Made by a program: the position numbers and the translations under genes
Part shown: positions 1 to 64,000 of the stretch, piece after piece
How the letters are laid out: every line of letters begins with the position of its first letter
Position numbering within the stretch: position 1 is the first letter of the stretch
Sequence record: PQ464595.1
DNA: 64,000 bases
Direction: 5' to 3' (one strand)
Notes under the pieces: model-generated
Told to the model about the DNA's origin: nothing
The model's input: only the letters and a program-made list of their open reading frames with translations
Databases searched by the model: none

Positions 1-413
1 TCTTCAGTTTCATAGTAACGGTACTTTTTATAGGTAACATGTTTTTTAGGTTCACCAATTAATAATGTTAACTGGTTTCTAACCATAGATGCCATAACCG
101 AACGAATAGAAGGATCAGTTTGTTCATCTAATGTTGAATTGAGAATTTCTGCATAATGAGCGTACTGTACTTTTCGTTGTTCATATTCAAGTTGTGATAA
201 TGAATCGTTTAACGCATCACCATAAATGTCACGAACTTCAATTTCTGTATCAGTAATTCCTAAACAATATCCTTCATTAGAACTAAGGCGTATAGTTCCA
301 TCTGGATCAATTTCGTATTGATACAAATCAAAAGATGTATTCAGCAATTCACCTAAACCAGAAAGTACTGCTATTGTAAATTCTTCATTATTAGTAACCG
401 TAGTTTCTTCCAT
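1..413 (-). CDS. hypothetical protein (runs off the window start)
   Basis: Manual translation: ATG at 413, open to position 1 (MEETTVTNNEEF...). Confidence 0.7.
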   Translation of the reverse strand, partial: MEETTVTNNEEFTIAVLSGLGELLNTSFDLYQYEIDPDGTIRLSSNEGYCLGITDTEIEVRDIYGDALNDSLSQLEYEQRKVQYAHYAEILNSTLDEQTDPSIRSVMASMVRNQLTLLIGEPKKHVTYKKYRYYETE

Positions 414-458
414 ATTGTACCTATAAAAATAGGGAGCAATTTGCTCCCTTCATAATCA

Positions 459-647
459 TTAATTAGATTGGTTTTGACTTGGGTCTACTGGAGCATCAGG
501 TTGAACAGCAGATTCGTCAGTACTTGGTGCGTCAATGCCATTAGGATCGGCAGGGATACCAACATCGAGAACTGAATTTTCAGGCTCTTTGTTGAGTGCG
601 GCAAATACTGATTTGATCCAAGACCAAATTTTACTTAATAGATTCAT
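459..647 (-). CDS. small hypothetical protein, acidic Pro-rich tail
   Basis: ORF track; GGAG SD upstream. Confidence 0.7.
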   Translation of the reverse strand: MNLLSKIWSWIKSVFAALNKEPENSVLDVGIPADPNGIDAPSTDESAVQPDAPVDPSQNQSN

Positions 648-723
648 GTAAGTACTCCTAAAATGAACAGAACTTTGTTCTGCTAATTATTTAATTCAAG
701 AGTACTTACACAGAAGGTAAATT

Positions 724-1302
724 TTATTTTCCAGTTGTAACAGTTGTAACAGGAGGCACTTGTTCCTTCTTCATATGTACATTAACTGCTGGAACACAGC
801 TTACGGATGTATCCCAAGTTACACTATTGGAAACCACGTAACAATTAGCATCCGGTTGTTCTACTTTTTTCATATAGTAAACATCTTTGCCCGAAGTACC
901 GATAATCTGAAGCTTACCAGCATTAGGAGCCAGTTGAGGTGAATCATCTTCTGATTCCTCTTGCTGAACTTCTGCTGGTTCAGGTTCTTCCGGTTTAGCT
1001 ACTGGAGTATTCTCAGAACTGGTGCTTTGAACTTCCTTTTGCTCAACAACCGGAGCTTCGTCTACTGAAGTACTAGTTGTAGTACTTGTCGTAGGTGACG
1101 CATCAGACTGTTTCTCCGTACCAGATGTGGTAGGAGTATTAACCGCTGGAGCTTTCGCTTGTTCAGGTGTTTTAGTCGGTTTATCAGCAGCAGGTGATGA
1201 TACCGGAACATCTGAAGGAAACGGTTCACAACCGGATAGCAGTACTGAAGTTGTTGCTACTACGAGTGTCATAACTATTGCTAAACGTTTCATTATATAC
1301 AT
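724..1302 (-). CDS. putative lipoprotein with Pro/Thr/Glu-rich linker
   Basis: Basic N-terminus, hydrophobic stretch, lipobox LSG-C. Confidence 0.7.
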   Translation of the reverse strand: MYIMKRLAIVMTLVVATTSVLLSGCEPFPSDVPVSSPAADKPTKTPEQAKAPAVNTPTTSGTEKQSDASPTTSTTTSTSVDEAPVVEQKEVQSTSSENTPVAKPEEPEPAEVQQEESEDDSPQLAPNAGKLQIIGTSGKDVYYMKKVEQPDANCYVVSNSVTWDTSVSCVPAVNVHMKKEQVPPVTTVTTGK

Positions 1303-1504
1303 ATACCCTGTTAGTGTTTGTAATCACCTGGTACTTCTTACATTTCACCTAAGTAGCGAGCTACAATATAGTAATCTGGAGTTTCTTCAGGTAAATCTTT
1401 ATTACATTCAGTTACAGCAGCATTGGCTTCTTCAATGGTATCAAAACCACGATGCCAAATTTCACCCCAACCACGTTCTGATTCAATATACTTAACGATG
1501 TGTT

Positions 1505-2401
1505 TCATACAATATCCTTCATAAAGTCAAACCATTTAAGATGTTTACTAAGAACACTTGTTCGTTGATCATCACTATCACGTTCAACCGCAGGTATTAT
1601 TTCTTCATCATAATTTCCGTCTTTAACTAATTCAATAAAAATTGAACCTTCATCATAACCAATGATAAGTTCTTGGTTATCATAATCGGATGGCAATTTT
1701 TTGTTCAGTTTATTTTTCATAAAACATGAAGATAAACTTAAAGCTTTTTTAAAATTTTCATATGATTTTTCACTTTTAAAATCATCACGATGAATTAATG
1801 ATTCATCGGCAACATTAAAATATCGCTGCTCAGCACCTGTTACTTTGTGTACAGGTTTATCCCAGCGACTGTACATAACTATTGTTAATTGTTTAATATC
1901 AACAACAGAGTCGTCATCTTCAAAGCTAAATCCCCACAATCCAGTGTACGGATTACGTTCAATTCGTGATACGGTATTGCATAGATTTCCACTTTTGAAT
2001 GGGTTTCCTGATTTTTTAATAACTAATGATCCTGACAAATTACAGTGTTCACGCCAAACTTGATAATCTTCTTGACGCATATATTCGCGACGATCTTCAG
2101 ATTTGGCAACAAACCATTTTGGAATGTCATATGAATTATAATTACGAATAACATCAGCGTAATATACTTCATCACAATCAAAAGTTGGAGTAATTAAAAT
2201 ATCAACTTCTGCTGGAATCTTATCAAGTTTCCCTTCATAATGCATCCAACGTGCTACTTCAGAACCTTCATGGAACACCTCACCGTTCTCTTTACCCATT
2301 TCATAATCTGTCGCAATGATTTCCAGCATTTTGCTGGTTAACATACGAGAAGAAGGGCTGATACAGATAAGAACAGAACGCATAGGCTTGATAGTTGGCA
2401 T
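1505..2401 (-). CDS. hypothetical protein
   Basis: 298-aa ORF on the coding strand; no family recognised. Confidence 0.75.
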   Translation of the reverse strand: MPTIKPMRSVLICISPSSRMLTSKMLEIIATDYEMGKENGEVFHEGSEVARWMHYEGKLDKIPAEVDILITPTFDCDEVYYADVIRNYNSYDIPKWFVAKSEDRREYMRQEDYQVWREHCNLSGSLVIKKSGNPFKSGNLCNTVSRIERNPYTGLWGFSFEDDDSVVDIKQLTIVMYSRWDKPVHKVTGAEQRYFNVADESLIHRDDFKSEKSYENFKKALSLSSCFMKNKLNKKLPSDYDNQELIIGYDEGSIFIELVKDGNYDEEIIPAVERDSDDQRTSVLSKHLKWFDFMKDIV

Positions 2402-2422
2402 GATATTCTCTCTTTATTAAAA

Positions 2423-2505
2423 GTTGAGTATAATAGGGGTTTCACCTACACTGACGACCAGCATTACCTGTTAAAATCGCTGCTCTATAATTAAGCTATA
2501 TACTC
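2423..2505 (-). ncRNA. tRNA-like RNA with 17-nt expanded anticodon loop and atypical T loop
   Basis: Acceptor GAGTATA/TATACTC, D arm GCTT..GAGC, stem GCGAT/GTCGT, T-like arm with TGAAAC loop. Confidence 0.6.
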
Positions 2506-2510
2506 TAAAT

Positions 2511-2598
2511 TGGTGGTACGGGTAGGATTCGAACCTACGTAGCCCTTTAGGACGCCTGATTTACAGTCAGGTGGTTTTAGCCACTCACCCACCATACC
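2511..2598 (-). tRNA. tRNA-Tyr(GTA)
   Basis: Full cloverleaf, loop CTGTAAA, long variable arm, CCA. Confidence 0.95.
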
Positions 2599-3284
2599 AG
2601 TTATATGATAGTACTACATCGTGTCAGTACTATCAAGTTTTTTCGTTAAAAGTCTGGATGTTCATCTTTCATTTAACGTACTCCACGTGGTTTACAGAAT
2701 AGCAGTACTCATGATCGTAATAAGAACTACCGAACGCACCTTTAAGAATTTGAATATTGTTCTTTAAACAATATTCTTCGAACACGCTAATGTTCGCAAA
2801 TACTTTAAACGGTACTTTATGAGAACTATCTTCATAGCGATGATAGTAATCAACTGCTACTACTTGAGTCGTCATGTTTACGCTCCGCTTCAGATTTTCG
2901 AATATGCTCTATCGCATCTTTAAACCGATTATACATGGCTGGATTGTTCAAGTCAAGCCCATTGTTAGCTGAGTTTTCACCCATACATGCGTGAATCCCT
3001 TCGCAGCCACAATGAGGGCATTTGCCAAGCTTTACCATATTCGTTTGCCGATTAGGAACGCACCTGAAATGATAGTCATCGCAATCGCAGTTACCCATGC
3101 CGCAAATTTTACCACACCTAATACAAAGAATCCAAAGGTCATTGCTGCTGGCCCGATTGTAAATAGCTGCCAAAGAGCAACAAGAACCGCACCGGTACAC
3201 AATGAACCGAAGAATACTTGTACTGTTGTTATGATAAATGCGACAATCGCAAAGAACACAACACCAATAGAATCTTTCATGATT

Positions 3285-4249
3285 TTACCTTATTTTAGTT
3301 TTCCTGAATCCTTGAACTCCTTCGAGTTTGTTGATCTCACGAACAACTTCTTCTACTGAGTCGAAGATTCGGGATTTATTACCACTGTACATCACTTCAC
3401 CATTTTTAGTGATACAGTATCCCCAGCCACCAGAACCATGTTCACGAGAAACCCCATAAGGACTCGGTGGTAATGCAGCTTCAGGGTTGACTACCTGGTT
3501 GAATAACCGTGCGGAAGTCTTTTTATTCATTACGTAAACAATACAAATGGTAATAAACGCAATGAGACAACAGAATAGCAATACTTGAATATCACTCATG
3601 ATATTAATCCAATGTTGTTACACGAACACGATCAAGTTTTTCATAAACATTCATCTGGTTTAAAGCGGATTTTAAATCCAGATAAACATCAAAAGCACCT
3701 TGAGTTCCGGCAATATTGATATACTTATCATTTTTCAAAATAGTATACCCGTATTGACCATTATTACTTTTAGCACGTTTTAGTGTATATGGGCTTTCTG
3801 GTAAATCAGATTCTGGATTATCATGAACCCGTACCGTTTTTATATAAATGTCTGCGGCAATTCGCTTCACATTAAAATAAGTGAGACAAGCAGCACAGAA
3901 CATAACGATTGCGGCAATTAATAGAGGATGCATATTACACCACCTTAGTATGTGTATAACCTTCCAACTGCTCTAGCTCATTCAGTGATGTTTGAGCTTC
4001 TTTCGCAGTACTGAAACGCCGATCCACATGCATTGTATTACCTTTATAGATGTAATACAGGTCTTTGTTTTGATATGTATTCCAGTATCGTGCGATACGA
4101 TACGGAGACTGTTTGAGTTCACCAGGTTTAGGTTCTTCTACTAAACGAACATAAAGAATACTGGCAATCCTAAGATAGCCAAAGTACGAAAGCATCGCAG
4201 CCAACAAAAGCATAGTAGATACGATAAGCAAAACAATATTAGTCGTCAT
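3285..4249 (-). CDS. three tandem paralogous membrane-anchored proteins (3935-4249, 3604-3933, 3285-3599)
   Basis: Each 104-109 aa, N-terminal TM helix, shared SPY motif and A..(S/E)(L/I)N..E.(L) tail. Confidence 0.75.
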
Positions 4250-4554
4250 ATTATGCTTTCCCGTTCAGTACTGAACAATACCACTGAAGTAATTCAAGGT
4301 ACGCTTGTTCTTCGTAATTACGTTCTTTGATAGAACGCATCGCTCGCATATCATCAATGATCCATTGTTCCGGTTTCATCTTCATCGTCCTCTATAGGTG
4401 AATCCAAATCAACTTCAACACCAGCAGTGAGTTCTTTAATGTGATTCCACATTTCAGTACTGACTGGTACGAGGTTTTCAGGATGTTCATCAATATCTTT
4501 GGATAAAAAATCCAAGAATTTTTCTTCGGTGCTTTTCATATGTACCTTAAAAGT

Positions 4555-4631
4555 TAGTACCCCGTCCGAGACTCGAACTCGGAACCTTCCGATTAAAAGT
4601 CGGATATTCTAACCAATTGAATTAACGAGGC
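4555..4631 (-). tRNA. tRNA-Lys(TTT)
   Basis: Cloverleaf, loop CTTTTAA; 3' end A-CTA. Confidence 0.95.
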
Positions 4632-5326
4632 ATTGAAAAGGCAATTACTTGCCTTTATTTTCGTCCAATTTCTTGAACATATCCAGAAGTTTATCTGCTT
4701 TTTCATCAACAGTACCTTCTAGATGGATAGTCTTAGCGTTTAGATTCAATAACGCAGCAACTTGTTCAGGATCAACATTATCGAATTCGTCAATAATGAT
4801 AACACCTTTAGGGTCGCCGTGAATTGTTCCACGTTGAATGAAATCATCATCAACATTCATTGACTGCTCAATGAAGTCTTCAAGACCTTTATTCTTTTGT
4901 GGTTCCATCTTTACCATCCTGAGTGAGTGTTTTAACTCGACTTGTTCCTAACTTCTTTCCGCAATCCTTACAGATGCGTTGATATTCAAGTACTGTAAGA
5001 TTCGGTTTATAATGAATTTTACAAACTTCCATACTGACATAATGCCCACAAAATAGCTGTTTGAAAAAGTTCATTATTAATTAAGGCTCAAGTATATCCA
5101 TAATTTCATCTGGATATTCATAGCTACATGCTACGATACCATTGATAACTTCACCATTTTCAGGATCAACTAAGTTACCATTGAATAATTGGAATTCTTC
5201 TTCTGGTTCAGAACCAGAAATATCTTTTACTTCATAACCTGCCATTCTAGCAAGTTGTTCGATTTGTTTACGATTGAGAATCATAACTTTCCTTATTAGG
5301 GGAACCGGAGTTCCCCACGTAGACGA

Positions 5327-5794
5327 TTATTCCGCGTCTTTAGATTCCTTTACAGGAGCATTCAGATGTTGATGAATGGCATCCTGTACGGACATACCTT
5401 GATAGCGACGCTTGCCTACATACACGTCATGGGTAACATAACTGGCTGGCTCACCAGTACTGGTTTCCCAATTCAACGGTGTTGGAACTAAACGTACACC
5501 ATTGGTAATGATGAAGTCCAGAATCGCAGCAGGGTTTAGCTGTTGGGAAGCAGTTGACATGTCAAAGATTTTCGCTTCGTAGATTTCAGTTTTCTCTACG
5601 CTTTTACAGTAACACTGGAAAGTAACTTCACCTTCAGCATTACGAGTCGTTGTAGTTTGTGCCGCCAGAATAGCAGAGACTTGTTCAGTCGCTTCTTTCT
5701 GAGAGGCCGAGAGAATCGTAACGGGCGTGTCTTCCACACGATTCTCAAGAGGCCACAGACTTACTAAGTTGATAGTACTTTTAATCTTGCTCAT
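5327..5794 (-). CDS. hypothetical protein
   Basis: 155-aa ORF downstream of the sigma70-like promoter at 5826-5855. Confidence 0.75.
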   Translation of the reverse strand: MSKIKSTINLVSLWPLENRVEDTPVTILSASQKEATEQVSAILAAQTTTTRNAEGEVTFQCYCKSVEKTEIYEAKIFDMSTASQQLNPAAILDFIITNGVRLVPTPLNWETSTGEPASYVTHDVYVGKRRYQGMSVQDAIHQHLNAPVKESKDAE

Positions 5795-5825
5795 TTCCGG
5801 TTTCCCATTCTGATTTAAGGATAAT

Positions 5826-5855
5826 AGTGTAACACACAGGCAAAGCCCTCGTCAA
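5826..5855 (-). promoter_or_regulatory. sigma70-like promoter
   Basis: TTGACG-N18-TACACT. Confidence 0.6.
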
Positions 5856-5863
5856 GTACTTTT

Positions 5864-5940
5864 TGGTGGGACGGGCGAGATTCGAACTCGCGACCACTAC
5901 ATTTTCAGTGTAGCACTCTGACCAACTGAGTTACCGACCC
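5864..5940 (-). tRNA. tRNA-Phe(GAA)
   Basis: Cloverleaf, loop CTGAAAA, CCA. Confidence 0.95.
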
Positions 5941-5977
5941 ATAGTAGCACAATTTTAAACGTTGTGCAACCGTTTTG

Positions 5978-6052
5978 TGTGGCTGGCGAGACTCGAACTC
6001 GCGTCATCTGCGTCACAAGCAGGAACGTTAACCAACTACGCTCACAACCACC
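5978..6052 (-). tRNA. tRNA-His(GTG)
   Basis: Cloverleaf, loop TTGTGAC, G-1 present; discriminator A, no encoded CCA. Confidence 0.85.
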
Positions 6053-6770
6053 ACTGACTTATTCGATTATTTCAGCATATGGCAAGAACGGATGTTCAGT
6101 ACCATCATCTAAATGATGTGCTTCTTTTTCAGTACTTCCCCAATCGTAAAGGAACATACCATCAACCCACATTGCTCGTTCAACAGTACCGAATACTTTA
6201 TACCAACGAGCTTGTTTCATTTGATGCTTAGGTATTACTCGGAAAGTAGTATCTTCAGCAATTGGTTCAAATACATCATGAACATTATCATCTTCTGGAT
6301 GCTTAATAGTCATGTTGTGTTCATCACCGTACCATTCAGTTTGTACGAAATGGAATTTGTATCCATCCCATACAGCTTCAGTAGTACTTCTAGATTTTCC
6401 GATATACTTTACACCAGGAACTAAATGACTTTTAGGAATCATTTCTTCTTAGCCTTATGCTTAGCGATATTGTTTTGAATATCGTTATAGTAAAGTACTT
6501 TACCACGTGGACCACCATCTTGATTATGACGTTTACGTGCTGAGCTAGTATGTTGATTACCAGCACCAAGTTTATCACACCAACGCATCATCTCACGACA
6601 TATCCATCCAATATCTGAACGGAGTTCACAAGCCATTTCATCACTGAATTTACCATTAACAAATAGTCTTGCATGCCATTGATTCTTAATCTTAGTTACT
6701 TTAATGTCTGTTTCTGATTCAGTACTTAAAAGCATTTGTCGATTACGTTTCATCTTGGTTCCTTAATATT

Positions 6771-6847
6771 TGTCTGCGTGAGAGGATTCGAACCTCTGAC
6801 CCGATGCATCCAAAGCACCCACTCTGACCAGGCTGAGCTACACACAG
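6771..6847 (-). tRNA. tRNA-Pro(TGG)
   Basis: Cloverleaf, loop TTTGGAT, C1-G72, A73. Confidence 0.95.
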
Positions 6848-6855
6848 AATTTGTT

Positions 6856-6931
6856 TGTCCTTGTTACAAGATTCGAACTTGTGACTTCCACCGTGTAAAG
6901 ATGGCACTCTAACCAACTGAGTTAAACAAGG
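6856..6931 (-). tRNA. tRNA-Val(TAC)
   Basis: Cloverleaf, loop TTTACAC. Confidence 0.93.
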
Positions 6932-6933
6932 TT

Positions 6934-7009
6934 TGTCCGTGTGGAAGGATTTGAACCTTCGACCCCTCCGCCCCAAACGGAGTACTCTACCAAACTGAGC
7001 CACACACGG
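6934..7009 (-). tRNA. tRNA-Pro(TGG), second copy
   Basis: Cloverleaf, loop TTTGGGG. Confidence 0.93.
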
Positions 7010-7026
7010 AATGTGTTACTAAGAAC

Positions 7027-7055
7027 ATTATACCACATTTTTTGATGCCGTTTCA
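7027..7055 (-). promoter_or_regulatory. TGAAACG-class promoter
   Basis: TGAAACG-N16-TATAAT, with TGG immediately before the -10; same spacing at 8 other sites. Confidence 0.75.
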
Positions 7056-7073
7056 TGTTCTTAGTGTGATTTT

Positions 7074-7508
7074 TTAAGCTGTTTCTTCAGCTTCTTCTTC
7101 AGTACCGTACAACTCATTAAGTTTAGCAAGGTACTTAATATAGCGGTGTTCTAAGAATCCCAAATCATATTGAGTACTAATCTGGAACATCCACTCTGGA
7201 GTAATATCATAATTGATATTGAACTCATATTCAGAACCCCAATTGGATTCCGTCAGGTTTTTCTTTTCTCTGTAATGGCGACCAACCCAAACACTCATAT
7301 GTTCTGGATGACAAGTCACAATAGTTCTTGAATCATCCTGGTGTACAGTAATAGCCAACTGGTCTATCATATTTGCTTCAATAGATAGTGTATTACCTTG
7401 AAATAGTACTGCTTTCTTGACGAACAAGAAGTCATATATAGTACTTCTGTCCAGTTCATTTACTTCAGTATAGACTTTAAATTTCTGTACTAATGTCTTT
7501 GCTGCCAT
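7074..7508 (-). CDS. hypothetical protein, EEWxFQxST paralog family
   Basis: C-terminal ITPEWMFQISTQ motif. Confidence 0.7.
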   Translation of the reverse strand: MAAKTLVQKFKVYTEVNELDRSTIYDFLFVKKAVLFQGNTLSIEANMIDQLAITVHQDDSRTIVTCHPEHMSVWVGRHYREKKNLTESNWGSEYEFNINYDITPEWMFQISTQYDLGFLEHRYIKYLAKLNELYGTEEEAEETA

Positions 7509-7538
7509 TTACTGCTCCAATAAAAAAGGAGAGCACCC

Positions 7539-7907
7539 TTATGGGAACTCTCCTATTAGAAATTCATAGATTTGTTTAAGTAGCATGATTTCATCGAATG
7601 TTAGATCGTAATAATCATGTACAGTACTTTGCTGAAAGAATGATTCTTCTGAATGTACTTTATCTATGTATCGGGGAGTTCCGTCGAAATACACATATAG
7701 TGTGTTAAAACAAAACCCCGTATCATGGATATAAGCGTACTTTCGGAAGTACTCATATGTGAAGTACGATGTACAGTACTCAATGCCTACTTTCTGACAT
7801 ATTTCAAGTACGTAATGTATCTTCGTCCATTGTTCGGAGGAAGGAAAATCTCTTTTATCAGGATAATCCTTCCAACTTTCATCATGCATTCTCTTTCTCG
7901 GTAGCAA
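7539..7907 (-). CDS. hypothetical protein, EEWxFQxST paralog family
   Basis: C-terminal SEESFFQQSTVH motif. Confidence 0.65.
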   Translation of the reverse strand: MLPRKRMHDESWKDYPDKRDFPSSEQWTKIHYVLEICQKVGIEYCTSYFTYEYFRKYAYIHDTGFCFNTLYVYFDGTPRYIDKVHSEESFFQQSTVHDYYDLTFDEIMLLKQIYEFLIGEFP

Positions 7908-8119
7908 TCATTTCTAAGTGCTTACGAATCCAACGCATGAAGAACGTGGCTTTGTCTTCATTTTTAAATTCTGCGTTACCAGTATCAGCTACGGGAACGG
8001 GGAACATAAAGCCACATTCAGTAGTATACCATAACTCATTTTCTTTATAATGGCTAAAATAGACTTTTTTGTCTTTAACCATAGATACCAATGTTTTCAT
8101 TTCGTTTAATCCTTAGATT

Positions 8120-8198
8120 TAGTGTTCATGGCAGGACTCGAACCTGCGACCCTTTGTTTCGTAGACAAATGCTCTAATTCCAACTGAGCTACACAAAC
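8120..8198 (-). tRNA. tRNA-Arg(ACG)
   Basis: Cloverleaf, loop CTACGAA; 3' A-CTA. Confidence 0.93.
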
Positions 8199-8215
8199 AT
8201 TTTATATTTAATTTA

Positions 8216-8440
8216 ATAGCCCTTCAGGGCTATTCGGTAAAGCGGTACTTTGTTATAGATCGTATCGTTAGACATTGGTTTCTATAACCATACCCATTTG
8301 CTTCTTATCGGTGTACTTTCGTACTCAACACCCTTTCGGGTCTGCCCGTCCTAGAACGGGGGCTTGACGTTTTACAGTACTGGACTAACCTTTTTAAAGG
8401 AAACGGAGGGCGATATTTCTATCCAAGTAACCCCTCTTTT
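8216..8440 (-). ncRNA. candidate multi-hairpin structured RNA (~220 nt)
   Basis: ORF-free; hairpins CCCGTT/GACGGG, ACCC-GAAA-GGGT, GTAC-GAAA-GTAC, GGTT/AACC, terminal AATAGCCC/GGGCTATT. Confidence 0.55.
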
Positions 8441-9106
8441 TTTTATTTATACAATTTCGGTTATTTCAATGTAATCGGAATGACTAATAGTACCCATTAC
8501 CTGATATTTCTTTCCATTGTACAAATAGACTTCATCCCAAAGATGAAGCGAAGAACCTGATGAAATCATTTCACCGTGTTCTTGTAACTCTTGATACGAT
8601 ACCATTTATTTAGTCTCAAAGGTATCAGTACTTTTCAGTACACAACTATGAGTCATCAAACCGAAATCGCCATATTGAGTTGTTACCTTATTACGGCACT
8701 CTTTCTCAATGAGATGGTTCAGTACTGCTTGATTGTCGGCTGTCAGTACTACAGTGTCTTCACGAGAAGATTCACCATCGTATGAATACCAAGTATGTTC
8801 AAAAATTAATACTGCTTTATGCATTCTTATTTCCACACATTAAACCTACACTTTGTTCTAAGCGTATGTCTTCTGCTAATTGTTCAGGTGTTCGTTGCCA
8901 GCGTTTTGCTTCTTCTGGATCATGTGAAAGGTCTGCTATAATCCTAGCTTCCGACCTTCGAGTATACTTACTCTTAGTAACCAGAAGAATATGTTTTTTA
9001 ATCATATGTTTAAACTTTGGCGTTTGACAATGTTCAGGCATAGTAGCCATTACAGTATCAAAGATACGCTTCTTAGCTTTCTTGTTCATATTGTACCTTT
9101 TTAATT

Positions 9107-9180
9107 TGCGGAACCAGCGGGAATCGAACCCGCCCCACTCCCGTGACAGGGGAGTATCCTAACCGATAAACGATGGCTCC
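9107..9180 (-). tRNA. tRNA-Asp(GTC)
   Basis: Cloverleaf, loop CTGTCAC, G73. Confidence 0.95.
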
Positions 9181-9397
9181 AACAGATATTATAACCTGTT
9201 CATGGCAATAATATCAAAATATGTTTCTGGCATTTTATGTAGTTCTTTTAAGATATTCTGAACTTCATAAATGTCATCTAACTCTTTATCAGTACTGATA
9301 ATATGTGAATCAGTTTCTTCAGTATGCCCTGAACCTTCTGAATCCCAGCTTACATGACGATAATAAGTGTACTGATAGCGTACAAAGTACTTGAACA

Positions 9398-9907
9398 TCA
9401 TTTCCCCTTAAACACGTCACGTGTTGCGTCGCGTTCGTCGTTTACTACGATGTGTGTCTTTGTAGCCATTACACCCTGAATATAACCTAACCAACGATGT
9501 TTCTTTGTTTCAGACATATCGGGGTTAGACAATTCAGTTAACATCCACGCTAAGTGACTATCAGTAAGTGCTTCATTTGAATTTTCAATTGGAGCACAAT
9601 TTAACAGGTCAAAGTAACGTTGACGCAATTCAGGATAAAAGTCACCATGAATTGGTTTACTTTCTTCCTTTACTTTTTTTAATACATCAATCGCAACCAG
9701 AACTGAATTGGAGTACAAAGAAGTATCTAAACTATCTAATGTACCATTCAAGTACTGTTCAATTACAAATTTAGCACCGCTATGAATCTGTAATTTATCA
9801 CGCTTCAGTAAGTCTATAATGCGTTCTTTATCTCGAATGAGTATATCGAACGCAATTCGTGCTTGAGAAATCTCCGATGAATTCATATTACCCGCCGAAG
9901 CGTTCAT
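9398..9907 (-). CDS. hypothetical protein
   Basis: 169-aa ORF on the coding strand. Confidence 0.7.
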   Translation of the reverse strand: MNASAGNMNSSEISQARIAFDILIRDKERIIDLLKRDKLQIHSGAKFVIEQYLNGTLDSLDTSLYSNSVLVAIDVLKKVKEESKPIHGDFYPELRQRYFDLLNCAPIENSNEALTDSHLAWMLTELSNPDMSETKKHRWLGYIQGVMATKTHIVVNDERDATRDVFKGK

Positions 9908-10168
9908 TCAGACGACGCATAACTTCGTCGATGAATTCTACTGCTTTTTCTGGTGGTAAATTTTCAGGCAGTGTCATACGAAACATACCTTCATCTTCAC
10001 CAGCATCAATCATCTTCTGAACGATTTCTTCAATTTGATTGGTGAAATCGTCAATTGATACAGGTTTAATACCAGCTTTCGCTTGTTCCATTTTCTGTAC
10101 TTCTTTGAAGTACGCGAAGTGCATAAACTCACGTGCCATATCAGTGTTCCTCAGTTGAGAATAAAGAC

Positions 10169-10229
10169 TAGAATCTATTTTCTGTTTTTTCGATAAAAGT
10201 GAATAGAGTGTGGTTGCTGTTAGATTCTA
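10169..10229 (-). ncRNA. CAGCAA module E1 (free hairpin)
   Basis: TAGAATCTA-ACAGCAA-(variable)-AAACAGAAAA-TAGATTCTA. Confidence 0.75.
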
Positions 10230-10235
10230 AAATTG

Positions 10236-10562
10236 TTATTTGGTCTTAAGTTCTGCTACTACAGCAGCAACTAAGTCCGGTGTAAAATCAATGCCGAAAA
10301 CTTCGGAATAATGTTTTACTGTACCTTCATAACCATGACGCTTGTCATTCAAGCGGTAACGCAATTCAAGAATCGCATTGTCAAAGTTAAACCAAGGATT
10401 GTTTTGACTCGCATGTAAGCGACCCCAATCAGTCAATGGTACGAAACCTTCATCAGCAGACTTACCCCGAAGAATATTATAGATAATATGCTCGTGTACA
10501 GTGTGCTCTTTCTCAAGTTTCCAGGTTGTTGTTACAGTAATGAATTGTTCTTTGGTCAACAT
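10236..10562 (-). CDS. hypothetical protein
   Basis: 108-aa ORF with SD. Confidence 0.7.
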   Translation of the reverse strand: MLTKEQFITVTTTWKLEKEHTVHEHIIYNILRGKSADEGFVPLTDWGRLHASQNNPWFNFDNAILELRYRLNDKRHGYEGTVKHYSEVFGIDFTPDLVAAVVAELKTK

Positions 10563-10682
10563 AGTATGTTCCTTTTGGATAGTAATTAATTTAGTGTTTT
10601 GTTCTGAATTAACTTTATCCGGTGGACCAGTACTGAATTTCTATAGCATCATAGGATTTACCTTTTTGTTTGTTTACTTAAT

Positions 10683-10758
10683 TAGAGCGAGTAATCGGAT
10701 TCGAACCGATGTGACCGACTTGGAAGGACAGCATATTAAGCCTCTATATGATACTCGC
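10683..10758 (-). tRNA. tRNA-Gly(TCC)
   Basis: Cloverleaf, loop CTTCCAA, U73; 3' CTA. Confidence 0.9.
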
Positions 10759-10761
10759 AGG

Positions 10762-10895
10762 TTGTACTGCCGCTCTCAGTACTGTACATACTTGTTCTTT
10801 ACGAACTGACCTGTACAGGTGCTACGCGGTTCCCGTCATATAATTTTACAAGCTGGGGGAATCATACAAGCTTGTTTCACACAGGAAGTGAATGA
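10762..10895 (-). ncRNA. candidate pseudoknotted RNA between tRNA-Gln and tRNA-Gly
   Basis: Hairpins TTCAC/GTGAA, ACAAGCT/AGCTTGT (loop TTCCC can pair with downstream GGGAA), TGTAC/GTACA, GTACTG/CAGTAC. Confidence 0.5.
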
Positions 10896-10906
10896 AATCT
10901 TTAAAT

Positions 10907-10982
10907 TAGCAGGCCCACAAGGACTCGAACCCTGAACGCGAGAATCAAAATCTCGTGTGTTAACCAATTACACCATGAGCCT
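10907..10982 (-). tRNA. tRNA-Gln(TTG)
   Basis: Cloverleaf, loop TTTTGAT, G73; 3' CTA. Confidence 0.92.
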
Positions 10983-10986
10983 AATC

Positions 10987-11030
10987 AAGAATCTATATAT
11001 TATTAACCGTGTTAATGCAGAAAGATTCTT
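10987..11030 (-). ncRNA. CAGCAA module E2 (minimal variant, CTGCAT)
   Basis: AAGAATCT-TTCTGCA-TTAAC ACG GTTAA-TAATATAT-AGATTCTT. Confidence 0.55.
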
Positions 11031-11079
11031 TGTTCTGTTCAGAATTTTTATTCATATCAAACCTGCCTGAACATCACTT

Positions 11080-11155
11080 TGCGGTCGTGCTTGGACTCGA
11101 ACCAAGATAAAAGAGTTAACAGCTCTCCGTAATTAAACCTTTATACGACACAACC
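11080..11155 (-). tRNA. tRNA-Asn(GTT)
   Basis: Cloverleaf, loop CTGTTAA, G73. Confidence 0.92.
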
Positions 11156-11174
11156 TTTTGTTTTTCTTACTTAT

Positions 11175-11203
11175 ATTATACCACATTATTTTGTGGCGTT
11201 TCA
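11175..11203 (-). promoter_or_regulatory. TGAAACG-class promoter
   Basis: TGAAACG-N16-TATAAT. Confidence 0.75.
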
Positions 11204-11212
11204 TCTTTTTTC

Positions 11213-11713
11213 TTAATTTTCTAAATTAAGTTCTTCATGAATTTCTCGATGACAGTTAGCACAGACTAACATACATTTATCTAATTCACTTTGAATCAGT
11301 TCCCATGAACGAGTAATACCTTCATCTGAAATACCAAAATCTTTTTGATTTGGGTCTTTATGATGGAAGTCTAACGCAGCTATTGATTTGTCATAACCAC
11401 ATCGTTCACATTTACCGCCAAGATATTCAACGGCTTTTATCTTTAATCGTTTACGATGTTCTGTAACTCCTTCAGAATTACATTTCATACATACACGCTT
11501 ACCGTCGGTTCTTTGTGAAAATTCAACATTGTGTTTTAAACATATTGAAGACTCACGTTGAATCATTATATGAGTTTTTAAACTCAAATCTTTGAAATAC
11601 TTCTTCATTGTAGTTGCTGATACATTACAAGTATTAGCAATCTGTTGAATAGTACTTCCACGTGAAATCATTTCCTGAACTACACGATTATCAATTTCAA
11701 GTTTTCTGCTCAT
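11213..11713 (-). CDS. HNH endonuclease (probable free-standing homing endonuclease) with N-terminal HTH
   Basis: CERCGY...LDFHH..P...C..VCANCHREIH motif. Confidence 0.9.
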   Translation of the reverse strand: MSRKLEIDNRVVQEMISRGSTIQQIANTCNVSATTMKKYFKDLSLKTHIMIQRESSICLKHNVEFSQRTDGKRVCMKCNSEGVTEHRKRLKIKAVEYLGGKCERCGYDKSIAALDFHHKDPNQKDFGISDEGITRSWELIQSELDKCMLVCANCHREIHEELNLEN

Positions 11714-11730
11714 AATTCACTTAAAAATAC

Positions 11731-11792
11731 TGGAATCCATTTTGATTTTTCAATTAACAGTTGATTTCATTTATGGTTGCTGCTGGATTCCA
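11731..11792 (-). ncRNA. CAGCAA module E3 (free hairpin)
   Basis: TGGAATCC-AGCAGCAACC...AAAAATCAAAAT-GGATTCCA. Confidence 0.75.
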
Positions 11793-11816
11793 AATCCGGT
11801 TTTGTTCAATTAAAGC

Positions 11817-11871
11817 TAGAATCTATTTTTGTTTTCTATATCCGAGAAGTTTTAATTGCTGGTAGATTCTA
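11817..11871 (-). ncRNA. CAGCAA module E4 (free hairpin)
   Basis: TAGAATCTA-CCAGCAA...AAAACAAAAA-TAGATTCTA. Confidence 0.75.
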
Positions 11872-11879
11872 AATGAGTA

Positions 11880-11987
11880 CAAATTGAGTTTACAGAAGTC
11901 CTTCCAAGGGACTAATACGTATTCTATTCTGACCTTAATAGGATAACATGCTATCCGTGTCACACCATAGTACGCCTGGTGAATTTG
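11880..11987 (-). ncRNA. candidate multi-way-junction RNA
   Basis: Closing CAAATT/AATTTG with hairpins CACCA/TGGTG, GGATA/TATCC, CTATT/AATAG, AGTCC/GGACT. Confidence 0.5.
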
Positions 11988-11995
11988 ATTAATAC

Positions 11996-12110
11996 TGGAA
12001 TTTATTTCGTTTTAGGCGGCTGCTCTCCCAACTGAGCTACAGTACTAGTACTGACAGGACTCGAACCTGCGACATGCTGCGTGATAGAAGTTAGTTGCTG
12101 TTAAATTCCA
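11996..12110 (-). ncRNA. CAGCAA module E5 carrying a circularly permuted tRNA domain
   Basis: Order: stem, ACAGCAA, anticodon 3' half, T arm (GCAGG TTCGAGT CCTGT), closed acceptor CAGTACT-AGTACTG, D arm (GCTC AGTTGGGA GAGC), stem. Confidence 0.8.
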
Positions 12111-12392
12111 AATTTTGTTTTAAAGATACGGATTATAGTTCGGATCACTAAAAATATTGTACTCTTTATGTTTACCATCCACAATAGTGTAGAAAGTAAA
12201 GTTCACAGAGTTATATGATTTACGGTCATTTTCTAAGTATATTGAAGTACTAGAACCGCCGATATTCACACGACTCACAACATAATAATGATCAGAATCT
12301 AACGCTAATGCGTTTATTCTATCACTTTCGTAACCAGCTTTAAGCTCAGTTACTTTAGCATATAAAATATCCATATCTTTCCTAATTAATAC

Positions 12393-12529
12393 AAGAATTC
12401 ATCGTTTATTGGATAGCCGTGTCTACCTATTTCACCATCACTATTCAGTACTGACATAGTTCGTAGGACTCGAACCTACACGCCATAAGGCCGCTATTTG
12501 GGTTAACATTTAGTTGCTGTTGAATTCTT
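12393..12529 (-). ncRNA. CAGCAA module E6 carrying a circularly permuted class-II (Leu-like) tRNA domain
   Basis: Variable arm, T arm GTAGG TTCGAGT CCTAC, acceptor closed by a TCAGTACTGA hairpin, D arm GTG AAATAGGTAGA CAC, GCTAT/ATAGC stem. Confidence 0.78.
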
Positions 12530-12541
12530 TAATTTACTACT

Positions 12542-12617
12542 TAGTGGGAATAGCTGGACTCGAACCAGCGGCGACTCGATTATCGGTCGAGCATTCTACC
12601 AACTGAATTATATTCCC
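12542..12617 (-). tRNA. tRNA-Ile(GAT)
   Basis: Cloverleaf; loop CCGATAA (C33 instead of U33); 3' CTA. Confidence 0.88.
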
Positions 12618-12870
12618 ATTTAATGCCTGTTACCAGGCATAATCACCAGTGCCGATGTAACATGCTTTGTTACAATGACCACTCATTGCGTCAAGTACAT
12701 CGTTCAGTTCTTCAAAGCGAGGATCTTTTTCATCCATTTCAAAGAACACATAAGTCAGTGCTTGGTACAAATCAATGTTATTTGGACGTTCGTTTGCGTC
12801 AACAAACTTACGAACCGCTTCGTGCATATTAGCACTATTCAGAATTTCATCTACGATGGTTTCCATAATA

Positions 12871-13329
12871 TCACCTAAAAGGATATGGTACAATGTTATG
12901 ATGTTCCCTAAGAAATTCTATGCTATGATTAACTTTCATCATATCTTCAAAGTACTTAACGAACTCGCGTAACCGTGTTACAAATTCGTAACTGAACGGA
13001 ACTTCTTTTAACGTACTTAACTGGAAGTGCCATTCCTCACTTATACTGTAAGGAAAACCATTGACTTTTAATATATCTTTATCGTCTTTATCCCAATAAT
13101 GTACGTTGAACCTGTTTGATAACAAGTCAACTACTATTGAAAGGGTGTTATCCTTTTCGTCCGACAAATAAAAATGAATTATCCCATCTCGTGAAGAATA
13201 ATGATCATTGTCATTAAAAACCACAGTATTAGATAATCCATCAATATTCGATCTACATCGTTCCGGTACATGTAATAACGAAAGGAAATATTCTTCTCCA
13301 ATTTCGTACAACACATTGTATTTGCTCAT
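12871..13329 (-). CDS. hypothetical protein, EEWxFQxST paralog family
   Basis: ISEEWHFQLSTL motif. Confidence 0.7.
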   Translation of the reverse strand: MSKYNVLYEIGEEYFLSLLHVPERCRSNIDGLSNTVVFNDNDHYSSRDGIIHFYLSDEKDNTLSIVVDLLSNRFNVHYWDKDDKDILKVNGFPYSISEEWHFQLSTLKEVPFSYEFVTRLREFVKYFEDMMKVNHSIEFLREHHNIVPYPFR

Positions 13330-13560
13330 TTAGAATGAATCCGGTTTTGCTACGCTCCGTACTGCCGACATGAAACCTTTTTGGAGGTCAGTCTTGGCAA
13401 TCGCCAGCCAACGTTTATCAATATCAGGATGATCTTCAAGTGCTTCGATCATATCTCCGACTTTAGCAGCTAAGTCCTTAATTGCGTTCATTGCATTAAT
13501 TTCTTGCTGATTAAGATCTCGATACCCTTTAATTTGTTTGTGTTGATTATCCATAATCAT
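13330..13560 (-). CDS. acb2: anti-CBASS cyclic-oligonucleotide sponge Acb2
   Basis: MDNQHKQIKGYRDL...RWLAIAKTDLQKGFM.AVR.VAKPDSF closely follows the Acb2 sequence as recalled. Confidence 0.92.
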   Translation of the reverse strand: MIMDNQHKQIKGYRDLNQQEINAMNAIKDLAAKVGDMIEALEDHPDIDKRWLAIAKTDLQKGFMSAVRSVAKPDSF

Positions 13561-13578
13561 TATCTCTCAATTAAATGC

Positions 13579-13636
13579 TGGAATCCACAAGGTCAAAGTA
13601 AAAGTTTGATTTTTGTGTGGTTGCTGGAGGATTCCA
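13579..13636 (-). ncRNA. CAGCAA module E7 (free hairpin)
   Basis: TGGAATCC-TCCAGCAACCACAC...GGATTCCA. Confidence 0.75.
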
Positions 13637-13878
13637 AATTCTTTATTCTACGTAGCCAATAAAGCCAACGTGTTCTTTAACAGTACTTTTCTTCTTAGTT
13701 TCTTCGTCATGAACTTCACGTTCAAAAACTACTGGTTCCAAAAGAACAACTGCTTTTTGTGCTCCGAAGATATTGCTAACTTGCTCGTCATTCAATTCTT
13801 CAGCACTAGTATGACGACGCAAAGCACCATCTACTTTGTAGTAGTAATCGTAAAACATTTTTTTCTTCCTTGTGTGAT

Positions 13879-13975
13879 TGGCGGTAAAGAGAGGATTTGA
13901 ACCTCCGAGGCTAGGGATTACCTAACCTGGCCGCTTTCCAGGCGACTGCATTAAGCCAAGCTCTGCCACTTTACC
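13879..13975 (-). tRNA. tRNA-Ser(GGA)
   Basis: Class II cloverleaf, loop CTGGAAA, G73, CCA. Confidence 0.95.
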
Positions 13976-14152
13976 TTTTAATATATTCCAAGTATTTATC
14001 ATTTAATACTTTATGTCTATAGCCACCCTTCTTTCTCAAGGACTTGATATAAAAGGTAGCTTTAGGATCTAATCCTTTGCTAATAAGATAATCTTTTTCA
14101 AATTCATCTTGTAGTTTAGACATGTATGACTCACTTGAGTAAATTAAAAAGC

Positions 14153-14212
14153 TAGAATCTATAATCTTTGTTTTCACCAATTGAATAAGAGTATGTTTGC
14201 TGTTAGATTCTA
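14153..14212 (-). ncRNA. CAGCAA module E8 (free hairpin)
   Basis: TAGAATCTA-ACAGCAA-ACATAC...AAAACAAAGATTA-TAGATTCTA. Confidence 0.75.
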
Positions 14213-14336
14213 TGCGAGAAAGGTTGGACTCGAACCAACGACCAGGCCATTAAAAGTGGATGAAGTATGGTTGCTGAGAAATTACATTACAGTAATTTTT
14301 GGGTTCTACCTGCTCTACCAACTGAGCTACTTTCTC
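14213..14336 (-). tRNA. tRNA-Lys(TTT) interrupted by a 49-nt CAGCAA insert (14260-14308) in the anticodon stem
   Basis: Deleting the insert gives the perfect arm GGCCA-CTTTTAA-TGGCC; acceptor, D and T arms are intact. Confidence 0.75.
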
Positions 14337-14344
14337 ATAAATTT

Positions 14345-14448
14345 TGGGGCAAGGAATGGAGTTGAACCATTTCCAGGATCAGTGGCATCTCCAGTGTTTT
14401 ATCACTCAGAAGACAATGCCCATTGGGTAATTAAGTTCCTCAAGCCTC
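14345..14448 (-). ncRNA. tRNA-like RNA: T arm plus acceptor-like stem and a long hairpin in place of the anticodon arm
   Basis: AATGG TTCAACT CCATT; GGCA/TGCC, TCTTC/GGAGA, AGTG ATAAAA CACT. Confidence 0.5.
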
Positions 14449-14524
14449 TACTAAGTTATAGTTCCCTATAGATGAATATAACGTTCGCTTTCTGCGGCCT
14501 CTAATGTGCCTATCCTTAATTACT

Positions 14525-14617
14525 TGGAGGAAGATGTGGGATTCGAACCCACGGAGGGCTATTAACCCCCGCCTGATTTCAAGTCAGGTACAATAAGCCA
14601 AACTCTGCCAATCTTCC
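14525..14617 (-). tRNA. tRNA-Ser(TGA)
   Basis: Class II cloverleaf, loop CTTGAAA, CCA; discriminator U. Confidence 0.93.
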
Positions 14618-14647
14618 AAAAAAGTACTTCACAGTACTTTGTACGCT

Positions 14648-14802
14648 GGATTCTCATTAATTGAGCAACTATCTAGCACGGCTCAATATAACTAATTACT
14701 ATCTCCCTAGTTACCAGGTGGACACGAAGGGAGTTTTACGTCCGAGTATCCAATCTCATTTATGATTGATTTTTAAGATTTTATGTGTTGCTGTCAGAAT
14801 CC
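14648..14802 (-). ncRNA. CAGCAA module E10 with a ~135-nt structured payload
   Basis: GGATTCT-GACAGCAA...AGAATCC; inner CTCCCT/AGGGAG, GGAC/GTCC (pseudoknot), ATTGAGC/GCTCAAT. Confidence 0.65.
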
Positions 14803-14831
14803 GAGTGCTAATTCGGTTTTAATTAAAAGAC

Positions 14832-14937
14832 AAGAATCGTTGTTTTCTGTCCCCACAACCAGTGGTAAATCGGAATTGAACCGAAGGTGTTTTTCGCCAA
14901 ATGAAATATAAAGAGTTATGTTTGCTGGACGATTCTT
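14832..14937 (-). ncRNA. CAGCAA module E11 with T arm and closed acceptor-like hairpin
   Basis: AAGAATCGT-CCAGCAA...TCGG TTCAATT CCGA...CCAC/GTGG...AAAACA-ACGATTCTT. Confidence 0.7.
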
Positions 14938-14938
14938 T

Positions 14939-15012
14939 TAGCGTTCCCAACGGGGTTCGAACCCGTGTTGCCTGAGTGAAAGTCAGGTATCCTACCGCTA
15001 GATGATGGGAAC
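14939..15012 (-). tRNA. tRNA-Glu(TTC)
   Basis: Cloverleaf, loop CTTTCAC, G73; 3' CTA. Confidence 0.95.
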
Positions 15013-15195
15013 AATTTTTATTCAGATTCTTTCAATGACCATTCTGTACTTTTATCGGTACTTTTGGTTACTTCAAAACCTAATTCGGACATTACTTCAG
15101 GAAGGTTATTGTTATCAATACCACTAAGGATATGACGAACGATTACCATGTTTTCTTCAGATGATGCCATTTTACTATCCTTTGTTGAAGGAACT

Positions 15196-15311
15196 GAAAT
15201 CTTTGTTTTTCTGGCCCCAAGCACAGCCTACATAGCAACGTGGCTGCTGCGGATTCGAACCGCACCGTTTTTTTCGCATAAAAAATATTGTTTTGTTTGC
15301 TGTAAGATTTC
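15196..15311 (-). ncRNA. CAGCAA module E12 with T arm, closed acceptor and mini D arm
   Basis: GAAATCTT-ACAGCAA...TGCGG TTCGAAT CCGCA-GCAGCC/GGCTGT-GC TTGGG GC-AAAAACA-AAGATTTC. Confidence 0.72.
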
Positions 15312-15328
15312 GTGTTGCTAATACTTTT

Positions 15329-15357
15329 ATTATACCACAAATATTTGATTCGTTTCA
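15329..15357 (-). promoter_or_regulatory. TGAAACG-class promoter
   Basis: TGAAACG-N16-TATAAT, directly upstream of E12. Confidence 0.75.
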
Positions 15358-15378
15358 AATATTTCTTAATTAAATTCA

Positions 15379-15500
15379 GGAATCTCGTTTTATCCAGCAC
15401 CAAGCTCCCACTATTTGAATAAGGCAGATGTTCGTGGGTGGGGAATTGAACCCCGTCGTTTTGTTTTCATCAAAAGGTTTAATTTTTGCTGTAAGATTCC
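15379..15500 (-). ncRNA. CAGCAA module E13 with T arm, closed acceptor and mini D arm
   Basis: GGAATCT-TACAGCAA...GGGG TTCAATT CCCC-CCCAC/GTGGG-AGC TTGGT GCT-AAAACG-AGATTCC. Confidence 0.72.
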
Positions 15501-15517
15501 GCTGCCTTATGTACTAC

Positions 15518-15546
15518 ATTATACCAGATTTTTTTGAGTCGTTTCA
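15518..15546 (-). promoter_or_regulatory. TGAAACG-class promoter
   Basis: TGAAACG-N16-TATAAT, directly upstream of E13. Confidence 0.75.
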
Positions 15547-15572
15547 AATTTTTCTGTATAATTTTCAGAAAC

Positions 15573-16259
15573 TTAATCACTTACATAAGTTTCTAATTTG
15601 TTCCTGAACTGTACACCATCTTGGCTGTACTGTTGTGTTAATTTCGGGTTTTGCGTGTTGTTCACATCGTTGATCATGATTGGTACAAAGGACACACGAA
15701 TGAACGTGCGTACCTGACCAGTACTAACCACAGGACGACGATGAAGAATGTACGGGTCTAAACAGTACACGACATTCTCTTTACAACGTTTTACTTCAGA
15801 CGTGATGTTCTGTTCCAGGAAATGGTTCACGTTATGTTTCAGTGGGTCAAAATCATCAGGAAACTTCACAGAAACATTGGTGTATTCTGTCGGAATACGA
15901 TTAGTCCAAATGTAGTTCTGTTCAGGAACGTGAGCGACCTTAGTACTGAAACCGTCAACATGCCATTCGTCATCAGTTACAGATTTAACAACACCGTGTC
16001 GTACAGTAATGTAGCAGTACTGCTTGTCACCGTCAACAGCATTTTTCTGATGATTAAGCGACTCTATCAATACTGGAGATAACCAACGGAGTTCATCTGG
16101 TATTAACAGATTCTCACCGTCAGCACATACACACATACGCAGAATGTATTGTTCATCGAAAGGACATACTACATCAACTTTCGATAACTCAATTGGTTCA
16201 ACATTGTTTTCAAATTCACTTACAGAAACATTACGCTTTGCTCGTTCAATGATACCCAT
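15573..16259 (-). CDS. putative 2OG-Fe(II) oxygenase-like protein
   Basis: WHVDG (HxD) ... ILHRRP (H) ... RTFIRVSF (R) spacing typical of the double-stranded beta-helix fold. Confidence 0.55.
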   Translation of the reverse strand: MGIIERAKRNVSVSEFENNVEPIELSKVDVVCPFDEQYILRMCVCADGENLLIPDELRWLSPVLIESLNHQKNAVDGDKQYCYITVRHGVVKSVTDDEWHVDGFSTKVAHVPEQNYIWTNRIPTEYTNVSVKFPDDFDPLKHNVNHFLEQNITSEVKRCKENVVYCLDPYILHRRPVVSTGQVRTFIRVSFVPIMINDVNNTQNPKLTQQYSQDGVQFRNKLETYVSD

Positions 16260-16295
16260 GATGTACCTCTCATTTAAAATAGGGCATTGCTGCCC

Positions 16296-16772
16296 TTAGT
16301 CCAGAACCACTTCTTCATCTGAGCTACGTTTAGTAGCCTGTTTCGGTGCGTCAGGAGATACCTGATTACCGGAAGTGCTGTCCAGTGATTTCTCAAGCTT
16401 GATAATACGCTTGAAGGTTTTAATGTCAGGTTTGTTACAAGCCCAATCTTTGCTATCATTCGCACCATAACGGTACAGATTGCCATAAGAGTAGTACTTG
16501 TTACCAACCCAAATTACACCTGCTCGTTGACCAGTTTCCTTATCGGTGAAGATAAGTTCCTTAGTTTCCCGGCGTACAGTCAGAAGACCAGCTTCGTACT
16601 TATCCATCAGAAGGTTCAACTTGATAGTTGCTTCTTCATTATAAGACAAAGATGACATTAAGAACTGAGCGGTTTTAAGACGTTCAGTACCCATAGATGA
16701 TGTAACAACCAACATCCACAGAATGAACAGTACTAAAGCTCCCAGCAAACCATACAATGCTATAGCAGCCAT
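16296..16772 (-). CDS. membrane-anchored hypothetical protein
   Basis: N-terminal TM helix. Confidence 0.7.
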   Translation of the reverse strand: MAAIALYGLLGALVLFILWMLVVTSSMGTERLKTAQFLMSSLSYNEEATIKLNLLMDKYEAGLLTVRRETKELIFTDKETGQRAGVIWVGNKYYSYGNLYRYGANDSKDWACNKPDIKTFKRIIKLEKSLDSTSGNQVSPDAPKQATKRSSDEEVVLD

Positions 16773-17396
16773 TTTTTCTCTCCAGTTAAGAGTTGATGAT
16801 TTCAGAAATAACCACTTCTTTCAAATCGTTGAAGTCCAACTGACGACCACGAATATCATAGATTAGGTTCGTTTGTAACTGACGCAACTTAGCGAGGTGC
16901 TTCGTTTCGTCTTTCGTTTTGTTCTCTTTCGAGTCCAGTTGATTGATTTCGGTGTTAACCATCATCAATTGACCTTTCAAGAGTTCAATACGTTTGTGTA
17001 GGTTTTTCAGTTCTGTAGCACTTTTCATGATACGTCTTCCCTATTACTTACTTAAAGATGCCGCTAACATCGTTAACGGCATAGGCTGGCAATTACTTGT
17101 GGTAACGTGCCTTTTGCTGAGCCTTACGGATTTCGTGAAGCTCAGTCTGTAACGACTTCTTCCAGTCCAGGAGATGTGCGTAGCAGATCTTTGGCTTATC
17201 GCTGTTAGCGAAAGGAGCCAGCAGTGCTTCTGCCTGAGCAATCTGGAACTGAATGTAGTTCACGTTGCGTTCTACTTCGCCAATATCAGTAATAGTGTTT
17301 TTAGCCATGTTTTGTAATGCCCTTTTCTTTATTCATAAGATAAGTACCTTCGACATGAAGTGTACCCGAAACGTTTTACATCCGTCGATGTGGTAC

Positions 17397-17425
17397 ATAG
17401 TACCGGAATCGTTAAGCCCTGTCAA
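17397..17425 (-). promoter_or_regulatory. sigma70-like promoter
   Basis: TTGACA-N17-TACTAT. Confidence 0.7.
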
Positions 17426-17443
17426 GGACTTTTTTTGAACTTT

Positions 17444-17944
17444 TTAATCTTGTAGACCGTAGTCCAGGATAACGAGTTCACCGTTGGCGTCTTCGCCCAT
17501 GTTCTCGAACCCTACGTCATACAGTATCTCAGAAATTTCGTCCTGAGTCAAGCCACTTTCTTTAAATTTTTTCGCAAAATTGTCGAATTTGACATTTTTG
17601 TGAATTTCGAGGAATTGTTCAAGGTTCTCTGGATAGTACTGAATAGCACATACCAGTTCGTTGATCAAATCTTCATATTCATCAGTAATGTTATCCATAA
17701 GGTTATATGGCTTAACACGTTCCATGATTATACGCTTTTCATTGCTGCTGTCAACCAGAATTTTACACAACGGTAGTTTAGCACCGTACTTAATGTAAGT
17801 TTCCAGTTCTACACGGCATTGTTCAACGCCCCACGAAGCCATTTCATTTTGGTCCTTCGCGATCTTGATTACCAGGTTATCATTGATTTCGTACACGGTA
17901 CGTGCCGCACCTTCATCAATGTACTTAAACGGAACATCACTCAT
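17444..17944 (-). CDS. protein-kinase-like fold protein
   Basis: GAARTVY, VIKIA (K), E helix, D...N (YDVGFENMG), DYG motifs. Confidence 0.6.
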   Translation of the reverse strand: MSDVPFKYIDEGAARTVYEINDNLVIKIAKDQNEMASWGVEQCRVELETYIKYGAKLPLCKILVDSSNEKRIIMERVKPYNLMDNITDEYEDLINELVCAIQYYPENLEQFLEIHKNVKFDNFAKKFKESGLTQDEISEILYDVGFENMGEDANGELVILDYGLQD

Positions 17945-17967
17945 TGGATTACCCTTTTAGCTCAATT

Positions 17968-17990
17968 AAAAAGGGGAACTAAGTTCCCCT
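17968..17990 (-). terminator. intrinsic terminator after the adhesin gene
   Basis: AGGGGAAC/GTTCCCCT hairpin followed by a U tract on the - strand. Confidence 0.75.
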
Positions 17991-18006
17991 GTTACGTATT
18001 ATGGTA

Positions 18007-20544
18007 TTACCACTCTACGCCTACACCAGCACCCCACAGTACTTCAGACTGAGTGTTAGTACTGACAGATACCTTAGTGGTGACACTTTCGCTTACACGA
18101 GCACTGAAGCCCACAGCTACTGCTTGTTCACCATCATAACCACCAATACCCGCACCTACAGATACGTTGCCGTTCTGAGTTACCTGTGGGATGTTTGCCA
18201 TCGCACCAGCACCAGCGATACCAGCACTTGCTACCTTACGATTATCACCAATACGTTTATCAATGTCTGAGAAACGGCGGTTCGTTTGGTTTTCGAAGTT
18301 AGATACACGCTTTTCAACAGAACCAATACGGTTAGTATTGCTGGTGATACGTTCATCGTGTTGTACTAACGTAGCATCGTTAGAATCGATCCGGCTGGAC
18401 AACTTAGCATCAGCAGATTTGCGTGACGCAGTTTCACTTGCCAGTTCTTTCTTACTCGCCTTAGTTGCGATAACCTTATCCTGATTGGAATCAGTTACAG
18501 CCTGGTCAGATTTGTTTTTGTCGATATTAGCTTTCAGGGCATTATCCGCATTGGCACGAGTACTAGACTCAGTATCAATGTTCGCCTGAAGGTTTTTATC
18601 GGCGTTCTGACGTGCCACGGTTTCACTTGCCAGTTCTTTCTTACTTGCCTTAGTTGCGATAACCTTATCCTGATCGGAATCGGTTACTGCTTGGTCGGCT
18701 TTGTTCTTGGCGATGTTTGCTTTCAGGGCAGTGTCACCAGCGATACGGTTATCAGTTTCAGCACTGAGAGCCTTATCTTGTGTAGCATCAGTTACAGCTT
18801 GATCCGCTTTGTTCTGATCAATATTGTTCTTCAACGCAGTATCGGCGGTAGCACGAGTTTGGGCTTCAGAATCAATATTGGATTGAAGTACTTTGTCAGC
18901 ATCTTTACGGGCTGCTACTTCTTTATTCAGATCAGCTTTGTCAGCTTTAGTTACAGCAAGACCAACAATCGCAGCATCCTGAACGGCATCGTGAACAGCT
19001 TGCTTAGCTTTATCAACAGCGTAGGTAGATTTATCTACTTTACTGTCAATTGCGGCATTTTGCTTCGCGTCGGTTTTTGCTTGGTCAGATTTGTTTTTGT
19101 CGATATTAGCCTGTAACTGTTTATCAGCATCAGAACGAGTCTTTGCTTCATCACTCAATGCTTTGTCTTGCTTAGCATCAGTTTTGGCTTGAGCCGCTTT
19201 GTTCTGATCGATATTGTTCTTCAACGCAGTATCAGCTTTTTGACGATCAGTTACTTCTTTACCAATCGCAGCGTTTTGTGCGTTATCAGTACTGGCCTGG
19301 TCTGATACTGCTTTATTGATCTTGTCATCCAGTGCTTTATCACCTTTGACACGATCCGCAGTTTCTTTGTTCAGATCGGACTTATCAGCTTTTGATACTT
19401 CAAGGCCAATAATCGCACCATCTTGTAATGCGTCATGGATACCTTGAACTGCCTTATCAACAGCATAGGTAGACTTGTCTACTTTACCATTGATCGCCTT
19501 ATCTTGTTTGGAATCAGTTACAGCTTGTCCCGCTTTGTTCTGATCAATATTGTTCTTCAACGCAGTATCGGCATTCTGACGATCAGTTACTTCTTTATCC
19601 AATGCTGATTGGTCAGCTTTACCAGCGATAGCGGTATCTTGCTCAGCGTTTTTGGCTTCTACACCATCTAAACGTTCAGCATTGTTAATACTGCGAGAAT
19701 CAGTTACTTCCAACTGTTTGTTGGTTTCACGAATAGCACCTTCAGTTGAATCGGCACGATGTTCCAGATCAGTAGCACGGTTATTGGCAGTTTGGGCTGC
19801 GTCTTGTACCGCATTGATATGTTCATCTTGACCTGAATCACGAGTGGCCTGGGTATCTTTGTCAACTTTGGTATTCAGGCTGGCATCAGTTTCAGCTTTA
19901 TTAGCATCAACTTTATTGTCAACATCAGTGATCTTCTTGCCATTATCAAGTACTTGTGGGATTAACCCATAAACAGTACTTAACGCATTGTTGGCAGTCG
20001 CACGACCTTCAACCGCAATATCAAACGCATGATCAGTTTTCACTGAAACATCATTTAACGCAGTTTTATCAGCTTTAGAGTCAATAGCTGTATCCTGGGC
20101 AGAGTCACGTGCGGCCTGAGTATCTTTGTTGACCAGGTTAGAGGTATCGGCATCTTTACCATCTGCCCCATCTTTACCCGGATCACCTTTATCGCCTTTG
20201 TCACCTTTATCACCCTTATCACCTTTGGTTGGTGAAGTATTGCCACCACCAGTACTGATAGAGTTATTAAAGTCGTCCAAGGACGAAGGAACATTACCAG
20301 TTTTTAACGAATCTAGCAAAGCTTTTGCTTCTTCTGCTGTACCATTGAAACGGTTGTTGAACGTGGAAATGAAACGTGCGTCGTTCCAATTTCCGTTTTC
20401 TTTGGCGTTCATCAAGTCCTGAACAGCCGGACCCCATTGATCGCCAGATGATTTCAACGATACGGCGGCGTTAGCCATATTAACCGTCATCACAGAAACC
20501 ATTAAGGCTACTGCCAGCATAATCTTTTTCATTTTGTCACCCAA
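18007..20544 (-). CDS. YadA-like trimeric autotransporter adhesin (signal peptide, collagen-like GXY repeats, repetitive coiled-coil stalk, C-terminal anchor)
   Basis: GDKGDKGDKGDKGDPGKDGADGKD; tandem stalk repeats; C-terminal GIAGAGAMA..PQ..GAGIGGY.GEQAVAVG...GAGVGVEW beta-barrel anchor. Confidence 0.9.
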   Translation of the reverse strand: MGDKMKKIMLAVALMVSVMTVNMANAAVSLKSSGDQWGPAVQDLMNAKENGNWNDARFISTFNNRFNGTAEEAKALLDSLKTGNVPSSLDDFNNSISTGGGNTSPTKGDKGDKGDKGDKGDPGKDGADGKDADTSNLVNKDTQAARDSAQDTAIDSKADKTALNDVSVKTDHAFDIAVEGRATANNALSTVYGLIPQVLDNGKKITDVDNKVDANKAETDASLNTKVDKDTQATRDSGQDEHINAVQDAAQTANNRATDLEHRADSTEGAIRETNKQLEVTDSRSINNAERLDGVEAKNAEQDTAIAGKADQSALDKEVTDRQNADTALKNNIDQNKAGQAVTDSKQDKAINGKVDKSTYAVDKAVQGIHDALQDGAIIGLEVSKADKSDLNKETADRVKGDKALDDKINKAVSDQASTDNAQNAAIGKEVTDRQKADTALKNNIDQNKAAQAKTDAKQDKALSDEAKTRSDADKQLQANIDKNKSDQAKTDAKQNAAIDSKVDKSTYAVDKAKQAVHDAVQDAAIVGLAVTKADKADLNKEVAARKDADKVLQSNIDSEAQTRATADTALKNNIDQNKADQAVTDATQDKALSAETDNRIAGDTALKANIAKNKADQAVTDSDQDKVIATKASKKELASETVARQNADKNLQANIDTESSTRANADNALKANIDKNKSDQAVTDSNQDKVIATKASKKELASETASRKSADAKLSSRIDSNDATLVQHDERITSNTNRIGSVEKRVSNFENQTNRRFSDIDKRIGDNRKVASAGIAGAGAMANIPQVTQNGNVSVGAGIGGYDGEQAVAVGFSARVSESVTTKVSVSTNTQSEVLWGAGVGVEW

Positions 20545-20597
20545 AAGGTAATTGAAGTTTGAACTACATTTAGGCCGACTCGCTGGCCTTGAACAAC

Positions 20598-20626
20598 ATA
20601 ATACAGTACTGAAACTATTCCGTCAA
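20598..20626 (-). promoter_or_regulatory. sigma70-like promoter of the adhesin gene
   Basis: TTGACG-N17-TATTAT. Confidence 0.65.
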
Positions 20627-20644
20627 GGACTTTTTAGAATTATT

Positions 20645-20731
20645 TGGTGGGGATAGTCGGACTCGAACCGACACGCCATTTCTGGCAAGGGATTTTGAAT
20701 CCCCCGCATCTACCAATTACACCATATCCCC
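20645..20731 (-). tRNA. tRNA-Leu(CAA)
   Basis: Class II cloverleaf, loop TTCAAAA, CCA. Confidence 0.95.
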
Positions 20732-20736
20732 AAATT

Positions 20737-20762
20737 AAAAAGCCCTTAAATAAGGGCTTTTT
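20737..20762. terminator. bidirectional terminator-like hairpin
   Basis: AAAAAGCCCTT/AAGGGCTTTTT. Confidence 0.65.
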
Positions 20763-21316
20763 ATTAAAACATTTTTAATTACACTGCCTGGATCTTAATG
20801 ATGTGAAGGCGATTTGCCTCAATCGGAATACCAGTGTGTTCAGTAACATACTCAGCCAGTTTAGGCAGAATGGCTTCTTCAGTCAGCGGGCCATTTGAGT
20901 AATGGTACAGATTAGCAGTGAACTTCTCTGCTGGTTCAGATACGAAGTTGTATTCAACGTAAACTGAATGAGTTCCAGAAGGGGCAGTACCTTCCGCTTC
21001 GGCAATGATCTCCTGAACCGTTTTGTACTTACGATTCGGAGCGATCCACACAATCACAGTGAGAGCACCAGCAAAGATTGCCAATGGAATCTGACCGAAC
21101 GCGAACAGAAGAATAGTTACAGCGACTAACAGTACTTCGAAGAAATGTTTCATGTTTTTGTCCTATTAATTAGGTATTCAATAAAGCATCCAGTGATGAA
21201 CACTCCGATGCCGACAAATGCGATTATAGCACTCTTGATGACTACTGTCAATAACGCAATGAGAATTACAATCGCGATTAGTATTTCGTAGAAGTATTTC
21301 ATACCTCAACCCCCAT

Positions 21317-21345
21317 ATGATAGCGGAGTTTTGGCATTATGTCAA
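21317..21345 (-). promoter_or_regulatory. sigma70-like promoter
   Basis: TTGACA-N17-TATCAT. Confidence 0.7.
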
Positions 21346-21365
21346 GCGTTCCCGCTGTTTTTTAC

Positions 21366-21995
21366 TTAGTAACCTGAGACATTGAACAGTGTACCGTTCT
21401 CGTCGAAGTACGTGACTTCATCAATACTACCAGACGCGGCAACTTGATGATCGCAGGTGTGATCACCCTGCCCTTCAAAACGAATTTCAGTACCTTCAAT
21501 GGTGAAGCGACATTGATAACCATTAACAACAATAGGAATCGCTGCTTCAGGAGCAATATTATCTTCACCGCTCGGTATTTCGTATTTAGTACCGTCACAT
21601 TCCAGGATCGTAACGTCTTCGTTCGCTTCAACAACTGTGCCGAACTTCATCTGACGCTCGATATAGTACTTGTGATGTACTTCATTAACGAAGTGTAACT
21701 TAGCACCCACAATTGGAATACCAGTATCTTCATTGATGTTAGTACTGTTCCAGTCTTCATCGTTCATGATGAATGGTGCTGGATGATAACTATCATCATC
21801 CATCCAATCCAGACCAGTACTGATACCTTCCATAATACGGTCAATCAGTTCTTCTTTGTTCTGAGATTCTGGAAGTGTAAAGCTGTATGTTTCGTTTGTG
21901 TATCCATCAGCATCACCATGCATGAATTCCAGTTTAACACGTAAGGTGTTTTTAGGATTAGATGACGGTACTGCTGGTGTGAGTTTAACTGCCAT
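21366..21995 (-). CDS. hypothetical protein (FMHGDAD family; paralog of 32360-32767)
   Basis: Shared KxxFMHGDADxY motif and VTYFD.NG C-terminus. Confidence 0.75.
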   Translation of the reverse strand: MAVKLTPAVPSSNPKNTLRVKLEFMHGDADGYTNETYSFTLPESQNKEELIDRIMEGISTGLDWMDDDSYHPAPFIMNDEDWNSTNINEDTGIPIVGAKLHFVNEVHHKYYIERQMKFGTVVEANEDVTILECDGTKYEIPSGEDNIAPEAAIPIVVNGYQCRFTIEGTEIRFEGQGDHTCDHQVAASGSIDEVTYFDENGTLFNVSGY

Positions 21996-22285
21996 TCGGG
22001 AGTACCTTCTTAACAGAGTTAATTATGGTTTCAACAGTGTCGCCAATTACTTTGTCCAGTTTAGACATTTCACCAGCTTCATAATGATACTTTGGTTTAC
22101 CATCTTTGCCAAGTACTGTGTAACGATCATACGCAGTCGGGTTAATCGACTTAGACGATTGTTCACGAGCAACAGCAGGGTCAACCATAGTTACACCAGT
22201 ATAGGTGTAATCTTTCAGTTCTTGTACTTTCTGTTTAAAGTACTTTTTCAGTTCTTCGACAATATACATAATATATCCTCAAGTA

Positions 22286-22404
22286 TGCGGTGAGTACAGG
22301 AATCGAACCTGTGACTTCGGCGTGAAAGGCAATTGTTTGATTGCTGTTAGATTCAGTACTGGAATCCATTTTTTTACGCTATTTTACCACTAAACTAACT
22401 CACC
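22286..22404 (-). tRNA. tRNA-Glu(TTC) interrupted by a 46-nt CAGCAA insert (22331-22376) at 29/30
   Basis: Deleting the insert gives GCGGC-CTTTCAC-GCCGA; acceptor GGTGAGT/ACTCACC, G73. Confidence 0.75.
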
Positions 22405-22410
22405 AGATTT

Positions 22411-22767
22411 TTAAGTGCGATTAGGACGTGAGTTTTTGATCAACTCAACACCCGCAGCAGTACAACGTTCAATTTGACCGTCATACAATTTCTCTACAAC
22501 GTCTTTATCAGAACTATGTAGATATATTTGTTTCAGTTTCGGGAAAGCATTACGCTTCAGACGGTGAGTTACCATCATCAGCAAATCAGCCCCCGTATGG
22601 GTACGATCACCCAGGAAGTTATCAAAGTGAAGTACTTCAATTTCTTCACTATTAGCGAAGATGAAGTTCTTTGCTTCCCACCACTCTTTCAGCCAAACAA
22701 TACCTTCTGATTGTTCAGCCGTTAAATGATTTTCAGGATTGCGAATATCGTCTACGTAAATTTTCAT
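22411..22767 (-). CDS. cyclic-phosphate-processing receiver (cREC)-like domain protein
   Basis: IYVDDIRNP...LHFDNFLG..TGADL...IYLHS pattern. Confidence 0.7.
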   Translation of the reverse strand: MKIYVDDIRNPENHLTAEQSEGIVWLKEWWEAKNFIFANSEEIEVLHFDNFLGDRTHTGADLLMMVTHRLKRNAFPKLKQIYLHSSDKDVVEKLYDGQIERCTAAGVELIKNSRPNRT

Positions 22768-23159
22768 TAGTAGTTATTCTCCTGACTATTGTTAATCAGT
22801 TCAACCCCAGCTTTAGCCAGTTCTTCCTTATAGTCTTCGATCATTTCTTCGACCATATCAGAATCAGAGGAATGAAGATAAATCTGTTTCAGATTTTTCC
22901 ATTCTTCTTTATCTCCCCACATACAATCACCAGCAACCATAAAGAACAAGTCTTTACCAGTTAGCGTTGGTTCATCCATGTAGTGATCGAAGTGAATCAC
23001 TTCCAGGGTGGCAGCATTTTCGATCAGGAAACGTTTTGCTTCCCACCATTCTTTGATCCAAACAATACCTTCGGCTTGTTCCGCATTCAGATAACGTGCT
23101 GGATCACGAATGTCGTCAATGTAAACTTTCGTGTTAGACATATTAACGCCCACCCTCAA
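22767..23159 (-). CDS. cyclic-phosphate-processing receiver (cREC)-like domain protein, tandem paralog
   Basis: VYIDDIRDP...IHFDHYM..TGKDL...IYLHS. Confidence 0.7.
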   Translation of the reverse strand: MRVGVNMSNTKVYIDDIRDPARYLNAEQAEGIVWIKEWWEAKRFLIENAATLEVIHFDHYMDEPTLTGKDLFFMVAGDCMWGDKEEWKNLKQIYLHSSDSDMVEEMIEDYKEELAKAGVELINNSQENNY

Positions 23160-23441
23160 CAGTTAAATGATGACCACCAGCAGTGGCAATGAAACGGTCA
23201 ACACCACAACCACGCGGATCAATTTCGGAAACTTTGAAATCAGCTTCACCGAGATCTACGTAAGTAGTAGTACCGAAAGTTCGGTCAACCCGTAATTCGT
23301 ATACGTGGTCTTCCTGAAGTTCCTGAACACCATTCGCTGGATGTGACTCTGGAACGATGTGACCGATAATGATACCGCCAGGCATAACCTGGATACGTGC
23401 TGTCATAGCCATTTCTGTACCCTCATTGATTAAGAGGTAGT

Positions 23442-23470
23442 ACTATATCATGCCACGTTAGGGCTGTCAA
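23442..23470 (-). promoter_or_regulatory. sigma70-like promoter upstream of the cREC/tRNA-Glu unit
   Basis: TTGACA-N17-TATAGT. Confidence 0.7.
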
Positions 23471-23627
23471 GGACGTTTTAACGGTTTAGGACGAATGCTA
23501 TCATTGTACAACCCACGGATGTACAAATATGTACTAAAACGACATACTCCGAGTTTGTACATTTCTTCAGTATCTTTCATGATACCATATAGTCTAGAAT
23601 TCAAACGTTTCATTCGGTTTCCTTAAT

Positions 23628-23707
23628 TAGTGCGAGGGGATGGACTTGAACCACCGACACGGAGTTACCCTAAGATAATCTTGCTCTACCATCTGAGCTA
23701 CCCTCGC
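23628..23707 (-). tRNA. tRNA-like gene with aberrant anticodon arm (anticodon not assignable)
   Basis: Perfect acceptor GCGAGGG/CCCTCGC, D and T arms; anticodon/variable region about 5 nt too long with irregular pairing (AGATTATCTTAGGGTAACTCCG). Confidence 0.6.
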
Positions 23708-24244
23708 GAAAAGTTATGAGTAATTCACATAACCTTCATATTTGATATTGATCGCTGGACGTAACCCGCCTTCAGGAATCATGAAGTAATCATAAAGCTC
23801 AGGTACAGATAACTGTAACTTATGCATCATACCTAAATCATTCCTGATAGTACTGGCATCATGAAGTTCAATACCTACATGAAAGTACGGGTCTAATTCA
23901 GACTTCAGTTGTTCAACCGCCGCTTCATCTGTAATACGACTTTGGTTACAGAAGCGAACTATTGTACGCCATCCTTCACCAGTTGCGGCGTATTCAAAGA
24001 ATAATACGCTTTGCATGTTATACCTCGACTTCTTCCAGACACTCCATTTCTTCTTCGCTGAAGAAACAGCTATCTGAAACAGGTTTGCCATTTTTGGCGA
24101 TGTAATAGAATTCATCATCTTTGATCAATTCTACACCAGTAGTATTCAGTTCTGGAAAGTACTTCAGAAGATCATCAGCACCGAATACTGTACTTTTAAA
24201 TAAGTCTAAGTTTTTAATCTTACACTTCATGGTATATCCTAATT

Positions 24245-24359
24245 TGTGGAGAGGGGTGGATTCGAACCACCGTACCGTTCTTATGAATGAAATTTATGGA
24301 TGCCGTAAGATTCCATCTGGAATCGCTTTTCGTGTCCTGGGCCGCTAGACGACCTCTCC
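24245..24359 (-). tRNA. tRNA-CAT-like gene interrupted by a 39-nt CAGCAA-family insert (24292-24330; core CGGCAT)
   Basis: Deleting the insert gives CGTTC-ATTCATAA-GAACG (8-nt loop); the insert has a GATTCC AGAT GGAATC stem. Confidence 0.6.
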
Positions 24360-24994
24360 AGTTTTAATTAGTCACTAATAGTGACTGTCATTGGTTTAAA
24401 TTCTGTATAACCATGTGATTTTAAAATCTTCACCATTTCATTATACAGTTTTTCTTCTTCATTGCTTGGATATGCTGGACGGTTAATACCTTCCAGTTCC
24501 ATACGTACAGAAGTGGGATCAGTTGAATTCTCATTACCCGCAAATAGGGTATCATAAGTCGTCCAATCCCCGTAACGCTCAATACAAATGAGTTTCACAC
24601 ATAGTCCTTAGTCATGTCATAGACCGCAGAGTTAATATCGGCGAACTTCACTTTCCACGGTGCGTAGTACTGCTGAAGAATTTGATCCTTCTTGAACAGT
24701 GATTCTAACGCAGTAATAGCGAATTTCGCATCTTCAAGAAACTTATCTTTAACTTTCTTGATGTACTCAGGTTTCATACCATCGAAGCCCATCTTATAGG
24801 CAACTTCTAATTCACGGTATGAAGCACCGAGATCACCCAATGGGTTTTTAACGTTCTCAGGGAAACAGAAGCGATAGACTTCTTCGCATGTTTCCTTGAG
24901 GCGTTCTTCCGCTTTCGCTTCTTTGCCGTACTTCTCGAAGAAGATTTCAGCAGGTGGATAAGTCTTTACATTCTTCATCCACGTTACGATTAAC

Positions 24995-25822
24995 TCATTC
25001 ATAGCATTTCTCCGCAAATCCAGGTACAGAAGCGATGTTTTCAACTTCTTGAGTCATGTCAAGAATTTCAGCACCACGAATCGGTGAAGTTACCGGAATA
25101 TTAGCCAAAGAATGAAGTACTGCCATCATTTCATGCCAAGATTCTTCTTTAGCGATGTAATAGGAATGACTCTGACGATAACGGTTAATATACTCGTTAC
25201 ACAACGCCATGAACTCACCTTTCCAGAACACCAGAATGGTAGCATCACCATACTTACGATCTTGATCTGTATCATCATAAACAATACGAAGTTCAAGTTC
25301 TTCAGGTTTCTTTTCTGGATAGCAGAACAGTTCGTGTAAGTTACACGTCAGTTCATAGTTATCATCAATGCCGTGATATTCTTCAAATGTTTCTTGGAGA
25401 ATATCAAGTTCAGCATCTCCCAGCTTAGGAGCTTTCAGTAAATCATCCCAAGTTGGCATAACCAATTCAATAGGACTGAATGCAGAAGTTTCAATGTAAC
25501 GGGTTTCTGGTAAGAAGTCTACCATTTCGTCATCACTGAATCCAGTACTGAGGAATGTATGCCATCCCTGTTCCTGAATGTGTTGAAACACTTCATGCTG
25601 AAGATCGTCACCCGCCGGATAAACAAATGTATTAGTATCAGAAAAGCTTACTAATACATCAGTTTTAGAATTCGGAAGAACAATCGGATGTACACATAAG
25701 AATTTTTTCTCTGCGATCATACGATTATAGAATTTAGAGTTCTGGCGACTTTTGCTGTAATACTCTTTGAATCCAGTGATGAACTTCTCAAGTACTGTCA
25801 TGATACAATCCTTAATAATCAA
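24995..25822 (-). CDS. hypothetical protein
   Basis: 275-aa ORF on the coding strand. Confidence 0.75.
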   Translation of the reverse strand: MIIKDCIMTVLEKFITGFKEYYSKSRQNSKFYNRMIAEKKFLCVHPIVLPNSKTDVLVSFSDTNTFVYPAGDDLQHEVFQHIQEQGWHTFLSTGFSDDEMVDFLPETRYIETSAFSPIELVMPTWDDLLKAPKLGDAELDILQETFEEYHGIDDNYELTCNLHELFCYPEKKPEELELRIVYDDTDQDRKYGDATILVFWKGEFMALCNEYINRYRQSHSYYIAKEESWHEMMAVLHSLANIPVTSPIRGAEILDMTQEVENIASVPGFAEKCYE

Positions 25823-26060
25823 CAGATTTTGCGAAAAGAATTCCCCAAATTACAAGAACGAGAACCCAAAGGAAACATAACCCACCAGCAGAAATGCTAT
25901 ACCACAAACGCTGGTCTTCAGACATATAGTACCAATGTCCAACTGGCTGATGAACAACAATTAAGATGGTTATGATTATTGCTGCCAAAAATGTAGCTAA
26001 CGCAGTAATTACAGCATGAATGGGTTTCATTTGTTTTTTCCTATTCAATTAAGATACAGT

Positions 26061-26089
26061 ACTGTACCACATAGGCTCAGTACTGTCAA
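26061..26089 (-). promoter_or_regulatory. sigma70-like promoter
   Basis: TTGACA-N17-TACAGT. Confidence 0.6.
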
Positions 26090-27709
26090 GCAGTTTTTAC
26101 TGGTCAAGTAATTCCAAATCATAGAGGTCTTTCGCTAATTCTGCGAAATCAGAATGATCATTAATTACATGAGTGAATACTAACTGTCCTTTCGGCGTTA
26201 CTCGCCAGCATTGCCCTGGGTGAGAAGTGAGATAACGATTTTCTTCTCCATCAGGCCATGACAGATTCATAGTACGTACAGAGTAGTCATCGTAGACAAA
26301 ATCCACAATAGTAATATCAGTACGGTTCTTCCAGTCGAATGAGAATGCTTGTGTTTCTTCCACCAGTAATTCAGTATTACTAGCAAAGCAAAGGCACAAC
26401 ATCTCATTTGTATCTTCTTCGTATGGGAAACGAATTTCCTGATTCTTTGAATAATCGATCCATGTCAGATGCTTAGCATCGAATGTAAAGATTTCGCAGT
26501 TTTCAGTTACGAGAGATACGGTTTTTAGTACTTTTGACATGATTAATCCTCTTGGGTAACAATTAAGGGCATCATGTGATGCCCTTCTTTAATAGAGGTT
26601 AGAAATCGTCGATGATGCGAAGACTATCAATATTTGGATTATCTGTGAAGATCTTTTCAAAGATGGCAGTGATCATTTCATTTTCGAAAGTCGTAGAGCG
26701 ACTAACTGAGCAATAACCCGAACCATCTTCACCGTACAACCCTTCTTCTTGACATGCGTCGCAGACCGTATTCCAGTCGAACCCCAGCAATTCACCAACA
26801 ACATTAATGTCGCTGTTATCAATGCTGTACGATGGTTCAATAATGAATGGTTCAGCCATTATTTCACCTTAACAGCAGTACGAGCCGCATCGTAGTACTT
26901 GTTGACTTTGTTGCGATACGCAATAGCCGCATCAAATTCAGTACTATCAACATCATCTTTCATCGAACGAACACCTTCGGCATCGTACTGATAAAAGTTA
27001 GAATTGATCTGTGCCAGTACTGAGGTACGATGGTTTTTCAAACGCTGAAGATTCATTTTCTTCAGTACTTCGTCTTCTACAATCTTCATGGTTTCACCAT
27101 ATTAATTTTACAATCGGTATTAACGATTTGAACCCATTCGCCATCATCGTTAATCATCGTAAGTTCTTTTTTGTCCTTAGACAAAGTATACTCTTTCGTG
27201 TAAACATAGTCGAAGCGACCGCAGTTCAGACGGAAGTACTTATATCCAGGTTTGATGGTGTAGGTAGTACCTACATCAGTAGGAGCAACTTCAGCAGTAG
27301 CAGTTTTATCTTCTGCCAGTACTGAAGCAGAGAGCACTGTTAACAGTGCTCCGAGGATGAATTTATTCAACTTCTTCATCGTCATCTTCCGCTTCTTCGG
27401 CTTCAGCCTTTTCGTGATTACGCTGTACTGCGAGTTTGAATTCTTCAGTCTCCAGTACTGCGTCATCGCCATATACCAGTTCCCACTGTCCAGCACCATA
27501 CGCTTCATCGTAGTTGCTGTGTTTCCAGTCAGAACCGATACCCATATCGTGCTTGCCCCAGCTTTCGTTGCTACTGAGATGACTGGCAACAACATCACCG
27601 TCTTCAGTAAGAGCCAGCATTTGAACGCCGAAAGCATGTGAAGCATAAGGTAATACAAAGATCTTTTTCATGATTTGTACCTTCAGTTTGTTGTAGCCAT
27701 TATATTAAT

Positions 27710-27800
27710 TGGTACGGGTGACGAGATTCGAACTCGTAGAACCATCAAAGGTTCGAGGGATTTTAAATCCCTTGTGTACTGCCAATACCACCACACCCGC
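27710..27800 (-). tRNA. tRNA-Leu(TAA)
   Basis: Class II cloverleaf, loop TTTAAAA, CCA. Confidence 0.95.
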
Positions 27801-27808
27801 ATTATACA

Positions 27809-28255
27809 TTAACCAGCGTCTAATTCAAGGTACTGGTTAGAATTTTCTTCGTGTAAATTGCTCATTTTATCCCAAAAGGTTAATGAACCAAGTACACCGC
27901 ATCCAGCTTCGAATGAACCATCAAAGCCTTTCGTAATAAGACGCTTATTCATTTCTGTATAAAGCATCTTACCATAGCCTTTTAGACGATGTTCTTCTTT
28001 GATGAACGCCTGAATATTTGTTCCCCAATAACGATGACCGAATTCATCGTTGTGGAACATTGCCCCAATATACTTACCGAAGTTACTCTTTAAAAGAATG
28101 AGTTCAGAAGTTTCTGCTACGTTAATATCATTAATAATATCACGGTAGCAAGTAATGATTGTCCACGATGGTGAGTGGTACAATTCGGAATCCAGTGCTA
28201 TCTGAGCTAATTCCGAAATAGGAAGGTCATCAGGCGTTATGATTTTCATTACCAA
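27809..28255 (-). CDS. GNAT-family acetyltransferase-like protein
   Basis: Motif A: FIKEEHRLKGYGKML. Confidence 0.65.
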   Translation of the reverse strand: MVMKIITPDDLPISELAQIALDSELYHSPSWTIITCYRDIINDINVAETSELILLKSNFGKYIGAMFHNDEFGHRYWGTNIQAFIKEEHRLKGYGKMLYTEMNKRLITKGFDGSFEAGCGVLGSLTFWDKMSNLHEENSNQYLELDAG

Positions 28256-29043
28256 AGTCCTGTGTGGTTCACCGAGAAGATACGAAGGAACGCATCAATC
28301 CAAACAATTGCGAAAGGTATAAACATACCAGTCGCAGACCAAAACTTTTTCACATTCCAGGATATTGCTGCTTTAATCGAATTACTCAGATGGTAAACCG
28401 AAAACAGTAATGCCCAAAGACATATCAATGCCAGAACTGGACTCATTTTTCGAGATCCTTAATGTTTTCAGTACTTGAAGTTTCCACACCGTCTAAGCGA
28501 TGATAGAATTCACCAAATACCTTACCGATAAGAAAAGTACTGATCATAATTATCGTCAGACCAATACTACCGATAGAACCACCAATAATCGCACCGTACA
28601 TCAAACTCGCAATGAAACCGATTATAACAGAGATGACCATTTGAATCAAGAAAGAAAGCTTCATGGTACGATTTCCCAATCATTTACTTCAGTTTCGCGA
28701 CGAGTCAGTTCAACAATCCAAACTTTACCATTCTGACAGTGATATGACATACCAGCTTTATTGATATAGATTTCAATATCTAATTCAACGAATGATGGAC
28801 GACGAATATAAAATCCGTTCTTAAATGAAGTTCTTAGTACTTTCTGAATTTCCGCTATAGTCATAGGTGTCTCACTTGTGGATGCGATATGTTTCATCGA
28901 TCATCTGCTGTGTAACAATACGACCGATACCTTCAGCGACTGCGTTAATCACAATCGCACTTACGATTACAAGAAGTAATCCGAACAAGATAAAACAAGC
29001 ATTGTCTTTTAAGTACTTAATCATATCTCGTTCCTCAATTAAA

Positions 29044-29380
29044 GCCGCATAGGGGATTCGAACCCCTTCAGATTATACGCGGAACCACCCCGCTCAGGTA
29101 TATCTACCCGTAATCCTATCACAATACCATTATTGATACTAGTACTTTCTTGTGCACCTTCCAGTACTTTCTCTCAGTGATTGATAAGGAGTCGAACCCT
29201 ACCACGGCATATTCTCAATTAATATATGGTTGGGGGTCGTGACCTTCTCAGAGTTACCTCTCCAGCCCCATCCCATTCTTGCCACGTCAAGATATGAGTA
29301 CTCTCATATTAGAGCTTATTTTACCACGATTAACTGGCTACATTCGAGGATAGCAATTCCCCTAGCTACTAATCAAGTAG
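29044..29380 (-). ncRNA. candidate large structured RNA(s) ending in tRNA T arms
   Basis: T arms TAGGG TTCGACT CCTTA and AGGGG TTCGAAT CCCCT; hairpins ATATGAG/CTCATAT, TCTTG/CAAGA, AGAG GTAA CTCT, GGTA/TACC, GCGG/CCGC; no ORF. Confidence 0.55.
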
Positions 29381-29731
29381 CGTGTATCTTAATTTACCAG
29401 CATTACGTAGTAGCCATCAACGTAATCAACATCATCATCCGATGGTGTATCTTCGTCGTCTTCGTCCATATGCTGATCGTATTCGTCTTCCTGGATAACG
29501 CGAATCCACGGAACCCCATCAACTTCAACGTCGATAGTATGATCCCAATTACCATTGAAGACATACTTTTCAATATCTTCAGCAATCGCATTTAAATGCG
29601 GAGAGAAGTCGAATTTATCTTTGAAGTGATCAACGAATGTTTGAGCCAGATCAATTGATTCTTCTGCGATAGTTTTGCCTTGATATGGCATCATGAAATT
29701 CTGATTCATGGTCAGTACTCCAGGTTTTAAA

Positions 29732-29821
29732 TGGTGATCCCGGCTGGATTCGAACCAGCGATGTGTCATTAACTGTATTCAATTATGAGTTGAGTGCCTT
29801 CGGCCTCTAGGCAACGGGACC
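29732..29821 (-). tRNA. tRNA with CAT anticodon (Met/Ile2) and a long variable arm
   Basis: Cloverleaf, loop CTCATAA, 18-nt variable region, A73, CCA. Confidence 0.85.
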
Positions 29822-30607
29822 AGTTTTAGGTTTCTCTTTACCGCAGTACTCACACTGTACTACTACGGTAGGTTCTCCACCTTCTTCACCAGTAATGAAC
29901 TCAGAAGGGATTGATTGTTTTTGGTAATTATGACCAGCACCGCTGGCTACGCATTCATCATACGGTTGAGACATTTTGTACCTCACTTATTACGACGCAA
30001 TAGCTTACGCAACATTAAAGTTGGCATAGCTGGTTTTTTCAATTCTTCTTGTACTTTGCTGAATGATTCTTCGGACAGTACTTTACGATTTCCAGTACTG
30101 TTACAAGGCATACATTCATATACCATACCGTCACCAGCATAGTGATAACCAGTACCTGAACAAGATTCACATTCTGACATAATGTAATCTCCCTTAAAAA
30201 TTTAAACCAATACTAAAGACATTACCCAATAGTATTTGTTGTTTTCATTAAGCACTGTGACGTTCGATAATACAGAGAACATCGGAGTTCCGTCCGTGTT
30301 ATGAACATTAACAGTACTTTGACCTTTAGTGAAAGGGCAAAACTTATCAATATGTTTAGGAAGAACACAACTGCGATCATATGTTCCAGCTTTTTTAACA
30401 TCAATGACATTATCATTGTCATCAAGTTCAGGAACATCATAAAGACTTGGACCGTGAACACGGTACATATCTTTATAGAAACCCTCAGTTACAAACTCAA
30501 ATACATCATAACCTTGAACTTCAACTTTCAGTGTTAAACGTTGAGTGTCAACTAACTCTTTCATTTCAACAGCATTCAGTACTATCATGATGTTCTCCAA
30601 TTAAAAA

Positions 30608-30718
30608 GGTGCTAAGAACAGGATTCGAACCTGTAAGGAAACCTCGCGGTACTTCCCACGTCCTATTGTCGCTTTCGCTATCGTCAGACGCTACGTTTAC
30701 CAATTCCGTCATCTCAGC
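30608..30718 (-). ncRNA. class-II tRNA scaffold with a 24-nt expanded anticodon loop
   Basis: GCTGAGA/TCTTAGC, Leu-like D arm, GCGTC/GACGT stem, loop contains GC-GAAA-GC, long variable hairpin, T arm. Confidence 0.7.
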
Positions 30719-30855
30719 GTGGCGGGGATATTCCGCACCCTACCATGCGTTGGAAGCCAAAGGGTGTTATCGGCTATATGCCCCATAATATGGTCGCCAA
30801 TATAAGGTAGTTTCATCTACGCACGACCCGACAGGTACTCGCCCTGTAACGCCGC
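30719..30855 (-). ncRNA. candidate pseudoknotted RNA between the suppressor tRNA and the tRNA scaffold
   Basis: CAGG/CCTG, GGTCG/CGACC, GTAG/CTAC, AGCC/GGCT with loop CACCCT pairing to downstream AGGGTG, GCGG/CCGC. Confidence 0.55.
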
Positions 30856-30881
30856 TTCGAATAAGCCTTTATACTAGCATT

Positions 30882-30956
30882 TGTGGCTCATACCAGATTC
30901 GAACTGGTGTGGACAGAGATTTAGAGTCTCCCGCTACGCCTCTCAGCTAATGAGCC
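30882..30956 (-). tRNA. amber suppressor tRNA (anticodon CTA)
   Basis: Cloverleaf GGCTCAT/ATGAGCC, arm GGAGA-CTCTAAA-TCTCT, A73. Confidence 0.9.
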
Positions 30957-30977
30957 ATTGATTCATTTGATACGTTT

Positions 30978-31006
30978 ATTATACCAGAGTTTTTTAAGTC
31001 GTTCCA
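30978..31006 (-). promoter_or_regulatory. TGAAACG-class promoter (TGGAACG variant) driving the suppressor tRNA
   Basis: TGGAACG-N16-TATAAT. Confidence 0.7.
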
Positions 31007-31461
31007 TCTTTTTCTCAAAAAATTTCACGACTTCAATCACTTAGGCGTCGCAATCGTCGTAAGTAAGAAAACGATTACGAAGTACGCAGAACAGATGTGT
31101 CCACACGTCACCGTCTTCGAGTTCAGCCGAACAGATGAATACACCTTCTTCTGTATCGCTTTTCCAAATACCTTCAGACATATAAGGTTTCTGAAACCAT
31201 GCCTGAACAGTACCATACATGTTTATGGATACTATTGGCATTCCAGAAGGAATATCCAATACACATCCGTTAACATTGACCTGTACTTTATTTGTGTTTC
31301 GACGAAGTTTCAAAATTACTTCCTCAAGAAGTTCACAAATACGACATTGCTATCTTTATTAATCATAGCCATAAGTCGTGCCTTTTGTTCATCACTCATT
31401 GGTGTGACATGACCACGTGTAGGTAAATCTTTCATTTCGTACCTCTCGTTGGTAGGAGTAC

Positions 31462-31490
31462 ATAATACGCTGTAACGCACTGGCTGTCAA
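31462..31490 (-). promoter_or_regulatory. sigma70-like promoter
   Basis: TTGACA-N17-TATTAT. Confidence 0.7.
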
Positions 31491-31667
31491 GGACTTTTTT
31501 TGTCTTTTTTCGCTGGTAACTCATGAACAGGCATGGTTGGCGTTTTAAGAACATCCTTCAAACGATCCAGGGGATTTTCTTTCTTAGGCTCTTTACTCAT
31601 AATGCCCTCCCTAATCAGTACAGCTATTATATCAAAGCCCCGCCCTAAACGCAAGGATTTCATGCAA

Positions 31668-31694
31668 TAAAAAACCCAGCGTTAAGCTGGGTTT
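31668..31694 (-). terminator. intrinsic terminator after tRNA-Arg
   Basis: AAACCCAGC/GCTGGGTTT hairpin plus U tract. Confidence 0.75.
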
Positions 31695-31700
31695 GTTGAG

Positions 31701-31772
31701 CCTCCAGTATAGGAATCGAACCTATATCAATAGCTTAGAAGGCTACTGCTCTATCCATTGAGCTAACCGGAG
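31701..31772 (-). tRNA. tRNA-Arg(TCT)
   Basis: Cloverleaf, loop CTTCTAA; no encoded CCA. Confidence 0.93.
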
Positions 31773-31795
31773 AAAAGTACTAATTACAGTACTAT

Positions 31796-32149
31796 TTATT
31801 CTTCGAGGGCAGATTCATCGAAAGGAGTATAAGTGATTTCAGCCTTTTGAGTCTTACCACCATAATAGTAATGGCAGGTTGAATCACCAGGTTCTTCACC
31901 ATGTACCTGTACTGTGAATAACACACCTTCGTACATAGCCGAAAGCTGTTTCATATGATCTGCGTAATCGTACCAGTATGTTTCATCAATACTGACAATT
32001 CCATCAGAGCCGCTTACAGAGAAAGATTCATTTGGTTCAAGTTTCTTCAGATCGTCGATGACAGATTTAATGTCAACACGACCACCAGTAATACCACGTG
32101 GAGCTTTGTGCAATTTAGCACGAATGTCAAAAGTCGATTGATAACCCAT
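31796..32149 (-). CDS. conserved phage hypothetical protein
   Basis: MGY...WY...M..LS..Y..VLF.V..HGEE pattern seen in phage proteins of unknown function. Confidence 0.7.
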   Translation of the reverse strand: MGYQSTFDIRAKLHKAPRGITGGRVDIKSVIDDLKKLEPNESFSVSGSDGIVSIDETYWYDYADHMKQLSAMYEGVLFTVQVHGEEPGDSTCHYYYGGKTQKAEITYTPFDESALEE

Positions 32150-32359
32150 GTTATGCCTCGGTAGTTTCTTCTTGTTCGTCGATAATATAATCTAAATCAG
32201 AATCTTCGCAATCCTGTACCCAGGAATCACGTTCTTCTTGTGTATCGAACACAAATACAAATCCACGATATGTGAATCCGAATTTCGATCCATAAGATGG
32301 ATTTAGATTATCGTTAATAGTAACTTTATTTGTAACCATGTTGCTTTCCTTAGCGTACA

Positions 32360-32767
32360 CTAATTAGTGTACTTAACTTTTACTTCGTGTTCGATACCAT
32401 TAGCATCGAAATAAGTTACTGTTACACCAGTTAATGATGACCAGCAACCTTCATTACAAGGCCAATTCAGACTGTCGAGTTCTTCGAAATCTTCAGGGGC
32501 TTCGTCATAATCATACATGTCGAAGAATATCCAGAAACCTTCAGCTTTATCGTAATTATCATAACCACCTTTACCGCGAGGATACAGGTTTTGACAATTT
32601 TTCAATACTTCAAGGAGCTTTTTAACGATTTCTGGATCTTCGTATACCGCTTCTTCAGTATCATAGAAATCAGCATCACCATGCATGAAATCCATTTTTA
32701 CCACATATTTGTTTTTATATGGTGCTGGAGGAACGATAGGGTTCAGTACTGTTAATTCAACATTCAT
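32360..32767 (-). CDS. hypothetical protein (FMHGDAD family)
   Basis: KMDFMHGDADFY motif. Confidence 0.75.
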   Translation of the reverse strand: MNVELTVLNPIVPPAPYKNKYVVKMDFMHGDADFYDTEEAVYEDPEIVKKLLEVLKNCQNLYPRGKGGYDNYDKAEGFWIFFDMYDYDEAPEDFEELDSLNWPCNEGCWSSLTGVTVTYFDANGIEHEVKVKYTN

Positions 32768-33260
32768 AATTTACTCACTCAGTGCATTAAACTTCTTCAT
32801 TAGTAATTCATAATCATCAATTACCGGATGAACTTTATTTTCTGGTGTAGCATAAGCCGAGAAGTCCAGAATAAAAGTACAACCAGTACAGTCACCGTAA
32901 CCACTAAAGGTAACTACCAAATGATCGTTTGGTCCATAATTCCCATTTTGGGCAATTGCTTTTGCCATAGAGAAAATATAACCCATATTACCCTTTTCAG
33001 TACTGAAAAGAACTTTATGAGCATCTTCACGGCAATTCTTTTCACCGATCTTACGATACAAATGTGCATCATAACGTTTAATGTACTCATGCTCAAACAA
33101 GTCATATGTTTGTTCAGGAGTGAAGTACTGTAACTGTAAAGTACAGAGATCGTGAAGACCGGAGTTTTCACCTTCATAGATAAACGTTTGGAATTTCAGA
33201 GTTGGTTCTTTCATAAGGATATTACCTTAAAAAAGCACTTCCGAAGAAGTGCTATTCTTT

Positions 33261-33827
33261 TTATTTAGGTAAAGAGTTTAAGTACCTCTTACCCGCCTGG
33301 ATAAGTTTCTTCTTCTTGATTTTAAAAGAAGTACTATCCTGTCCACCAAACATTGTACAGTTCGCAAGGATTTCAGCCCATGCAGTTATATACAGAGTAG
33401 GTGCTAAAGGATCAGTCCAGATGGTATCAAAGTCCTCGGACTTAGCCATGTGGAATGTCATATCTTTACGCATCAATTCTGAAATAACTGATTCTTCTGG
33501 AAATAGGTTCATCCATACATCAGCACTAACATTAGCGTGATCAGGGAAGTGAACTTTACCTTCATCATCAACAGTACGACACAATGGTTTACCACAATCA
33601 TGATATTCTTGATAACGCAGTACAATATCATCAGGCAGAATCTTATCTTTAATTTTGCCGTATACTTCAAGCAGTACAGGATCGCCCTATCCAGTGTCAA
33701 GTTCAGAGATCAGTACTTTATACTGTTCTTGAACCATCAGACCATGTGCGTGAACACTAAGCCCTTTCATCTGTTCAGTACTTTGCATTACATGAAGTAG
33801 TTCTTCGAAAGTGTTAGGATAAATCAT
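33261..33827 (-). CDS. HD-domain phosphohydrolase with an in-frame TAG at codon 47 (33687-33689)
   Basis: Manual translation from ATG 33827: ...SVHAHG...ELDTG*GDP...YHDCGKP...HFPDHA; the HD motifs lie on both sides of the stop in one frame. Confidence 0.8.
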
Positions 33828-34162
33828 TTAGCACCTCCGCGAAATAGTTGATATTTCTTAAAGATACTACGCTGTTCAGCAGTTACTGGAGCACTGGCAA
33901 AGGCAGTGAAGCCATAATCCCAATCAGGTTCATGGAACTGGACAAATCCAATACCAGAATCTTTGAGTTCATCAAATGCTTTTTGTAACTTATGTTTATT
34001 CTTACATGAAATAACGATAAGAGAACTAGTCTCAGTACTGTTATTTTCGAAGGCCAAGCCGCTTTCATAAGCTGCGTGGTTTGATTGTACCACAATCTGT
34101 TCTAACGGTAAGTCCGTGCGAACAAATACGTAGATCCAAGTTTTTTCATTCTAGTGAGCCAT
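33824..34162 (-). CDS. PTH2-like peptidyl-tRNA hydrolase with an in-frame TAG at codon 4 (34151-34153)
   Basis: GAGG SD, then ATG GCT CAC TAG AAT...WIYVFVRTDLPLEQIVVQSNHAA; the PTH2 N-terminal strand lies upstream of the GTG start used by the ORF track. Confidence 0.75.
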
Positions 34163-34401
34163 TTTTATTTCCTCTATTTTGGTTTACTTAATTAATTCCC
34201 AATGCCATAAATTCCCACGTATTGGCATGGTTTCACCAGCATCCAGATAGGTTTCCCCATCAAAAATTACTGGTTGTGAAAGTTCGAATCGTTCTTGGTT
34301 AGTTAACATATAACTACCCTCGATTTCTGTACCTAATGGGATTCGAGCACTATCAGAATATACGCATACAAATTTACCCATATATTTCTCCTTAATTAAA
34401 A

Positions 34402-34655
34402 GGCCGTTGATGGTGTGCTATTACGCCAAAGTCTCTAAGGGTCTATATTAGCATCTACTACAGAAGTCGCACCACACGCCCTTCTTATAATATCAGATAC
34501 ACGCCGCCCGTGTGTAACAAACTAATATAACTGTATCCGGTCTTTTCTTCCCCTGAGCTTATACGTTGGTACTAAGTGGTGTGTTTTCCCATACGGATCG
34601 CTCTCGACACTCATTATATGGTGGCTGCCTCTAAGCCAACATCCCAACAACGGTC
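34402..34655 (-). ncRNA. 23S rRNA GTPase-associated-centre (H42-H44) mimic with a 181-nt insert
   Basis: GGATGTTGGCTTAGAGGCAGCCACCATATAATGAGTG matches recalled E. coli 23S 1055-1091 at 31/37; GCGTAATAGCACAC matches 1091-1104 at 13/14; compensatory pair changes; self-closing stem CCGTT/AACGG. Confidence 0.85.
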
Positions 34656-35202
34656 AGTGTTTGTTACATATGAACCAGTTTGATTTCAACTAGTTCTACT
34701 TTGAAGTCAGGATTTTCATCTTCCCAATCTTCGCCGTATAGACGCACCATTTCATCACGTGCGTCACCTTTATATTTGAACATAGTAGTGAGGAACAGAT
34801 CCGTTGTACGTGAATCGTGTCCAGCCCAATACTTAGTACTGTATTCTTGATCTAATTTCATGCTTGTACCTTGTGCTTTTCATCCATCGCATCGAGGAAT
34901 TGAGCATGAGTATAATACTGCTTAAAATTGTTATACTCGTACTCAAAGTGTTCTTTGTAAATGGCCTTAACACGTTCATCAGTACTACTGATGTAGTTGT
35001 AAGCCGTTTGTATCAGGGCTTTGATCATGGAACTTTTGATATGGAAATAAATCAAATCCTGACCATGTTCACAAATGTACGTTTCAGTACGTTTCATTTC
35101 CTGAATTTTATTATCACGCAGGATGAACTGACGCCCATTCATTTCAAGAGCATTGCCAAGTTCAATCAATGTGTTTACACCGATTTCCATGATCTTCACC
35201 TT

Positions 35203-35904
35203 TTAGTAGCTATCGTAATTGTCAGGATGTAAGATTACAATCTCAATTACATCGTTAACATGATTTTCGTTCTCATAGAACACAATAACCTTACCATGAT
35301 TGACCGAATCAATCAAGTACCGCAAGATACCTTTTTTCGTATAAACCCGCTCAATCACACCAGTATCTTCAACTACGATACCGTCGATGGTAGTACTGAA
35401 TTGTACTTCATCAAGGTAATTGGGTTTATCTTTCAGGAAGTTTTTCAGTTCTTCCTGTTTACGCCAGGCAGATTCACGCTTTAAGCGTGAAGCATTACGT
35501 ACCATATATTCTACAGTACTGTAATCGAATTCTTCAACCGTAGTCAAAGTACCCTGACCGTATACATGAGTAATGCGAATGCCGAAGCGTGGCAACTCAA
35601 TGTGACTCGTCGGAAAGATAGCTGTTGGATCGTCATAATTAGAACGAGCCGTCTTGCGAGTGTAGTTCCAGAACAGATTAGACAATTCCGGCACTACTTC
35701 ACCTTCAAATGGTGGATGGAAGGTATAACTTCCATTCTCAAAAAATGTACGCAGATGTTCCAGTTCAACTAAGAACTGTTCTTCAGTGTATGCCTTTTCC
35801 TGTTCAGGAGTATAGCCATACAAAGAGGTAAAGAACTCTTCTGGAGACATTTTATCAATAGATTCCAAAGCGGCATCTAATGCTTTTTTCATTTTCTCGT
35901 TCAT
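35203..35904 (-). CDS. hypothetical protein
   Basis: 233-aa ORF; its C-terminal domain resembles that of 36221-36796. Confidence 0.7.
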   Translation of the reverse strand: MNEKMKKALDAALESIDKMSPEEFFTSLYGYTPEQEKAYTEEQFLVELEHLRTFFENGSYTFHPPFEGEVVPELSNLFWNYTRKTARSNYDDPTAIFPTSHIELPRFGIRITHVYGQGTLTTVEEFDYSTVEYMVRNASRLKRESAWRKQEELKNFLKDKPNYLDEVQFSTTIDGIVVEDTGVIERVYTKKGILRYLIDSVNHGKVIVFYENENHVNDVIEIVILHPDNYDSY

Positions 35905-36220
35905 TTGAATATCTCCATTAAGTCATTTACAATGGCTTCAATTTCTTCAGGAGTCTTGCGTTTAACATTAGGATCACGATATTTGAGCCTGAAGTTAGAA
36001 AACGCACGTTTACCTAAGTAACCAACACGCCACGTGAATACCACGTTCAGTACTAGATCTTTATGTTGCTGTACTGGAAAGTTAGTAATAGGGAATTCAA
36101 TTACATCAACGAATTCATGATGTTTAGCATCGTATAAACGAGCCTGGATTTCACCATCATCACGAATTTCATCAATCACCCCGTACCAGTCAGCATGAAT
36201 AGTTACTTTCTGTTTCATGG

Positions 36221-36796
36221 TTACATCCCGAATTCGTCTTCAGCACGTTCAACAACTTGAATAGAGTCATTGTGCCATGCTGGATTATTAATGAATACGT
36301 GGTATTCCCAATCCAGTGTGCCAGATTGTTTAATTCGGTACATAACAATACCTTCATCCATGTCTTTAATTTCGACACGATTGATTACACCATTCGCAGT
36401 GAATACAGTACCGTTATCATCAGTGGTAGTGAAAGATACAGTATCACCAAGACGTGGCTTATCTTCAAGGAAAGCCATTTCTTGCTGGAACTGAGTTAGT
36501 TCAGGGCGACATACTGATGTTTCACACGGCGTACCCAGGAAAGGTTTAAAGTTTTCCTCAACATGATTGATAGCATCAATCACGGATTCAACTACCACGT
36601 CTGGAGCATGACCGGACATTGCGAAACGAACATCACTAATCAGTGAGTTAATGAAACTGATCTTCGCGTTACACAGTACGAAACAGTACTGAGCACCTGA
36701 TTCCAACGATTCGTTAGAACGGTTACGAAGATTCATGACCTGCGTGAAAAGGTCATCTTCGGCTTTCTTTAAAAAGGCTAATTGTTCAGTATTCAT
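36221..36796 (-). CDS. hypothetical protein
   Basis: 191-aa ORF. Confidence 0.7.
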   Translation of the reverse strand: MNTEQLAFLKKAEDDLFTQVMNLRNRSNESLESGAQYCFVLCNAKISFINSLISDVRFAMSGHAPDVVVESVIDAINHVEENFKPFLGTPCETSVCRPELTQFQQEMAFLEDKPRLGDTVSFTTTDDNGTVFTANGVINRVEIKDMDEGIVMYRIKQSGTLDWEYHVFINNPAWHNDSIQVVERAEDEFGM

Positions 36797-36916
36797 TAAT
36801 AGTGCCTCACGGTTAGAACTTGATTTTGGTTTAGAGTTCCGATAACACCAGTACTTGAAATGTAATGGTATTGTACCATGTTATTCAGTACTTCTTTTCG
36901 CACAACATTCAGTACT

Positions 36917-37801
36917 TCACGAGTCTGACTGTTTAGATAGGTTAACATCGAATATCTCTCTTAATAGATGTTCAATTACTGGTACTGTCCAACCATTACC
37001 AAGCATTTTGTATGCTTGTGTGTTAGAGGACACTTTAAAGAAGTCATCAGGAACTCCCTGAAGACGACAACATTCTACCACGCTGAGCTTCCTGTAGTCA
37101 ACCCCATTTTTGCCATTTTCAATCAAAAATGCCTTTGAGATATTTGGATTAGAAAACACAAGCTGTCTACGGGATTTGTTAAAGTACTGATTACAATCAC
37201 CACCTTTGAAATAGTTCGCATCTATACAATAAGATTTCGATCTATCTGTATGTCCTGATTCTAAGATAGTACTTAAATCTGGAGATAACATTAATGCTGG
37301 TGGTACAATGTAGTTGTCAGTACTAACCCAATAGTAACGTTGTCTAAAATGGGCAGTATAATGTTGAGAGTTAATTAGATGTGGTGTTCTTCCAATAATA
37401 CCAGAACAGTATTCTTCGAAGTCCTTCTTCATCTTAACATTCTCGAACAAGTACTTCACATCTGGATTAACACTCTTGATGTGATTAAAAATATCAACCA
37501 TCGTATGGAATAGCATTCCACGAGGATCAGTTGTTCCACCTTGCTTACCAGCTACAGACCAAGCCTGGCAGGGGAATCCACCCATCAGTAAGTCTATTGA
37601 ACTCCAGTCAATATCCCATTCTTCCCATTTCGTAACATCGCCCAATTGAACAATGTCGGGGAAGTTCTCTTGACTTTCCGCAATTGCGTACTTATCAATC
37701 TCTGACGAGTAATATGTTTGTACTGGTACACCAGCATTCTGTAATGCCATGTACCCACAAGACATGCCGTTGAATAACGACAGTACTGTAATTGGTTCCA
37801 T
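36917..37801 (-). CDS. DNA (cytosine-5)-methyltransferase
   Basis: Motif I LSLFNG, motif IV GGFPCQ, motif VI ENV, motif X GNGW. Confidence 0.93.
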   Translation of the reverse strand: MEPITVLSLFNGMSCGYMALQNAGVPVQTYYSSEIDKYAIAESQENFPDIVQLGDVTKWEEWDIDWSSIDLLMGGFPCQAWSVAGKQGGTTDPRGMLFHTMVDIFNHIKSVNPDVKYLFENVKMKKDFEEYCSGIIGRTPHLINSQHYTAHFRQRYYWVSTDNYIVPPALMLSPDLSTILESGHTDRSKSYCIDANYFKGGDCNQYFNKSRRQLVFSNPNISKAFLIENGKNGVDYRKLSVVECCRLQGVPDDFFKVSSNTQAYKMLGNGWTVPVIEHLLREIFDVNLSKQSDS

Positions 37802-39139
37802 AGAAATCCTTTTCTATTAGATTATTCTTCGTTTTGTTCATCCATGTAAGCATCGTCGGGATCAATACCACCGTACCGTGCTTCGTACTCTTTAGCAACT
37901 ACTGATTCAGCACCAGGATTATGAGTACTGCGATCCAGAAGATTATATACTGAGGTTTTACCTTCCAGTACAAAATTAACGGATTCCAACATACGCTCAA
38001 GTTCAGCTTTCAGTTCGAGAATAGCTTCTCGTTCAGTTTCACCAGTTCCCATTGGTGCGATTTCACTAGTACTACCAACAGCATTAGGTTCATAATAAAC
38101 CTCAATGATACTGGCACTGAATTCAGTGTAATCATCCATTTCAGTTTTGGTTACTTCTACACGATTATTCCACATATTTGTACCTTATTTAAAGACAGTG
38201 AATTCATGCTGGTCTTCTGGCAGTTCATCAATAGTGATAACCTTCAAAAGACCACGTTTCATGTAAAGATTGAAAACGGGAAAGTAGTTCCCGAAAATTG
38301 TTTCCGGTTCAACATGAATTTCAGTGACAACGACTTGTTCTTCACCTTTACACAAACGTTTGAATAGCTGACGATGTATTTCAAGGGTTTTAAATTCATC
38401 AGTATCCAGTACTCGGCGTTTACGAACTACTTTAGTCATTTGAATCTCACATCTTACGAATTTGAATTGTGCTATAGAATAGCAGAGTATTACCGTTGCT
38501 GTCAACCTGTTTTACAGGGTTTTCGAACACTACGAGTGTTTTAGGCTCGTAGCTGGTAATCATGAATGTACGACCGTTACGGGTACTTACTAGAAAGACA
38601 GGTTTGTTCATTAGTATACATCGTCTGGATGCCCGTAAATCATAATGAGTTTACCAGCAGGGTTATACTCGCGAGTCACTACACCTTTACGGTCAGTACC
38701 ACGAGTCCATTTAATCATACTAACTTTAGTACCGTCAGCACAAGTGTAGAAAGTGTTATTCTCTGGATCAGTACTAGCAGTACATTGTTCATTCTTGACT
38801 TTAGCAAGAAGACTGATGTACTTAGGCTCGTTCTGACGAATAGGATCATGTAATGCTTTCTGTTCTTCTTCGTACTTCAGTTGTGGCTTAACCTGATAGA
38901 TGTACAAATTCAAACAAGTAAACAGAATCCAAAACACGAGAAAGCAATTAAGATTGGTGTTACTCATAGATTGTTTCATTTACTTTTCTCCAGAAATAAA
39001 AAAAGCTGCGTTAAGCAGCTTGAATTCTTAACACGACCATTATTACATAATAAGGGCTGTGTGTCAAGGAAAATGTGAAAGGCGTGTAAATTAGGATTTA
39101 ACCTAAAGGACTCCAAAAATAAAAGGACACTATTAAAAA

Positions 39140-39224
39140 TGGTGGGGATGGTCGGACTCGAACCGACACGGATTGCTCCGCCAGAACCTAAATCTGGTGC
39201 GTCTACCAATTTCGCCACATCCCC
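39140..39224 (-). tRNA. tRNA-Leu(TAG)
   Basis: Class II cloverleaf, loop TTTAGGT, CCA. Confidence 0.95.
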
Positions 39225-39243
39225 GTTCTGTTTATTTATCTAT

Positions 39244-39272
39244 ATTATAGCACAAAAAAGCGTTCCGTTTCA
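39244..39272 (-). promoter_or_regulatory. TGAAACG-class promoter
   Basis: TGAAACG-N16-TATAAT. Confidence 0.75.
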
Positions 39273-39275
39273 TCT

Positions 39276-39644
39276 TTATGCTAAAATATTTAAAATATTT
39301 TTCACCATCTGAATATGATCAAAGCTTATCAGTGGATCAATAGTACTTAACTGGAAATGCCATTCTTCTGAAATATCCAAATTATGAGTGACGATAATAC
39401 CGCCAATCATGTACTCTATGTTTTTATTTATGAAATCAACATCCAGTACTGGTTTATCATCTACCAGAAAACGATGTAAATCTTTATTTTTATTTGATGC
39501 TACCGTATGAATATAGGTAAACTCAGTTCCTTGATGGAAGTATGAATAAAGAGGGGTTTTCATCATCCCCTCTTTAACAGAGTCTGAGCATTCTAATACA
39601 CGTTCAATAACACTTTCAACTTCAAGTATATCCACTACCAGCAC
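39276..39644 (-). CDS. hypothetical protein, EEWxFQxST paralog family
   Basis: ISEEWHFQLSTI motif. Confidence 0.7.
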   Translation of the reverse strand: MLVVDILEVESVIERVLECSDSVKEGMMKTPLYSYFHQGTEFTYIHTVASNKNKDLHRFLVDDKPVLDVDFINKNIEYMIGGIIVTHNLDISEEWHFQLSTIDPLISFDHIQMVKNILNILA

Positions 39645-40063
39645 CGTAAACGTTTGACCGCCTTAATTTCATCCTTATTAGGATAGATGATTAACCCTGT
39701 TTGAGTTAAACCATCAAAGAAGTTAAAGCCGTAATCCTGAATGTCATGCACAAAGAAACCAGGATGATAATCGTGTGCGTCGATTTCTGCTTGTATCTTA
39801 GCTTTGACCGTATTCATATGGTCTTCATCTTTGATACGCAGAACAATCTTCCTGCGGCCTTCGGTCAACCAACCTTCAAAGTTTGCCACTGGCATGATCA
39901 GGTCTTCATTGTCCTCTGTACGACGACGCTCTTTGAACGTATTGTACTGACCCCATACCTGGTCTAAACCATGACCAACTTGTACTGCGAACTTACCTAA
40001 TGGCATGTTCAGGTCTTCACGAAGAAGAACATAGCACTTATACTGTAGTACTGGCTTTTCCAT
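39635..40063 (-). CDS. peptidyl-tRNA hydrolase, PTH2 family
   Basis: YVLLREDLNMPLGKFAVQVGHG...KIVLR...D.G...T.T.L.I.P. Confidence 0.88.
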   Translation of the reverse strand: MEKPVLQYKCYVLLREDLNMPLGKFAVQVGHGLDQVWGQYNTFKERRRTEDNEDLIMPVANFEGWLTEGRRKIVLRIKDEDHMNTVKAKIQAEIDAHDYHPGFFVHDIQDYGFNFFDGLTQTGLIIYPNKDEIKAVKRLRCW

Positions 40064-42051
40064 TTCTAATTCTCCGAGTAGCTTCTAAAATATTATCACA
40101 AAATTCAATGTGAGCGATTATAGCATCCATCGGGAGTTCCGTCAAGTCCTGTCGGGTCATTTCCATGAAATATCCTTCCTCAGTACAAATCTTCCTACAA
40201 CGGGTGAAGTTAATAATTCCATCCGGTGCTGAATGACTATAATGACCACTATAACGATTAGTATAATACATCGTTAGGGTATCATTCCGAGAATCATAAT
40301 TCATGTAAAACGTTCTACCCGTATGAGGCTTATAGATTACTTCTACAAGCCCTTCATCGTTACATTTAATCGTGTAGTTTTCAGAAACATGAGTAAATGT
40401 AAAATAACAATGATCAGCACGGTTGACAGTCTTATAGACAGTACTAGCTCGTTTTGCGACCCTGCCTAATATGTCGCTTATTGGGTTGGCTTTCCAACTC
40501 ATTCAAAATTCCTTCTAAGTAGTCAGAACCTTCTGAGTAATCATTACGTTCCAACCATTCTTTAAGGAATTTTACCGCAAAACTTTGATCTTCTGTAGAC
40601 ATAATCCGATTCCGTACAACACGCACAAAAAAGCGTACATAGTCCAGATAATCAGATGAAACAGAACCTTTTTCTTCACAAAATTCGATACACGACTGAA
40701 CATAATGCCTCGTTAGATCCATAGTTCGTTCAACTTCACTCGAACGTTCCCATGCGTTAATCCACACTTTATAACGTTCGAACCCCGCTTTAAAGATATA
40801 TTCCTCTGGTACGTAACCAGACCATACATCATTGATATAAACGCAGTACTCACTAACTGACGGATGCCAATGTACGTATGTAGTACTCCACATAACCTCT
40901 GGAAATTCATCAGCAAGATAATCAATGAAATCTTCATTCAGATTAGGATCTTTTCGTTCAAATTTATATCCACGTTGCCAGTTAGCGTTGTCTGTCATTT
41001 TATCAGGTCATCCATAAAAGAGCAATCATCTTTTTTCGGTGTTTCAACGATGACGATACCACCGTTATAATCTGGATGTTCTTCATTCCAGTATTCTTCT
41101 AACCAATCTTCATCTTCATAGCAGTTATGAACATCAAATTCAATATCAATGCCACGATCTGCCAGAATCTTATTAACTTGACTAAGAACGTATTCAGCAC
41201 TATCCCATACAGAACGTGCGTAATCCATTTCTTCATCAGTTACATTAAATGTTACCTTAGTACTCATTTAGTTTCACCTTTGTAATCTTCTTCTTCGTGC
41301 CATGAACAGCCGACTTCACAATCACCATCTACTAGTGACCATTGAATGCCATGAAGAATATTACCCTGTAATACATATGATTCACCCCAAGCTTCTTCTG
41401 AGCCAATATTAAGGCTTTCAATGAAACGCTCGAACGCAATTTCTAGATCAACCTGATCACCTTCAGGTAATGTCAAACAAATAGTTTTATTCATTTTCAT
41501 CCGTTGGATAGTTATAGAACCCGTAGCCACTAACTTCTTCATACAGTTGTCGCATAATACGACGATTTGCTTCTTGGCGGCGTTGATGTTCTTCAGTGGT
41601 TTCTAATTCAAATTTTCCATCACGCACAATCATACCACGTAAACCGTGACCATGATCATAACGCATACACATACTTTCAATCAAACGAGCATCTGGCTCT
41701 TTTGGTAAATTTGGTTTCATTACTTGTCCTTTATTCCGTTAAGTACTTCCATGAACTTCTCTACATCAGTACTTTCAAAGAATAAATGTTCCCATTGAGT
41801 CATTTTCTGAAAGTGCCAAGCTTCATCAGCAAGACGAGAGAAGTTAGGATATTTATAACGGCGTTTTGAACCCATCCAATCTTCAACTACAAGAAAGTCA
41901 CTACCAGGAAAATAACGAAAATTCCAGCACTTGTTGTACAAGAATGTTAAATCAATTTCAATCATCTGAACACCATCTTCTTTCTTACAGCGTTCAGTTA
42001 ATTCATATGCCAAGTTTTCTGAGCATTCGAAGTACTGTTCAATGAAATTCA

Positions 42052-42873
42052 TCATAAGGACAACATAGCCTCAACGATTGATGGAATATCACATTCGTAG
42101 AATCCAGCACAATTGATATTATTAACTTCCAGTACTTTATACCCTTCAGACGTTTCAGCAAAATCCATTACAAAGGCATCTGCTGGAACCCATTTTTTAC
42201 ATAGTTCTTCAGCTTTATCAACTATATACTTAGGTGCAGTTTGTGCAAGACGAACTTCACCATGTAATTTATAAAGTGACCAAGCTACGACTTCACCTTT
42301 TACAATAAAGAGACGATATTCAGAAATAATATCTTTACATGAAGAAACCATTATTTCAAAATCATCAGATACAGTTTCTTTAAATTGGTTAATAGCATAT
42401 TCAAAATTATCACGTTCAATAACAGTAGCTATCATCTTTTTAGTATCATGTACTGGACGAATAAAGACTTTATCAGTCCAGATAGGATTTAACCTTTCTG
42501 TAATATTGGATACAGTACCGAAAGATGCATCCCCATTAAGAAAATTAGGTCTTCCCCAATATGTAGTCATTTGTTCAAATATGTTGAAGTTTTCATTTAT
42601 AAATCCACCAGGAGTATAACCTTCTTCAACAAGTTGATTAGCTAATGCATAACTTCCAAATGACATAGTGGGTACTGATTTATCAAAGTACTTTTCATAT
42701 GAAGCATCAGTATAATCAGTAACATCTTCAGGAACAAATATATTCAAAAATGGAACTGGTTTAACTGAAGTGTGAGATATGTTATTCTGTACCATATATT
42801 CTTTCATGATACGAAAACCATCTTCATTGAAATACTTATCCATTATTAGAAAGTGCATGTATATCCTTAGCAA
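42052..42873 (-). CDS. ATP-grasp domain protein (DUF4343/R2K-like)
   Basis: VFIRP..D.K, EYR.F, FVMD, VLEVN.IN.AGFY. Confidence 0.85.
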   Translation of the reverse strand: MLRIYMHFLIMDKYFNEDGFRIMKEYMVQNNISHTSVKPVPFLNIFVPEDVTDYTDASYEKYFDKSVPTMSFGSYALANQLVEEGYTPGGFINENFNIFEQMTTYWGRPNFLNGDASFGTVSNITERLNPIWTDKVFIRPVHDTKKMIATVIERDNFEYAINQFKETVSDDFEIMVSSCKDIISEYRLFIVKGEVVAWSLYKLHGEVRLAQTAPKYIVDKAEELCKKWVPADAFVMDFAETSEGYKVLEVNNINCAGFYECDIPSIVEAMLSL

Positions 42874-43141
42874 TTAGCGTGAAAATAATCCAAGTACTCT
42901 CGTGGTATTTCAAAACCACCATCAACGAGCGTACCATGACGTTCAGAAGTTAGTTCAAGTACTAAAAATTCATCACCAACTTTGATACCATCACGTAACG
43001 CCCAGCCATATACTTCAAGAAATTCTGGATCAACTAATTTCAGTTTATCATATCCAGGTCGTAAATCAGACCATGTATAACACCATGTGAAGTTATTTGA
43101 TTCATTAACAGAATTAGAACTCATGTAGTACTCCAGAAATG

Positions 43142-43165
43142 AAAAAACCAGCAGGAAGCTGGTTT
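43142..43165 (-). terminator. intrinsic terminator
   Basis: AAACCAGC/GCTGGTTT hairpin plus U tract. Confidence 0.7.
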
Positions 43166-43172
43166 AGTTAAT

Positions 43173-43294
43173 TAGTCGGGAATTGTGGACTCGAACCACA
43201 TCTCACGGCTCCCTATGCAATTGTATTGGTTGCTGTGAAATTCCATTACAAGAATTTATGTTATACGGTGTGCTAACCCTTACACTAATTCCCG
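43173..43294 (-). tRNA. tRNA-Pro(AGG)-like gene interrupted by a 47-nt CAGCAA insert (43219-43265) at 29/30
   Basis: Deleting the insert gives CCGGC-ATAGGGA-GCCGT; C1-G72, A73 and G37 fit Pro identity. Confidence 0.7.
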
Positions 43295-43491
43295 ATAAGT
43301 ACCTTTCGGTACTATTTATTGTCATTCTGTTTCTTGGCTGACGAGCCTCAGAAATAATTCGAGGACAGCGTTTGCTGTGTCTGAGCTTTAATAACAGCGG
43401 ATTATAGTCTAGCTGTGACGACTCATGATAAAAATAAAACAAATGAAAAAAATCTGGAAAGATTTATTCACCTACAACACGCCTACAGGGA

Positions 43492-43833
43492 TTACCAGGA
43501 GGAATTCTTTTTATTGTAACCTTGACGGGTTACATATTGCATAAACAAGTCGAATGAACCGATTTCTTCTTCATCCCACTGACCTTCTAAACCATAACAT
43601 GAACAGTGACCACCGTGTACTTCGTAGTATGTATCGTTTAGATTATTATAGAAGAAAACAGTAGCTGAACCGGAGTAATCTTCGTACTCGTAAAATGCGT
43701 AAATGATTTGTTTATCGTTCAGTACTTCAATGTCAATACTAAACTGATCAGCAATATCTTGCTTACAGCTAAACAATTCATTGTAGATATTTGGAAAGAT
43801 TTCTAAAACTTTAATACGTTGGTCTTCAGTCAT
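43492..43833 (-). CDS. conserved phage hypothetical protein (likely start MTEDQ at 43833)
   Basis: YSG.A..FF...YYEVHGGHCSCYGLEGQW motif; the longer ORF call overlaps tRNA-Thr. Confidence 0.7.
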   Translation of the reverse strand: MTEDQRIKVLEIFPNIYNELFSCKQDIADQFSIDIEVLNDKQIIYAFYEYEDYSGSATVFFYNNLNDTYYEVHGGHCSCYGLEGQWDEEEIGSFDLFMQYVTRQGYNKKNSSW

Positions 43834-43853
43834 TTTATATCTCTTACAATAAT

Positions 43854-43929
43854 TAGTGCTCCAAGTAGGATTTGAACCCACGGCTTCCTCATTACAAGTG
43901 AGGCACTCTACCAACTGAGTTATTGGAGC
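43854..43929 (-). tRNA. tRNA-Thr(TGT)
   Basis: Cloverleaf, loop CTTGTAA; 3' CTA. Confidence 0.95.
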
Positions 43930-43976
43930 AGTGGTACATTTTTATTTATCAATATAAAAACGACCAAAAAGATTGT

Positions 43977-44226
43977 GTTGAAGAAGCGAAGCAACCAGGC
44001 AACCTGACAACCCAGCAACCTTACAATCAAGTTGAATGCCGTTTCCACAACCAAGCAAGTTATAATAACTGTTCAGTATAAACGGAGCAAACTCTTTAAT
44101 AGTAGATTACATAAATTGTAATTGACCATTCTTCATATGAGAAGATAAAAGCGTTGAAATTCATCAACGTGCTTCTTCAACAAGGGGAGTTAGAGAGAGT
44201 AAGTTAAGCGACTACACTCTAACTCC
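43977..44226 (-). ncRNA. candidate structured RNA with tandem 8-nt GGTTG(C/T) repeats
   Basis: 11-bp closing stem GTTGAAGAAGC/GCTTCTTCAAC, inner hairpins, five 8-nt-period repeats at 43991-44030, upstream 10-bp hairpin GGAGTTAGAG/CTCTAACTCC. Confidence 0.6.
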
Positions 44227-44234
44227 AATTTTGA

Positions 44235-44813
44235 TTAAAGAACCTGAAGTTCTTTAAACAGTACTGCGAACTTGTCATCAATTTCGATTTCAAGTTTGTT
44301 GTTGATGTAAGCGAGTTTGTCGCTCACACTTTCTTGTTCTTGCTTCAACTCGACATACAGGGTATTCAAGTTGTTGTGCATCACTTCAGAGATGCCACCT
44401 ACACGAGTGTAAGTACTGCGATACTCTGAAGAACTCTCATGCATATCCTGTACTTCACGTACAGTTTTAGCTAGGAGTTCGGCATCCGTGGTTTTCATTT
44501 TCTCACGGAACGAAGCCAGTACTTTCATCTGACCTTCAATAAGAACCTTACGGCTCAGAAGGGTATCAACGGAATTACCGTCGATTTCGGTTCCATTTGC
44601 TTTCTGTAAAGCGGCACGAATGACGTTAATCGCTTCGTGGACATTCAACGCAGTTTCCACTGCTTTGAAATTGCTGCTGTTAACAGCTACGATAGCTGCT
44701 TTTACTTCTTCAGGTGTTGCTGAATGGTGTACGTCTTTTTGTTCAAAACGCAAACCGGACTTTTGGCCTAAATCTTTAACCAGGCGATGTGCCTTACGCA
44801 ATGTCAATTTCAT
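44235..44813 (-). CDS. coiled-coil hypothetical protein
   Basis: 192-aa helical ORF with its own TGAAACG promoter. Confidence 0.75.
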   Translation of the reverse strand: MKLTLRKAHRLVKDLGQKSGLRFEQKDVHHSATPEEVKAAIVAVNSSNFKAVETALNVHEAINVIRAALQKANGTEIDGNSVDTLLSRKVLIEGQMKVLASFREKMKTTDAELLAKTVREVQDMHESSSEYRSTYTRVGGISEVMHNNLNTLYVELKQEQESVSDKLAYINNKLEIEIDDKFAVLFKELQVL

Positions 44814-44854
44814 ATTTGATTCTCCACAATTCGTTCAATTTCTTTCATGTCTAC

Positions 44855-44883
44855 ATTATACCACAAAATTTTGAACCGTTTCA
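44855..44883 (-). promoter_or_regulatory. TGAAACG-class promoter
   Basis: TGAAACG-N16-TATAAT. Confidence 0.75.
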
Positions 44884-45490
44884 AAATTCTTCACTTAATA
44901 GTGGACATTTTTCAACATCCACATTTGAACTTATTCTACCGCAGGACGAGCTTTTTCAACTTCGTCAAAGAATTCGTTATTCATTGCGATTAAGTCAGCG
45001 TACCAGAAAATACCAGTTTCACCAGGAGTGATAGGTAAATCATTTACAGCAGCGAACAATAGTTCAGCTTTAGTAATATCACAACGAGTCCAAGTACCAT
45101 TAGTAAAACCAGTTAGGATAGTAAACTCTCCACGGCAATCTTCAGCAAGTTTCTCAGTCAAATATACAGTATTAACCATGTCATCCTGATAGGATCGAAG
45201 CATGATATTAGTACTGTTAATGTAAGACATGAGATTGAAGTTCGCTTCAGTTGTTACTAAGAAACGTTCAAATCCTTCAGACTTATCTAGTTTGAAATCT
45301 AGAGTAAATCCAAGTTTTTGGACTACTTTCTCCATGAGATATAGTTCATAACCATGATAAATGGTTGGATCGCCATCACGAGCAAATACACGGATAGCTA
45401 AGTAATCGTCTTCAATTACAGTTTCGAAATTATCGTTATCAGCTAAAAACGCTTCAATGCGTTTGATAACATCTTGTACTTCTTGTAACA

Positions 45491-46072
45491 TTAAATTCCC
45501 TCTATATGTTTTAGTACTTCATCCCAGGTCGGAAATTCTTCTGAACCGAAATGAATGAATGTACCTTCAAATGATTCACAGTTCGCTTTATGCGGCCTGT
45601 CATCAATTAGTACATCACCACGCAGACAACCCTTGTCTGGTGTAATAATTGTTTTATCAAGTAACTCTGGAATATACTCATTAATCCAGTGTTTCTTCTC
45701 AGAATCAGCTAACAGATTATGAGTAGGAGTTTTCGTTGCTATCCAAACATCATGACCAGAAGCAATTAATGTACGAACTGCTTCTAGAGCACCTTGAATT
45801 GGGTCTAAACGAATATATGTACCAGGCATCAGTTTTACTGATTTAGGATTACGACCTTTGAGATTAGCCTCAAAGTCAGCAATCACTCCGTCCATATCTA
45901 CATAGATACGCAATGAACGTTTAGCACCTGATAGTACTGGTAATGGTTCTGGTGTAGTCTGACGTTGTGCGTGTGGATATTCATGTCCATTAGCACAAAT
46001 TGTTGGGCCGACAGGATTACGGGCAGCATTCACACCTTCAGCACCACATTTAGGGCAATAGCCGTATGGCAT
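45491..46072 (-). CDS. 5'(3')-deoxyribonucleotidase (HAD, NT5C-like) with an N-terminal Zn-ribbon
   Basis: IYVDMDGVIADF (DxD) ... DKG..RGDVLIDDRP; CPKC..C..GH N-terminus. Confidence 0.88.
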   Translation of the reverse strand: MPYGYCPKCGAEGVNAARNPVGPTICANGHEYPHAQRQTTPEPLPVLSGAKRSLRIYVDMDGVIADFEANLKGRNPKSVKLMPGTYIRLDPIQGALEAVRTLIASGHDVWIATKTPTHNLLADSEKKHWINEYIPELLDKTIITPDKGCLRGDVLIDDRPHKANCESFEGTFIHFGSEEFPTWDEVLKHIEGI

Positions 46073-46431
46073 AGTTAGTCCTCTTTTGGTTCTTCTGGAG
46101 GGGTTGGATTAAACATAGGTGGAATAGTACCGCGAGGTTTCTTTCCCTTATGTATGTCGTACCGTATCCAGTCATGCTCACGAATACATTTACTGAATTC
46201 GCCCATTTGGTACGTATTTAGTTGTATCAAATTGGCCTCTGGCATGATGAATATCTTACCACGATCCCAATCAGTACCACGATACGCACCAGTAATGTTA
46301 GTACTAGGACGTGGACCGGCTGTAATAAAGGTACAACTAGCAGGTATTACTACCTCTGTATCTAAGTCGTATCTTAATAATTGTTCAATTAATTCTTGTA
46401 CTGTCATTGTTATACCAATAAAAAAGACGCA

Positions 46432-46911
46432 TTAAGCGTCTTTTTCTAAAATTGTTTCATCCCAAATAAGAGCATGTTTGCTCCAGAACTCATTAGCTTC
46501 ATGAGCTTCTTCATATTCAAGATGTGGGTCATGTACTTCTTTTGTTGCTAAACCACCAACATAAGCAGTCAGCAACGTATAACCGTAGTTCTCACTATTA
46601 GGAGTACGTTTCATGATAACCGTAACAGTACTACATGGTTCTGGTTCACGGTTCTTAACGAAACGAGTTGGGTATTTCCTTCCAATGCGTTTAGCGTACT
46701 GGAATTCATCACCTTCACGTACTGTAACGCAAGTACTAACACCGATTTGTTTACCGAAGTCAATACATACTTTGATGAAACGTTCATCCTTAGAGTCGAT
46801 GCGATGAACCGCTTCTTCTAAGAGATCAATTACGTCAGCATGTACCTTCAAGTGGTACTTACTGTAGTAAACTTTATGACCATCGTTCGTTACCAGTTTC
46901 AATGGTTTCAT
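46432..46911 (-). CDS. conserved phage hypothetical protein
   Basis: 159-aa ORF with LLTAYVG...E..DP...FW..HAL pattern. Confidence 0.7.
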   Translation of the reverse strand: MKPLKLVTNDGHKVYYSKYHLKVHADVIDLLEEAVHRIDSKDERFIKVCIDFGKQIGVSTCVTVREGDEFQYAKRIGRKYPTRFVKNREPEPCSTVTVIMKRTPNSENYGYTLLTAYVGGLATKEVHDPHLEYEEAHEANEFWSKHALIWDETILEKDA

Positions 46912-46941
46912 AGAAAAAGCCCTTTCGATTAAGATAGGGCT

Positions 46942-46970
46942 ATTCTACACGCACGGTCATGGGATGTCAA
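46942..46970 (-). promoter_or_regulatory. sigma70-like promoter
   Basis: TTGACA-N17-TAGAAT. Confidence 0.72.
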
Positions 46971-46977
46971 ATTTATT

Positions 46978-47052
46978 TGGCGGGAGCACAAGGAATCGAA
47001 CCCTGATCTTGTGGTTTGGAGCCACACATAATCGCCGTTATACTATACTCCC
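46978..47052 (-). tRNA. tRNA-Trp(CCA)
   Basis: Cloverleaf, loop CTCCAAA, G73, CCA. Confidence 0.95.
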
Positions 47053-47084
47053 AAATGAGAGGTCTTTTGAACCTCTCTTATTTA

Positions 47085-48278
47085 TTACTTACCGTCGAAC
47101 ATGGTTTCAATCACGTCCGGTGACTCAGCTTTGCTGAACTTCACGTGTAGACGGTGTTCACCGAATTCACGGTTGATAACAATACTAGTACTGTTAACAA
47201 TGGTGTCAGACTTGCTGAACTCCAGGTTCACGAAGTACTGAATCTCTTTGATTGGTGTTTCAACTTCTTCACCATCAACATCGACTTCAGTTCCTTCTTC
47301 TTCGTCATCCCAATCCATGTCGTATACACGAGCATCAATTGCCTTCATCTCTTTCTCAAGAGTACCTTCATCTGCGAAGATGTAAGCACGAAGGGTATCG
47401 TACTTCGCCATGAATGAGAAGCTGGTCATACGATTCATTGCTTTATCGTCGAACTTCACTTCTTTACCATCAATGGTGAACTCAGATACTACGAAGGAGT
47501 TACCTTCACGAGCTTCTACTTCAACGTTCAGTTCACGGAAGGTTTCAGTGAAAGTCTGAGTTGGGTAGCGGTTCAGTTCTTCGATCAGACACTGGATCAT
47601 ATCGAAGCTGATAGTTTCTGCCACTTCCCACAGTGTTTCGAACTGAGGAATGTAGCTCTTGTTAACCAGCTTGTCGTTCAGCAGTTCAATCATAACCTGC
47701 TTAGCCAGTTTCTTGTACTCGAAGTGGTAGAAGATACGGCTTGGACGGTTACGAAGGAACTCGGAAACGTTGCGGTTGTTCGAGGTCAGGATGTACAACT
47801 TGTTGTAAGAACCAGTACCATCAAGCAGGGTCAGGATCGCTTCCTGATGCTCACGTTCTGCGTAAACCTTCTCGAATTCATCAAACAGAATCAGAGCTTT
47901 GTCTTCAATAGCTTTGATGAAGTTAATGAAACCACCATCAGTATAACAGTTCTGAATGATAATGGTTGGAATACCCATTTCAGCCAGAGCAAGACTTACA
48001 TCTTTAGCAAGCTGAGTTTTACCAGCACCTTTAGTACCGCTCAGAAGCACACCAGTATTCTTACCTTCACGTTCCAGGTAAGTGTTGATCACTTTGTTGT
48101 TACGTGAAGCCATTTCACCGTAAACTTTCGCAGGGCGAGTAAACGGAGTGGACTTCAGTAGGTAGTACTGCCCATTTTGTGGATTATATTCCACGGTATA
48201 AGTACCCGCAGGAATAGTTTCAATTTTGTTACCGAATTCACGAGCAATCGTGATAATATCACCGCTTTGATTGTACAT
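47085..48278 (-). CDS. AAA+ ATPase
   Basis: Walker A GTKGAGKT, Walker B LILFDEFEK, sensor TSN, RPSR. Confidence 0.9.
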   Translation of the reverse strand: MYNQSGDIITIAREFGNKIETIPAGTYTVEYNPQNGQYYLLKSTPFTRPAKVYGEMASRNNKVINTYLEREGKNTGVLLSGTKGAGKTQLAKDVSLALAEMGIPTIIIQNCYTDGGFINFIKAIEDKALILFDEFEKVYAEREHQEAILTLLDGTGSYNKLYILTSNNRNVSEFLRNRPSRIFYHFEYKKLAKQVMIELLNDKLVNKSYIPQFETLWEVAETISFDMIQCLIEELNRYPTQTFTETFRELNVEVEAREGNSFVVSEFTIDGKEVKFDDKAMNRMTSFSFMAKYDTLRAYIFADEGTLEKEMKAIDARVYDMDWDDEEEGTEVDVDGEEVETPIKEIQYFVNLEFSKSDTIVNSTSIVINREFGEHRLHVKFSKAESPDVIETMFDGK

Positions 48279-48354
48279 CTTAGTTCCTGTTCTATTGGCT
48301 TCTTTGTTACTTGTTACTTAAAAGAAAGCCCACATTACTGAGCTTTCGTAAATC

Positions 48355-49626
48355 TTATTTTGCTTTCAGATGAAGATCTAAAGTTTTATTCCAGATTAAG
48401 CTACGGAGGAATTTATTTTCCTCTTTCTCTAAATCATCTTTAGTGAATACTACTACATCGTTATCACCAATTAGGTTATTGATGTAAGTAATATGTTCTT
48501 CTAAATCATCTTCACCTTCGTACCATTCAGTTACACGTTCCACGATTTGCGGTACTGTTACTTCCTGCCATGAGGTGGAGAACTTTTGAGTTACAACATG
48601 TTCATCTTCTTCCCACGGAGCAGCCAACGCACCTACAGCAGCAGCAACTTTGTGTAAGAATACACTATCTGCCGCACGATCATGTACTTGACCAGAAATG
48701 ATGATTGGACGATACATAAGATTACGTTCTTGCATACGACTGTTGAAGTACATTGCTTCGAACTCAAGAGCACGAATAGCATTCAAATCCAGTTCAACAG
48801 AACGGTCAGGATTCTTTTCATTGAACCGTGTTACTGATTCTACTACTTCCCGATAGATGCTGCCAGTACTGTAAGCATATTGCATCTTATGTGAATCACG
48901 ATCCATCAGACGCATTTCAGCCATACGATTACAACGGTCATGCATCTGATCTTCGGTCATCACACCGCTTTTCAGATCTTCCTGATACATAGAATAGAAC
49001 TCTTTAGCAATAATAGCTTTTTCGACTTCTAAATCACGTGTCATTTCTTTCTGTAAAGAAATTTGGAAATTGCGATTTTCATAAGGATGGAAATCACTAT
49101 CATACCCAACACCTTCAGGATAACCAATATATACTTCGTGGTCTTCTTCCAGAATCAGTTGATATACACTTTCGTGAATAGCCATGATACCGAGATACGG
49201 AGTATTGTAGTTACCATAACCCTGAAGCCAGAAACATTCACGATGATGCATGTCAAATACTAACGGCCAGGTAAGGTCAGCAGCAGGAATATCAAGGAAA
49301 TCTTCTTCCCATCCATTATACTCCTTACCTTCTTCGCGAGTTTGCATCAGATAGTTTTGACGCAGTTTCATCATAATGAAACGAGCTTCAATACTTGATT
49401 CGTCAACTGTATAGTCGTCGTAATCAGCGTACTTAGCTTTCAGTGGGAATCCACCGATTACCTGAAAATCATCCCAAGGATAACACTGACAGCCATGAGC
49501 TAAGCCAGTTTTCTTTACGTCTTTTTCAACATAAAGCTTATTTGATGCTAAAAGAAAAAGGCGAACTTCATCGCCTTCAAGAATTGGCGTATTAGAAACC
49601 GCACAAGTGGTATTGAACGAACCCAT
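48355..49626 (-). CDS. conserved jumbo-phage hypothetical protein
   Basis: 423-aa ORF beginning MGSFNTTCAVS.TPI..GD.V. Confidence 0.75.
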   Translation of the reverse strand: MGSFNTTCAVSNTPILEGDEVRLFLLASNKLYVEKDVKKTGLAHGCQCYPWDDFQVIGGFPLKAKYADYDDYTVDESSIEARFIMMKLRQNYLMQTREEGKEYNGWEEDFLDIPAADLTWPLVFDMHHRECFWLQGYGNYNTPYLGIMAIHESVYQLILEEDHEVYIGYPEGVGYDSDFHPYENRNFQISLQKEMTRDLEVEKAIIAKEFYSMYQEDLKSGVMTEDQMHDRCNRMAEMRLMDRDSHKMQYAYSTGSIYREVVESVTRFNEKNPDRSVELDLNAIRALEFEAMYFNSRMQERNLMYRPIIISGQVHDRAADSVFLHKVAAAVGALAAPWEEDEHVVTQKFSTSWQEVTVPQIVERVTEWYEGEDDLEEHITYINNLIGDNDVVVFTKDDLEKEENKFLRSLIWNKTLDLHLKAK

Positions 49627-49631
49627 TAAAG

Positions 49632-50450
49632 TTAACCTTCATAGTAGGCTTGAACAGTACTAAACAACTTCATGGTATCCATGTGGTAAAGTCCAGAACA
49701 GTTCCAGCAATTATATTCAACAATCTTAATGCCATTTGGAGTTTCAGCCAAATCCATAGTATAGAACTGAGCAGGAATATACAGTTTAGCGTATTCATGT
49801 GAAGCAGCTAATACTTGTTCGGGAATTTCAGAACTATAGATAGTACTGTTATTCCGGCGATACTGCGAACCGCTAATAGGTTCACCATTCTGACAGATGA
49901 AACGATATTCAGCGTCAATCTGAACAACATCGTTTATCAGTACTGTTTCTTCCTGATAATTCTCACGATGGAAGTTCGATTCGATGAAGTATTTCAGTAC
50001 TTCACCAGCTTCCATAACTCCAGCAGTAAATGCTTTCAGGTCGGAGCTTGGTTTTACAAATTTATCAACCCCAAAGGATGCGAACAAATCACGGTCATCT
50101 TTGAGATTCAAAAACTCAGGTGTTCCGTTCAACAATGGTAATCCTAAAGTTGAATAAAACGCCTGATCGAAATTACGAATGTCATAAGACAAGCCTTGAC
50201 GCATTTTGGCAATCAGTTCAGGTGGCAGATTATCAGAAGTACCTGACTCCAGGATTTCTACCATCTTAGTACCGCCACGCATGATGAATGTATCATTCAC
50301 ATCCAAATCATCTAAGCCAGTAATAGTCTTAGTGAAAGGAATAACACCGAATGGTACAATCTCATAGCCTAACTTCTGGAGAGGAATGAATTCATCTTCA
50401 AGAGCTTGGTACATACGAGCAGTATCTTGTACTAACCATTTAATAGCCAT
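49632..50450 (-). CDS. ATP-grasp domain protein (DUF4343/R2K-like), paralog of 42052-42873
   Basis: FVKPSSDLK.F, EYRF, YTMD, IVEYN..NCSGLY. Confidence 0.85.
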   Translation of the reverse strand: MAIKWLVQDTARMYQALEDEFIPLQKLGYEIVPFGVIPFTKTITGLDDLDVNDTFIMRGGTKMVEILESGTSDNLPPELIAKMRQGLSYDIRNFDQAFYSTLGLPLLNGTPEFLNLKDDRDLFASFGVDKFVKPSSDLKAFTAGVMEAGEVLKYFIESNFHRENYQEETVLINDVVQIDAEYRFICQNGEPISGSQYRRNNSTIYSSEIPEQVLAASHEYAKLYIPAQFYTMDLAETPNGIKIVEYNCWNCSGLYHMDTMKLFSTVQAYYEG

Positions 50451-50791
50451 AAATGCCTCAATTAGCCGTTACAGAAGAAAACACCAATAGAATTTTCTTT
50501 ATAATCTTCTGGAAGATGCTTTTTAATTACTGCGATGTAATCAATGATTTCTTCATCTGGATCACCCTCAGTTGGGTCTTCCAAAAACAGAGTTCCAGAC
50601 AAATGGAATACAGCAGTGAAATCACCATCCATATAATCATACATGTTTTCCATTTCCATACAGTGATGTGATAGATCTTGTAACTGATCTTCTGATAAGC
50701 CAAGGTCATCAGCATCAATTTTAAATGGAGCAGGTTGTTTCCAAGGTGTTACATTAGCAATTGTCATTTTGATTTTCTCACATGTTAAATG

Positions 50792-50880
50792 TGCGGAAGG
50801 TGTGGGATTCGAACCCACAAGCCGATTCTCACCGACCGAAGGATTAGCAATCCTCTCCAATACCGTTATGGGAACCTTCC
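50792..50880 (-). tRNA. tRNA-Ser(GCT)
   Basis: Class II cloverleaf, loop TTGCTAA, G73. Confidence 0.95.
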
Positions 50881-50889
50881 AATACTTAC

Positions 50890-50918
50890 ATTATAGCACA
50901 ACTTTTTTTATCGTTTCA
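50890..50918 (-). promoter_or_regulatory. TGAAACG-class promoter
   Basis: TGAAACG-N16-TATAAT. Confidence 0.75.
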
Positions 50919-51626
50919 TCTTTTTTCAAGATTTTTAACAATTCGTTGTGCAAGTTATAGAGAACAAACACATTCTCACGAGTGAGACGGTATTTCTCCA
51001 GGTGTTCGTCAGTAATATCATCCATAGATGGAAATAGTACTAAACAGTCTTCATCACTTAGGCGAGTATTATCGAAGAATTGAACAAACCCTTCTGGATC
51101 ATTGTCAGTGAAGATAACATTGGTAAGCTCATAACCATGAAGGTCAAAGAACTGAACATGATAGTTATACTGATTGATAGACACAGATGCTACCAAATCT
51201 TCACCTAACCGCATAGTACTGTTAAAGCACATATATGGTTCATGAACAACAGATGGATATTCATAAAATTCGTCAAATGTACGCTTAGCGTCATTAGCAT
51301 CGAATGCTACCAGTTGATTGTACTTGTTCATTGTAGACTCCGATAATGACTTAAGATTGCGTTAACATCATCTTTGGTAATACCAAAGACTTCATCTTTA
51401 TCACCTTCAAGGAAGACATGATAATCAATGGATGCGATGGTTTCACGATTAAAAGGAATACCATGATGTGGATTAACTAAGTTCATATTGAACTGTACTT
51501 TATCCAGCTTCATGTATGTAGGGGTCACTTTTACTTCATAATCTGTAGTACTAATGACCAGTACGTTATTAATACCGTCATAGCGTTCATAACGGTCAGT
51601 GCCTAATAGGGATTCAAAGGTTGAAC

Positions 51627-52010
51627 TTAACATGGTTTCTCTCCTGTACATAAGTTTTTGAAAACATCTTTAACGAATTCAATATCAGAGTACCGCAAAG
51701 AGCCAAAATCATGAATAGTACTTAATTGAAAGAACCATTCTTCAGTGATATTGGTATCAAGCATCTTCCTAGCTACTGTATCATCTCTGAGCCAGAAACG
51801 CAAGCCAGATTCAGACATTTTTAACGAAAAATCAGCCCCGCTCAATGAGGCGTAAGATAATATTGGCATTAAAATGCCGTTATTAATATTGAGAATCTTA
51901 TTTTCACCATCGAGGGTTATTTCAGATGAAAATAGTCCAACATCAGGTTTAACTATAATATCAGAGTGCGTCGAAACGCACTCATTGTTTTCAAGGTATT
52001 TAGATAGCAT
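51627..52010 (-). CDS. hypothetical protein, EEWxFQxST paralog family
   Basis: ITEEWFFQLSTIH motif. Confidence 0.7.
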   Translation of the reverse strand: MLSKYLENNECVSTHSDIIVKPDVGLFSSEITLDGENKILNINNGILMPILSYASLSGADFSLKMSESGLRFWLRDDTVARKMLDTNITEEWFFQLSTIHDFGSLRYSDIEFVKDVFKNLCTGEKPC

Positions 52011-52543
52011 TACAGTACTTCGTATTCTGTCCAGTTGCGTTGTTCTTTCGCAGCAGCTTTTTGTTCTGGAGTACGGGTATCTTCAAGACGACTTACAGCA
52101 TCTTTCAGTACTTCCACGTCTACCATAGTTTCCATATAATGCATATGGTCAGTATAGCCGAACATGTACTTAATTCCAGTCCAAACACGCTTATACCACG
52201 CCTGGCGAATCTCCATACAAAGATTGATATTACACATTCCTAAATGCTTATCATCGTGTTCATCACCAGTATTGTACTGACCAATATGAATGGAATGTTC
52301 ACGAACATCTCCGCAATGACAACGGACGATGATTACTTTGCTTTCAGAACTCATAAAGTTCTCCTTAGTTATTTTACCGACATTATCGGTTTGTACTGCT
52401 GTTAACTCAGCTTAGTGTACAAACCGTATATCGGGATAGAACTAATAATCATTATTGACCTCCATCACAATTACATAAATGCCTTGGGCCTAAACAATAA
52501 GGACACCAACCATACGGTGCTTCTTCATTGATTTTATAGATAA

Positions 52544-53196
52544 TCATAGCAGAGGCATCAAAATGTCACCAATCAAATCTGGAAGATTGGTATAATCACT
52601 GAAACGATATTTATCGTTCAATGTAATACGCTGAAGATTATGTTCATCAAGAACAATATCAACTACCAGGTTTTGGTGATCAACATTCATTTGGCACATG
52701 GCTGAACGAATGGCTGACATAAACAATTCCTGACCAACTTCAAAGTAATGAAATTCGTCAGTACTGCCATGTTCCTGTACAATCTTGTCAGCGATTTTAA
52801 GAATAGCACCATCATTGAAAGCGATTGGACAGTTCGGATTATACTTGACATGAATCATTAGAATAATTCCATCAGCATTTTAGTACTGTAGTCTGGATAG
52901 TCAAAGCGACCTTCAAGACCATAGTCTAGGTTATAAGTTTCTTCCACCAGCACAGTTGTTTTTCCTTCCTCACCATTAATAATAGAAGGAACTACAAACA
53001 CGATACGGGAAGCATCAATTTGGTTCTGTTTCAACGCATAGCGAAATGCGGTCATCATGAATTCGCTACCAACAGTAATGTCAAAACGTTCAGTTTTAAC
53101 CATTTTGTCAGCATATGCCATTGATGATTTATCAGGAAGAACCATGCCCATAGTATCATCGTAACGAACTATGAAGTCAAATTGTTCGAGATTCAT
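52544..53196 (-). CDS. two tandem paralogous small proteins (52858-53196, 52544-52858)
   Basis: Shared VG(Q/S)E(L/F).M.A.R motif and similar C-termini. Confidence 0.65.
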
Positions 53197-53894
53197 AATA
53201 ACCTCTTAACAGTACTGCGGTGGAGGTGGTAAATCACCAAGGCGATCCGCCCAATAATGATATACAAAAATGAATGTACCCTCAGAGTTTACTTTGTAAA
53301 CACTATGGTAATTCGGATGCCCGATACGGACATAACCTGATTTATGATCACGTTTAGCAAACATATCTGCCATAACACGTGTCGGGAACAGGTTATAGAA
53401 GCGGCGACGTTTGTCAGCTTCATGTTTATTCTGGAACAGTTTGTTAAACAGAAGACCAGTTTTGTATTGGGCTTCAGTAATCTGTTCAGCACGATTGCGG
53501 CGGCAATCCATGTTGAATACCCAGCTATTGTTCTCTTCAAATAAAGAGATAGCTTCATCCAGTAGATCTTCGTCGGACATTGAGTATTCTTCTAATGCGA
53601 AGTACTCCCAAAAATCCCAACCATGACCGGATGCATCAGTTTCATTAACACGAAAGAATTTCATTTTTAATCCTTCAGGAATCCGATGATTCCACATACT
53701 AATTGAACAGCGACGAGTACTCCACCGATTACATTACCGTAAAATCCACCAATAGTATACATCAATGGCATTTGAAGCAATGGCATGAACATACCAACTA
53801 AACTGAACCCGTTAGAACTAACACGGTCACGAAGCTGTTCATTGATGAATTTCCAATATAACCCATACATAGGATACTCCCTCTCGATTAATAT

Positions 53895-53914
53895 GTCCAG
53901 TACTAGTACTGGAC
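53895..53914. repeat. perfect 20-bp palindrome GTCCAGTACTAGTACTGGAC (terminator-like)
   Basis: Intergenic, followed by a T tract on the + strand; contains two AGTACT. Confidence 0.7.
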
Positions 53915-54160
53915 TTTTTTGTTACAGCTCAACCAGAGTTTCAGTCCAGTGAGTACCTTCCAGGTCGAACGTACCAACTTCGTACATATCGTCACCGTTA
54001 GGATCTTCCCACCAGTCGAATTCAACGTCTGGATGTGGTAGACCTTCGAATCCGATAGTTTTACCGGATTTATCAGTCGCGATGAAGTTGATGTTCTCAG
54101 GAACATGGACTTCAGTACCGTGATAATTTACGGCTTTCATTTTTAGTAGTTCAATTGCTT

Positions 54161-54967
54161 TCATACATTACCCTTACGCCATTGATACCAACCATACACC
54201 GAGTTCATCCAGAATGTTACCCACATTGCCAGTACTGCGAAGCCCTGGTTCTGATGATGCATAACTGCGATGACCCACATAATTACTGCTACCGTGTTTA
54301 CCAGAATCCAGATAAGCCACTGTTCAGCGTAACGCATAACCATCAATGTAGTTGCTACGATACTCAGAATAGCTGTCGCTGAATCTAAACCAGGTGTTGC
54401 CCCTTCAAGGTAACGTAAGAACAAAGCATATGCGGCAATCGCAATACCAGTACCGACGAACAGAAGGACACGCTGTTTAGTACTCATTACCTTACGGATA
54501 ACGTCAGTATTCTCTACCTTGCTATTACGAATCCAGTAGTAATAACCGGACACTTGCATCGGGAGGAACAACAGAGCATACGTAATTGTTTCACCGTACA
54601 GTTTATACTTATACGAGATAAGAATGTATAGACCAGTACCGACGAATCCCCAAACATAAGAGCTAATCTTACCTTTAGCGACCAGAATCGCACCGACAAT
54701 ACTCGTGAATGAACAGATGAATTCAATCCATCCACCACCCATGATAACTGATGTTGCCAGAATAATGGAAGGAGCGATAAGCACCCACGCATATTCTTTG
54801 GCTGACCAGCCTTGGAAATCCGTTACGCAAGTACTGAATACCTGCGAGAATTTCAGATCAGTTTTCGCAATACGGAGTACATAGAAACCGCATACGAAGA
54901 ACAGGAATGCTGCGTAGCTCCACAGTAAGTGTGGAGAGAGATTAAGACTCGTCACCAGTGTGTTCAT
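54161..54967 (-). CDS. pnuC: nicotinamide riboside transporter PnuC
   Basis: Multi-TM protein with GYYYW, P..DS, W..W..VN and YQW motifs; adjacent to NadR; start reassigned to ATG 54967. Confidence 0.9.
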   Translation of the reverse strand: MNTLVTSLNLSPHLLWSYAAFLFFVCGFYVLRIAKTDLKFSQVFSTCVTDFQGWSAKEYAWVLIAPSIILATSVIMGGGWIEFICSFTSIVGAILVAKGKISSYVWGFVGTGLYILISYKYKLYGETITYALLFLPMQVSGYYYWIRNSKVENTDVIRKVMSTKQRVLLFVGTGIAIAAYALFLRYLEGATPGLDSATAILSIVATTLMVMRYAEQWLIWILVNTVAVIMWVIAVMHHQNQGFAVLAMWVTFWMNSVYGWYQWRKGNV

Positions 54968-56018
54968 TGGTTGTTCCTTGAAGTAAGTTTTGAACCATTT
55001 GTACTGCTGTTTTAAAACGTTCGTCATAGTCCGACCCACTAATGAGGTGGTACTTGACACCATGTGCTTTACAGAGGAACTTCAACAGATCATGCGTTGT
55101 ACTGCGACGTTCTGGTGAATCGTTCAGCCTAAGTGGATCATACACCCACGGCACGTCTATGTCAAGCATAATTACGAGATCATAGTCTTCCGCGTGTGCC
55201 ATCTGGCTCAGTACTGTGCTGGTTTTACCCATACATTCCGCTGCGAACAGAGTAATCAGATTGTTAGTATCGCTGAACATCACTTTGTTAGCGGTCTTAG
55301 CAACCTTGTGTTCTTTTACTTTATGCTCCATTGCGACGTACTCATAATCTTCGATATTCATCATATCTTCAGACCAATGGTATTCATCTTCGCAAATGGT
55401 GCGACCAACTTCTTCCACGTACTGAGTACTGAAATGGTTGGCGAGGTTAATGGTTAAAGTACTTTTACCAGTACTCTCAACCCCAATGATACAAACCTTC
55501 TTCACGAAGTGTTTGTGTGCCGCTGGTGCTAACTTATCCCAATGTTCATATGGGTTAGCACGTACACGTGTCGCACTAATATCCACGAATTCACGTGGAG
55601 GATCAATTAGCACGTGTTCAGCTTCAGGCCAGTACTTTTGGAAGTACTCGCTGTATTCGGTTTCTGAACTGAATACTTTATCCATGTCTGGTGATTCACG
55701 ACTTCCAGTACTATGAAAGATTTCATTACGTACTAGGTTAGTGAAATCTTCACTACCATCTGGATAGGACTGAATCGGAGATTCATCTACGCACAACACA
55801 CGAATTTTAGACATGTGCTTGAAAGTATCTTTCAGCCACATCATGCGGTTGCGTTTAGTCATGACCTTTTGTAATTCAGGCGTCAATGTATTCTGGAATT
55901 TTTGATCCCAGCACATTACTACAAATAGTTCATCAACTAATGTAGCTGCTTTCTGAATTGCCGCGATATGTCCAGTCGTTAATGGGGCGAACTTACCAAA
56001 GAATAAGCCACGTGACAT
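54942..56018 (-). CDS. nadR: NadR-like NMN adenylyltransferase / ribosylnicotinamide kinase
   Basis: FFGKFAPLTTGH, ISAT.VR, Walker A GVESTGKST, DTN; start reassigned to ATG 56018. Confidence 0.92.
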   Translation of the reverse strand: MSRGLFFGKFAPLTTGHIAAIQKAATLVDELFVVMCWDQKFQNTLTPELQKVMTKRNRMMWLKDTFKHMSKIRVLCVDESPIQSYPDGSEDFTNLVRNEIFHSTGSRESPDMDKVFSSETEYSEYFQKYWPEAEHVLIDPPREFVDISATRVRANPYEHWDKLAPAAHKHFVKKVCIIGVESTGKSTLTINLANHFSTQYVEEVGRTICEDEYHWSEDMMNIEDYEYVAMEHKVKEHKVAKTANKVMFSDTNNLITLFAAECMGKTSTVLSQMAHAEDYDLVIMLDIDVPWVYDPLRLNDSPERRSTTHDLLKFLCKAHGVKYHLISGSDYDERFKTAVQMVQNLLQGTTNEHTGDES

Positions 56019-56272
56019 GTTATTTCCCCAATACTGAAGTTTGAACGTAGACTTTATGCTGACTACGTTTCTGTAGTGTTGCTTTGAATTCTTCGCAAGC
56101 TTTATCAGCTTTAGCTTTGTCAAAGTATACACCAATTACACCATCTACGTCATGGTGAGAACTGCTGATACGCATAACACAATATACCGGAATATCAATA
56201 TTCGATACATCAGCGTTAGCCAACAGTTTATTCAGTTCTAACAGCAGGTTAGGAGCACTCATAGTATTCTCC

Positions 56273-56578
56273 TTACTGGCATTCGTAAACTTGCGAAACG
56301 CGAGTTACGGACTTTTTGGTAGGGTTGATGGTTGAACCCTGATACCAACGGGATTCAGAACTCAGAACATTCCCAACATGGGCTTCCGTTTGAGGAATAA
56401 CCGCATCAAAGCAGGTTTCGCCCATGCTGTCTTTCATATGCTTCCAGATACTCAGAGAGAAGCGTTCAAGTTTATTACAAACCTGAACACGGCAAAGTGG
56501 TTCCTGCTTCATTTCAGCATGAGCAGAGGTTGACAGTACTGCGAGTGCTACCAAACAAACCATCATTACTTTTTTCAT
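56273..56578 (-). CDS. small secreted Cys-containing protein
   Basis: Signal peptide (AHA cleavage), 4 Cys in the mature part. Confidence 0.65.
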   Translation of the reverse strand: MKKVMMVCLVALAVLSTSAHAEMKQEPLCRVQVCNKLERFSLSIWKHMKDSMGETCFDAVIPQTEAHVGNVLSSESRWYQGSTINPTKKSVTRVSQVYECQ

Positions 56579-56611
56579 TTTTGTTACCCGTCTTCATTAA
56601 ATTAGGCAATC

Positions 56612-56640
56612 ATTATCGCTGATTGCCGTCTGTAAGTCAA
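56612..56640 (-). promoter_or_regulatory. sigma70-like promoter
   Basis: TTGACT-N17-GATAAT. Confidence 0.6.
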
Positions 56641-57095
56641 GGACTTTTTAGTTAATTTCGAAATCCTGTACATCACCGTAGGCACGGTAAATGTCAGCCA
56701 ACTCGTTACGAGTCATGTTTGGAAATTGAACCTGAAGAACAGTCAATGCTTCTTCTTCTGAACCGTTGAAACCTTTACGGTCTAAACCACGAATCGCACG
56801 TTGTACGCATTCGAGCGGTTCATCAAAGTTGAAACTCTCGTTTTCTGGAGTTGACATAATTCACCTCGGAATGTATAGGAACTCATAAAACTGAACAGTA
56901 CAATCCTCATAGAGCGGATTATCTTTCAAAATCTGATCTATGATTTGTGCGTGTGAATTACACTGCCAGGCTTTTGATGGCTTATAGCGTAGTACTGAAC
57001 CTTCGTGAATAATCCAGTACCGCTTCATGTACACTATACTACCTTCGCTCGGTACTGTCAACGAATCCAGAGGATATTTTTCAAATAATTCCTCG

Positions 57096-57800
57096 TTAAA
57101 TGCCACGCTGTTCAGCCTCGAACTCTTTACCACGTTTCAGGTATTCATTTGCCTTAGTTACGGCTTCGTACAATGTACGACCGAAGAAGGTGTGATGCCA
57201 AATTCCGTCTTCATCCATACCTTGATATGGTGCTTCACGATGACGAATGCTCCAACGTACACGAGCATTATATGCGTCAGTCATACGCTTGTCATCAGTG
57301 TTGTACTGTACTAACCATTCTTCATTGATAGCCATTACTTCATCAATGGAACAACCAAAGTACTTGAATACTTTATCACCATCAGAAATAGCAGGTTCAT
57401 TTTCATCTTTGGTTTCGAATCCTAGTACTTCAGATACTACAGCATCTTCTAGGTCATAACCACTTACGATCCATTTTTCACCATCCCATACGTATGCGTA
57501 TTCTTCATCGTAACGAACTTTATCACGAATCTGCATCTCAGTACCTTCTTCACCACGATCACGACCGTAGTATACAGTATATCCTGGCACTGGATCATCA
57601 AAGGTATGACCTTCTGGTTTATCACATGATTCATATACTGAACTCATGTCACCATTGGATACCAGCTTTTCAGCAAGTTCCTGGGAGTTATAATTCAGTA
57701 CTAAAGTTTTACCAACACCTTCAGGATAACCATCCCAATGAGTATAAACAGTTTGGTATACATCACCAACTTTAACATTGATATTACTACGAGTACCCAT
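57096..57800 (-). CDS. conserved phage hypothetical protein (HWDGY family)
   Basis: MGTRS...YTHWDGYP.GVG..L motif. Confidence 0.75.
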   Translation of the reverse strand: MGTRSNINVKVGDVYQTVYTHWDGYPEGVGKTLVLNYNSQELAEKLVSNGDMSSVYESCDKPEGHTFDDPVPGYTVYYGRDRGEEGTEMQIRDKVRYDEEYAYVWDGEKWIVSGYDLEDAVVSEVLGFETKDENEPAISDGDKVFKYFGCSIDEVMAINEEWLVQYNTDDKRMTDAYNARVRWSIRHREAPYQGMDEDGIWHHTFFGRTLYEAVTKANEYLKRGKEFEAEQRGI

Positions 57801-58818
57801 TTGTTACTTCCTTATAGTTTAGAGAGATAATCAGTTATCTCTTCTTGATATTTTTTGACAGTTTCTTTTAGATCATTATATGCGGCAGTTACAGATTCTT
57901 TACTGTAACCCTGTAAGTTTGAATCATCATTAATTGTAATATAAAGATGACTAAACATATATGAAGTTTGTTCGTTATATACAGAATATTCCATCATTAC
58001 AGTTCCGTCTTCATTAGAAAACCTAATAAAGTTATTACTATGCTTATAGGTCATAGACCAATTAGGCTTCAATGAATTTAGTTCATCTAAAATATTTGTA
58101 ATGAGTTCATCCATTTGGCCTGTATTTTCAACGAATTCGTAACATTCACAGTACTTACAACCTACTGGAGCCATATCTTCATATGAATCAAAATGACGAT
58201 GATACTGATGGCCACATTGACATTCACGTTCATCACCAAAGTTCGGATTATATGATTGTACTTCAATGATACGAGTTATATAAGGTTCATTGCTCATTAT
58301 TGTTCTTCTTCCTTCTGAGCTTTACCCCAATCAAACCCACGCTTGAATTGCTGGTGGAGTTTATCTTCTTTCATTGCTTCAGCACCGCCAATACCAGAAA
58401 TAAATGATAAATGTGGATTATCATATTCTTCATTTTCATAACCACTACGTTTACCTTCGTAAAACGCATTAAGTTCATCTTCACTAAACATTATTAATCT
58501 CCATCATTAGGGTGGAAGAAAAAGTCTTCATCAGCCCTGTCTTTTCCTACGATTGCTTTATGCATCTCGTATTCTTCTAATCGTGCTTCTTCTGCTTCTT
58601 CAGCAGCATAACGTTCTTCTTCTTCGTTCTGAAGCATTTCTTCAATTTCTTCTAAACGATCATTCATTGTTTGTAATTGATCATACAAAGCATCGTAAAA
58701 TCGACGTTCAGTTTTAGACAAATTATCAGGATGAAAATCTTCCTCATACATTTTGTCAATAATATCTTGCATGTCCTTTGAAGTATTCTCAAACATACAA
58801 TATTCCATATTCGGCATA

Positions 58819-59748
58819 TCAGTTATTCCAGTCGTAAAGTCTTTCAGCTAAAGATACAATCCCTTCGGAATTGGTAAGCTTCTGTACCCATTCTTCAGGA
58901 ATAGATTTAATACCATAGAAAGCTCCAGCCAACTGACCAGTAATAGCAGCTACAGTATCTGCGTCATCTCCTAAATTAGCAGCTAACAGTACTGCCTCTT
59001 GGAATGACGATGTTTTTGCGAAGCACCATAAAGCAGCTTCTAATGAGTCAATGACGTATCCAGTACTCTTAATTTCAGAACGTTCTTTCCAGAGATAGTT
59101 TTCAATATCAATGGTACTCTTTACTACATCATTAGTGATACCAAACTTTTCTGGTTCACGAATTTCAAGAATATCAAGTTTATCTGAACCATGAATAGCA
59201 CGGTTAATCATAATAGAAAAAGCAATACATGATTGTACTGGTACTTCATTGGCATGAGTTGTCGTTGAACTCAATGCGGCATAACGAATCAGATCAACGA
59301 AAGCGTCTGAATACATTTCAGGAGTATTATAGAAAATTGGAATAGGAGCTAAACGCATTAGACTTCCATTACCCGCATCCATGAAATGTGTGTTATGTTC
59401 TAAAGTTTTATTCTGTAGGAATCCACGAATAGCAATACGTGTAGTTGCTCCAATATCGAAACATACTCCAGTACTACTCATATATCCATAATTCATCCAG
59501 TTAGCATAACGTGTTAACTGGTCTTCAGAATCAAAACCATAACGAGCTAACAGACTAGTACCTAAGCATAACGCCATACTGGTATCATCAGTCCATTCGC
59601 CAGGTTGTAAATCAAATGGCCCACCACCAACCATATCAGTGATGTGTTCATAGGTATCACGCTCATGGAATTCCAGTACTGTACCTAATGCGTCACCAAC
59701 TGCTAATCCTACTAGAGCACCAATAGCTCTTTCTCGGTTGTCACTCAT
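58819..59748 (-). CDS. ADP-ribosylglycohydrolase (DraG/ARH family)
   Basis: GLAVGDALG, WTDDT, GNGSLMR, TH, GDDADT motifs. Confidence 0.93.
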   Translation of the reverse strand: MSDNRERAIGALVGLAVGDALGTVLEFHERDTYEHITDMVGGGPFDLQPGEWTDDTSMALCLGTSLLARYGFDSEDQLTRYANWMNYGYMSSTGVCFDIGATTRIAIRGFLQNKTLEHNTHFMDAGNGSLMRLAPIPIFYNTPEMYSDAFVDLIRYAALSSTTTHANEVPVQSCIAFSIMINRAIHGSDKLDILEIREPEKFGITNDVVKSTIDIENYLWKERSEIKSTGYVIDSLEAALWCFAKTSSFQEAVLLAANLGDDADTVAAITGQLAGAFYGIKSIPEEWVQKLTNSEGIVSLAERLYDWNN

Positions 59749-59756
59749 AATATTCC

Positions 59757-60227
59757 TTAGTGAAACTTAACCGCACCATTATTGGATGCGAGTTCAAACA
59801 TTGTTTTCCATTCGTAGTACTTTGTGAGATTATATCCTTCCAGATGTAAACAAGCATGTTCTTCAAAATCAGTGAAGTCCTTAGCCAGTTTAGTACTACA
59901 CATAGTACCGATTACTCCTTCACAATCAGAGTAATTAATCAGTTCATAGAATGGATAATAACCATTTTCATCAAGAGGTAAACGAGTGGCTAACTGACGT
60001 AAAGTACTACGCCATGAATTATATCCACCATAGGAACCTGCCCTCATATGATTACTGTCATCATAACTGTACAAATATGAGGCATCAACATCTATATGTT
60101 GATAGCAATCTTGATCGTTGTGAATATAGAAATATGTCCAGCCATGATCATATGCTTCATCTACATCCATATTTTCGCGTTGTGTTTCTTTCTTGAGATT
60201 ACTGTACGCGGTAATATCTAAACCCAT
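59757..60227 (-). CDS. conserved phage hypothetical protein (MGLD family)
   Basis: MGLDI...LINYSDCEG. Confidence 0.72.
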   Translation of the reverse strand: MGLDITAYSNLKKETQRENMDVDEAYDHGWTYFYIHNDQDCYQHIDVDASYLYSYDDSNHMRAGSYGGYNSWRSTLRQLATRLPLDENGYYPFYELINYSDCEGVIGTMCSTKLAKDFTDFEEHACLHLEGYNLTKYYEWKTMFELASNNGAVKFH

Positions 60228-60269
60228 TTGAAAATTTACCTTATGTGATTTGCCATTCTTCGAATGTCA

Positions 60270-60640
60270 AAGAATTATCGTCAGTACTCACTCTCGTTCG
60301 TACTAGACTCAATTCTATTTCTAAATTAAACATTATTCACTGACGAGATTTGGGGAGGACATTTTCATCCCCCCACAGGGGAATGAAGACGTAAAAAAAG
60401 TACACGTGTAGGTGTACTGAATTGTCTGACGATGATAGTCGTCGGAATCTATCGAATAGTGAATTTCTCTGAATTTTAGATACAACTTCTCTGTACTAGA
60501 ATTAGAGAGCGAAAGCGGGTTGCTCGGTTTCTCTCATATCACTGTCATATGCAACGGTCGGAGTTTTATACATTGCTCCACTCAGTACTGATCTATTCGA
60601 CCAAACCTGTACTGTGCCATAAATGGCTCCCTTAGCGTAT
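60270..60640 (+). ncRNA. candidate large structured non-coding element
   Basis: ORF-free; TCGTCAGT/ACTGACGA, TTCAT-CCCC/GGGG-ATGAA, AGTACAC/GTGTACT, CTGACGA/TCGTCGG, GAGAG/CTCTC; G-U pairs favour the + strand. Confidence 0.45.
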
Positions 60641-60893
60641 TGGTAAGTGACCTTATATGTCTATCTAGGAAGTGTCTTATATGCTTATCACACTTCTTTA
60701 TACAGCCGCATTGCCGTGATTCATAGTCTTATATCGTGTTGGATTGACTGCTATTACTCTAACGGGTTTCTTTTGCTGTTCGTACTGATTGAACTACTCA
60801 ACTATCCAATTACGTTTTCATCGGATCAGGGTTCACTCGTCAAGGACTATCCTTGTCAATCAGAGTTGTATCTAAAAATATTGTTGTACCATC

Positions 60894-60922
60894 ATTATAC
60901 CAGATAAAAACGGCACGATCCA
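60894..60922 (-). promoter_or_regulatory. TGAAACG-class promoter (TGGATCG variant)
   Basis: TGGATCG-N16-TATAAT with TGG before the -10. Confidence 0.55.
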
Positions 60923-60934
60923 AAAATCTCAATT

Positions 60935-60963
60935 AAAAAAATACCAGCACAAGGCTGGTATTT
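60935..60963 (-). terminator. intrinsic terminator
   Basis: AAATACCAGC/GCTGGTATTT hairpin plus U tract. Confidence 0.8.
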
Positions 60964-60970
60964 GTGGTTC

Positions 60971-63151
60971 TTATAGGTCGGTTTTCTCAATGAGCATAAC
61001 GTGACCATTTACAGGTACTTCATAGAATGCGAAGTTTGGTACATGTTCAATGTAATAGTAATAATCATCTAATTCATAATTAGAACGAATTTCATCAGTT
61101 ACTAAAGATAGTGGAATGAAGAAATCACCTTTTCCATCATTTATAATTACTTTTACTAATGAATAGCTGTTGTTGTTTTCAACATCTAGTTTTACACCTT
61201 TCTTTACACCGGAAATACGGGTTTCAGTACGTTCCTTACGGGAAGCATGAGCCGTCAAATCTTCCCAATCAATGATTAGGTTAACTTCGTCTTTTAGTGC
61301 GTTGAAATCTTGTTCCATATCAAGTAGAGCTTTGCGAATCTTAGCAGTACTTTCGCGTACAAAGGTATTGTGCTTCTGAACACGATTCAAGAACTCTTGA
61401 ACAACGTCACGGTCTAGTACTTGATTCAGTTCAGATACGAACTTAGCAGTAATAGCAGGTTGTTCTGGTTTTTCAATCCAACCAGTGTCAAGACTGTTCA
61501 TCATATCGTGGAACTTCTGAATCTTCTCAATAGGAGTATTTGAACCTTCCATGTACTTGATTAGTACTGTAGTCGGTGTGAACAAATCCCATCCAACGAT
61601 ATTGTGAGAAGCAGCATATTCATCAAATGAACCGAAGCTGATTAGAGCTACTTTAAGTTCAATGGTTTCAATTACTGTATCACCAATACTGAATTGAGCA
61701 AGTTCTTCTTCAGATAGTTCTTCATGCCCTTCAGCATCTGGTGCTGTAGCAGTATATGTGTTGTTGTCTGATACTTCGAAATCAACATCAGCTAGACGGA
61801 TCTTAGAACCACCTAAAATAGTTGCTTCACCATCAACTTTCATAACATCTAGTAGTTTTTGCATTTCAGCAATATCACGTTCACGTCCTGTCAACAGTGA
61901 CAAAGTACGTTCTGGTAGTTTGTATGGTTTATCATTAGCAATAGCATCTAAATCTGAAATCAGATTAGCTATGTCTTGAGATGTGCGATCAGTTGGTTGA
62001 CCATCAATGAACTTTAGCCAATCTTCATGACCTGGGTGACGTGGACTACCTGGATGTGTAGGTTCTGACGCACCTTGCACAACAGGGATTTCAGTACCTT
62101 CAAGATCCATACGTAGTGCTTCATCCATAGTTAGGTTCTCACCTAGTACTTCACGAACTGAAATCATTAGTTCTTTTAGAATGTCTTGTTCAGTACGATC
62201 AGATTTCTGAAGTTCAGTTAGGCTTTCTTGAAGATCGAAATCAAATACAAATTCAGCAAGATTCTGATCTTCGATATTATATGTTTCCATAACTGCTTTG
62301 ATAGCTTCTAGGTATTCACCTTCACTAATCTTAATGTTATCAACTAAGAAAACATCATCAGACATGAATCGTGCTACCTCGGCTTCTAGTTCTTCAAATG
62401 CCTGAACAATATCCGCATAGTTTTCATCAGAAAATGCATCAAGTATATTACGCATTTCTTGTACTTCTTTTTCATGACGTGCCGCAGCATCAATTTTAGC
62501 ATTTTTCTCTGCGTCGATAGTCAGTTCACGTACTGCTTTCAGATTATCACGAATTTCCTGAATTTGTTCTTCAGTTAGTTCATCATCTGGTATGATAGTT
62601 TCAGGTTCTTCTGAACGAGAAGTTTGTAGCAGACGGACAGTACCGGTAGCTTGATTATAAGTACTGTAATCAATAACAACGTTACATTGTTTCTCAATGA
62701 GTACTAGACCATTTTCAGTACTGATAGATACTAGACCATCGTAAGTACTAAGTTGACCTAGTTTGAATTCTTTAGTTAAAAGATAATCAATTTGTGGGTC
62801 ACGGTCAAAGATGATTGCCATTGCTGCTAGTGGTTCATCAGATTTTTGTTCAGCAAATGCTTCCTGTACTGAACCTTCAGTGTAAGAAGAATTTTCCTTA
62901 ACAATATCTTCAACGACATTAATTAGGCTGAATTCTTTACCATCAACTTCTAGTTCAAACGTTACTAGACCTTTGGTTGGAATAACTTCAATGTACATGA
63001 TAGCATGTTTTGGAGTTACCGAGTAACGAACGATACTAACATTACCGATAGCTGACTGTAGCTTGTCCTTTAGGACTTGAACAGACGTAATGCCTTCGAT
63101 GTTAACTAGTACTTGAATGACGGATTTAGTATTAATCATATAACACTCCAT
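60971..63151 (-). CDS. large acidic hypothetical protein, possibly late/virion-associated
   Basis: 726 aa, Glu/Asp-rich, coiled-coil segments; TATAAATA 23 nt upstream. Confidence 0.75.
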   Translation of the reverse strand: MECYMINTKSVIQVLVNIEGITSVQVLKDKLQSAIGNVSIVRYSVTPKHAIMYIEVIPTKGLVTFELEVDGKEFSLINVVEDIVKENSSYTEGSVQEAFAEQKSDEPLAAMAIIFDRDPQIDYLLTKEFKLGQLSTYDGLVSISTENGLVLIEKQCNVVIDYSTYNQATGTVRLLQTSRSEEPETIIPDDELTEEQIQEIRDNLKAVRELTIDAEKNAKIDAAARHEKEVQEMRNILDAFSDENYADIVQAFEELEAEVARFMSDDVFLVDNIKISEGEYLEAIKAVMETYNIEDQNLAEFVFDFDLQESLTELQKSDRTEQDILKELMISVREVLGENLTMDEALRMDLEGTEIPVVQGASEPTHPGSPRHPGHEDWLKFIDGQPTDRTSQDIANLISDLDAIANDKPYKLPERTLSLLTGRERDIAEMQKLLDVMKVDGEATILGGSKIRLADVDFEVSDNNTYTATAPDAEGHEELSEEELAQFSIGDTVIETIELKVALISFGSFDEYAASHNIVGWDLFTPTTVLIKYMEGSNTPIEKIQKFHDMMNSLDTGWIEKPEQPAITAKFVSELNQVLDRDVVQEFLNRVQKHNTFVRESTAKIRKALLDMEQDFNALKDEVNLIIDWEDLTAHASRKERTETRISGVKKGVKLDVENNNSYSLVKVIINDGKGDFFIPLSLVTDEIRSNYELDDYYYYIEHVPNFAFYEVPVNGHVMLIEKTDL

Positions 63152-63173
63152 GTTGTATAAAAAAAGGTAGAAC

Positions 63174-63181
63174 TATTTATA
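63174..63181 (-). promoter_or_regulatory. T4-type late promoter motif TATAAATA
   Basis: Exact TATAAATA in the intergenic gap upstream of the 726-aa gene. Confidence 0.55.
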
Positions 63182-63199
63182 AAATTGATCATTCTTTGA

Positions 63200-63712
63200 T
63201 CAGTTCGATTCTTTGAGGACAGTTCTAATATCCTCGTAACTTGCACTGAGCCAGTCGAATCCTTCTGGCATTATAACTCTACCATGATACTCATAGTAAT
63301 GAACAAATGGTAAAGTACTTTCTTGTAATAATTTGGCTATAGCTGGATTATGAGCAATCTTAGTTACTAACATATTCTCCATGATTTCTAAATCTTCATG
63401 AGATAATCCGAGAACGTCCAGCCTGTCGTCTCTATATTTACGTCCAGCTTTTTTGGCTTCGAAACCATGTAGTTCTCTGAGATCGTCATGTTGTTGACCT
63501 GTAAGATACCAGTACCAGAACCCTTCAGCACTGGTAAAGTACCCATAAGGTTCATAGACGAATGGAGAACGGGCGAAGTTTGATAGTAGTCTGCCTAATT
63601 CAGTTCTGGCTTGACTATAGATGTTGATGTGCGTTACGCCATCTTCTTCGGGGTCGTAAATGGGGGTTATATCGAATTCAAACATTTTACTTCCATGTGA
63701 AAAACCCCTCAC
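63200..63712 (-). CDS. NADAR-like protein
   Basis: LGRLLSNF...F.SAEG.W...AK..GR...K pattern as in phage NADAR (T4 gp30.3-like) proteins. Confidence 0.6.
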   Translation of the reverse strand: MRGFSHGSKMFEFDITPIYDPEEDGVTHINIYSQARTELGRLLSNFARSPFVYEPYGYFTSAEGFWYWYLTGQQHDDLRELHGFEAKKAGRKYRDDRLDVLGLSHEDLEIMENMLVTKIAHNPAIAKLLQESTLPFVHYYEYHGRVIMPEGFDWLSASYEDIRTVLKESN

Positions 63713-63729
63713 TAGGAGGGGTTCAGGTA

Positions 63730-63966
63730 TTAATATGGGTCTGAGTTGTGGGTATCATCACCTGGATTGCCACGAGTACGGTTAATGTCAATATAGACAC
63801 CAGCAGCGTTCTTGGCCTGACACTGATCCATCCACCACGAGTACTGCGTTTGAGCATTCGTGATCATACCTTGCGTGGAGCAAGAACCCATTTTGTACAG
63901 TTTAACTGAACATAACAGTGTAGCGATAATAACTGCTGCCAGCATAGTTTTTAGGAAGCGTTTCAT
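63730..63966 (-). CDS. small membrane-anchored hypothetical protein
   Basis: N-terminal hydrophobic helix. Confidence 0.65.
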   Translation of the reverse strand: MKRFLKTMLAAVIIATLLCSVKLYKMGSCSTQGMITNAQTQYSWWMDQCQAKNAAGVYIDINRTRGNPGDDTHNSDPY

Positions 63967-64000
63967 GTTATCACCGATAACGAGAACCCAATCATCCTTT

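Follow-up and report, generated by a model that had tools for sequence, protein, structure and literature searches.

An interrupted tRNA-Lys(UUU)-shaped gene of the jumbo Erwinia phage Kaldavass shares a helix-and-ACAGCAA module with RNA units found beside phage DUF2828 genes

A tRNA-Lys(UUU)-shaped gene of the jumbo Erwinia phage Kaldavass carries 49 nt inside its anticodon stem, which raises the question of whether this insert is an intron removed from a decoding tRNA or a part that is kept in the RNA. The gene occupies 122 nt on the minus strand of the 64,000-nt stretch of record PQ464595.1 that was analysed (the window; Table 1), and the GenBank annotation at the locus is a tRNA-Lys of the same length. 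The Rfam tRNA model (RF00005) scores 46.1 bits, above its gathering score of 29, with E=1.2e-6 over the whole window, and leaves a 64-nt unaligned block in the anticodon arm. The cloverleaf comprises a 7-bp acceptor stem (GAGAAAG/CUUUCUC), a D arm, a T arm (GUUGG-UUCGAGU-CCAAC), a 7-nt anticodon loop with U33 and the discriminator G73; a continuous 5-bp anticodon stem is absent at the gene level, where the 49 nt part pairs 28:42 and 29:41. The gene was missed by ARAGORN at default settings. After removal of the 49 nt by script, the program called a normal 73-nt tRNA-Lys(ttt), and with the insert kept it made no call; the claim of the original prediction that the removal restores the anticodon stem of tRNA-Lys(UUU) is thus borne out. 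The ARAGORN intron mode was used only as a locator, since it places the intron in the anticodon loop and mislabels the gene tRNA-Stop(tta). The insert lies at 28/29 and not at 37/38, as had been predicted, but the junction 29/30, proposed as a one-base shift, is impossible in standard numbering. Both the CAGCAA core and the UGUAAU-capped stem described earlier are present; if the U-G pair is counted, the helix strand is followed by GUAA, and in the other capped copies by GUAC, GUAG or GUGA. The 45-nt 3' exon gave no chromosomal tRNA-Lys match in E. coli genomes, and for this reason host-like exons are not claimed.

Table 1. Positions in the window of the interrupted tRNA-Lys gene, its parts and the other units discussed
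Feature	Positions	Strand	Evidence or remark
tRNA-Lys(UUU)-shaped gene with embedded module	14215..14336	minus	Rfam tRNA 46.1 bits; annotated tRNA-Lys in PQ464595.1; covariation
5' segment, tRNA nt 1-28: acceptor 5' strand, D arm, A26, G27, G28	14309..14336	minus	
49-nt insert (UAG...CAU) between tRNA positions 28 and 29	14260..14308	minus	
Capped helix of the insert: AAAUUAC / GUAAUUU, loop UGUAAU	14279..14298	minus	3/7 pairs change on both sides among orthologues
UCAGCAA core, 1 nt 3' of the helix	14271..14277	minus	CAGCAA invariant in orthologue alignment
3' segment, tRNA nt 29-73: CCA, CUUUUAA loop, UGGCC, variable loop, T arm, acceptor 3' strand, G73	14215..14259	minus	
Uninterrupted tRNA-Lys(UUU); unlike the exons of the interrupted gene outside anticodon loop and T loop	4557..4631	minus	
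tRNA-like gene (Glu/Asp type), capped module in D loop (~22341-22367)	22288..22404	minus	Rfam tRNA 47.7 bits, 47-nt D-loop block
tRNA-like gene (CAU, 8-nt loop), capped module at 28/29 (24300-24324), variant core ACGGCAU	24247..24359	minus	annotated tRNA-OTHER
tRNA-like gene (anticodon AGG), capped module at 29/30 (~43230-43257)	43175..43294	minus	ARAGORN intron mode
Open module unit, starts 2 nt past the interrupted tRNA-Lys gene: UAGAAUCUA + ACAGCAA ... UAGAUUCUA + G	14153..14212	minus	
Open module unit, own sigma70-like promoter, internal T arm	15379..15500	minus	
Open module unit, own promoter, internal T arm	15196..15311	minus	
Open module unit (CCAGCAA), internal T arm	14832..14937	minus	
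Open module unit, swapped helix (GGAUUCU / AGAAUCC)	14648..14802	minus	
Open module unit, 58 nt	13579..13636	minus	
Open module unit, internal T arm	12393..12529	minus	
Open module unit, 55 nt	11817..11871	minus	
Open module unit (GCAGCAA), upstream of HNH endonuclease gene; ends by eye	11731..11792	minus	
Open module unit, 61 nt	10169..10229	minus	
Permuted tRNA-like unit: module 5' strand + ACAGCAA, T arm, capped acceptor hairpin, D arm, module 3' strand	11996..12110	minus	

The gene with its insert is not a chance arrangement, given its GenBank annotation and the orthologues interrupted at the same site in XbC2, GAP32, CBB, BF and the pEa_SNUABM phages. Two jumbo-phage genera, Mimasvirus and Eneladusvirus, keep the gene, the insertion site and the split anticodon stem, which varies by compensatory changes (GG+CCA/UGGCC, CG+ACA/UGUCG, GG+GCA/UGCCC); the insert hairpin and all other stems also stay paired through double changes between the genera. 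When the split anticodon stem together with the insert hairpin was tested for covariation in the alignment of seven sequences, pairing in the proposed structure came to 97%, both sides had changed in 13 pairs, and none of 500 shuffles reached that result. The core is ACAGCAA in the orthologues, the exceptions being XbC2 (GCAGCAA) and Kaldavass (UCAGCAA), and among the seven sequences the exons of six form a flawless tRNA-Lys with the conserved CUUUUAA loop, the exception being CBB. Pairing of the single strands of the insert with the T arm or the D arm was not conserved in this alignment. To judge from the covariation, the structure is under selection. A decaying pseudogene hit by a dispersed repeat would be compatible with the annotation of the BF copy as tRNA-Pseudo, the missing annotation of the GAP32 copy, the loss of the Lys anticodon loop in CBB and the presence of a second tRNA-Lys in the phage. 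This explanation is, however, quite improbable, as every stem is kept by compensatory changes across two genera while the flanking DNA is only ~73% identical, and both the insertion site and the module are conserved.

The insert is one copy of a module defined as a 7-9-bp helix with the 5' strand ending 0-2 nt before (A/C/U)CAGCA(A) and the 3' strand followed by G, which the interrupted tRNA-Lys gene fits with a 7-bp helix, a 1-nt spacer and the UCAGCAA core. The same short covarying helix followed by ACAGCAA is found at differing positions in three other tRNA-like genes of the window; the gene at 22288-22404 has relatives in XbC2 and FBKp34, and several of these other module-bearing genes have defective anticodon arms. 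Moreover, about 11 small intergenic units are closed by the module as an open terminal stem. One of them, at 11996-12110, is a circular permutation of the tRNA design in which the acceptor strands are not parted by a spacer, discriminator or CCA, and it matches the Rfam family YrlA (Y RNA-like) at 12019-12077 with 41.9 bits (E=7.4e-7). On the transcribed strand, the open units occupy gaps between tRNAs and ORFs, frequently immediately 5' of a ribosome-binding site, and a UUUAAU-like tract comes after their 3' strand. All of their helices are Watson-Crick without G-U pairs, whereas the capped copies include G-U pairs. The module is present at 15 of 58 motif-like sites on the gene strand versus 4 of 92 on the other. 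It is conceivable that the repeat functions as DNA, being a promoter, operator, terminator or recombination site whose location in a tRNA gene is incidental, and the purely Watson-Crick helices of the open units, their position 5' of ORFs and the UUUAAU-like tract would suit such a role. Nevertheless, we regard it as very improbable. What is conserved is pairing and not a palindromic site, with G-U pairs in the capped copies; the module is strand-specific, two units lie 3' of their own sigma70-like promoters, and conservation extends over phages whose hosts differ greatly in transcription machinery. The spacing of candidate -35/-10 elements is also inconsistent (15-23 nt), and the reading of the repeat as a sigma70-type or activator site was rejected on that ground. 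The annotated tRNA region of phage T5 likewise has small stable tRNA-like RNAs among tRNA genes and short ORFs, but the module family was not seen there, an adjacent helix being present at one of six motif-like sites.

Introns of known type do not account for the insert. Group I introns of bacterial and phage tRNA genes also interrupt the gene near the anticodon arm; they exceed 200 nt, possess a P3-P9 core and lie in the loop, whereas the Kaldavass insert has 49 nt, lies in the stem and showed no match to Intron_gpI or another ribozyme family at E<=1. A group I intron was therefore rejected, in agreement with the earlier remark that the insert is far too short for one. A permissive Rfam scan of 14100-14450 returned only tRNA and a weak YrlA match, with no intron or riboswitch family and no hammerhead, HDV-like, pistol, hatchet or twister ribozyme. 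The bulge-helix-bulge (BHB) tRNA intron, with its 3-nt bulge, 4-bp helix and 3-nt bulge, was rejected as well, being absent by eye in the seven orthologues. Pairing at the junctions is not conserved: it consists of GAA/UUC (3 bp) in Kaldavass and of 2 bp in BF, and is arranged otherwise in SNUABM_50 and in the gene at 43175-43294. To our knowledge, a tRNA splicing endonuclease (EndA/Sen) is not to be expected in enterobacterial hosts.

A protein-dependent intron is a different matter. An endonuclease would cut at 28/29 at either end of the module, and the exons would be joined by the phage RNA ligase into a working, host-like tRNA-Lys(UUU); perhaps the Ro60 homologue described below holds the module, which would then act like the archaeal BHB motif. 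The joined exons are called a canonical tRNA-Lys by ARAGORN, the anticodon loop and the split stem are conserved, and the flawless joined exons with CUUUUAA are equally expected of a spliced, decoding tRNA, which counts against the insert being kept. The inserts in the anticodon stem (28/29, 29/30) and the D loop, together with a permuted relative sharing the same module, resemble the disrupted tRNA genes of Archaea and Cyanidioschyzon merolae, in which one endonuclease and a ligase serve all forms; an RNA ligase gene also adjoins the Ro60-like gene of Kaldavass. Moreover, CAGCAA and the 3' junction are 17 nt apart alike in the interrupted tRNA-Lys gene of Kaldavass, in BF, in SNUABM_50 and in the gene at 43175-43294, a constant spacing that could mark a measured cut, again at the expense of a retained insert. 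However, unlike the archaeal and Cyanidioschyzon genes, those of Kaldavass have no BHB motif and a bacterial host, and the junctions are flanked by 2-3 unconserved base pairs. No endonuclease candidate was identified in the 64-kb window, a stretch of a genome that holds roughly 300 kb more. The module also occurs outside tRNA genes, in intergenic and non-tRNA units and in an mRNA leader, where excision has no meaning, and several module-bearing tRNA-like genes keep 8-10-nt anticodon loops or mismatched stems after its removal. The permuted unit lacks a spacer, discriminator and CCA at that place, and an uninterrupted tRNA-Lys(UUU) is already present in the phage. Splicing of this kind is therefore considered unlikely, and the earlier proposal of a precursor matured by a phage nuclease and ligase found no direct support, there being no BHB motif or ribozyme and no endonuclease candidate in the window, and the module occurring also where an intron is impossible.

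The distribution of the module in other phages points to a protein partner. It adjoins a DUF2828/DUF7788 gene in ten unrelated phage lineages. In FBKp34, four module units lie directly 3' of the DUF2828 gene, one being a full-length YrlA match (39.6 bits), and behind them comes a tRNA-Asp whose D loop contains the module. The module also adjoins the DUF2828 gene in Felixounavirus CL1, Vibrio ValKK3, Campylobacter CP81 and mycobacteriophage Whirlwind, where one unit matches YrlA (E=4.9e-5), and in Enterococcus, Bacillus, Ralstonia, Staphylococcus and Listeria phages. The helix sequences vary between phages, and 37 of 41 motif copies possess an exact helix, 7 bp or longer, that stops 0-2 nt short of the motif, versus 8% of all positions; on these counts the module helix is real. 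Around DUF2828 homologues in 80 IMG/VR loci, 32 modules lie on the gene strand versus 2 on the other. Only 23 of these 80 metagenomic loci had an exact-core module no further than 1.5 kb from DUF2828, which weakens the proposed partnership, and none of them had a tRNA-embedded module within 3 kb. The ValKK3 module lies in the 5' UTR of the DUF2828 mRNA, with the Shine-Dalgarno sequence and start codon falling inside it, and looks like an autoregulatory operator. As an IMG/VR search probe, the 15-mer GAATCTWACAGCAAC was abandoned, nearly all of the 120 returned stretches being coding DNA matched by chance; greater specificity was obtained with a hairpin-plus-core pattern, which recovered relatives together with a tRNA-Gln-like gene with the module on a 194-kb contig. 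Neither interrupted tRNAs of the present type nor DUF2828-associated RNAs were found described in the literature searched.

Kaldavass itself encodes a DUF2828+DUF7788 protein (record 278662-280176). Its AlphaFold model (pLDDT 89, pTM 0.87) was compared with the PDB by Foldseek, and the eight best matches were all Ro60/Rsr/TROVE structures (E=1e-9 to 2e-6, TM ~0.57), among the top ones the Ro60 of Thermus phage phiLo (9kop/9l5y). A sequence search of the PDB found nothing and TROVE was not recognised by sequence, the kinship being visible by fold comparison only. On the strength of its predicted fold the protein is a Ro60 homologue, and the genome thus encodes the Ro60 (TROVE + vWA) type of protein that accompanies Y RNAs and YrlA. 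The modules of Kaldavass lie ~200 kb away from this gene, and the ~15 module RNAs of the genome are far above the number in any known Ro60 system; both facts count against a Ro60 partnership. The link to DUF2828 also bears on another explanation, namely that the module is an RNA processing or stability signal, either recognised by an endonuclease of host or phage or protecting transcript ends as a stem, with the interrupted tRNA-Lys being cleaved into two paired halves as a split tRNA-like RNA. The placement of the open units, which lie on the transcribed strand between tRNAs and ORFs and frequently right before a ribosome-binding site, would fit, and the M. smegmatis YrlA is cut and stays a two-piece RNA (PMC4201824). 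However, helices of 7-9 bp are too short for RNase III, and the association with DUF2828 across hosts from Actinobacteria to Campylobacter indicates a phage-encoded partner and not a host nuclease. A processing signal is accordingly held to be rather improbable.

Comparison with known Ro60 systems shows both kinship and distance. Bacterial YrlA RNAs are tRNA mimics, one of which is cut by RNase P (PMC4201824), and the YrlA/Rsr pair (RF02553; Chen et al. 2014, PMC4201824) likewise joins a tRNA-like body via the position of the anticodon stem to a helix with a conserved single-stranded motif. The Kaldavass genome also has a protein of predicted Ro60 fold and an RNA ligase. The T and D arms of the YrlA tRNA-like domain are contained in the full tRNA body of the interrupted gene, whose D arm agrees with the consensus D arm at every conserved position of the Rfam alignment, and the YrlA core is matched at significant E-values by one unit each in the window, FBKp34 and Whirlwind. 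However, all matches stay under the Rfam gathering score of 69 (20 bits for the interrupted tRNA-Lys gene and 41.9 bits for the permuted unit), which counts against the likeness. In contrast to YrlA, the tRNA-Lys is unpermuted, with an open acceptor stem and a complete anticodon stem-loop, and in place of a terminal stem with GNCGAA/CGAA it has an internal, capped helix with (A/U)CAGCAA. The ACAGCAA-type motif differs from the GNCGAA/CGAA motif of known Ro60 partners, a further argument against the partnership, and its interpretation as a GNCGAA variant was rejected because the covariance-model (Rfam) alignment does not equate the two. Unlike Rsr, the Kaldavass protein falls in Pfam DUF2828/DUF7788. 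A parallel in phages is the Ro60 homologue of phiLo, which binds Y-RNA-like hairpins encoded next to its own gene, with several in one genome, as in Kaldavass; these RNAs, Yrl1 and Yrl2, are small stem-bulge-stem molecules in which a 4-nt motif is required for binding (PMC12135203). That motif is CGAA, unlike ACAGCAA, tRNA-embedded copies are not described for phiLo, and in Kaldavass the units are found in the tRNA region, a long way from the gene.

Taken together, the interrupted tRNA-Lys is more likely a tRNA-shaped partner of the Ro60-like protein than an intron-bearing tRNA, and the evidence favours the module as the signature of the RNAs that accompany phage DUF2828-type Ro60 homologues. 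For the specific proposal that the RNA is a tRNA/Y-RNA chimera, a tRNA-Lys body bearing a binding helix for the phage Ro60 homologue with the insert kept, we put the chances at about even. RNase P and 3' processing enzymes would free an RNA of ~122 nt folding as tRNA-Lys(UUU), in which the anticodon stem closes across the insert and the acceptor, D and T arms are all intact. An extra arm would jut out between pairs 28:42 and 29:41, made up of the 7-bp helix with ACAGCAA-type sequence, single-stranded, 3' of it and an A-rich strand 5' of it. This arm, the same module as the terminal stem of the Y-RNA-like units, may be the docking site for the DUF2828/DUF7788 protein, as suggested by the association in ten lineages, the strand preference of 32 versus 2 and the ValKK3 leader. 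The insert would stay in the RNA and hold a look-alike of tRNA-Lys on the Ro60 particle, rather in the way that bacterial YrlA links its tRNA-like domain to Rsr. Speculatively, the look-alike could serve as a decoy or substrate shown to enzymes acting on tRNA-Lys, including host anticodon nucleases; alternatively, it could draw tRNA-binding factors to an RNA repair or surveillance particle. The unspliced decoy or scaffold of the original prediction is thus the version favoured by the evidence, narrowed to a Ro60-type module.

A far-reaching extension, which we consider doubtful, would be that the helix with ACAGCAA defines a large undescribed class of phage Y RNAs, partners of DUF2828-type Ro60 proteins. 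In Rak2-like jumbo phages, some Stephanstirmvirinae and one metagenomic phage contig, it would have been grafted into complete tRNA bodies (Lys, Gln, Asp/Glu and others), and these Ro60-tethered look-alikes would, with the ligase, absorb, sense or repair attacks by host anticodon nucleases such as the tRNA-Lys-specific PrrC and PARIS effectors.

Ro60 and its Y RNAs form a conserved yet poorly understood RNA surveillance system, and we know of no binding partner of the tRNA-like half of bacterial YrlA. Genes of the present kind are currently labelled tRNA-Lys, tRNA-Ser, tRNA-Pseudo or membrane-protein ORF, and it is probable that many short hypothetical ORFs of phage tRNA regions lie over RNAs of this type. 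Homologues of the DUF2828 type are present in more than 700 sequenced phage genomes, and the results suggest a distinct Y-RNA class, recognisable by sequence alone, which marks the RNA partners of the DUF2828/DUF7788 family in hundreds of phages. They also suggest that a tRNA mimic can be a complete, anticodon-bearing tRNA-Lys, and they offer a testable link between phage Ro60 particles, the adjoining RNA ligase and the tRNA-targeting defences of the host.

Erwinia phage Kaldavass, with which the window shares 100% identity, is a Rak2-like jumbo phage (PQ464595.1, 366.6 kb) whose closest relatives, Xanthomonas phage XbC2 and Cronobacter phage GAP32, belong to Mimasvirus. The window, in which positions equal record positions minus 62000, covers the early, tRNA-rich part of the genome, where 26-30 tRNA genes and numerous short ORFs lie almost entirely on the minus strand. 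Read on the minus strand from 14336 to 14215, the interrupted tRNA-Lys(UUU) gene is a tRNA whose anticodon stem is broken after the second pair (see the table). The insert hairpin AAAUUAC-UGUAAU-GUAAUUU, followed by C-UCAGCAA, is present in the minus-strand reading as the original prediction described it. The gene scores 46.1 bits against the Rfam tRNA model (gathering score 29), with the insert as an unaligned block, and is missed by default ARAGORN; once a script has left out the 49 nt, ARAGORN recognises a regular tRNA-Lys(ttt) of 73 nt. GenBank annotates a 122-nt tRNA-Lys at this locus in both Kaldavass and XbC2, and a hypothetical ORF, CDS0183 (14193-14471, plus strand), lies antisense over it. 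An uninterrupted tRNA-Lys(UUU) is kept separately at 4557-4631 and, beyond the anticodon loop and T loop, shares little with the exons of the interrupted gene. A permissive Rfam scan of the locus gave only tRNA and a weak match to YrlA, the Y RNA-like family. Therefore, known small ribozymes are excluded, as are group I introns, which the original prediction had likewise dismissed. A bulge-helix-bulge at the junctions was also rejected, the flanking pairs numbering at most 2-3 and being unconserved.

Parts of the interrupted tRNA-Lys and other module-bearing tRNA-like genes in the window
Feature	Position	Strand	Description	Source
Interrupted tRNA-Lys, 5' part	nt 1-28 of the gene	minus	ends A26-G27-G28	
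Interrupted tRNA-Lys, insert	between 5' part and CCA	minus	49 nt, UAG...CAU	
Interrupted tRNA-Lys, 3' part		minus	CCA, loop CUUUUAA, UGGCC, variable loop, T arm, acceptor 3' strand	
Long tRNA with D-loop module	22288-22404		47-nt block holding GGAUUCCAGUACUGAAUC-UA-ACAGCAA	
tRNA-like gene	24247-24359		module at 28/29, core ACGGCAU, 8-nt loop	ARAGORN intron mode, GenBank table
tRNA-like gene	43175-43294		module at 29/30, anticodon AGG	ARAGORN intron mode, GenBank table

The interrupted gene also occurs in XbC2, GAP32, CBB, BF and six pEa_SNUABM phages. The GAP32 copy is unannotated and lies beneath GAP32_431A, a 'putative membrane protein' ORF (GAP32 comparison sequence, L003:317-436), the CBB copy is labelled tRNA-Ser and has an altered anticodon loop, and the BF copy carries a 'pseudo' annotation. 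In the alignment of seven orthologues, all members share one insertion site and an invariant CAGCAA, the pairing of the insert hairpin is kept while its sequence changes (AAAUUAC.. versus GAUUCAAG..), and the anticodon-stem halves co-vary across the insert. When this alignment was scored against a cloverleaf with the split anticodon stem and the insert hairpin, 97% of the cells were paired and 13 pairs showed changes in both partners; no shuffle out of 500 matched the pairing score, and sliding the partners by 1-3 columns lowered the paired cells to 33-49%. Therefore, the interrupted tRNA-Lys is a structured RNA under selection and not a decaying gene, and the lesser rival that it is a pseudogene is very unlikely, considering the pairing kept through double changes.

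Between 10 and 16 kb of the window, the core recurs with a flanking GAAUC as a repeat that is dispersed and strand-specific; that the module acts as an element at the DNA level is a lesser rival, which we regard as very improbable. In the longer-flank reading, an open unit has a 7-9-nt strand just 5' of ACAGCAA and its complement 30-130 nt downstream, followed by G. The helices vary between units and the pairing is constant, as in UAGAAUCUA/UAGAUUCUA, UGGAAUCCA/UGGAUUCCA, AAGAAUCG/CGAUUCUU, GGAUUCU/AGAAUCC and UGGAAUUUA/UAAAUUCCA. Some open units are ~60 nt long with an A-rich interior, other units hold a T arm, and two open units have their own sigma70-like promoter. On the minus strand of the window, 15 of 58 core-like sites have a helix of at least 7 bp next to them; on the plus strand the figure is 4 of 92. 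Since a small G-U-A-N-type loop connects the two module strands in the tRNA inserts, the insert is the open-unit helix with its flanking single strands, capped rather than open. A capped module also stands at 28/29 of a tRNA-Gln(UUG)-like gene on the 194-kb IMG/VR contig 3300021387_001157 (L173:1711-1828), in a tRNA cluster that also yields a permuted-tmRNA match. Short ORFs overlying module units (e.g. 11823-11963, 15143-15403 and 15479-15580) are probably not genes. An HNH endonuclease gene lies immediately 3' of a module unit in Kaldavass (11213-11713, minus strand) and immediately 3' of the interrupted tRNA-Lys in pEa_SNUABM_50 (L007:476-701), which hints at homing-endonuclease traffic in such tRNA regions.

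The tRNAs of the region have further peculiarities, all on the minus strand. The GenBank tRNA-Lys at 23631-23707 is given a 4-base anticodon (ttag) by ARAGORN, and its anticodon arm does not form a normal 5-bp stem and 7-nt loop. A suppressor-type tRNA at 30884-30956, with anticodon CUA reading UAG, is labelled Pyl by ARAGORN and 'suppressor tRNA' in GenBank. The 109-nt tRNA-Arg(ACG) call at 30610-30718, overlapped by two small annotated ORFs, has a different extra segment of ~17 nt without the ACAGCAA module. Directly after tRNA-Tyr, 2425-2505 matches the Rfam tRNA model (43.1 bits), is absent from ARAGORN and GenBank, and has a seemingly atypical T arm. Counted on both strands of window 1-64000, AGTACT has 208 copies where base composition predicts 20.8, CAGTACTG has 43, and the 6-bp palindromes CCATGG, CAGCTG, AGGCCT, AGCGCT, ACGCGT and CCCGGG do not occur. 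Such counts point to strong selection or avoidance of sites, with a possible link to restriction-modification or a phage DNA-binding factor.

In the unit at 11996-12110, the module strands enclose a T arm, a capped acceptor-like hairpin and a D arm, which makes the unit a circularly permuted tRNA; its core matches YrlA with 41.9 bits (E=7.4e-7). YrlA is the tRNA-mimicking partner of bacterial Ro60 (Rsr), with the Ro60 site on its terminal stem (PMC4201824). The interrupted tRNA-Lys and the unit at 11996-12110 share one design in circularly permuted form, with the module helix attached to a tRNA body at the anticodon-stem position. Klebsiella phage FBKp34 (Stephanstirmvirinae, 141 kb) carries a relative of the D-loop chimera at 22288-22404, which is annotated there as a 114-nt tRNA-Asp. 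In this phage, the 480 nt separating the DUF2828/DUF7788 gene from the tRNA array hold four helix and UACAGCAA units, the third of which gives a full-length match to YrlA (39.6 bits).

The DUF2828 protein was found by tblastn in ~710 phage records, where a frequent annotation is 'Ro-like RNA-binding protein', and its gene is present in every phage bearing the interrupted tRNA-Lys. In Kaldavass, CBB and GAP32 it adjoins an RNA ligase gene (PF09414 and PHA02142 OB domain). A sequence search of the PDB gave no match; for an AlphaFold model built from 48 homologues (pLDDT 89.3, pTM 0.87), the best eight Foldseek matches were all to Ro60, Rsr or TROVE structures (E=1.2e-9 to 1.7e-6, TM about 0.57 across the whole length). 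Among these eight is the Ro60 of Thermus phage phiLo, which binds, via a CGAA motif, two Y-RNA-like hairpins encoded next to its own gene (PMC12135203). ROT/TROVE proteins of some jumbo phages were described by Iyer and colleagues as an RNA-repair platform with a tRNA-like partner (PMC7824862).

To gauge the generality of this association, DUF2828 neighbourhoods were taken from ten further lineages. ACAGCAA with an adjacent helix stands next to the gene in Felixounavirus CL1 (4 copies), Campylobacter CP81 (2), mycobacteriophage Whirlwind (3), Enterococcus VRE9_2 (1), Bacillus PBC2 (3), Ralstonia RSP15 (2), Staphylococcus S-CoN_Ph9 (3) and Listeria cka11 (3), and no module was found near that of Aeromonas phiAS5. 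The helices of Whirlwind, such as GGACAC/GUGUCC, are GC-rich, and its middle unit matches YrlA (E=4.9e-5). Vibrio phage ValKK3 has its only copy in the DUF2828 mRNA leader (L197:2440-2510), with the Shine-Dalgarno in the loop and the AUG start codon in the 3' strand, which looks like the layout of an autoregulatory translational operator. Across all phage loci, 37 of 41 core copies have an exact helix of 7 bp or more that ends 0-2 nt upstream, compared with 8.1% of all positions. Within 1.5 kb of DUF2828 homologues in 80 IMG/VR loci, cores numbered 65 on the gene strand and 21 on the opposite strand (~15 expected), full modules 32 and 2, and loci with a module 23 and 2, respectively. In the control, the tRNA region of phage T5, a helix adjoined one of six core-like sites, an ACAGCAA with a 9-bp helix, and apart from that site the module family was absent. 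The T5 record (L206; 30284-33949, 40848-41566) annotates eight stable RNAs in this region; the function of five is given as unknown, and the other three are called tRNA-like or putatively so. In Listeria cka11 (L205:86-522), ROOL RNA is matched below the gathering score (82.5 bits, E=3.5e-15) some 1 kb upstream of the DUF2828 gene, ahead of a tRNA and the module units.

The insert of the interrupted tRNA-Lys is a copy of the module marking the small RNAs that accompany DUF2828-type phage Ro60 homologues. Most economically, and with moderate confidence, we take the gene to encode an RNA of the Y type in which a complete tRNA-Lys(UUU) serves as the tRNA-like part, the module being retained as an extra anticodon-stem arm. 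Retention is favoured because the module also stands where an intron role is impossible, forms the RNA ends in the permuted relative and varies in position (D loop, 28/29, 29/30), and because several sister chimeras have imperfect anticodon arms. Splicing of the insert, with the exons joined into a working tRNA-Lys, is unlikely, as neither a junction motif nor an endonuclease was identified and a binding site accords better with the other contexts of the module, although the joined exons form a perfect tRNA, the loop CUUUUAA is kept in six of seven aligned sequences (CBB is the exception), CAGCAA lies 17 nt from the 3' junction in four anticodon-stem chimeras, an RNA ligase is at hand, and the spread of disrupted and permuted forms recalls archaeal and red-algal tRNA genes. 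A lesser rival, in which the module is a processing or stability signal giving a split tRNA, is improbable.

Summarizing, Ro60/Y RNA systems, including those of phages, and YrlA-type tRNA mimicry are already known; in Rfam 15 and the searchable literature, no description was found of the helix and ACAGCAA module as the signature of RNAs associated with DUF2828, of an expansion to ~15 copies in one jumbo phage, or of the module as a capped arm within otherwise complete tRNA genes. Both PrrC and the PARIS effector have tRNA-Lys as their substrate. Because of this, and because a separate tRNA-Lys is kept and DUF2828 is paired with an RNA ligase, it is attractive to suppose that a particle containing the retained-module tRNA-Lys may act as a decoy, sensor or repair substrate.

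What the first reader, a model, noticed from the sequence alone, without database searches (positions are those of the whole stretch)
14832..15500. Three minimal elbow mimics (E11-E13), two with dedicated promoters
Seen: each has an intact T arm and a closed acceptor-like hairpin. E12 and E13 also have a GC-UUGG(G/U)-GC mini D arm, and each sits just downstream of its own TGAAACG promoter. Inference: independently expressed, selected small RNAs, not tRNA pseudogenes.
Basis: partly seen in the sequence, partly recalled or inferred. Interest (0 to 1): 0.65.

Follow-up and report, generated by a model that had tools for sequence, protein, structure and literature searches.

The report
Handle-mounted minimal tRNA mimics in phage
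Three small conserved RNA genes in the tRNA region of a giant Erwinia phage fold like back-to-front tRNAs without an anticodon, on a shared RNA "handle". That handle probably docks them onto a phage protein of unknown function, which would make this an undescribed viral counterpart of bacterial Y RNAs.

Summary
On the minus strand of Erwinia phage Kaldavass, E11 (14831-14939), E12 (15194-15320) and E13 (15377-15510) each carry a canonical T arm and a hairpin with a UGG loop. E12 and E13 follow strong TGAAACG-type promoters.

The elements are larger than described. Each is a 109-134 nt circularly permuted, anticodon-less cloverleaf: closing stem with an ACAGCAA box, a U/A hairpin, the T arm, a loop-closed acceptor-like stem and a mini D arm. 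In E12 and E13 the 5' leader also pairs with the acceptor-hairpin loop.

- **Selection:** orthologues in about ten Mimasvirus, Eneladusvirus and uncultivated genomes keep every helix through compensatory changes. They are better conserved than neighbouring genes, so they are not pseudogenes.
- **Family membership:** they do not match Rfam tRNA or YrlA, and none of six phage genomes encodes a TROVE/Ro60 protein.
- **Candidate partner:** all six handle-bearing genomes encode a DUF2828 plus vWA-like protein; three sister phages lack both. That gene's own leader carries a handle-like hairpin, and in the distant phage KVP40 a true UUACAGCAA handle covers its start codon.
- **Reading:** Y-RNA-like adaptors that display a tRNA elbow.
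- **Not shown:** expression and protein binding.

This scan had already noted the handle family on other phage DNA.

The parts
15518..15547 (-). Promoter P1 upstream of E13 (TTGAAACG -35 region, TGG-TATAAT extended -10)
   Evidence: One search gives 11 of 12 matches plus the TG extension. It belongs to a class of 19 genome copies, all on the minus strand, with none in the reversed-pattern control. It is conserved in Mimasvirus and Eneladusvirus. The motif was published as a predicted promoter for phages CBB and GAP32 (PMC5259590).
15377..15510 (-). E13 RNA. Leader strand 15502-15510; closing stem 15494-15500 with 15379-15385; box 15484-15493; U/A hairpin 15463-15476; T arm 15439-15455; acceptor-like hairpin 15407-15438, whose loop 15419-15427 pairs with the leader; mini D arm 15397-15405.
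   Evidence: The MFE fold recovers the closing stem, T arm, hairpin and mini D arm. Covariation over 8 orthologues: T stem GC/AU; leader-loop helix AU/GC/UA. The 9-bp leader-loop complementarity is reached by only 16 of 20000 loop shuffles. The E12-trained model scores it at 57-72 bits.
15329..15358 (-). Promoter P2 upstream of E12 (same class as P1)
   Evidence: In Eneladusvirus and two uncultivated relatives a further tRNA-like gene lies between P2 and E12.
15194..15320 (-). E12 RNA. Leader strand 15314-15320; closing stem 15304-15311 with 15196-15203; box 15295-15303; U/A hairpin 15269-15285; T arm 15248-15264; 6-7 bp acceptor-like hairpin 15223-15247, whose loop 15233-15239 pairs with the leader; mini D arm 15214-15222.
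   Evidence: Over 10 orthologues: T stem CG/GC/UA, acceptor-like stem GC/AU/UA and AU/GU, mini D arm CG/UG/AU. The covariation score exceeds all 500 shuffles and all slid controls. RNAalifold predicts the same helices on its own.
15018..15170 (-). orf50, a real small gene between E12 and tRNA-Glu. It is context, not part of the RNAs.
   Evidence: phrog_25173, E 6e-23. It is conserved as protein in four phages and absent in fHe-Yen9-03, where E12 abuts tRNA-Glu.
14941..15012 (-). tRNA-Glu(UUC), co-transcribed. Its 3' end lies 3 nt before the E11 closing stem.
14831..14939 (-). E11 RNA. Closing stem 14930-14937 with 14832-14839; box 14920-14929; U/A hairpin 14892-14906; T arm 14869-14885; D-like hairpin with a UGGUU loop 14853-14865.
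   Evidence: RNAalifold over 11 orthologues: 9 of 19 predicted pairs carry compensatory changes, in the closing stem (AU/GC, AU/UA), the T stem (UA/GC/AU, CG/GC, GC/AU) and the hairpin (CG/UA, AU/GC). The E12 model scores it at 41-47 bits.

Best explanation
E11, E12 and E13 are genes for stable structured non-coding RNAs.

**Fold.** Each forms a circularly permuted, anticodon-less, class-II-like cloverleaf.
- A closing stem sits where the anticodon stem would be. It is flanked by a conserved NNACAGCAA box on one side and an A-rich strand on the other; together these form the "handle".
- Then come a U/A hairpin in the variable-arm position, a canonical T arm, a loop-closed acceptor-like stem stacked on the T arm, and a 2-3 bp D hairpin.
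- The UGG loop of the D hairpin can dock on the T loop to form a tRNA elbow.
- In E12 and E13 the first nucleotides of the transcript pair with the loop of the acceptor-like hairpin, so both RNA ends are buried in helices.

**Expression (inferred).** They are made from the TGAAACG promoter class that also drives the phage's tRNA genes. They lie in one transcription unit with tRNA-Glu and tRNA-Ser and would be released by tRNA-type processing.

**Working mechanism (inferred).** They act in trans as adaptor RNAs. The handle binds the phage's DUF2828 plus vWA-like protein. The tRNA top-half mimic engages a factor that reads the tRNA elbow or the acceptor-T minihelix. This is the logic of bacterial YrlA/Ro60 particles, built from a different handle and a non-TROVE protein.

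**Shown:** the structures, their conservation, the promoter class, and the co-occurrence with DUF2828.
**Inferred:** transcription, processing, protein binding and the target.
For: - **Structure and selection:**. G.U pairs make the fold specific to the minus strand. E13 and E12 are more conserved than neighbouring genes.
- **Paralogy:** a model trained only on E12 finds E13 (57-72 bits), E11 (41-47 bits) and about 58-nt empty handles (about 30-35 bits) in all six related genomes, all in the tRNA region.
- **One handle in other settings:** it also occurs empty in front of ORFs and, permuted, inside interrupted tRNA genes.
- **Promoter class shared with tRNA genes:**; published motif in PMC5259590.
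- **Architecture:** the order stem, V, T, closed acceptor stem, D, stem equals that of YrlA (PMC4201824; bioRxiv 10.1101/312249).
- **Partner candidate:**
  - DUF2828 plus DUF7788, with a weak vWA match, is present in 6 of 6 handle-bearing genomes and absent from RaK2, K64-1 and 121Q, which also lack the RNAs.
  - The gene lies behind a TGAAACG promoter.
  - Its leader has a conserved handle-like hairpin in Kaldavass, GAP32 and BF. In KVP40 a hairpin with the exact UUACAGCAA box encloses the gene's Shine-Dalgarno sequence and start codon.
Against: - There is no direct RNA evidence. Only short, low-depth contigs from wastewater RNA libraries cover E13 and E11, and DNA carry-over is not excluded.
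- MFE z-scores of the single sequences are weak, -0.6 to -1.35.
- The co-occurrence of DUF2828 with the handle amounts to one or two independent events in the genomes I tested. Aeromonas phage Aeh1 has DUF2828 but no handle within 1.5 kb of the gene.
- The hairpin in the Kaldavass DUF2828 leader has CAACAA, not CAGCAA.
- I could not test whether DUF2828 resembles Ro60.
- The mini D stem is only 2-3 bp and is invariant in E13, so it is untested there.
- The 3-4 nt loop left in E12 for the pseudoknot is short.
Confidence: 0.55

Rival explanations
1. Cis-acting processing or stabilising elements. The T arm plus acceptor-like minihelix recruits RNase P, RNase E or RNase Z to cut the long tRNA/mRNA transcript at defined points, or the fold protects the 5' end of the downstream RNA. 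The RNA fragments have no function of their own.
For: - No terminators separate the elements.
- E11 starts 3 nt after tRNA-Glu, and E12 lies in front of orf50.
- Empty handles sit 16-30 nt in front of ORF start codons.
- The 6-7 bp acceptor-like stem on a 5 bp T stem is the minihelix that RNase P recognises. M. smegmatis YrlA is cut in this way.
Against: - E12 is kept unchanged where orf50 is absent.
- E13 is followed only by another promoter.
- The acceptor-hairpin loop, where RNase P would cut, is tied up with the leader.
- A processing signal would not need a conserved box, a D-loop mimic and three diverged paralogues kept in every genome.
Confidence: 0.17
2. Precursors that are cut and re-ligated at the handle. 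The handle would be an intron-like signal, as suggested by its presence inside interrupted tRNA genes. Cutting and ligation would give circular or re-permuted tRNA-like molecules, as for the permuted tRNA genes of Cyanidioschyzon.
For: - The same handle interrupts the anticodon stem of at least four tRNA-shaped genes in the window.
- The related phage CBB encodes two RNA ligases (PMC5259590).
- The topology of E12 matches a permuted tRNA.
Against: - No splicing endonuclease or bulge-helix-bulge motif was identified.
- E11-E13 have no anticodon arm, so re-permutation would not yield a decoder.
- Empty handles in mRNA leaders make no sense as introns.
- No joined forms appeared in the laid contigs (weak evidence).
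Confidence: 0.12
3. Free decoys for a host enzyme or defence nuclease that reads the tRNA elbow, with no phage protein partner.
For: - The T loop is canonical (G53-C61, U54, U55, C56, A58) and there is a GG-containing D-loop mimic.
- They are expressed alongside the phage tRNA set.
- tRNA-targeting defences are common (PMC7824862).
Against: - Most known anti-phage tRNA nucleases cut anticodon loops, which these RNAs lack.
- The idea does not explain the conserved handle or its occurrence without any tRNA-like cargo.
Confidence: 0.1
4. Decaying tRNA pseudogenes, or DNA-level repeats (MITE-like elements with short inverted ends) carrying tRNA fragments as passengers.
For: - The handle is a dispersed repeat with inverted ends.
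- An HNH endonuclease gene lies nearby.
- The bodies clearly derive from tRNA.
Against: - Orthologous positions are kept across genera.
- Compensatory changes occur in five different helices, and the G.U pairs are strand-specific.
- Conservation is higher than in the coding flanks.
Confidence: 0.04

Closest known systems
YrlA, the bacterial and phage Y RNAs with a tRNA-like domain, bound by Ro60/Rsr (Rfam RF02553; PMC4201824; bioRxiv 10.1101/312249)
   Same: - RNA ends joined in a stem that serves as a protein handle.
- The order V hairpin, T arm, loop-closed acceptor-like stem, D arm, making a circularly permuted tRNA without an anticodon loop.
- A T-loop/GG elbow.
- Location next to tRNA genes.
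   Different: - No RF02553 match at E of 1 or better on E11-E13.
- No GNCGAA Ro-binding motif.
- No TROVE gene in six genomes.
- D arm shrunk to 2-3 bp and no anticodon-stem helix.
- A different handle (ACAGCAA box plus A-rich strand).
- An extra leader-loop pseudoknot.
- The candidate partner is a DUF2828 protein.
Dictyostelium Class I RNAs (Rfam RF01414; PMC7919456)
   Same: A short stem joins the 5' and 3' ends. A conserved motif containing UUACAGCAA lies directly after the 5' strand of that stem. The remainder is A/U-rich and variable. The empty phage handles are also about 58 nt long.
   Different: - E12 scores 25.4 bits against a cut-off of 41.5, and similar weak hits occur in phages without handles.
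- E11-E13 are twice as long and carry tRNA-like cargo.
- Class I RNAs are reported only in dictyostelids and bind an RRM protein.
- The likeness may be chance or convergence.
tRNA-like domain of tmRNA, including circularly permuted two-piece tmRNA
   Same: A T arm, a reduced D-loop analogue without a real D stem, no anticodon arm, and permuted gene order in some lineages.
   Different: ARAGORN finds no tmRNA here. There is no free acceptor end or CCA, no tag reading frame and no pseudoknot ring.
Stable non-tRNA RNAs of phage tRNA clusters, such as the T4 species 1 and 2 RNAs and the T5 stable RNAs (recalled from my own knowledge, not checked here)
   Same: Small stable RNAs of unknown function encoded among phage tRNA genes and processed with them.
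   Different: No sequence or structure comparison was made here. T4 lacks DUF2828.

Membership tests
tRNA (functional gene or recent pseudogene) | Match to the Rfam tRNA model RF00005 at 29 bits or more, or an ARAGORN call | tested here: not met
   Within 14600-15700 only tRNA-Glu matches, even with the E-value limit raised to 10.
tRNA (functional gene or recent pseudogene) | An anticodon arm and a free acceptor end | tested here: not met
   There is no anticodon stem-loop, and the acceptor-like stem is closed by a loop.
YrlA / bacterial Y RNA | Ends in a stem, then V, T arm, closed acceptor-like stem, D arm | tested here: met
   compared with the description in PMC4201824 and 10.1101/312249. 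E11 in Mimasvirus lacks a separate acceptor-like stem.
YrlA / bacterial Y RNA | RF02553 score at or above 69 bits | tested here: not met
   No hit on E11-E13 at E of 1 or better. The best hit in this genome is a different module at window 12019-12077, with 41.9 bits.
YrlA / bacterial Y RNA | The GNCGAA(N)G motif in the 5' strand, thought to contact Ro60 | tested here: not met
   By reading the sequence, the 5' strands read GGAAUC, GAAAUC and AAGAAUCG, each followed by the ACAGCAA box.
YrlA / bacterial Y RNA | A Ro60/TROVE gene next to the RNA or in the same genome | tested here: not met
   PF05731 was not found in six-frame searches of Kaldavass, GAP32, BF, CBB, XbC2 and fHe-Yen9-03. The control genomes gave the expected hits.
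CAGCAA-handle RNAs of phages (defined only by this scan; I found no publication) | A 6-8 bp stem joining the ends, with NNACAGCAA directly after its 5' strand and an A-rich strand before its 3' strand | tested here: met
   The closing stems covary between paralogues and orthologues: GGAAUC/GAUUCC, GAAAUC/GAUUUC, GAAUCG/CGAUUC and GGAUUCG/CGAAUCC.
CAGCAA-handle RNAs of phages (defined only by this scan; I found no publication) | A DUF2828-family protein gene in the same genome | tested here: met
   PF11443 scores above its cut-off in 6 of 6 handle-bearing genomes and is absent from 3 of 3 handle-less sister phages.
CAGCAA-handle RNAs of phages (defined only by this scan; I found no publication) | Physical binding of the handle by the DUF2828 protein | not testable with these tools
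   The evidence is only circumstantial: handle or handle-like hairpins at the translation start of the DUF2828 gene in KVP40, Kaldavass, GAP32 and BF.
Dictyostelium Class I RNA (RF01414) | Model score at or above 41.5 bits | tested here: not met
   25.4 bits on E12, with comparable weak hits in RaK2 and in control genomes.
tmRNA, standard or permuted | Detection by ARAGORN or Rfam; a tag reading frame | tested here: not met
TGAAACG-type phage promoter (Buttimer et al. 2017, PMC5259590) | TGAAACG in the -35 region with a classic TATAAT -10 | tested here: met
   Both promoters match. There are 19 copies in the genome, all on one strand. Promoter activity itself was not tested.

The most novel reading that the evidence does not exclude
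E11-E13 are cargo-bearing RNA subunits of a widespread, undescribed viral ribonucleoprotein. A DUF2828 plus vWA-like protein grips the ACAGCAA handle and regulates its own mRNA through a copy of that handle. The RNA displays a bare tRNA elbow and minihelix, which captures, blocks or redirects a host factor that reads tRNA shape, such as RNase P, a tRNA-modifying enzyme or a tRNA-directed defence nuclease. This would be a Ro60-independent Y-RNA system. The same handle motif in Dictyostelium Class I RNAs would hint at an ancient or horizontally shared RNA-protein recognition module.
Probability: 0.3. Interest if true: 0.85.

Novelty: new variant of a known kind. Interest (0 to 1): 0.72.

Why it matters
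Phage tRNA clusters have long been known to hold stable RNAs with no assigned function. These three elements are clean, evolutionarily validated examples with a defined fold, defined promoters and a testable protein partner.

If the partnership holds, it gives a function to a large family of uncharacterised proteins (DUF2828). It would extend the Y-RNA principle, a protein handle joined to a tRNA mimic, to a system without Ro60. It would also offer an explanation for the puzzling "interrupted" tRNA genes of these and other large phages.

On the practical side, the published annotation places four ORFs over these RNAs, and those calls look spurious.

Tried and rejected
- **Rfam, all families:** nothing but tRNA-Glu and chance-level hits on the region.
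- **YrlA model and TROVE search:** both negative for E11-E13, so I do not file them as Y RNAs in the strict sense.
- **Dictyostelium Class I model:** sub-threshold and not specific.
- **14-mer scan of IMG/VR with the box:** almost all of the 120 hits were chance. The useful relatives came from the flanking protein instead.
- **More distant relatives of that protein (49% identity or less):** no modules nearby.
- **Loose box pattern across T4-like phages:** uninformative.
- **Sequencing runs:** no infection transcriptome was among the runs returned. Contigs from wastewater RNA libraries cover E13 (run X19) and E11 plus part of tRNA-Glu (run X20) at depth 4-5. Contigs cannot show ends, strand or level, and chance placement is not excluded.
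- **Coding reading:** rejected. The annotated CDSs 15143-15403, 15479-15580 and 14783-14911 (plus strand) overlap the RNAs. They are not called in XbC2, GAP32 or BF, and 1, 2 and 4 nt indels between close orthologues break them.
- **Structure-based test of DUF2828 against Ro60:** I sent it to no further outside tool, so this question stays open.
- **Literature:** searches for permuted or tRNA-like RNAs in these phages and for DUF2828 found no description.

Full report
**Source and setting.** The window is Erwinia phage Kaldavass (PQ464595.1, 366.6 kb; window position = record position minus 62000), a Rak2/GAP32-type jumbo phage. All genes of the region lie on the minus strand. The window holds 26 or more tRNA genes. 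The finding lies between a 228-aa gene (15573-16259) and tRNA-Ser(UGA) (14525-14617).

**Observation.**
- Each has a T arm with a canonical seven-base T loop.
- Each has a hairpin directly behind the T arm.
- E12 and E13 also have a GC-UUGG(G/U)-GC mini hairpin.
- The T-loop pattern GGTTCRAWTCC occurs 19 times in the window against 0.11 expected, always on the minus strand. Six of those 19 lie outside the ARAGORN tRNA calls.
- Both promoters score 11 of 12 against the sigma-70 consensus and have a TG extension.

**The elements are larger than noted.** Each T arm lies inside a unit of 109-134 nt closed by a 6-8 bp stem: GGAAUC/GAUUCC in E13, GAAAUC/GAUUUC in E12, and AAGAAUCG/CGAUUCUU in E11. 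From 5' to 3' the unit reads as follows.
1. The 5' strand of the closing stem, directly followed by a conserved box (UUACAGCAA or UCCAGCAA).
2. A small U-rich/A-rich hairpin that ends in GAAAAAC.
3. The T arm.
4. A hairpin that continues the T stem without a gap.
5. The mini D hairpin.
6. An A-rich strand (AGAAAAC), then the 3' strand of the closing stem.

This is a complete cloverleaf read from the anticodon-stem position, that is, a circularly permuted tRNA without an anticodon loop. The U/A hairpin takes the place of a long variable arm.

**A shared handle.** The stem plus box recurs about 18 times on the minus strand of the window, against 3 expected. It appears in four settings.
- As "empty" elements of about 58 nt, 16-30 nt in front of ORF start codons.
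- Around full-size permuted tRNA bodies at 11997-12111 and 12394-12530.
- Around a body of about 180 nt that is not tRNA-like, at 14620-14803.
- Turned inside out as inserts of about 46 nt inside tRNA-shaped genes.

**Conservation and covariation.** I found orthologues of all three elements in the same order in these genomes.
- Xanthomonas phage XbC2
- Cronobacter phage GAP32
- Pectobacterium phage CBB
- Serratia phage BF
- Erwinia phage pEa_SNUABM_12
- Yersinia phage fHe-Yen9-03
- Two uncultivated IMG/VR genomes (L137, L138). Two more (L139, L140) keep E12 and E11 but lack E13.

The helices are kept through compensatory changes.

| Element | Sequences | Compensatory pairs seen |
|---|---|---|
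| E12 | 10 | T stem CG/GC/UA; acceptor-like stem GC/AU/UA and AU/GU; mini D stem CG/UG/AU |
| E13 | 8 | T stem GC/AU |
| E11 | 11 | 9 of 19 predicted pairs, in the closing stem, T stem and hairpin |

- For E12 the covariation score (0.189) exceeds all 500 shuffles and all slid controls. RNAalifold predicts the same helices on its own.
- The G.U pairs would be A.C mismatches on the other strand, so the selection acts on minus-strand RNA.
- Between Kaldavass and BF, E13 is 82.5% and E12 79.7% identical. The flanking 228-aa gene is 70.8%, orf50 67.7% and tRNA-Glu 58.8%.
- A covariance model built from E12 alone finds E13 at 57-72 bits and E11 at 41-47 bits in every one of six genomes, then the empty handles. 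All hits lie in the tRNA region.

These results rule out decaying pseudogenes.

**A new feature, a leader-loop helix.**
- In E13 the nine bases just 5' of the closing stem (15502-15510) are complementary to the loop of the acceptor-like hairpin (15419-15427). The terminal pair occurs as G-C, A-U and U-A in different phages.
- In E12 the leader (15314-15320) pairs with the invariant GUUGCUA of the hairpin loop (15233-15239). It changes from UAGCAAC/GUUGCUA to AAAGCAAC/GUUGCUUU in Eneladusvirus.
- Composition-preserving shuffles of the loops reach these runs in 16-34 of 20000 trials for E13 and 31-963 of 20000 for E12.
- The predicted transcription starts lie one to three bases before these strands. 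The 5' end of each RNA would therefore be buried, next to the closing stem that holds the 3' end. That design fits a stable RNA.
- The short connecting loops in E12 leave some doubt that both helices form at once.

**Promoters.**
- Kaldavass has 19 copies of TGAAAC-N16-18-TATAAT, all on the minus strand, with none for the reversed control pattern.
- Of the seven copies in the window, four lie 9-19 nt upstream of tRNA genes (Pro, Asn, Leu, Ser) and two lie upstream of E13 and E12.
- E12 and E13 are thus treated like tRNA genes. This supports expression but does not show it.
- No terminator follows either element.
- E11 has no promoter and begins 3 nt after tRNA-Glu.
- In Eneladusvirus and two uncultivated relatives another tRNA-like gene lies between the second promoter and E12.
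- orf50 between E12 and tRNA-Glu is a real gene (phrog_25173). It is missing in fHe-Yen9-03, so E12 is not simply its leader.

**Expression data.** No infection transcriptome was among the runs the look-up returned. In two wastewater metatranscriptome runs, the only contigs on the 1.2 kb apart from tRNA-Ser cover E13 with its promoter (15375-15553) and E11 with part of tRNA-Glu (14842-14992), at depth 4-5. Contigs show neither ends nor strand, and chance placement is not excluded. I count this as no more than a hint.

**Comparison with known families.**
- *tRNA and the rest of Rfam.* The Rfam tRNA model and all other Rfam families fail on the three elements.
- *YrlA.* The architecture equals that of YrlA, the tRNA-like Y RNA bound by Ro60. 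Membership fails on four counts: there is no RF02553 hit, no GNCGAA motif, a much reduced D arm, and no TROVE-domain gene in any of six genomes.
- *Dictyostelium Class I RNAs.* The box resembles the conserved motif of these RNAs, which likewise have a short end-joining stem followed by that motif. The model scores only 25.4 bits against a cut-off of 41.5, and it gives similar weak hits in unrelated phages.

**A candidate partner.** Earlier notes of this scan, made on other phage windows, linked the CAGCAA handle to a DUF2828 protein. I tested that lead here.
- *Domain make-up.* Kaldavass encodes a 504-aa protein with DUF2828 (114 bits), DUF7788 (144 bits) and a weak vWA match. It lies at record 278662-280176, outside the window.
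- *Co-occurrence.* The family is present in all six genomes that carry the RNAs. It is absent from RaK2, K64-1 and 121Q, sister jumbo phages in which the E12 model finds nothing.
- *Promoter.* The gene follows a small ORF behind one of the 19 TGAAACG promoters.
- *Leader hairpin.* Its leader holds a conserved hairpin built like a handle (a 7 bp stem, then AGU-CAACAA) directly before the Shine-Dalgarno sequence in Kaldavass, GAP32 and BF.
- *KVP40.* In this T4-like Vibrio phage of another family, which also has DUF2828, a hairpin with the exact UUACAGCAA box encloses the Shine-Dalgarno sequence and start codon of the DUF2828 gene. That arrangement is typical of an RNA-binding protein repressing its own mRNA through a copy of its target.
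- *Limits.*
  - The co-occurrence counts as only one or two independent events.
  - Aeh1 has the protein but no handle within 1.5 kb of the gene.
  - PDB sequence search found nothing, and the literature holds no functional study.

**Verdict.**
- E11-E13 are real, selected, structured RNA genes. They are minimal, permuted tRNA top halves mounted on a phage-specific handle.
- The most likely mode of action is that of an adaptor RNA: the handle binds the DUF2828 protein, and the elbow or minihelix engages a factor that reads tRNA shape.
- Cis-acting processing, cut-and-ligate maturation and free decoy action remain possible.
- I found no published description of the family.
- This scan has noted the handle before, on this window and in Vibrio, Aeromonas and Yersinia phages.

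Noticed in passing
window 14620-14803 (minus strand): A further handle module: GGAUUC plus UGACAGCAA at the 5' side, GAAUCC at the 3' side. Its body of about 180 nt is not tRNA-like. It is conserved in XbC2, CBB and BF. No Rfam match even at an E-value limit of 10.
   Followed up: partly
window 10168-10231, about 11730-11870 (two in tandem), about 13575-13635, and 14152-14214 (minus strand): Empty handles of about 58 nt: stem, ACAGCAA box, U/A hairpin, stem. They lie 16-30 nt in front of ORF start codons, including the HNH endonuclease gene. The 3' strand is followed by (A/U)G, often with UUUAAUU close behind.
   Followed up: partly
window 7027-7055, 11175-11203, 39244-39272, 50890-50918: TGAAACG-type promoters 9-19 nt upstream of tRNA-Pro, tRNA-Asn, tRNA-Leu and tRNA-Ser. 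The whole genome has 19 such promoters, all on one strand.
   Followed up: yes
window 44855-44884 and downstream: A seventh TGAAACG promoter, followed by a 12-codon reading frame (MKEIERIVENQI) rather than by a tRNA or a handle RNA.
   Followed up: no
window 15143-15403 (-), 15479-15580 (-), 14783-14911 (+), 14661-14765 (+): Annotated hypothetical CDSs that overlap E11-E13 and the neighbouring module. They are not called in related genomes, and the ones over E12 are broken by 1-4 nt indels between orthologues. They are probably spurious gene calls.
   Followed up: partly
L005:780-950 (Serratia phage BF), also L006, L139 and L140: An extra gene of about 130 nt with a T arm lies between the second promoter and E12 in Eneladusvirus and two uncultivated relatives. 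It is absent in Kaldavass.
   Followed up: no
window 29051-29067, 29185-29201, 30618-30634 (minus strand): Three more canonical T arms outside the ARAGORN tRNA calls, with no CAGCAA box nearby. The record annotates a 109-nt tRNA-Arg over the third (window 30610-30718); I did not look at the other two.
   Followed up: no
record PQ464595.1 278662-280573 (outside the window); L174:2273-2312 in KVP40: The DUF2828 plus vWA-like gene lies behind a TGAAACG promoter, with a handle-like hairpin in its leader. In KVP40 a true UUACAGCAA handle covers the gene's ribosome-binding site and start codon, which suggests autoregulation.
   Followed up: partly
window 15264-15308 (minus strand): A sub-threshold match of the E12 box region to the Dictyostelium Class I RNA model (25.4 bits, cut-off 41.5). 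The two share the motif CUUACAGCAA next to an end-joining stem.
   Followed up: yes

What the first reader, a model, noticed from the sequence alone, without database searches (positions are those of the whole stretch)
22286..22404. tRNA-Glu(UUC) with a 46-nt insert at 29/30 whose loop reproduces the flank of the free modules
Seen: insert TAAAAAAAT-GGATTC-CAGTACT-GAATCT-AACAGCAA-TCAAACAATT. GGATTCCAGTA is exactly what follows free modules E3 and E5, which links the free and inserted forms by circular permutation. Excision restores a Glu anticodon arm. An uninterrupted tRNA-Glu also exists at 14939.
Basis: partly seen in the sequence, partly recalled or inferred. Interest (0 to 1): 0.8.

Follow-up and report, generated by a model that had tools for sequence, protein, structure and literature searches.

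The report
Hairpin insert splitting jumbo-phage tRNA genes
A tRNA gene of a 366-kb Erwinia phage carries a conserved 46-base hairpin insert in its anticodon stem, one member of an undescribed phage-only family of such inserts that looks like a new kind of tRNA intron, though no RNA data yet show that it is removed.

Summary
Window 22288-22404 (minus strand; Erwinia phage Kaldavass) is a full-length Rfam tRNA match (47.7 bits) that ARAGORN misses. Deleting 46 nt (22331-22376) in silico yields a 71-nt tRNA-Glu(UUC).

The insert is not a one-off. Its build recurs at the same place, after nt 28-29 of the anticodon stem: UA start, helix H (GAUUC/GAAUC type), then a CAGCAA box. It occurs in three more tRNA-like genes of the window, in every Mimasvirus/Eneladusvirus ortholog examined, and in unrelated large uncultivated phages. 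It was found in none of 185,579 bacterial and archaeal genomes.

In 17 distinct cases, removal gives a canonical anticodon arm: 84 of 85 pairs standard, U33 always present, nine anticodons. Stems change by compensating substitutions, and no intron-less allele was found.

The same module also occurs circularly permuted. Ten 'open' copies at 10-15.5 kb have matched arms that enclose nothing or a permuted tRNA-like body.

Kaldavass encodes T4-type PNK and Rnl1. Two predicted cyclic-phosphate-processing (cREC) genes abut the tRNA.

Best reading (0.45): a protein-dependent tRNA intron, cut out by an unidentified nuclease and resealed by phage enzymes. Splicing itself is untested. It is not a BHB intron, a group I intron or a Lak-phage intron.

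The parts
22288..22404 (-). Interrupted tRNA-Glu(UUC) gene, 117 nt (the finding)
   Evidence: Rfam tRNA 47.7 bits over the full model. ARAGORN calls tRNA-Glu only after in-silico excision.
22377..22404 (-). 5' exon: acceptor 5' strand, D arm, A26, G27 C28 G29
   Evidence: Direct reading; family parse.
22331..22376 (-). 46-nt insert (putative intron): UA + A-rich tail, helix H, box, 3' tail
22362..22367 (-). Helix H, 5' arm GGATTC
   Evidence: Pairs with 22349-22354. H covaries across 23 inserts: 94.2% of cells paired, 13 double-change cells against 3.6 in shuffles, 0/500.
22355..22361 (-). Loop CAGTACT, which contains the genome-wide AGTACT word
22349..22354 (-). Helix H, 3' arm GAATCT
22341..22346 (-). 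Conserved single-stranded box CAGCAA (C-R-GCA-W across the family)
   Evidence: Near-invariant columns in alignment A3. In the window the motif occurs 13 times on the minus strand and never on the plus strand.
22288..22330 (-). 3' exon: G30 C31, loop CTTTCAC (anticodon 22324-22326), GCCGA, variable region, T arm, acceptor 3' strand, G73
22411..22767 (-). cREC-domain gene ending 6 nt upstream of the tRNA (predicted 2',3'-cyclic-phosphate processing)
   Evidence: Pfam PF20274, 46.3 bits against cut-off 27. The function is predicted only (PMC7824862). The gene pair plus tRNA is conserved in XbC2, CBB, GAP32, SNUABM_44 and fHe-Yen9-04.
22767..23141 (-). Second cREC paralog (51% identical to the first)
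   Evidence: Pfam PF20274, 36.9 bits; paralogy.
14215..14336 (-). Second interrupted tRNA, Lys(UUU); 49-nt insert at 14260-14308, position 28/29; H = AAATTAC/GTAATTT
   Evidence: Rfam 46.1 bits. ARAGORN calls tRNA-Lys after excision.
24247..24359 (-). Third interrupted tRNA (Glu-type body); 39-nt insert at 24292-24330; box CGGCAT; 8-nt anticodon loop after excision
   Evidence: The CBB, GAP32 and SNUABM_44 orthologs have a 7-nt Glu loop.
43177..43293 (-). Fourth tRNA-like gene with the module (H = AAATTC/GAATTT); atypical loop ATAGGGA; no Rfam tRNA match here even at E<=5
   Evidence: ortholog CBB tRNA2.
11998..12108 (-). Open module enclosing a permuted tRNA-like body (T arm, closed acceptor hairpin, D arm)
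   Evidence: Rfam YrlA partial hit, 41.9 bits, below the cut-off of 69. The rotated sequence is called a tRNA with a 46-nt intron.
12395..12527 (-). Open module (GAATTC/GAATTC) enclosing a permuted type-II tRNA-like body
   Evidence: ortholog in L223 with compensating changes in the variable arm.
14649..14801 (-). Open module (GATTCT/AGAATC) with 133-nt cargo
14834..14935 (-). Open module (GAATCG/CGATTC) with T-arm-like cargo, starting 6 nt after tRNA-Glu
   Evidence: conserved in L058, L143, L223 and L224.
15380..15499 (-). Open module with tRNA-like cargo, behind its own TGAAACG/TATAAT promoter
   Evidence: conserved in L058, L074, L143, L153, L223 and L224. The promoter type is described for CBB.
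10171..10227 (-). Open 'empty' module (31-38 nt between the arms). The other four are at 11733-11790, 11819-11869, 13581-13634 and 14155-14210
14941..15012 (-). Uninterrupted tRNA-Glu(UUC); only 42 of 72 positions match the exons of the interrupted copy
23631..23707 (-). Degenerate tRNA (ARAGORN 'ttag'); ortholog of an insert-bearing tRNA in a related contig (L143:9916-10039), with the module deleted

Best explanation
The 46-nt segment is a protein-dependent tRNA intron of a previously undescribed, phage-specific class.

Proposed mechanism: the tRNA is transcribed with its neighbours as part of an early polycistronic RNA. The anticodon stem forms across the insertion, so the insert projects from the 5' strand as an extra arm. 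Helix H plus the single-stranded CAGCAA box serves as the handle for an endoribonuclease, phage or host, not identified. That enzyme cuts at both feet of the arm: after G28/G29 (consensus CG|UA) and just before the lower anticodon stem. The resulting nick is healed and sealed by the phage's own enzymes (cREC and/or PNK-phosphatase, then Rnl1), giving a 71-nt tRNA-Glu(UUC).

The same handle in permuted ('open') form marks tRNA-like RNAs and intergenic spots that the same machinery would process.

Shown here: the anatomy, the family, its conservation and covariation, its restriction to phages, and the presence of the healing and sealing genes.

Inferred: that cutting and rejoining happen at all, the chemistry of the ends, and which nuclease acts.
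For: 1. In-silico excision yields tRNAs that ARAGORN accepts (Glu, Lys), although it missed the unspliced genes.

2. Seventeen distinct family members give canonical anticodon arms after excision. 84 of 85 pairs are standard, with 3-4 pair types at positions 29-41, 30-40 and 31-39. U33 is present in 17/17 and R37 in 15/17. Nine anticodons occur. The stem that spans the insert is therefore under selection.

3. Orthologs in five phages with about 75-86% identical flanks keep the insert, and 7 of 23 tRNA/H pairs carry compensating double changes.

4. H covaries across 23 inserts (0/500 shuffles). H has a wholly different sequence in the Lys copy (AAATTAC/GTAATTT) but sits in the same place.

5. 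The same architecture occurs in unrelated uncultivated phages, on contigs of 185-361 kb, for Gln, Asp, Pro and other tRNAs. None of the 11 pattern matches in 596 Gb of cellular genomes lies in a tRNA.

6. No intron-less allele was found in IMG/VR.

7. Kaldavass encodes PNK/phosphatase and Rnl1 with the tRNA-specific C-terminal domain. Two cREC genes sit 6 nt upstream of the tRNA. cREC homologs sit next to Rnl1 in phage FENT2 and inside the tRNA cluster of phage Stubb.
Against: - There are no RNA data, so nothing shows removal.
- No endonuclease was identified. Only about 135 kb of the 366-kb genome was inspected.
- Protein-spliced tRNA introns have no precedent in bacteria or phages.
- The 3' junction has no conserved sequence, and tail lengths vary (7-13 nt).
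- Permuted copies with closed acceptor hairpins cannot become chargeable tRNAs. The module therefore also works in non-decoding RNAs, which fits a retained functional arm at least as well.
- Some members have aberrant loops: 24247 (8 nt), 43177 (ATAGGGA), CBB tRNA15 (10 nt).
- This particular copy is the weakest member: G27.A43 and only 2 bp below the insert.
- PNK, Rnl1 and cREC are equally explained by tRNA repair against host anticodon nucleases.
Confidence: 0.45

Rival explanations
1. The arm is retained. These are tRNA-shaped non-coding RNAs in which helix H plus the box is a permanent protein-binding handle. They would be Y-RNA-like ribonucleoproteins, or decoys that soak up host anticodon nucleases or other tRNA-targeting defences. 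The interrupted and permuted genes would then be two topologies of one RNA shape.
For: Permuted copies keep the module although they have a closed acceptor hairpin. One gives a partial YrlA match of 41.9 bits. H and the box are conserved in sequence as well as structure. The anticodon at the orthologous locus switches quickly: UUU, UUC, GUC, GAU. The affected tRNAs are mostly Lys, Glu, Gln, Asp and Tyr. By general knowledge these are classic anticodon-nuclease targets, which would suit an arms race.
Against: The interrupted genes keep intact acceptor stems and discriminators, and in CBB, GAP32 and BF an encoded CCA, which a decoy does not need. The YrlA match is far below the cut-off of 69. 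No Ro60/TROVE gene was seen, though most of the genome was not inspected.
Confidence: 0.25
2. It is a processing signal without rejoining. The module is a cleavage site that punctuates polycistronic early transcripts. Interrupted tRNAs would end up as two non-covalently held halves or be degraded.
For: Open modules sit immediately after tRNAs (4-17 nt) and 20-35 nt before start codons. Each copy has its own matched arm pair, as expected for cis pairing on a long transcript.
Against: It does not explain why the anticodon stem keeps pairing across the insert or why 7-nt loops are preserved. A 6-9-bp helix is short for RNase III (general knowledge).
Confidence: 0.1
3. It is a selfish DNA element (MITE-like) that inserted into tRNA genes, and the interrupted copies are pseudogenes.
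For: It is a repeated module with inverted arms. An HNH endonuclease gene (11213-11713) follows a free copy. Some copies are clearly decaying (23631-23707; CBB tRNA15). Intact isoacceptors exist.
Against: There are no target-site duplications. No empty sites were found in any relative. The tRNA stems show long-term retention with compensating changes. The motif is on the transcribed strand only, 13 to 0. No associated ORF family exists.
Confidence: 0.08
4. It is a self-cleaving or self-splicing small ribozyme.
For: The box is conserved and lies next to a helix. Healing and sealing enzymes suit ribozyme-type 2',3'-cyclic phosphate ends.
Against: No Rfam ribozyme or group I match appears even at E<=1-5. 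Only one conserved helix exists. Two cuts would be needed from 46 nt.
Confidence: 0.05

Closest known systems
Archaeal/eukaryal protein-spliced tRNA introns (bulge-helix-bulge type, including non-canonical positions)
   Same: A short intervening sequence (tens of nt) in or near the anticodon arm. Removal restores the cloverleaf. It would require an endonuclease plus an RNA ligase. The same motif could act on introns and on permuted genes.
   Different: There is no BHB: both junctions lie on one strand at one helical position. The position is 28/29 (also 29/30 and 31/32) rather than 37/38. The insert carries its own sequence-conserved hairpin and CAGCAA box. The host is a phage of bacteria, which by general knowledge lack EndA.
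Bacterial and phage group I self-splicing introns in tRNA genes
   Same: They interrupt bacterial-type tRNA genes in the anticodon region.
   Different: Those are at least about 200 nt with a P1-P9 core, sit in the anticodon loop, and match Rfam Intron_gpI. Here the insert is 39-51 nt with a single helix and no Rfam match.
Circularly permuted tRNA genes of the red alga Cyanidioschyzon merolae
   Same: The 3' half lies upstream of the 5' half. The permuted genes relate to intron-bearing genes by circular permutation, and the leader and trailer pair with each other.
   Different: The terminal helix here is H plus the box, not a BHB. In 11998-12108 the acceptor strands abut with no spacer or discriminator, so a chargeable tRNA is unlikely.
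YrlA / bacterial Y RNA-like tRNA mimics (Rfam RF02553)
   Same: T arm, closed acceptor-like hairpin and D arm, with the RNA ends forming a stem in place of the anticodon arm.
   Different: The match scores 41.9 bits against a cut-off of 69 and covers only the tRNA-like core. The terminal stem sequence is unrelated. No Ro60 gene was found in the inspected parts.
'Enigmatic' tRNA introns of Lak megaphages (PMC6784885)
   Same: Unexplained inserts in tRNA genes of huge phages, conserved between genomes, with no Rfam hit.
   Different: Lak inserts are 79-93 nt, are placed in the anticodon loop, and some contain a tRNA-like fold. None carries the CAGCAA box.
T4 tRNA repair pathway (PNK + Rnl1)
   Same: Kaldavass has both enzymes, including the tRNA-specific Rnl1 C-terminal domain. 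They could seal the excision nick.
   Different: In T4 they repair damage by a host anticodon nuclease. A routine splicing role has never been shown.

Membership tests
BHB-type protein-spliced tRNA intron | Removal of the insert restores a canonical tRNA | tested here: met
   ARAGORN calls tRNA-Glu and tRNA-Lys after in-silico excision. Across 17 arms, 84/85 pairs are standard.
BHB-type protein-spliced tRNA intron | Two 3-nt bulges separated by a 4-bp helix at the exon-intron junctions | tested here: not met
   The consensus fold of 23 inserts gives only the internal helix H. Both junctions abut on the same strand of the anticodon stem. The single-sequence folds of the Kaldavass and CBB genes predict no helix pairing the insert's two ends with each other or with the exons as a BHB would need.
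BHB-type protein-spliced tRNA intron | EndA/Sen-type splicing endonuclease available | not tested
   Only about 135 kb of the 366-kb genome was looked at, and none was seen there.
Group I self-splicing tRNA intron | Conserved P1-P9 catalytic core (Rfam Intron_gpI), about 200 nt or more | tested here: not met
   The insert is 46 nt. There is no Rfam hit other than tRNA at E<=1 or window-wide at E<=5.
Permuted tRNA gene (C. merolae type) | 3' half precedes 5' half, and rotation restores a tRNA | tested here: met
   Rotated 11998-12108 is called a 119-nt tRNA with a 46-nt intron.
Permuted tRNA gene (C. merolae type) | Spacer and discriminator between the 3' and 5' ends that allow mature termini | tested here: not met
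   In 11998-12108 the acceptor strands CAGTACT|AGTACTG abut directly. 12395-12527 has an 11-nt loop but only 5 acceptor pairs.
YrlA (Y RNA-like) | Reaches the Rfam gathering score over the full model | tested here: not met
   41.9 bits against 69, model positions 24-84 of 114 only. 20 bits at 14283-14395.
YrlA (Y RNA-like) | Partner Ro60/Rsr (TROVE) protein encoded nearby or in the genome | not tested
   The whole proteome was not scanned.
MITE / IS-derived insertion | Target-site duplication, and empty sites in relatives | tested here: not met
   No duplicated flank was seen by inspection. No intron-less allele exists in IMG/VR. All orthologs carry the insert.
Lak megaphage tRNA introns | Same sequence family and position | tested here: not met
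   The Lak intron table has no CAGCAA. Those inserts are 79-93 nt in the anticodon loop.
T4-type tRNA heal-and-seal pathway | PNK/phosphatase and Rnl1 with tRNA-binding C-terminal domain encoded by the phage | tested here: met
   HAD_PNKP 157.8 bits; T4_Rnl1_C 71.6 bits; RNA_lig_T4_1 63.2 bits.

The most novel reading that the evidence does not exclude
Large phages carry their own RNA cut-and-rejoin system. A portable handle (helix H plus the CAGCAA box) directs excision of an arm from the anticodon stem of phage tRNAs. In permuted loci the same handle directs processing, possibly circularisation, of tRNA-like RNAs. T4-type PNK, Rnl1 and cREC would then act as routine splicing enzymes rather than only as repair enzymes. 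This would be a third class of tRNA intron and the first protein-dependent one outside archaea and eukaryotes. It could gate tRNA supply so that only phage-equipped cells mature these tRNAs.
Probability: 0.3. Interest if true: 0.9.

Novelty: new variant of a known kind. Interest (0 to 1): 0.8.

Why it matters
Bacteria and their viruses are thought to have only self-splicing (group I) tRNA introns. A short, protein-dependent intron with its own recognition handle would overturn that view.

It would give the widespread phage RNA ligase, PNK and cREC genes a constitutive substrate. That would make their biological role directly testable.

It would explain the 'tRNA-OTHER', 'Undet' and 'Pseudo' calls that litter jumbo-phage annotations: four genes in this window, five in CBB. 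It would also correct phage tRNA repertoires.

The fast anticodon switching at one orthologous locus (UUU, UUC, GUC, GAU) and the permuted tRNA-like genes point to an evolvable tRNA toolkit, possibly engaged in conflicts with host tRNA-targeting defences.

Even if the arm is retained, this is a new family of structured phage RNAs.

Tried and rejected
- **Known RNA families.** Rfam at gathering and at permissive thresholds found nothing except tRNA, plus weak YrlA matches. There was no ribozyme, group I, ToxI or tmRNA hit.
- **BHB motif.** Not present.
- **Pairing between the insert's two tails.** No consistent complementarity across 23 inserts (by inspection).
- **CRISPR-repeat or ToxI mimicry.** No resemblance, judged from memory only and not tested beyond Rfam.
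- **Promoter.** The CBB paper's promoter motifs (RpoD-like, TGAAACG/TATA, ATAAATA) are different sequences. The module lies downstream of one such promoter at 15499.
- **Mobile cassette with an ORF.** All-against-all BLAST of window ORFs shows no ORF family tied to the modules.
- **Intron-less alleles or orthologs.** Three IMG/VR pattern scans found none. Synteny through the flanking cREC gene found the insert in every Mimasvirus/Eneladusvirus genome examined and no tRNA at that spot in Eowynvirus.
- **Link to Lak megaphage introns.** Rejected.
- **The CAGTACT loop as a module-specific signal.** Rejected. AGTACT is 10-fold enriched genome-wide in this phage group only.
- **The annotated 'RNA ligase' CDS0549.** It is an Acb1-like 2H phosphoesterase, not a ligase.
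- **Shared candidate nuclease.** Comparing Kaldavass ORFs with the distant insert-bearing contigs found only an AAA ATPase and small ORFs in common.
- **Literature.** Seven full-text searches found no description of this element.

Full report
**Source and setting**

The window is 100% identical to Erwinia phage Kaldavass (PQ464595.1, bases 62001-126000). Kaldavass is a 366-kb Rak2-like jumbo phage placed with Mimasvirus (PMC11780129). The window covers the early tRNA region. ARAGORN finds 26 tRNA genes, all on the minus strand, interspersed with small ORFs.

**Check of the observation**

The minus strand of 22288-22404 reads as a complete tRNA with 46 extra bases at 22331-22376. The extra bases sit in the 5' strand of the anticodon stem.
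- Rfam's tRNA model matches the locus end to end (47.7 bits, cut-off 29) with about 47 nt inserted.
- ARAGORN misses the locus. GenBank calls it tRNA-OTHER.
- With the 46 nt removed in a script, ARAGORN calls a 71-nt tRNA-Glu(ttc).
- The insert is UAAAAAAAU, helix H (GGAUUC / CAGUACU loop / GAAUCU), AA, the CAGCAA box, then UCAAACAAUU.
- The string GGATTCCAGTA recurs exactly at 11728-11738 and with one mismatch at 13576-13586. In both places it closes a free module.
- The intact tRNA-Glu is at 14941-15012. It shares only 42 of 72 positions with the exons of the interrupted copy, so the interrupted copy is not a recent duplicate.

**The insert belongs to a family**

Three more tRNA-like genes in the window carry the same module.
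- 14215-14336 is Lys(UUU), with a 49-nt insert at position 28/29.
- 24247-24359 has a Glu-type body and a 39-nt insert.
- 43177-43293 has an atypical anticodon loop.

CBB has five such long tRNAs.

The ortholog of the 22288 gene keeps the insert in XbC2, CBB, GAP32, SNUABM_44/BF and fHe-Yen9-04. It also keeps it in several metagenomic relatives. Across five orthologs, 7 of 23 predicted pairs show compensating double changes.

Pattern scans of IMG/VR and JGI metagenomes recovered the same architecture in unrelated large uncultivated phages, on contigs of 185, 194 and 361 kb. These have no close cultured relative. The affected tRNAs there are Gln, Asp, Pro and others.

The same pattern gave 11 matches in one genome for each of 185,579 bacterial and archaeal species. 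None of them lies in a tRNA. The element is phage-specific as far as this pattern can see.

**Rules of the family**
- The 5' exon ends at C27 G28, and the insert starts with UA.
- A 5-11-nt tail follows, often purine-rich.
- Helix H comes next, with an invariant AUU/AAU core, covarying flanks and a 4-8-nt loop.
- Then come two or three bases, the box C-R-GCA-W, and a 7-13-nt tail.
- The 3' exon starts with the lower anticodon stem.
- A Tyr/Leu subgroup has the insert at 31/32, with the arms of H swapped.
- The Kaldavass/XbC2 Glu gene is the outlier: GCG|...|GC, formally 29/30, with G27.A43.

On the 23-insert alignment, H is 94.2% paired. It has 13 double-change cells against 3.6 in shuffles (0/500), and the signal collapses when partners are slid.

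For 17 distinct genes, excision gives 84 of 85 standard pairs in the anticodon stem, with 3-4 pair types at each of the three lower positions. U33 is present in 17/17 and R37 in 15/17. Nine different anticodons occur.

No intron-less allele was found.

Together these results show functional RNAs whose anticodon stem must pair across the insert. They do not fit decaying pseudogenes.

**The circular-permutation claim**

The motif G-W-W-T-Y-N NN CAGCAA occurs 13 times on the minus strand and never on the plus strand.
- Ten of the 13 copies have the exact complement of their own six-base arm 20-165 nt downstream. A shuffled-arm control gives 5.5%.
- The arm pairs differ between copies and always match: GAATCC/GGATTC, GAATCT/AGATTC, GAATTT/AAATTC, GAATCG/CGATTC, GAATTC/GAATTC, GATTCT/AGAATC.
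- Five open copies enclose only 31-38 nt. That stretch reads as a 3' tail joined to a 5' tail.
- Five enclose 82-133 nt. In at least two of these, the cargo is a T arm, a closed acceptor-like hairpin and a D arm.
- 12019-12077 gives a partial YrlA match (41.9 bits, below the cut-off of 69).
- Rotating 11998-12108 and closing H produces a 119-nt sequence that ARAGORN calls a tRNA with a 46-nt intron.

The CAGTACT loop is a different matter. AGTACT is 10-fold over-represented throughout the window (208 against 20.8; CAGTACTG 43 against 0.8). The same excess appears in CBB, GAP32 and BF-like sequences, but not in the distant insert-bearing phages, whose loops are GTGA, GGTA or GAAA.

**Enzymes**

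The two paralogous genes immediately upstream of the tRNA (22411-22767 and 22767-23141) match Pfam cREC_REC above the cut-off (46.3 and 36.9 bits).
- cREC is a domain predicted, not shown, to open 2',3'-cyclic phosphate ends. It is reported to be linked to RNA ligases (PMC7824862).
- Homologs lie directly after Rnl1 in phage FENT2 and inside the tRNA cluster of the T5-like phage Stubb.
- The linkage is therefore to tRNA and RNA-end metabolism in general, not to interrupted tRNAs specifically.

Elsewhere, Kaldavass encodes a T4-type PNK/phosphatase and an Rnl1 with the tRNA-binding C-terminal domain. It also encodes Thg1 and TyrRS.

The ligation half of a splicing pathway is thus present. No candidate endonuclease was identified.

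**Interpretation**

I rank a protein-dependent intron first (0.45). Only decoding or charging explains the joint preservation of the acceptor end, the L-shape elements, a 7-nt loop with U33/R37, and a stem that pairs across the insert.

A retained functional arm (a tRNA-like ribonucleoprotein or a decoy) comes second (0.25). The permuted copies show that the module also serves RNAs that cannot be charged. The anticodon at one orthologous locus also changes quickly: UUU, UUC, GUC, GAU.

The remaining readings are less likely: cleavage without rejoining (0.1), a selfish DNA element (0.08) and a ribozyme (0.05).

**Comparison with known systems**

The element fails the defining tests of BHB introns, group I introns, YrlA and Lak-phage introns (see the membership table). 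It resembles the Cyanidioschyzon pairing of intron-bearing and permuted tRNA genes in topology only.

Seven full-text literature searches found no description of it. The CBB paper only counts 33 tRNAs, of which '31 appear functional'. The Kaldavass paper does not discuss these tRNA genes.

**Verdict**

This is a real, conserved, phage-specific RNA element of a new type. Removal of the insert is plausible but unproven.

Noticed in passing
whole window (e.g. 22355-22361, 12041-12052, 12447): The palindrome AGTACT occurs 208 times against 20.8 expected, and CAGTACTG 43 times against 0.8. It lies inside genes and between them. The same excess is seen in CBB, GAP32 and BF-like sequences, but not in other phages carrying the tRNA insert. 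It is not among the modified motifs reported for Kaldavass (GATC, CCWGG, TGCAT).
   Followed up: partly
22288-22404 and its orthologs (L122, L048, L074, L226, L143, L058): The anticodon at this one orthologous locus differs between related phages: UUU (CBB, GAP32, BF), UUC (Kaldavass, XbC2), GUC (a 371-kb contig) and GAU (fHe-Yen9-04). The lower stem changes in step each time.
   Followed up: partly
15380-15499 and about 15230-15310: Two tandem small-RNA-like loci each sit behind a TGAAACG-N17-TATAAT promoter. Each starts with the GAATCT-NN-CAGCAA motif and contains a T-arm-like hairpin. The first is highly conserved across Mimasvirus/Eneladusvirus-like contigs and has an extra 8-bp long-range complement (ATAAGGCA/TGCCTTAT).
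   Followed up: partly
30610-30718: A 109-nt tRNA-like gene (Rfam 38.4 bits; annotated tRNA-Arg) without the module. It has a 22-nt 'anticodon loop' containing a small hairpin, and it overlaps two annotated small CDS. This is a different kind of insertion. The ortholog is CBB tRNA7.
   Followed up: no
30883-30956; 23631-23707; 24247-24359: An amber-suppressor-type tRNA (anticodon CUA), plus two tRNAs with 8-nt anticodon loops (ARAGORN 'ttag' and, after excision, 'tcat'). A relative of the last one has a 7-nt loop with anticodon UCA, an opal-suppressor type.
   Followed up: no
42052-42858 and 49632-50450: Two paralogous R2K-clade ATP-grasp proteins (Pfam R2K_2/R2K_3, about 64 bits) lie inside the tRNA region, next to an AAA ATPase (47085-48278). 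That ATPase is also conserved next to interrupted tRNAs on a distant 361-kb contig.
   Followed up: no
record 324291-324737 (outside the window; L228:28291-28737): The gene annotated 'RNA ligase' is an Acb1-like 2H phosphoesterase (an anti-CBASS family), not a ligase.
   Followed up: yes
11213-11713: An HNH endonuclease gene with an N-terminal HTH lies directly after two empty modules. CBB likewise has an HNH gene at the end of a tRNA gene.
   Followed up: no
L227:1556-1600 (Klebsiella phage Eowyn): Downstream of the cREC homolog there is a CCCGGCAGCAA box-like sequence followed by a hairpin, but no tRNA. This may be a remnant or a variant of the module.
   Followed up: no

Follow-up and report, generated by a model that had tools for sequence, protein, structure and literature searches.

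A tandem pair of cREC-family genes, predicted to process cyclic phosphates, in the tRNA island of the jumbo phage Kaldavass

The name of the cREC domain goes back to Iyer, Anand, Burroughs and Aravind (Viruses 2021, PMC7824862), and the family was surveyed in PMC9503650. In the cREC passages of these two comparative-genomics papers the cleavage of cyclic phosphates is put forward as a prediction for the family, which both call experimentally uncharacterized and which is defined in part through its links to NAD/ADP-ribose systems. The contexts described there are fusions to, or operons with, Nudix, Sir2 and 2H proteins, RNA ligases or kinases, with operonic links to RNA ligases being reported in PMC7824862 and an occurrence of cREC in up to 18% of jumbo phages in PMC9503650. 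Our literature search found no paper with an assay of any cREC protein. An earlier note on the DNA analyzed here had credited the prediction of cyclic-phosphate processing to Burroughs and Aravind; it is a published prediction, and these two are among the four authors of the paper rather than its only ones. Other described systems are also relevant to the locus. The T4-type heal-and-seal system, which consists of Pnkp and Rnl1 (PMC3592404), occurs in tRNA-rich phages, as do the genes described below. In bacteria, the rsr (Ro60)-Y RNA-rtcBA operons covered in the relevant passages of PMC7790460 link the genes for Ro60 and Y RNA with those for the cyclic-phosphate enzymes RtcA and RtcB. Finally, the CheY-like receiver domains have an acidic triad at strand ends matching those of cREC.

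We analyzed a stretch of 64,000 nucleotides (hereafter the window) from the GenBank record PQ464595.1; a window coordinate equals the record coordinate minus 62,000. At 100% identity over 21900-23700, the window matches Erwinia phage Kaldavass (PQ464595.1, 366,556 bp), a GAP32/CBB-like jumbo phage, and statements on the whole Kaldavass genome rest on that record, which is identical to the window. The same segment shares 88% identity with Xanthomonas phage XbC2, and the value is about 75-78% for Pectobacterium phage CBB, Cronobacter phage GAP32 and Erwinia phage pEa_SNUABM_44; XbC2 and CBB belong to the genus Mimasvirus. Two adjacent cREC genes, here cREC-A and cREC-B, lie inside a tRNA island of ~50 kb, in which ~135 small coding genes, nearly all on the minus strand, are mixed with 33 annotated tRNA features. 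The gene block around the pair is made up as follows:

23442..23470, minus strand: sigma-70-like promoter predicted from the sequence, TTGACA-17 nt-TATAGT with a TG extension, 11 of 12 consensus matches
23143..23412, minus strand: first ORF of the block, 89 aa, phrog_25454, no assigned function
22767..23141, minus strand: cREC-A, 124 aa, net charge -15, pI 4.4; PF20274 at 36.6 bits, phrog_1479; DD, D and LHSS motifs
22411..22767, minus strand: cREC-B, 118 aa, net charge -3, pI 5.9; PF20274 at 46.3 bits, phrog_1479; AlphaFold2 model
22288..22404, minus strand: gene for a tRNA-shaped RNA, 117 nt, with a 46-47-nt insert and a Glu-type UUC anticodon loop; Rfam tRNA at 47.7 bits
21985..22269, minus strand: next downstream ORF, 94 aa, phrog_23324, no assigned function

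The block is tightly packed. The stop of the first ORF lies 1 nt before the ATG of cREC-A, the stop of cREC-A and the start of cREC-B overlap by one base (TAATG), and between the stop of cREC-B and the tRNA-like gene (first base 22404) lie six nucleotides (AAATCT), the 6-nt gap that the earlier note had also read. The same note had started the upstream cREC gene at a TTG at 23159; this codon falls within the upstream ORF, and the start is more probably the ATG at 23141, which the GenBank record and all homologs use. Two further ORFs with no assigned function follow the tRNA-like gene on the minus strand. On the coding strand no terminator-like site was found between the promoter and the tRNA-like gene or the ORF at 21985-22269, and Serratia phage BF and CBB have promoter-like sites in the corresponding position. 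Together with the promoter-like site itself, this makes co-transcription a reasonable inference: the small ORF, the cREC pair and the tRNA-like gene are probably carried on one transcript, on which the ORF at 21985-22269 probably lies as well. Thus, the single promoter that had been proposed at 23442 stands as a promoter-like site, while the shared transcript is to be taken as probable. The first ORF has no match in Pfam, NCBIfam or PADLOC; an ORF is annotated at its position also in XbC2 and BF, and ORFs of 65 and 93 aa, matched by position only, stand at the corresponding place in CBB and in the Mimasvirus-like metagenomic contig L010. Likewise, PADLOC and NCBIfam gave no match for cREC-A, cREC-B or the three flanking ORFs.

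By sequence profile, cREC-A and cREC-B are members of the cREC family. The two paralogs are 51% identical to each other (BLASTP E 2e-43), and the profile check borne in mind by the earlier note places both above the 27-bit gathering cut-off of the Pfam family PF20274 (cREC_REC), a result that six-frame searches of the whole record leave unchanged. Public databases name the orthologs from CBB and from pEa_SNUABM_50 'Cyclic-phosphate processing Receiver domain' proteins. An AlphaFold2 model of cREC-B, based on 32 homologs and having a mean pLDDT of 92.8, displays five strand-helix units in the order typical of receivers. In a structure search independent of Foldseek its best match is CheY (Z 10.8, rmsd 2.7 Å, 102 residues), and the top neighbors are almost exclusively receiver domains (Z about 10, rmsd 2.7-3.3 Å over ~100 residues); Foldseek with the same model also puts response regulators on top, weakly, at E about 3e-3. 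The model thus predicts a receiver fold for cREC-B. When the family profile was run against the sequences of solved structures, nothing matched at E up to 10. The conserved residues map to the positions of the receiver acidic pocket, with D6-D7 (cREC-B numbering) following strand 1, D49 following strand 3 and H84-S85 following strand 4. Among the 32 homologs D6, D7 and D49 are invariant or nearly so, and D6, D7, R9, D49, G59, H84 and S85 are kept across the subfamily, in both paralogs and in distant tandem copies.

In other respects these proteins depart from two-component receivers. Neither cREC-A nor cREC-B matches Response_reg at E up to 1, an invariant His-Ser takes the place of the receiver Thr/Ser, and the Lys that follows strand 5 in receivers is not kept among cREC homologs, which carry K, N, D, E or A, with Asn112 being near-invariant in that region. 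Because phospho-accepting receiver domains have this same fold and acidic pocket, the two cREC proteins might conceivably be non-hydrolytic, functioning as receiver-like phospho-acceptors or as binding or regulatory subunits (for example as decoys for the host phosphorelay or for ligands that bear phosphate) that were diversified by duplication; that our literature search found no catalytic activity demonstrated for the family would sit well with such a role. We nevertheless regard it as improbable, given the loss of the receiver Lys and the presence of an invariant His-Ser and an Arg instead. Furthermore, no histidine kinase was found in any cREC neighborhood examined, nor an output domain in these contexts, and the fusions of cREC are to enzymes such as Nudix.

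The Kaldavass pair resembles the cREC family at large in its profile match, its Asp residues, its phage origin and the lack of a histidine kinase in the contexts examined, to which the modeled receiver fold of cREC-B may be added. It differs in its setting: while the passages on cREC in PMC7824862 and PMC9503650 describe Nudix, Sir2, 2H, ligase and kinase contexts, the Kaldavass genes are standalone, in tandem and in a tRNA island, among neighbors with no assigned function. Its closest counterpart for which we compared the details is the pair of Serratia phage BF, which is orthologous (74% identity for cREC-B) and alike in gene order, 6-nt spacing, upstream ORF and promoter position, whereas the adjoining tRNA body has a Lys-type UUU loop in BF and the Glu-type UUC loop in Kaldavass.

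Tandem cREC sets are also found in phages outside this group. The 342-kb genome G002 has two cREC pairs, G003 has one, G004 has a pair and a triple, and the contig L008 has one pair; these four are related to each other, and their flanking genes are unrelated to those of Kaldavass. In a phylogenetic tree the upstream copies of their sets form a clade (support 99/96) and the downstream copies a less well resolved group (86/95), and a single clade (99/99) holds every B copy from Mimasvirus and Eneladusvirus. That upstream and downstream copies belong to separate orthologous groups, as the B copies belong to a clade of their own, indicates that cREC pairs are old and that their order has been kept. 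Net charge differs within every tandem set: it is -6 to -16 in a more acidic copy and +4 to -6 in a less acidic one, the gap between them being wide in most sets and slight in the set G004a (-6 versus -5). All tandem copies retain the Asp, Asp and His-Ser signature. We consider this recurrent layout of an acidic and a less acidic copy a modest new observation; the cREC passages of PMC7824862 and PMC9503650 make no mention of it. The recurrence of such old tandem sets suggests that the pair may be a functional unit, whether the two copies form a heteromer or divide the work. The neighbors of the arrays in G002-G004 are ORFs with no assigned function and mobile elements, namely an RRXRR-HNH protein with a HEARO RNA and a TnpB-like protein, and our neighbor analysis found none in common with Kaldavass. 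No RNA-repair or NAD genes adjoin the tandem cREC pairs, such genes lying elsewhere in the genome.

On balance, we favor by a modest degree the interpretation that the two cREC proteins make up a self-contained phosphoesterase unit whose substrates are cyclic phosphates, in line with the prediction for the family. The pair would be an old and stable tandem of standalone, small and divergent receiver-fold proteins that have kept the acidic pocket, with cREC-A and cREC-B being translationally coupled and, together with the small ORF and the tRNA-shaped RNA, probably driven by the host-type promoter. The Asp-centered pocket would perform the chemistry, and the acidic cREC-A and the near-neutral cREC-B would function together as a unit, by forming a heteromer or by catalyzing successive steps; in the two-step version the ring would be opened first and the resulting monoester then removed. 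RNA 2',3'-cyclic phosphate ends would be the first-choice substrate, because cREC genes lie in or beside tRNA arrays in Kaldavass and in phage KVP40 (where the gene is at or inside the array), because links of cREC to ligases have been reported, and because one tblastn cREC match in Enterobacter phage FENT2 falls against an Rnl1-type ligase gene. The net charge of cREC-A, more negative than is usual among proteins that have to bind RNA, counts against this preference.

The same charge, along with the surroundings of a third cREC copy in Kaldavass, makes a small-molecule substrate a serious rival. The third copy is fused to a NUDT16-like Nudix domain in a Sir2 / Nudix-cREC / PIN-PhoH cassette, and adjoining it is a 2H protein with a match to the anti-CBASS Acb1 family. 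On this reading, the pair might hydrolyze small-molecule cyclic phosphates or signaling nucleotides, for example blunting host immune signaling, with its place in the tRNA island being incidental; candidate substrates include ADP-ribose 1'',2''-cyclic phosphate, cyclic ADP-ribose isomers, 2',3'-cyclic nucleotides and cyclic oligonucleotides. Such a role would agree with the links to NAD and ADP-ribose in the cREC passages of PMC7824862 and PMC9503650, with the small size and acidity of the two proteins and their lack of an RNA-binding domain, and with the presence of multi-copy tandem arrays in accessory regions among uncharacterized neighbors and mobile elements. We judge it unlikely, if far from negligible: none of the defense or anti-defense profiles is matched, and the operonic links to RNA ligases reported in PMC7824862, the FENT2 match and the position of the KVP40 and Kaldavass genes at or inside tRNA arrays all point back to RNA. 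The phosphoesterase unit acting on cyclic phosphates, with RNA ends as the substrate of first choice, remains the interpretation that we prefer.

The RNA gene next to the pair, at 22288-22404, is recognized by the Rfam tRNA model with a 47-nt insertion and is not detected by ARAGORN; the insert consists of a hairpin, GGATTC...GAATC, followed by AACAGCAA. It is one of at least four over-long tRNA-like genes of Kaldavass (window 14215-14336, 22288-22404, 24247-24359 and 30610-30718), and the only one of these with cREC neighbors. In its orthologs the insert module is conserved and the anticodon loop is not, the latter being UUC in Kaldavass and XbC2, UUU in CBB and BF (Lys-type in BF), and different again in Yersinia phage fHe-Yen9-04. 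A variable anticodon loop combined with a conserved insert module argues against a decoding tRNA that needs to be spliced. We also compared 22200-23500 with four wastewater or aquatic sequencing runs that are labeled RNA-Seq and are probably DNA: the contigs keep the insert, with no joint across it, and one of them is identical to the window over 22231-22435. Coming probably from DNA, they say nothing for or against splicing.

The earlier note had proposed that the cREC proteins heal the 2',3'-cyclic phosphate ends left by excision of the insert, or repair the adjacent tRNA-Glu-like RNA, with the genes forming one cassette. Several observations seem at first to favor this. The cREC pair, the 6-nt gap and the insert-bearing tRNA-like gene are kept together in XbC2, BF and fHe-Yen9-04, and in CBB the gene order is unchanged, with an annotated gap of 9 nt, so that the direct adjacency extends over Mimasvirus and Eneladusvirus. 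Co-transcription of the pair and the RNA gene is probable. Only 3 of the ~127 minus-strand coding genes of the island (2.4%) are directly followed by an insert-bearing tRNA-like gene, which puts the positional chance of the adjacency at about 2% within the island. Further, L010 has an A-type cREC only, with cREC-B, the insert-bearing RNA and the homologs of the next two ORFs being absent together. The bacterial linkage of Ro60 and Y-RNA genes with RtcA and RtcB (PMC7790460, in the passages on these operons) is a further point in its favor.

These observations are outweighed by others, and we regard the proposal of a dedicated healing cassette as highly improbable. The 6-nt gap had to be dropped as a sign of coupling, as a spacing of 5-13 nt is generic to the island: an upstream ORF ends at that distance from 10 of the 31 tRNA-like genes of the window, including ordinary tRNA-His, Asp, Glu, Leu and Ser genes, and ~25 of the ~127 minus-strand coding genes of the island lie directly 5' of a tRNA. 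No sign of removal of the insert was seen, the contigs that carry it intact being probably DNA, the anticodon loop varies while the module does not, and the three other insert-bearing RNAs of the genome do without a cREC neighbor. The synteny that had been anticipated with interrupted tRNAs in other phages is present in Mimasvirus and Eneladusvirus and fails in all contexts examined outside that clade; as the whole island is collinear in the two genera, their shared adjacency counts as a single evolutionary event. The one cREC of Klebsiella phage Eowyn, 48% identical, has no tRNA within 3.5 kb of it, and the whole 265-kb genome of this phage is free of tRNA genes. Among metagenomic contigs, L007 and L009 carry single cREC copies with no interrupted tRNA near, L009 having two other island genes in common with Kaldavass and yet no tRNA, and L008, L024, L026 and L027 carry tandem cREC pairs with no tRNA within 2.4-5 kb. 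In all, no interrupted tRNA was found near the cREC relatives in L004, L007-L010, L024, L026 and L027, and for the nearest relatives in other phages this negative extends over 3.5-5 kb.

A wider phyletic comparison, which covered 13 hand-picked phage lineages, used matches to PF20274, to DUF2828 (Ro60-like) and to tRNA of at least 100 nt, and took no account of kinship, separates the insert from cREC. The module of a hairpin plus NCNGCA(A) is also found in KVP40 and in Aeromonas phage Aeh1, and in these 13 hand-picked lineages it goes with DUF2828 (3/3 lineages with DUF2828 against 0/10 without) rather than with standalone cREC (2/5 against 1/8, p 0.31). Aeh1 has the insert module and DUF2828 and no cREC; conversely, Eowyn, G002-G004 and Agrobacterium phage Atu_ph07 have standalone cREC and neither DUF2828 nor the module, the long tRNA-like genes of Atu_ph07 and G002-G004 carrying unrelated inserts. 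Over-long tRNA-like genes of any kind occur in 4/5 of the lineages with standalone cREC and in 1/8 of the others (one-sided p 0.03, 13 hand-picked lineages). We set this genome-level co-occurrence aside as a finding, since the lineages were hand-picked, the inserts are unrelated and the signal falls to p 0.18 when the Nudix-fused cREC copies are counted.

The genome of Kaldavass also has an RNA-repair system of its own, at a distance from the pair:

record 345502-346428: T4-type Pnkp with a HAD phosphatase domain (157.8 bits)
record 347143-348291: Rnl1 with its C-terminal domain

These two genes lie about 260 kb from the cREC pair, and since Kaldavass has them, the pair is not needed for canonical heal-and-seal. 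Nor does the pair form a cassette of the Pnkp/Rnl1 type: its neighbors have no known domain, it contains no kinase or ligase domain, and the HAD fold of T4 Pnkp, with its DxDxT motif, is unrelated to the receiver fold of cREC. RtcB was considered as a partner and rejected, as it is absent from Kaldavass, XbC2 and CBB, and with the variable anticodon loop this speaks against protein-dependent splicing of a tRNA intron. The likeness to the rsr-Y RNA-rtcBA operons, as these are presented in the relevant passages of PMC7790460, is that a tRNA-like or Ro-type RNA gene adjoins RNA-end enzymes for cyclic phosphates, which in Kaldavass are predicted ones. The difference is that Kaldavass lacks RtcB and has its Ro60-like gene (DUF2828) about 195 kb from the pair, where it is adjoined by a second, different RNA ligase; by both position and phyletic pattern the cREC pair falls outside a Ro60-like/Y-RNA-like module.

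Thus, the adjacency of the pair to the insert-bearing tRNA-like gene seems to reflect the inherited gene order of a tRNA island rather than dedicated removal of the insert, and generic spacing, Aeh1 without cREC, Eowyn without tRNA and the phage's own Pnkp and Rnl1 together leave that part of the earlier note unsupported. Some degree of functional coupling between the pair and the tRNA-like gene is conceivable all the same, given that their adjacency holds across two genera at a positional chance of about 2%. A bolder version of the self-contained phosphoesterase unit would make the acidic and near-neutral paralogs a heteromeric two-step enzyme for healing RNA ends, in which ring opening of the 2',3'-cyclic phosphate falls to one and removal of the monoester to the other. 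Tandem sets would then have been kept in at least two tRNA-rich lineages (Mimasvirus/Eneladusvirus and G002-G004) to protect phage tRNAs and tRNA-shaped RNAs against host anticodon nucleases, and in Mimasvirus and Eneladusvirus the enzyme would share a transcript with one of its client RNAs. Taken with all its parts, this version is a speculation to which we assign little likelihood.

As to the nature of the insert-bearing tRNA-like RNAs, the outcome is mainly negative and yet useful: the cREC genes are no argument for taking those inserts to be introns. The tandem layout of an acidic and a less acidic copy offers a concrete hypothesis, namely that the two proteins work as a unit. Being small, soluble-looking and, for cREC-B, well modeled, the cREC pair would be a convenient first target for the biochemistry of one of the commoner predicted RNA-end/ADP-ribose domains of large phages.

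Among the over-long tRNA-like genes in the tRNA island of Kaldavass are the 117-nt gene that follows cREC-B by 6 nt and a further one about 1.8 kb upstream of the cREC pair:

window 24247-24359, minus strand, over-long tRNA-like gene of 113 nt, typed as 'tRNA-OTHER'

The inserts of this RNA and of that at 22288-22404 have in common a GATTCC...GGAATCT.AC.GCA module. Ending 8 nt before 24247-24359 is a 76-aa ORF of unknown function, with no cREC gene in that place. Orthologues of the RNA at 22288-22404 were found at the following loci:

L002:2889-3003, L003:2704-2825, L005:3864-3985 and L006:3867-3987, orthologous insert-bearing RNAs

The anticodon loop of the orthologous RNA is of the Glu type (UUC) in Kaldavass and XbC2, of the Lys type (UUU) in CBB and BF, and of neither type in Yen9-04; despite these differing loops, the hairpin-plus-ACAGCAA module is kept in all these orthologues.

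The island may contain a further non-standard tRNA, and just downstream of the cREC locus it encodes an adhesin-like protein:

window 23630-23707, minus strand, tRNA whose anticodon arm is enlarged (ARAGORN and Rfam)
window 18007-20544, minus strand, 845-aa protein annotated as adhesin

For the former, ARAGORN reports a four-base anticodon, 'ttag', with no amino acid assigned, and the Rfam alignment places 21 nt in the anticodon arm against 17 expected; it is annotated as tRNA-Lys in Kaldavass versus tRNA-Glu for the XbC2 orthologue. The 845-aa protein combines coiled-coil repeats with a YadA-like C-terminal anchor, and a YadA-anchor protein is also encoded by the related contig L010.

In two phage records unrelated to Kaldavass, G003 and G004, mobile elements directly adjoin the tandem cREC pair. 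In a metagenomic phage contig (L007), which has one cREC gene, a GyrA/ParC-like gene precedes that gene, and 12 nt after it comes an ORF weakly matching the alanyl-tRNA synthetase family (tRNA-synt_2c):

L026:5743-6053 (G003), HEARO RNA (106 bits), just downstream of the pair
L026:6137-7435 (G003), RRXRR-HNH (IscB-like) protein, downstream of the pair with the HEARO RNA
L027:2740-4383 (G004), TnpB/Cas12f-like protein, just upstream of the pair
L007:3864-4277, the 137-aa ORF

Elsewhere in Kaldavass, the Sir2 / NUDT16-like-Nudix-cREC / PIN-PhoH cassette includes a gene annotated as 'RNA ligase':

L012:5792-6238 (PQ464595.1 324291-324737), minus strand, 148-aa gene matching the Acb1 family

Because its match to the anti-CBASS Acb1 family (57 bits) outscores that to the generic 2H family, there are hints that this cassette may also handle cyclic-nucleotide signals.

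Agrobacterium phage Atu_ph07, which has a cREC gene and lacks DUF2828, carries three over-long tRNA-like genes:

L044 (Atu_ph07 323905-324023), L045 (Atu_ph07 68159-68280) and L046 (Atu_ph07 335108-335213)

Their inserts are distinct from the Ro60-type module and seem to be located in or near the anticodon loop. Kaldavass itself encodes a Ro60-like protein:

L013:2663-6090 (PQ464595.1 278662-282089), Ro60-like protein (DUF2828 plus DUF7788)

Two small ORFs away is an RNA ligase whose OB-fold domain is of the PHA02142 type, an arrangement resembling the bacterial rsr-rtcB linkage. As a partner set for the RNAs that carry the module, the Ro60-like protein and this ligase are better candidates than the two cREC genes.
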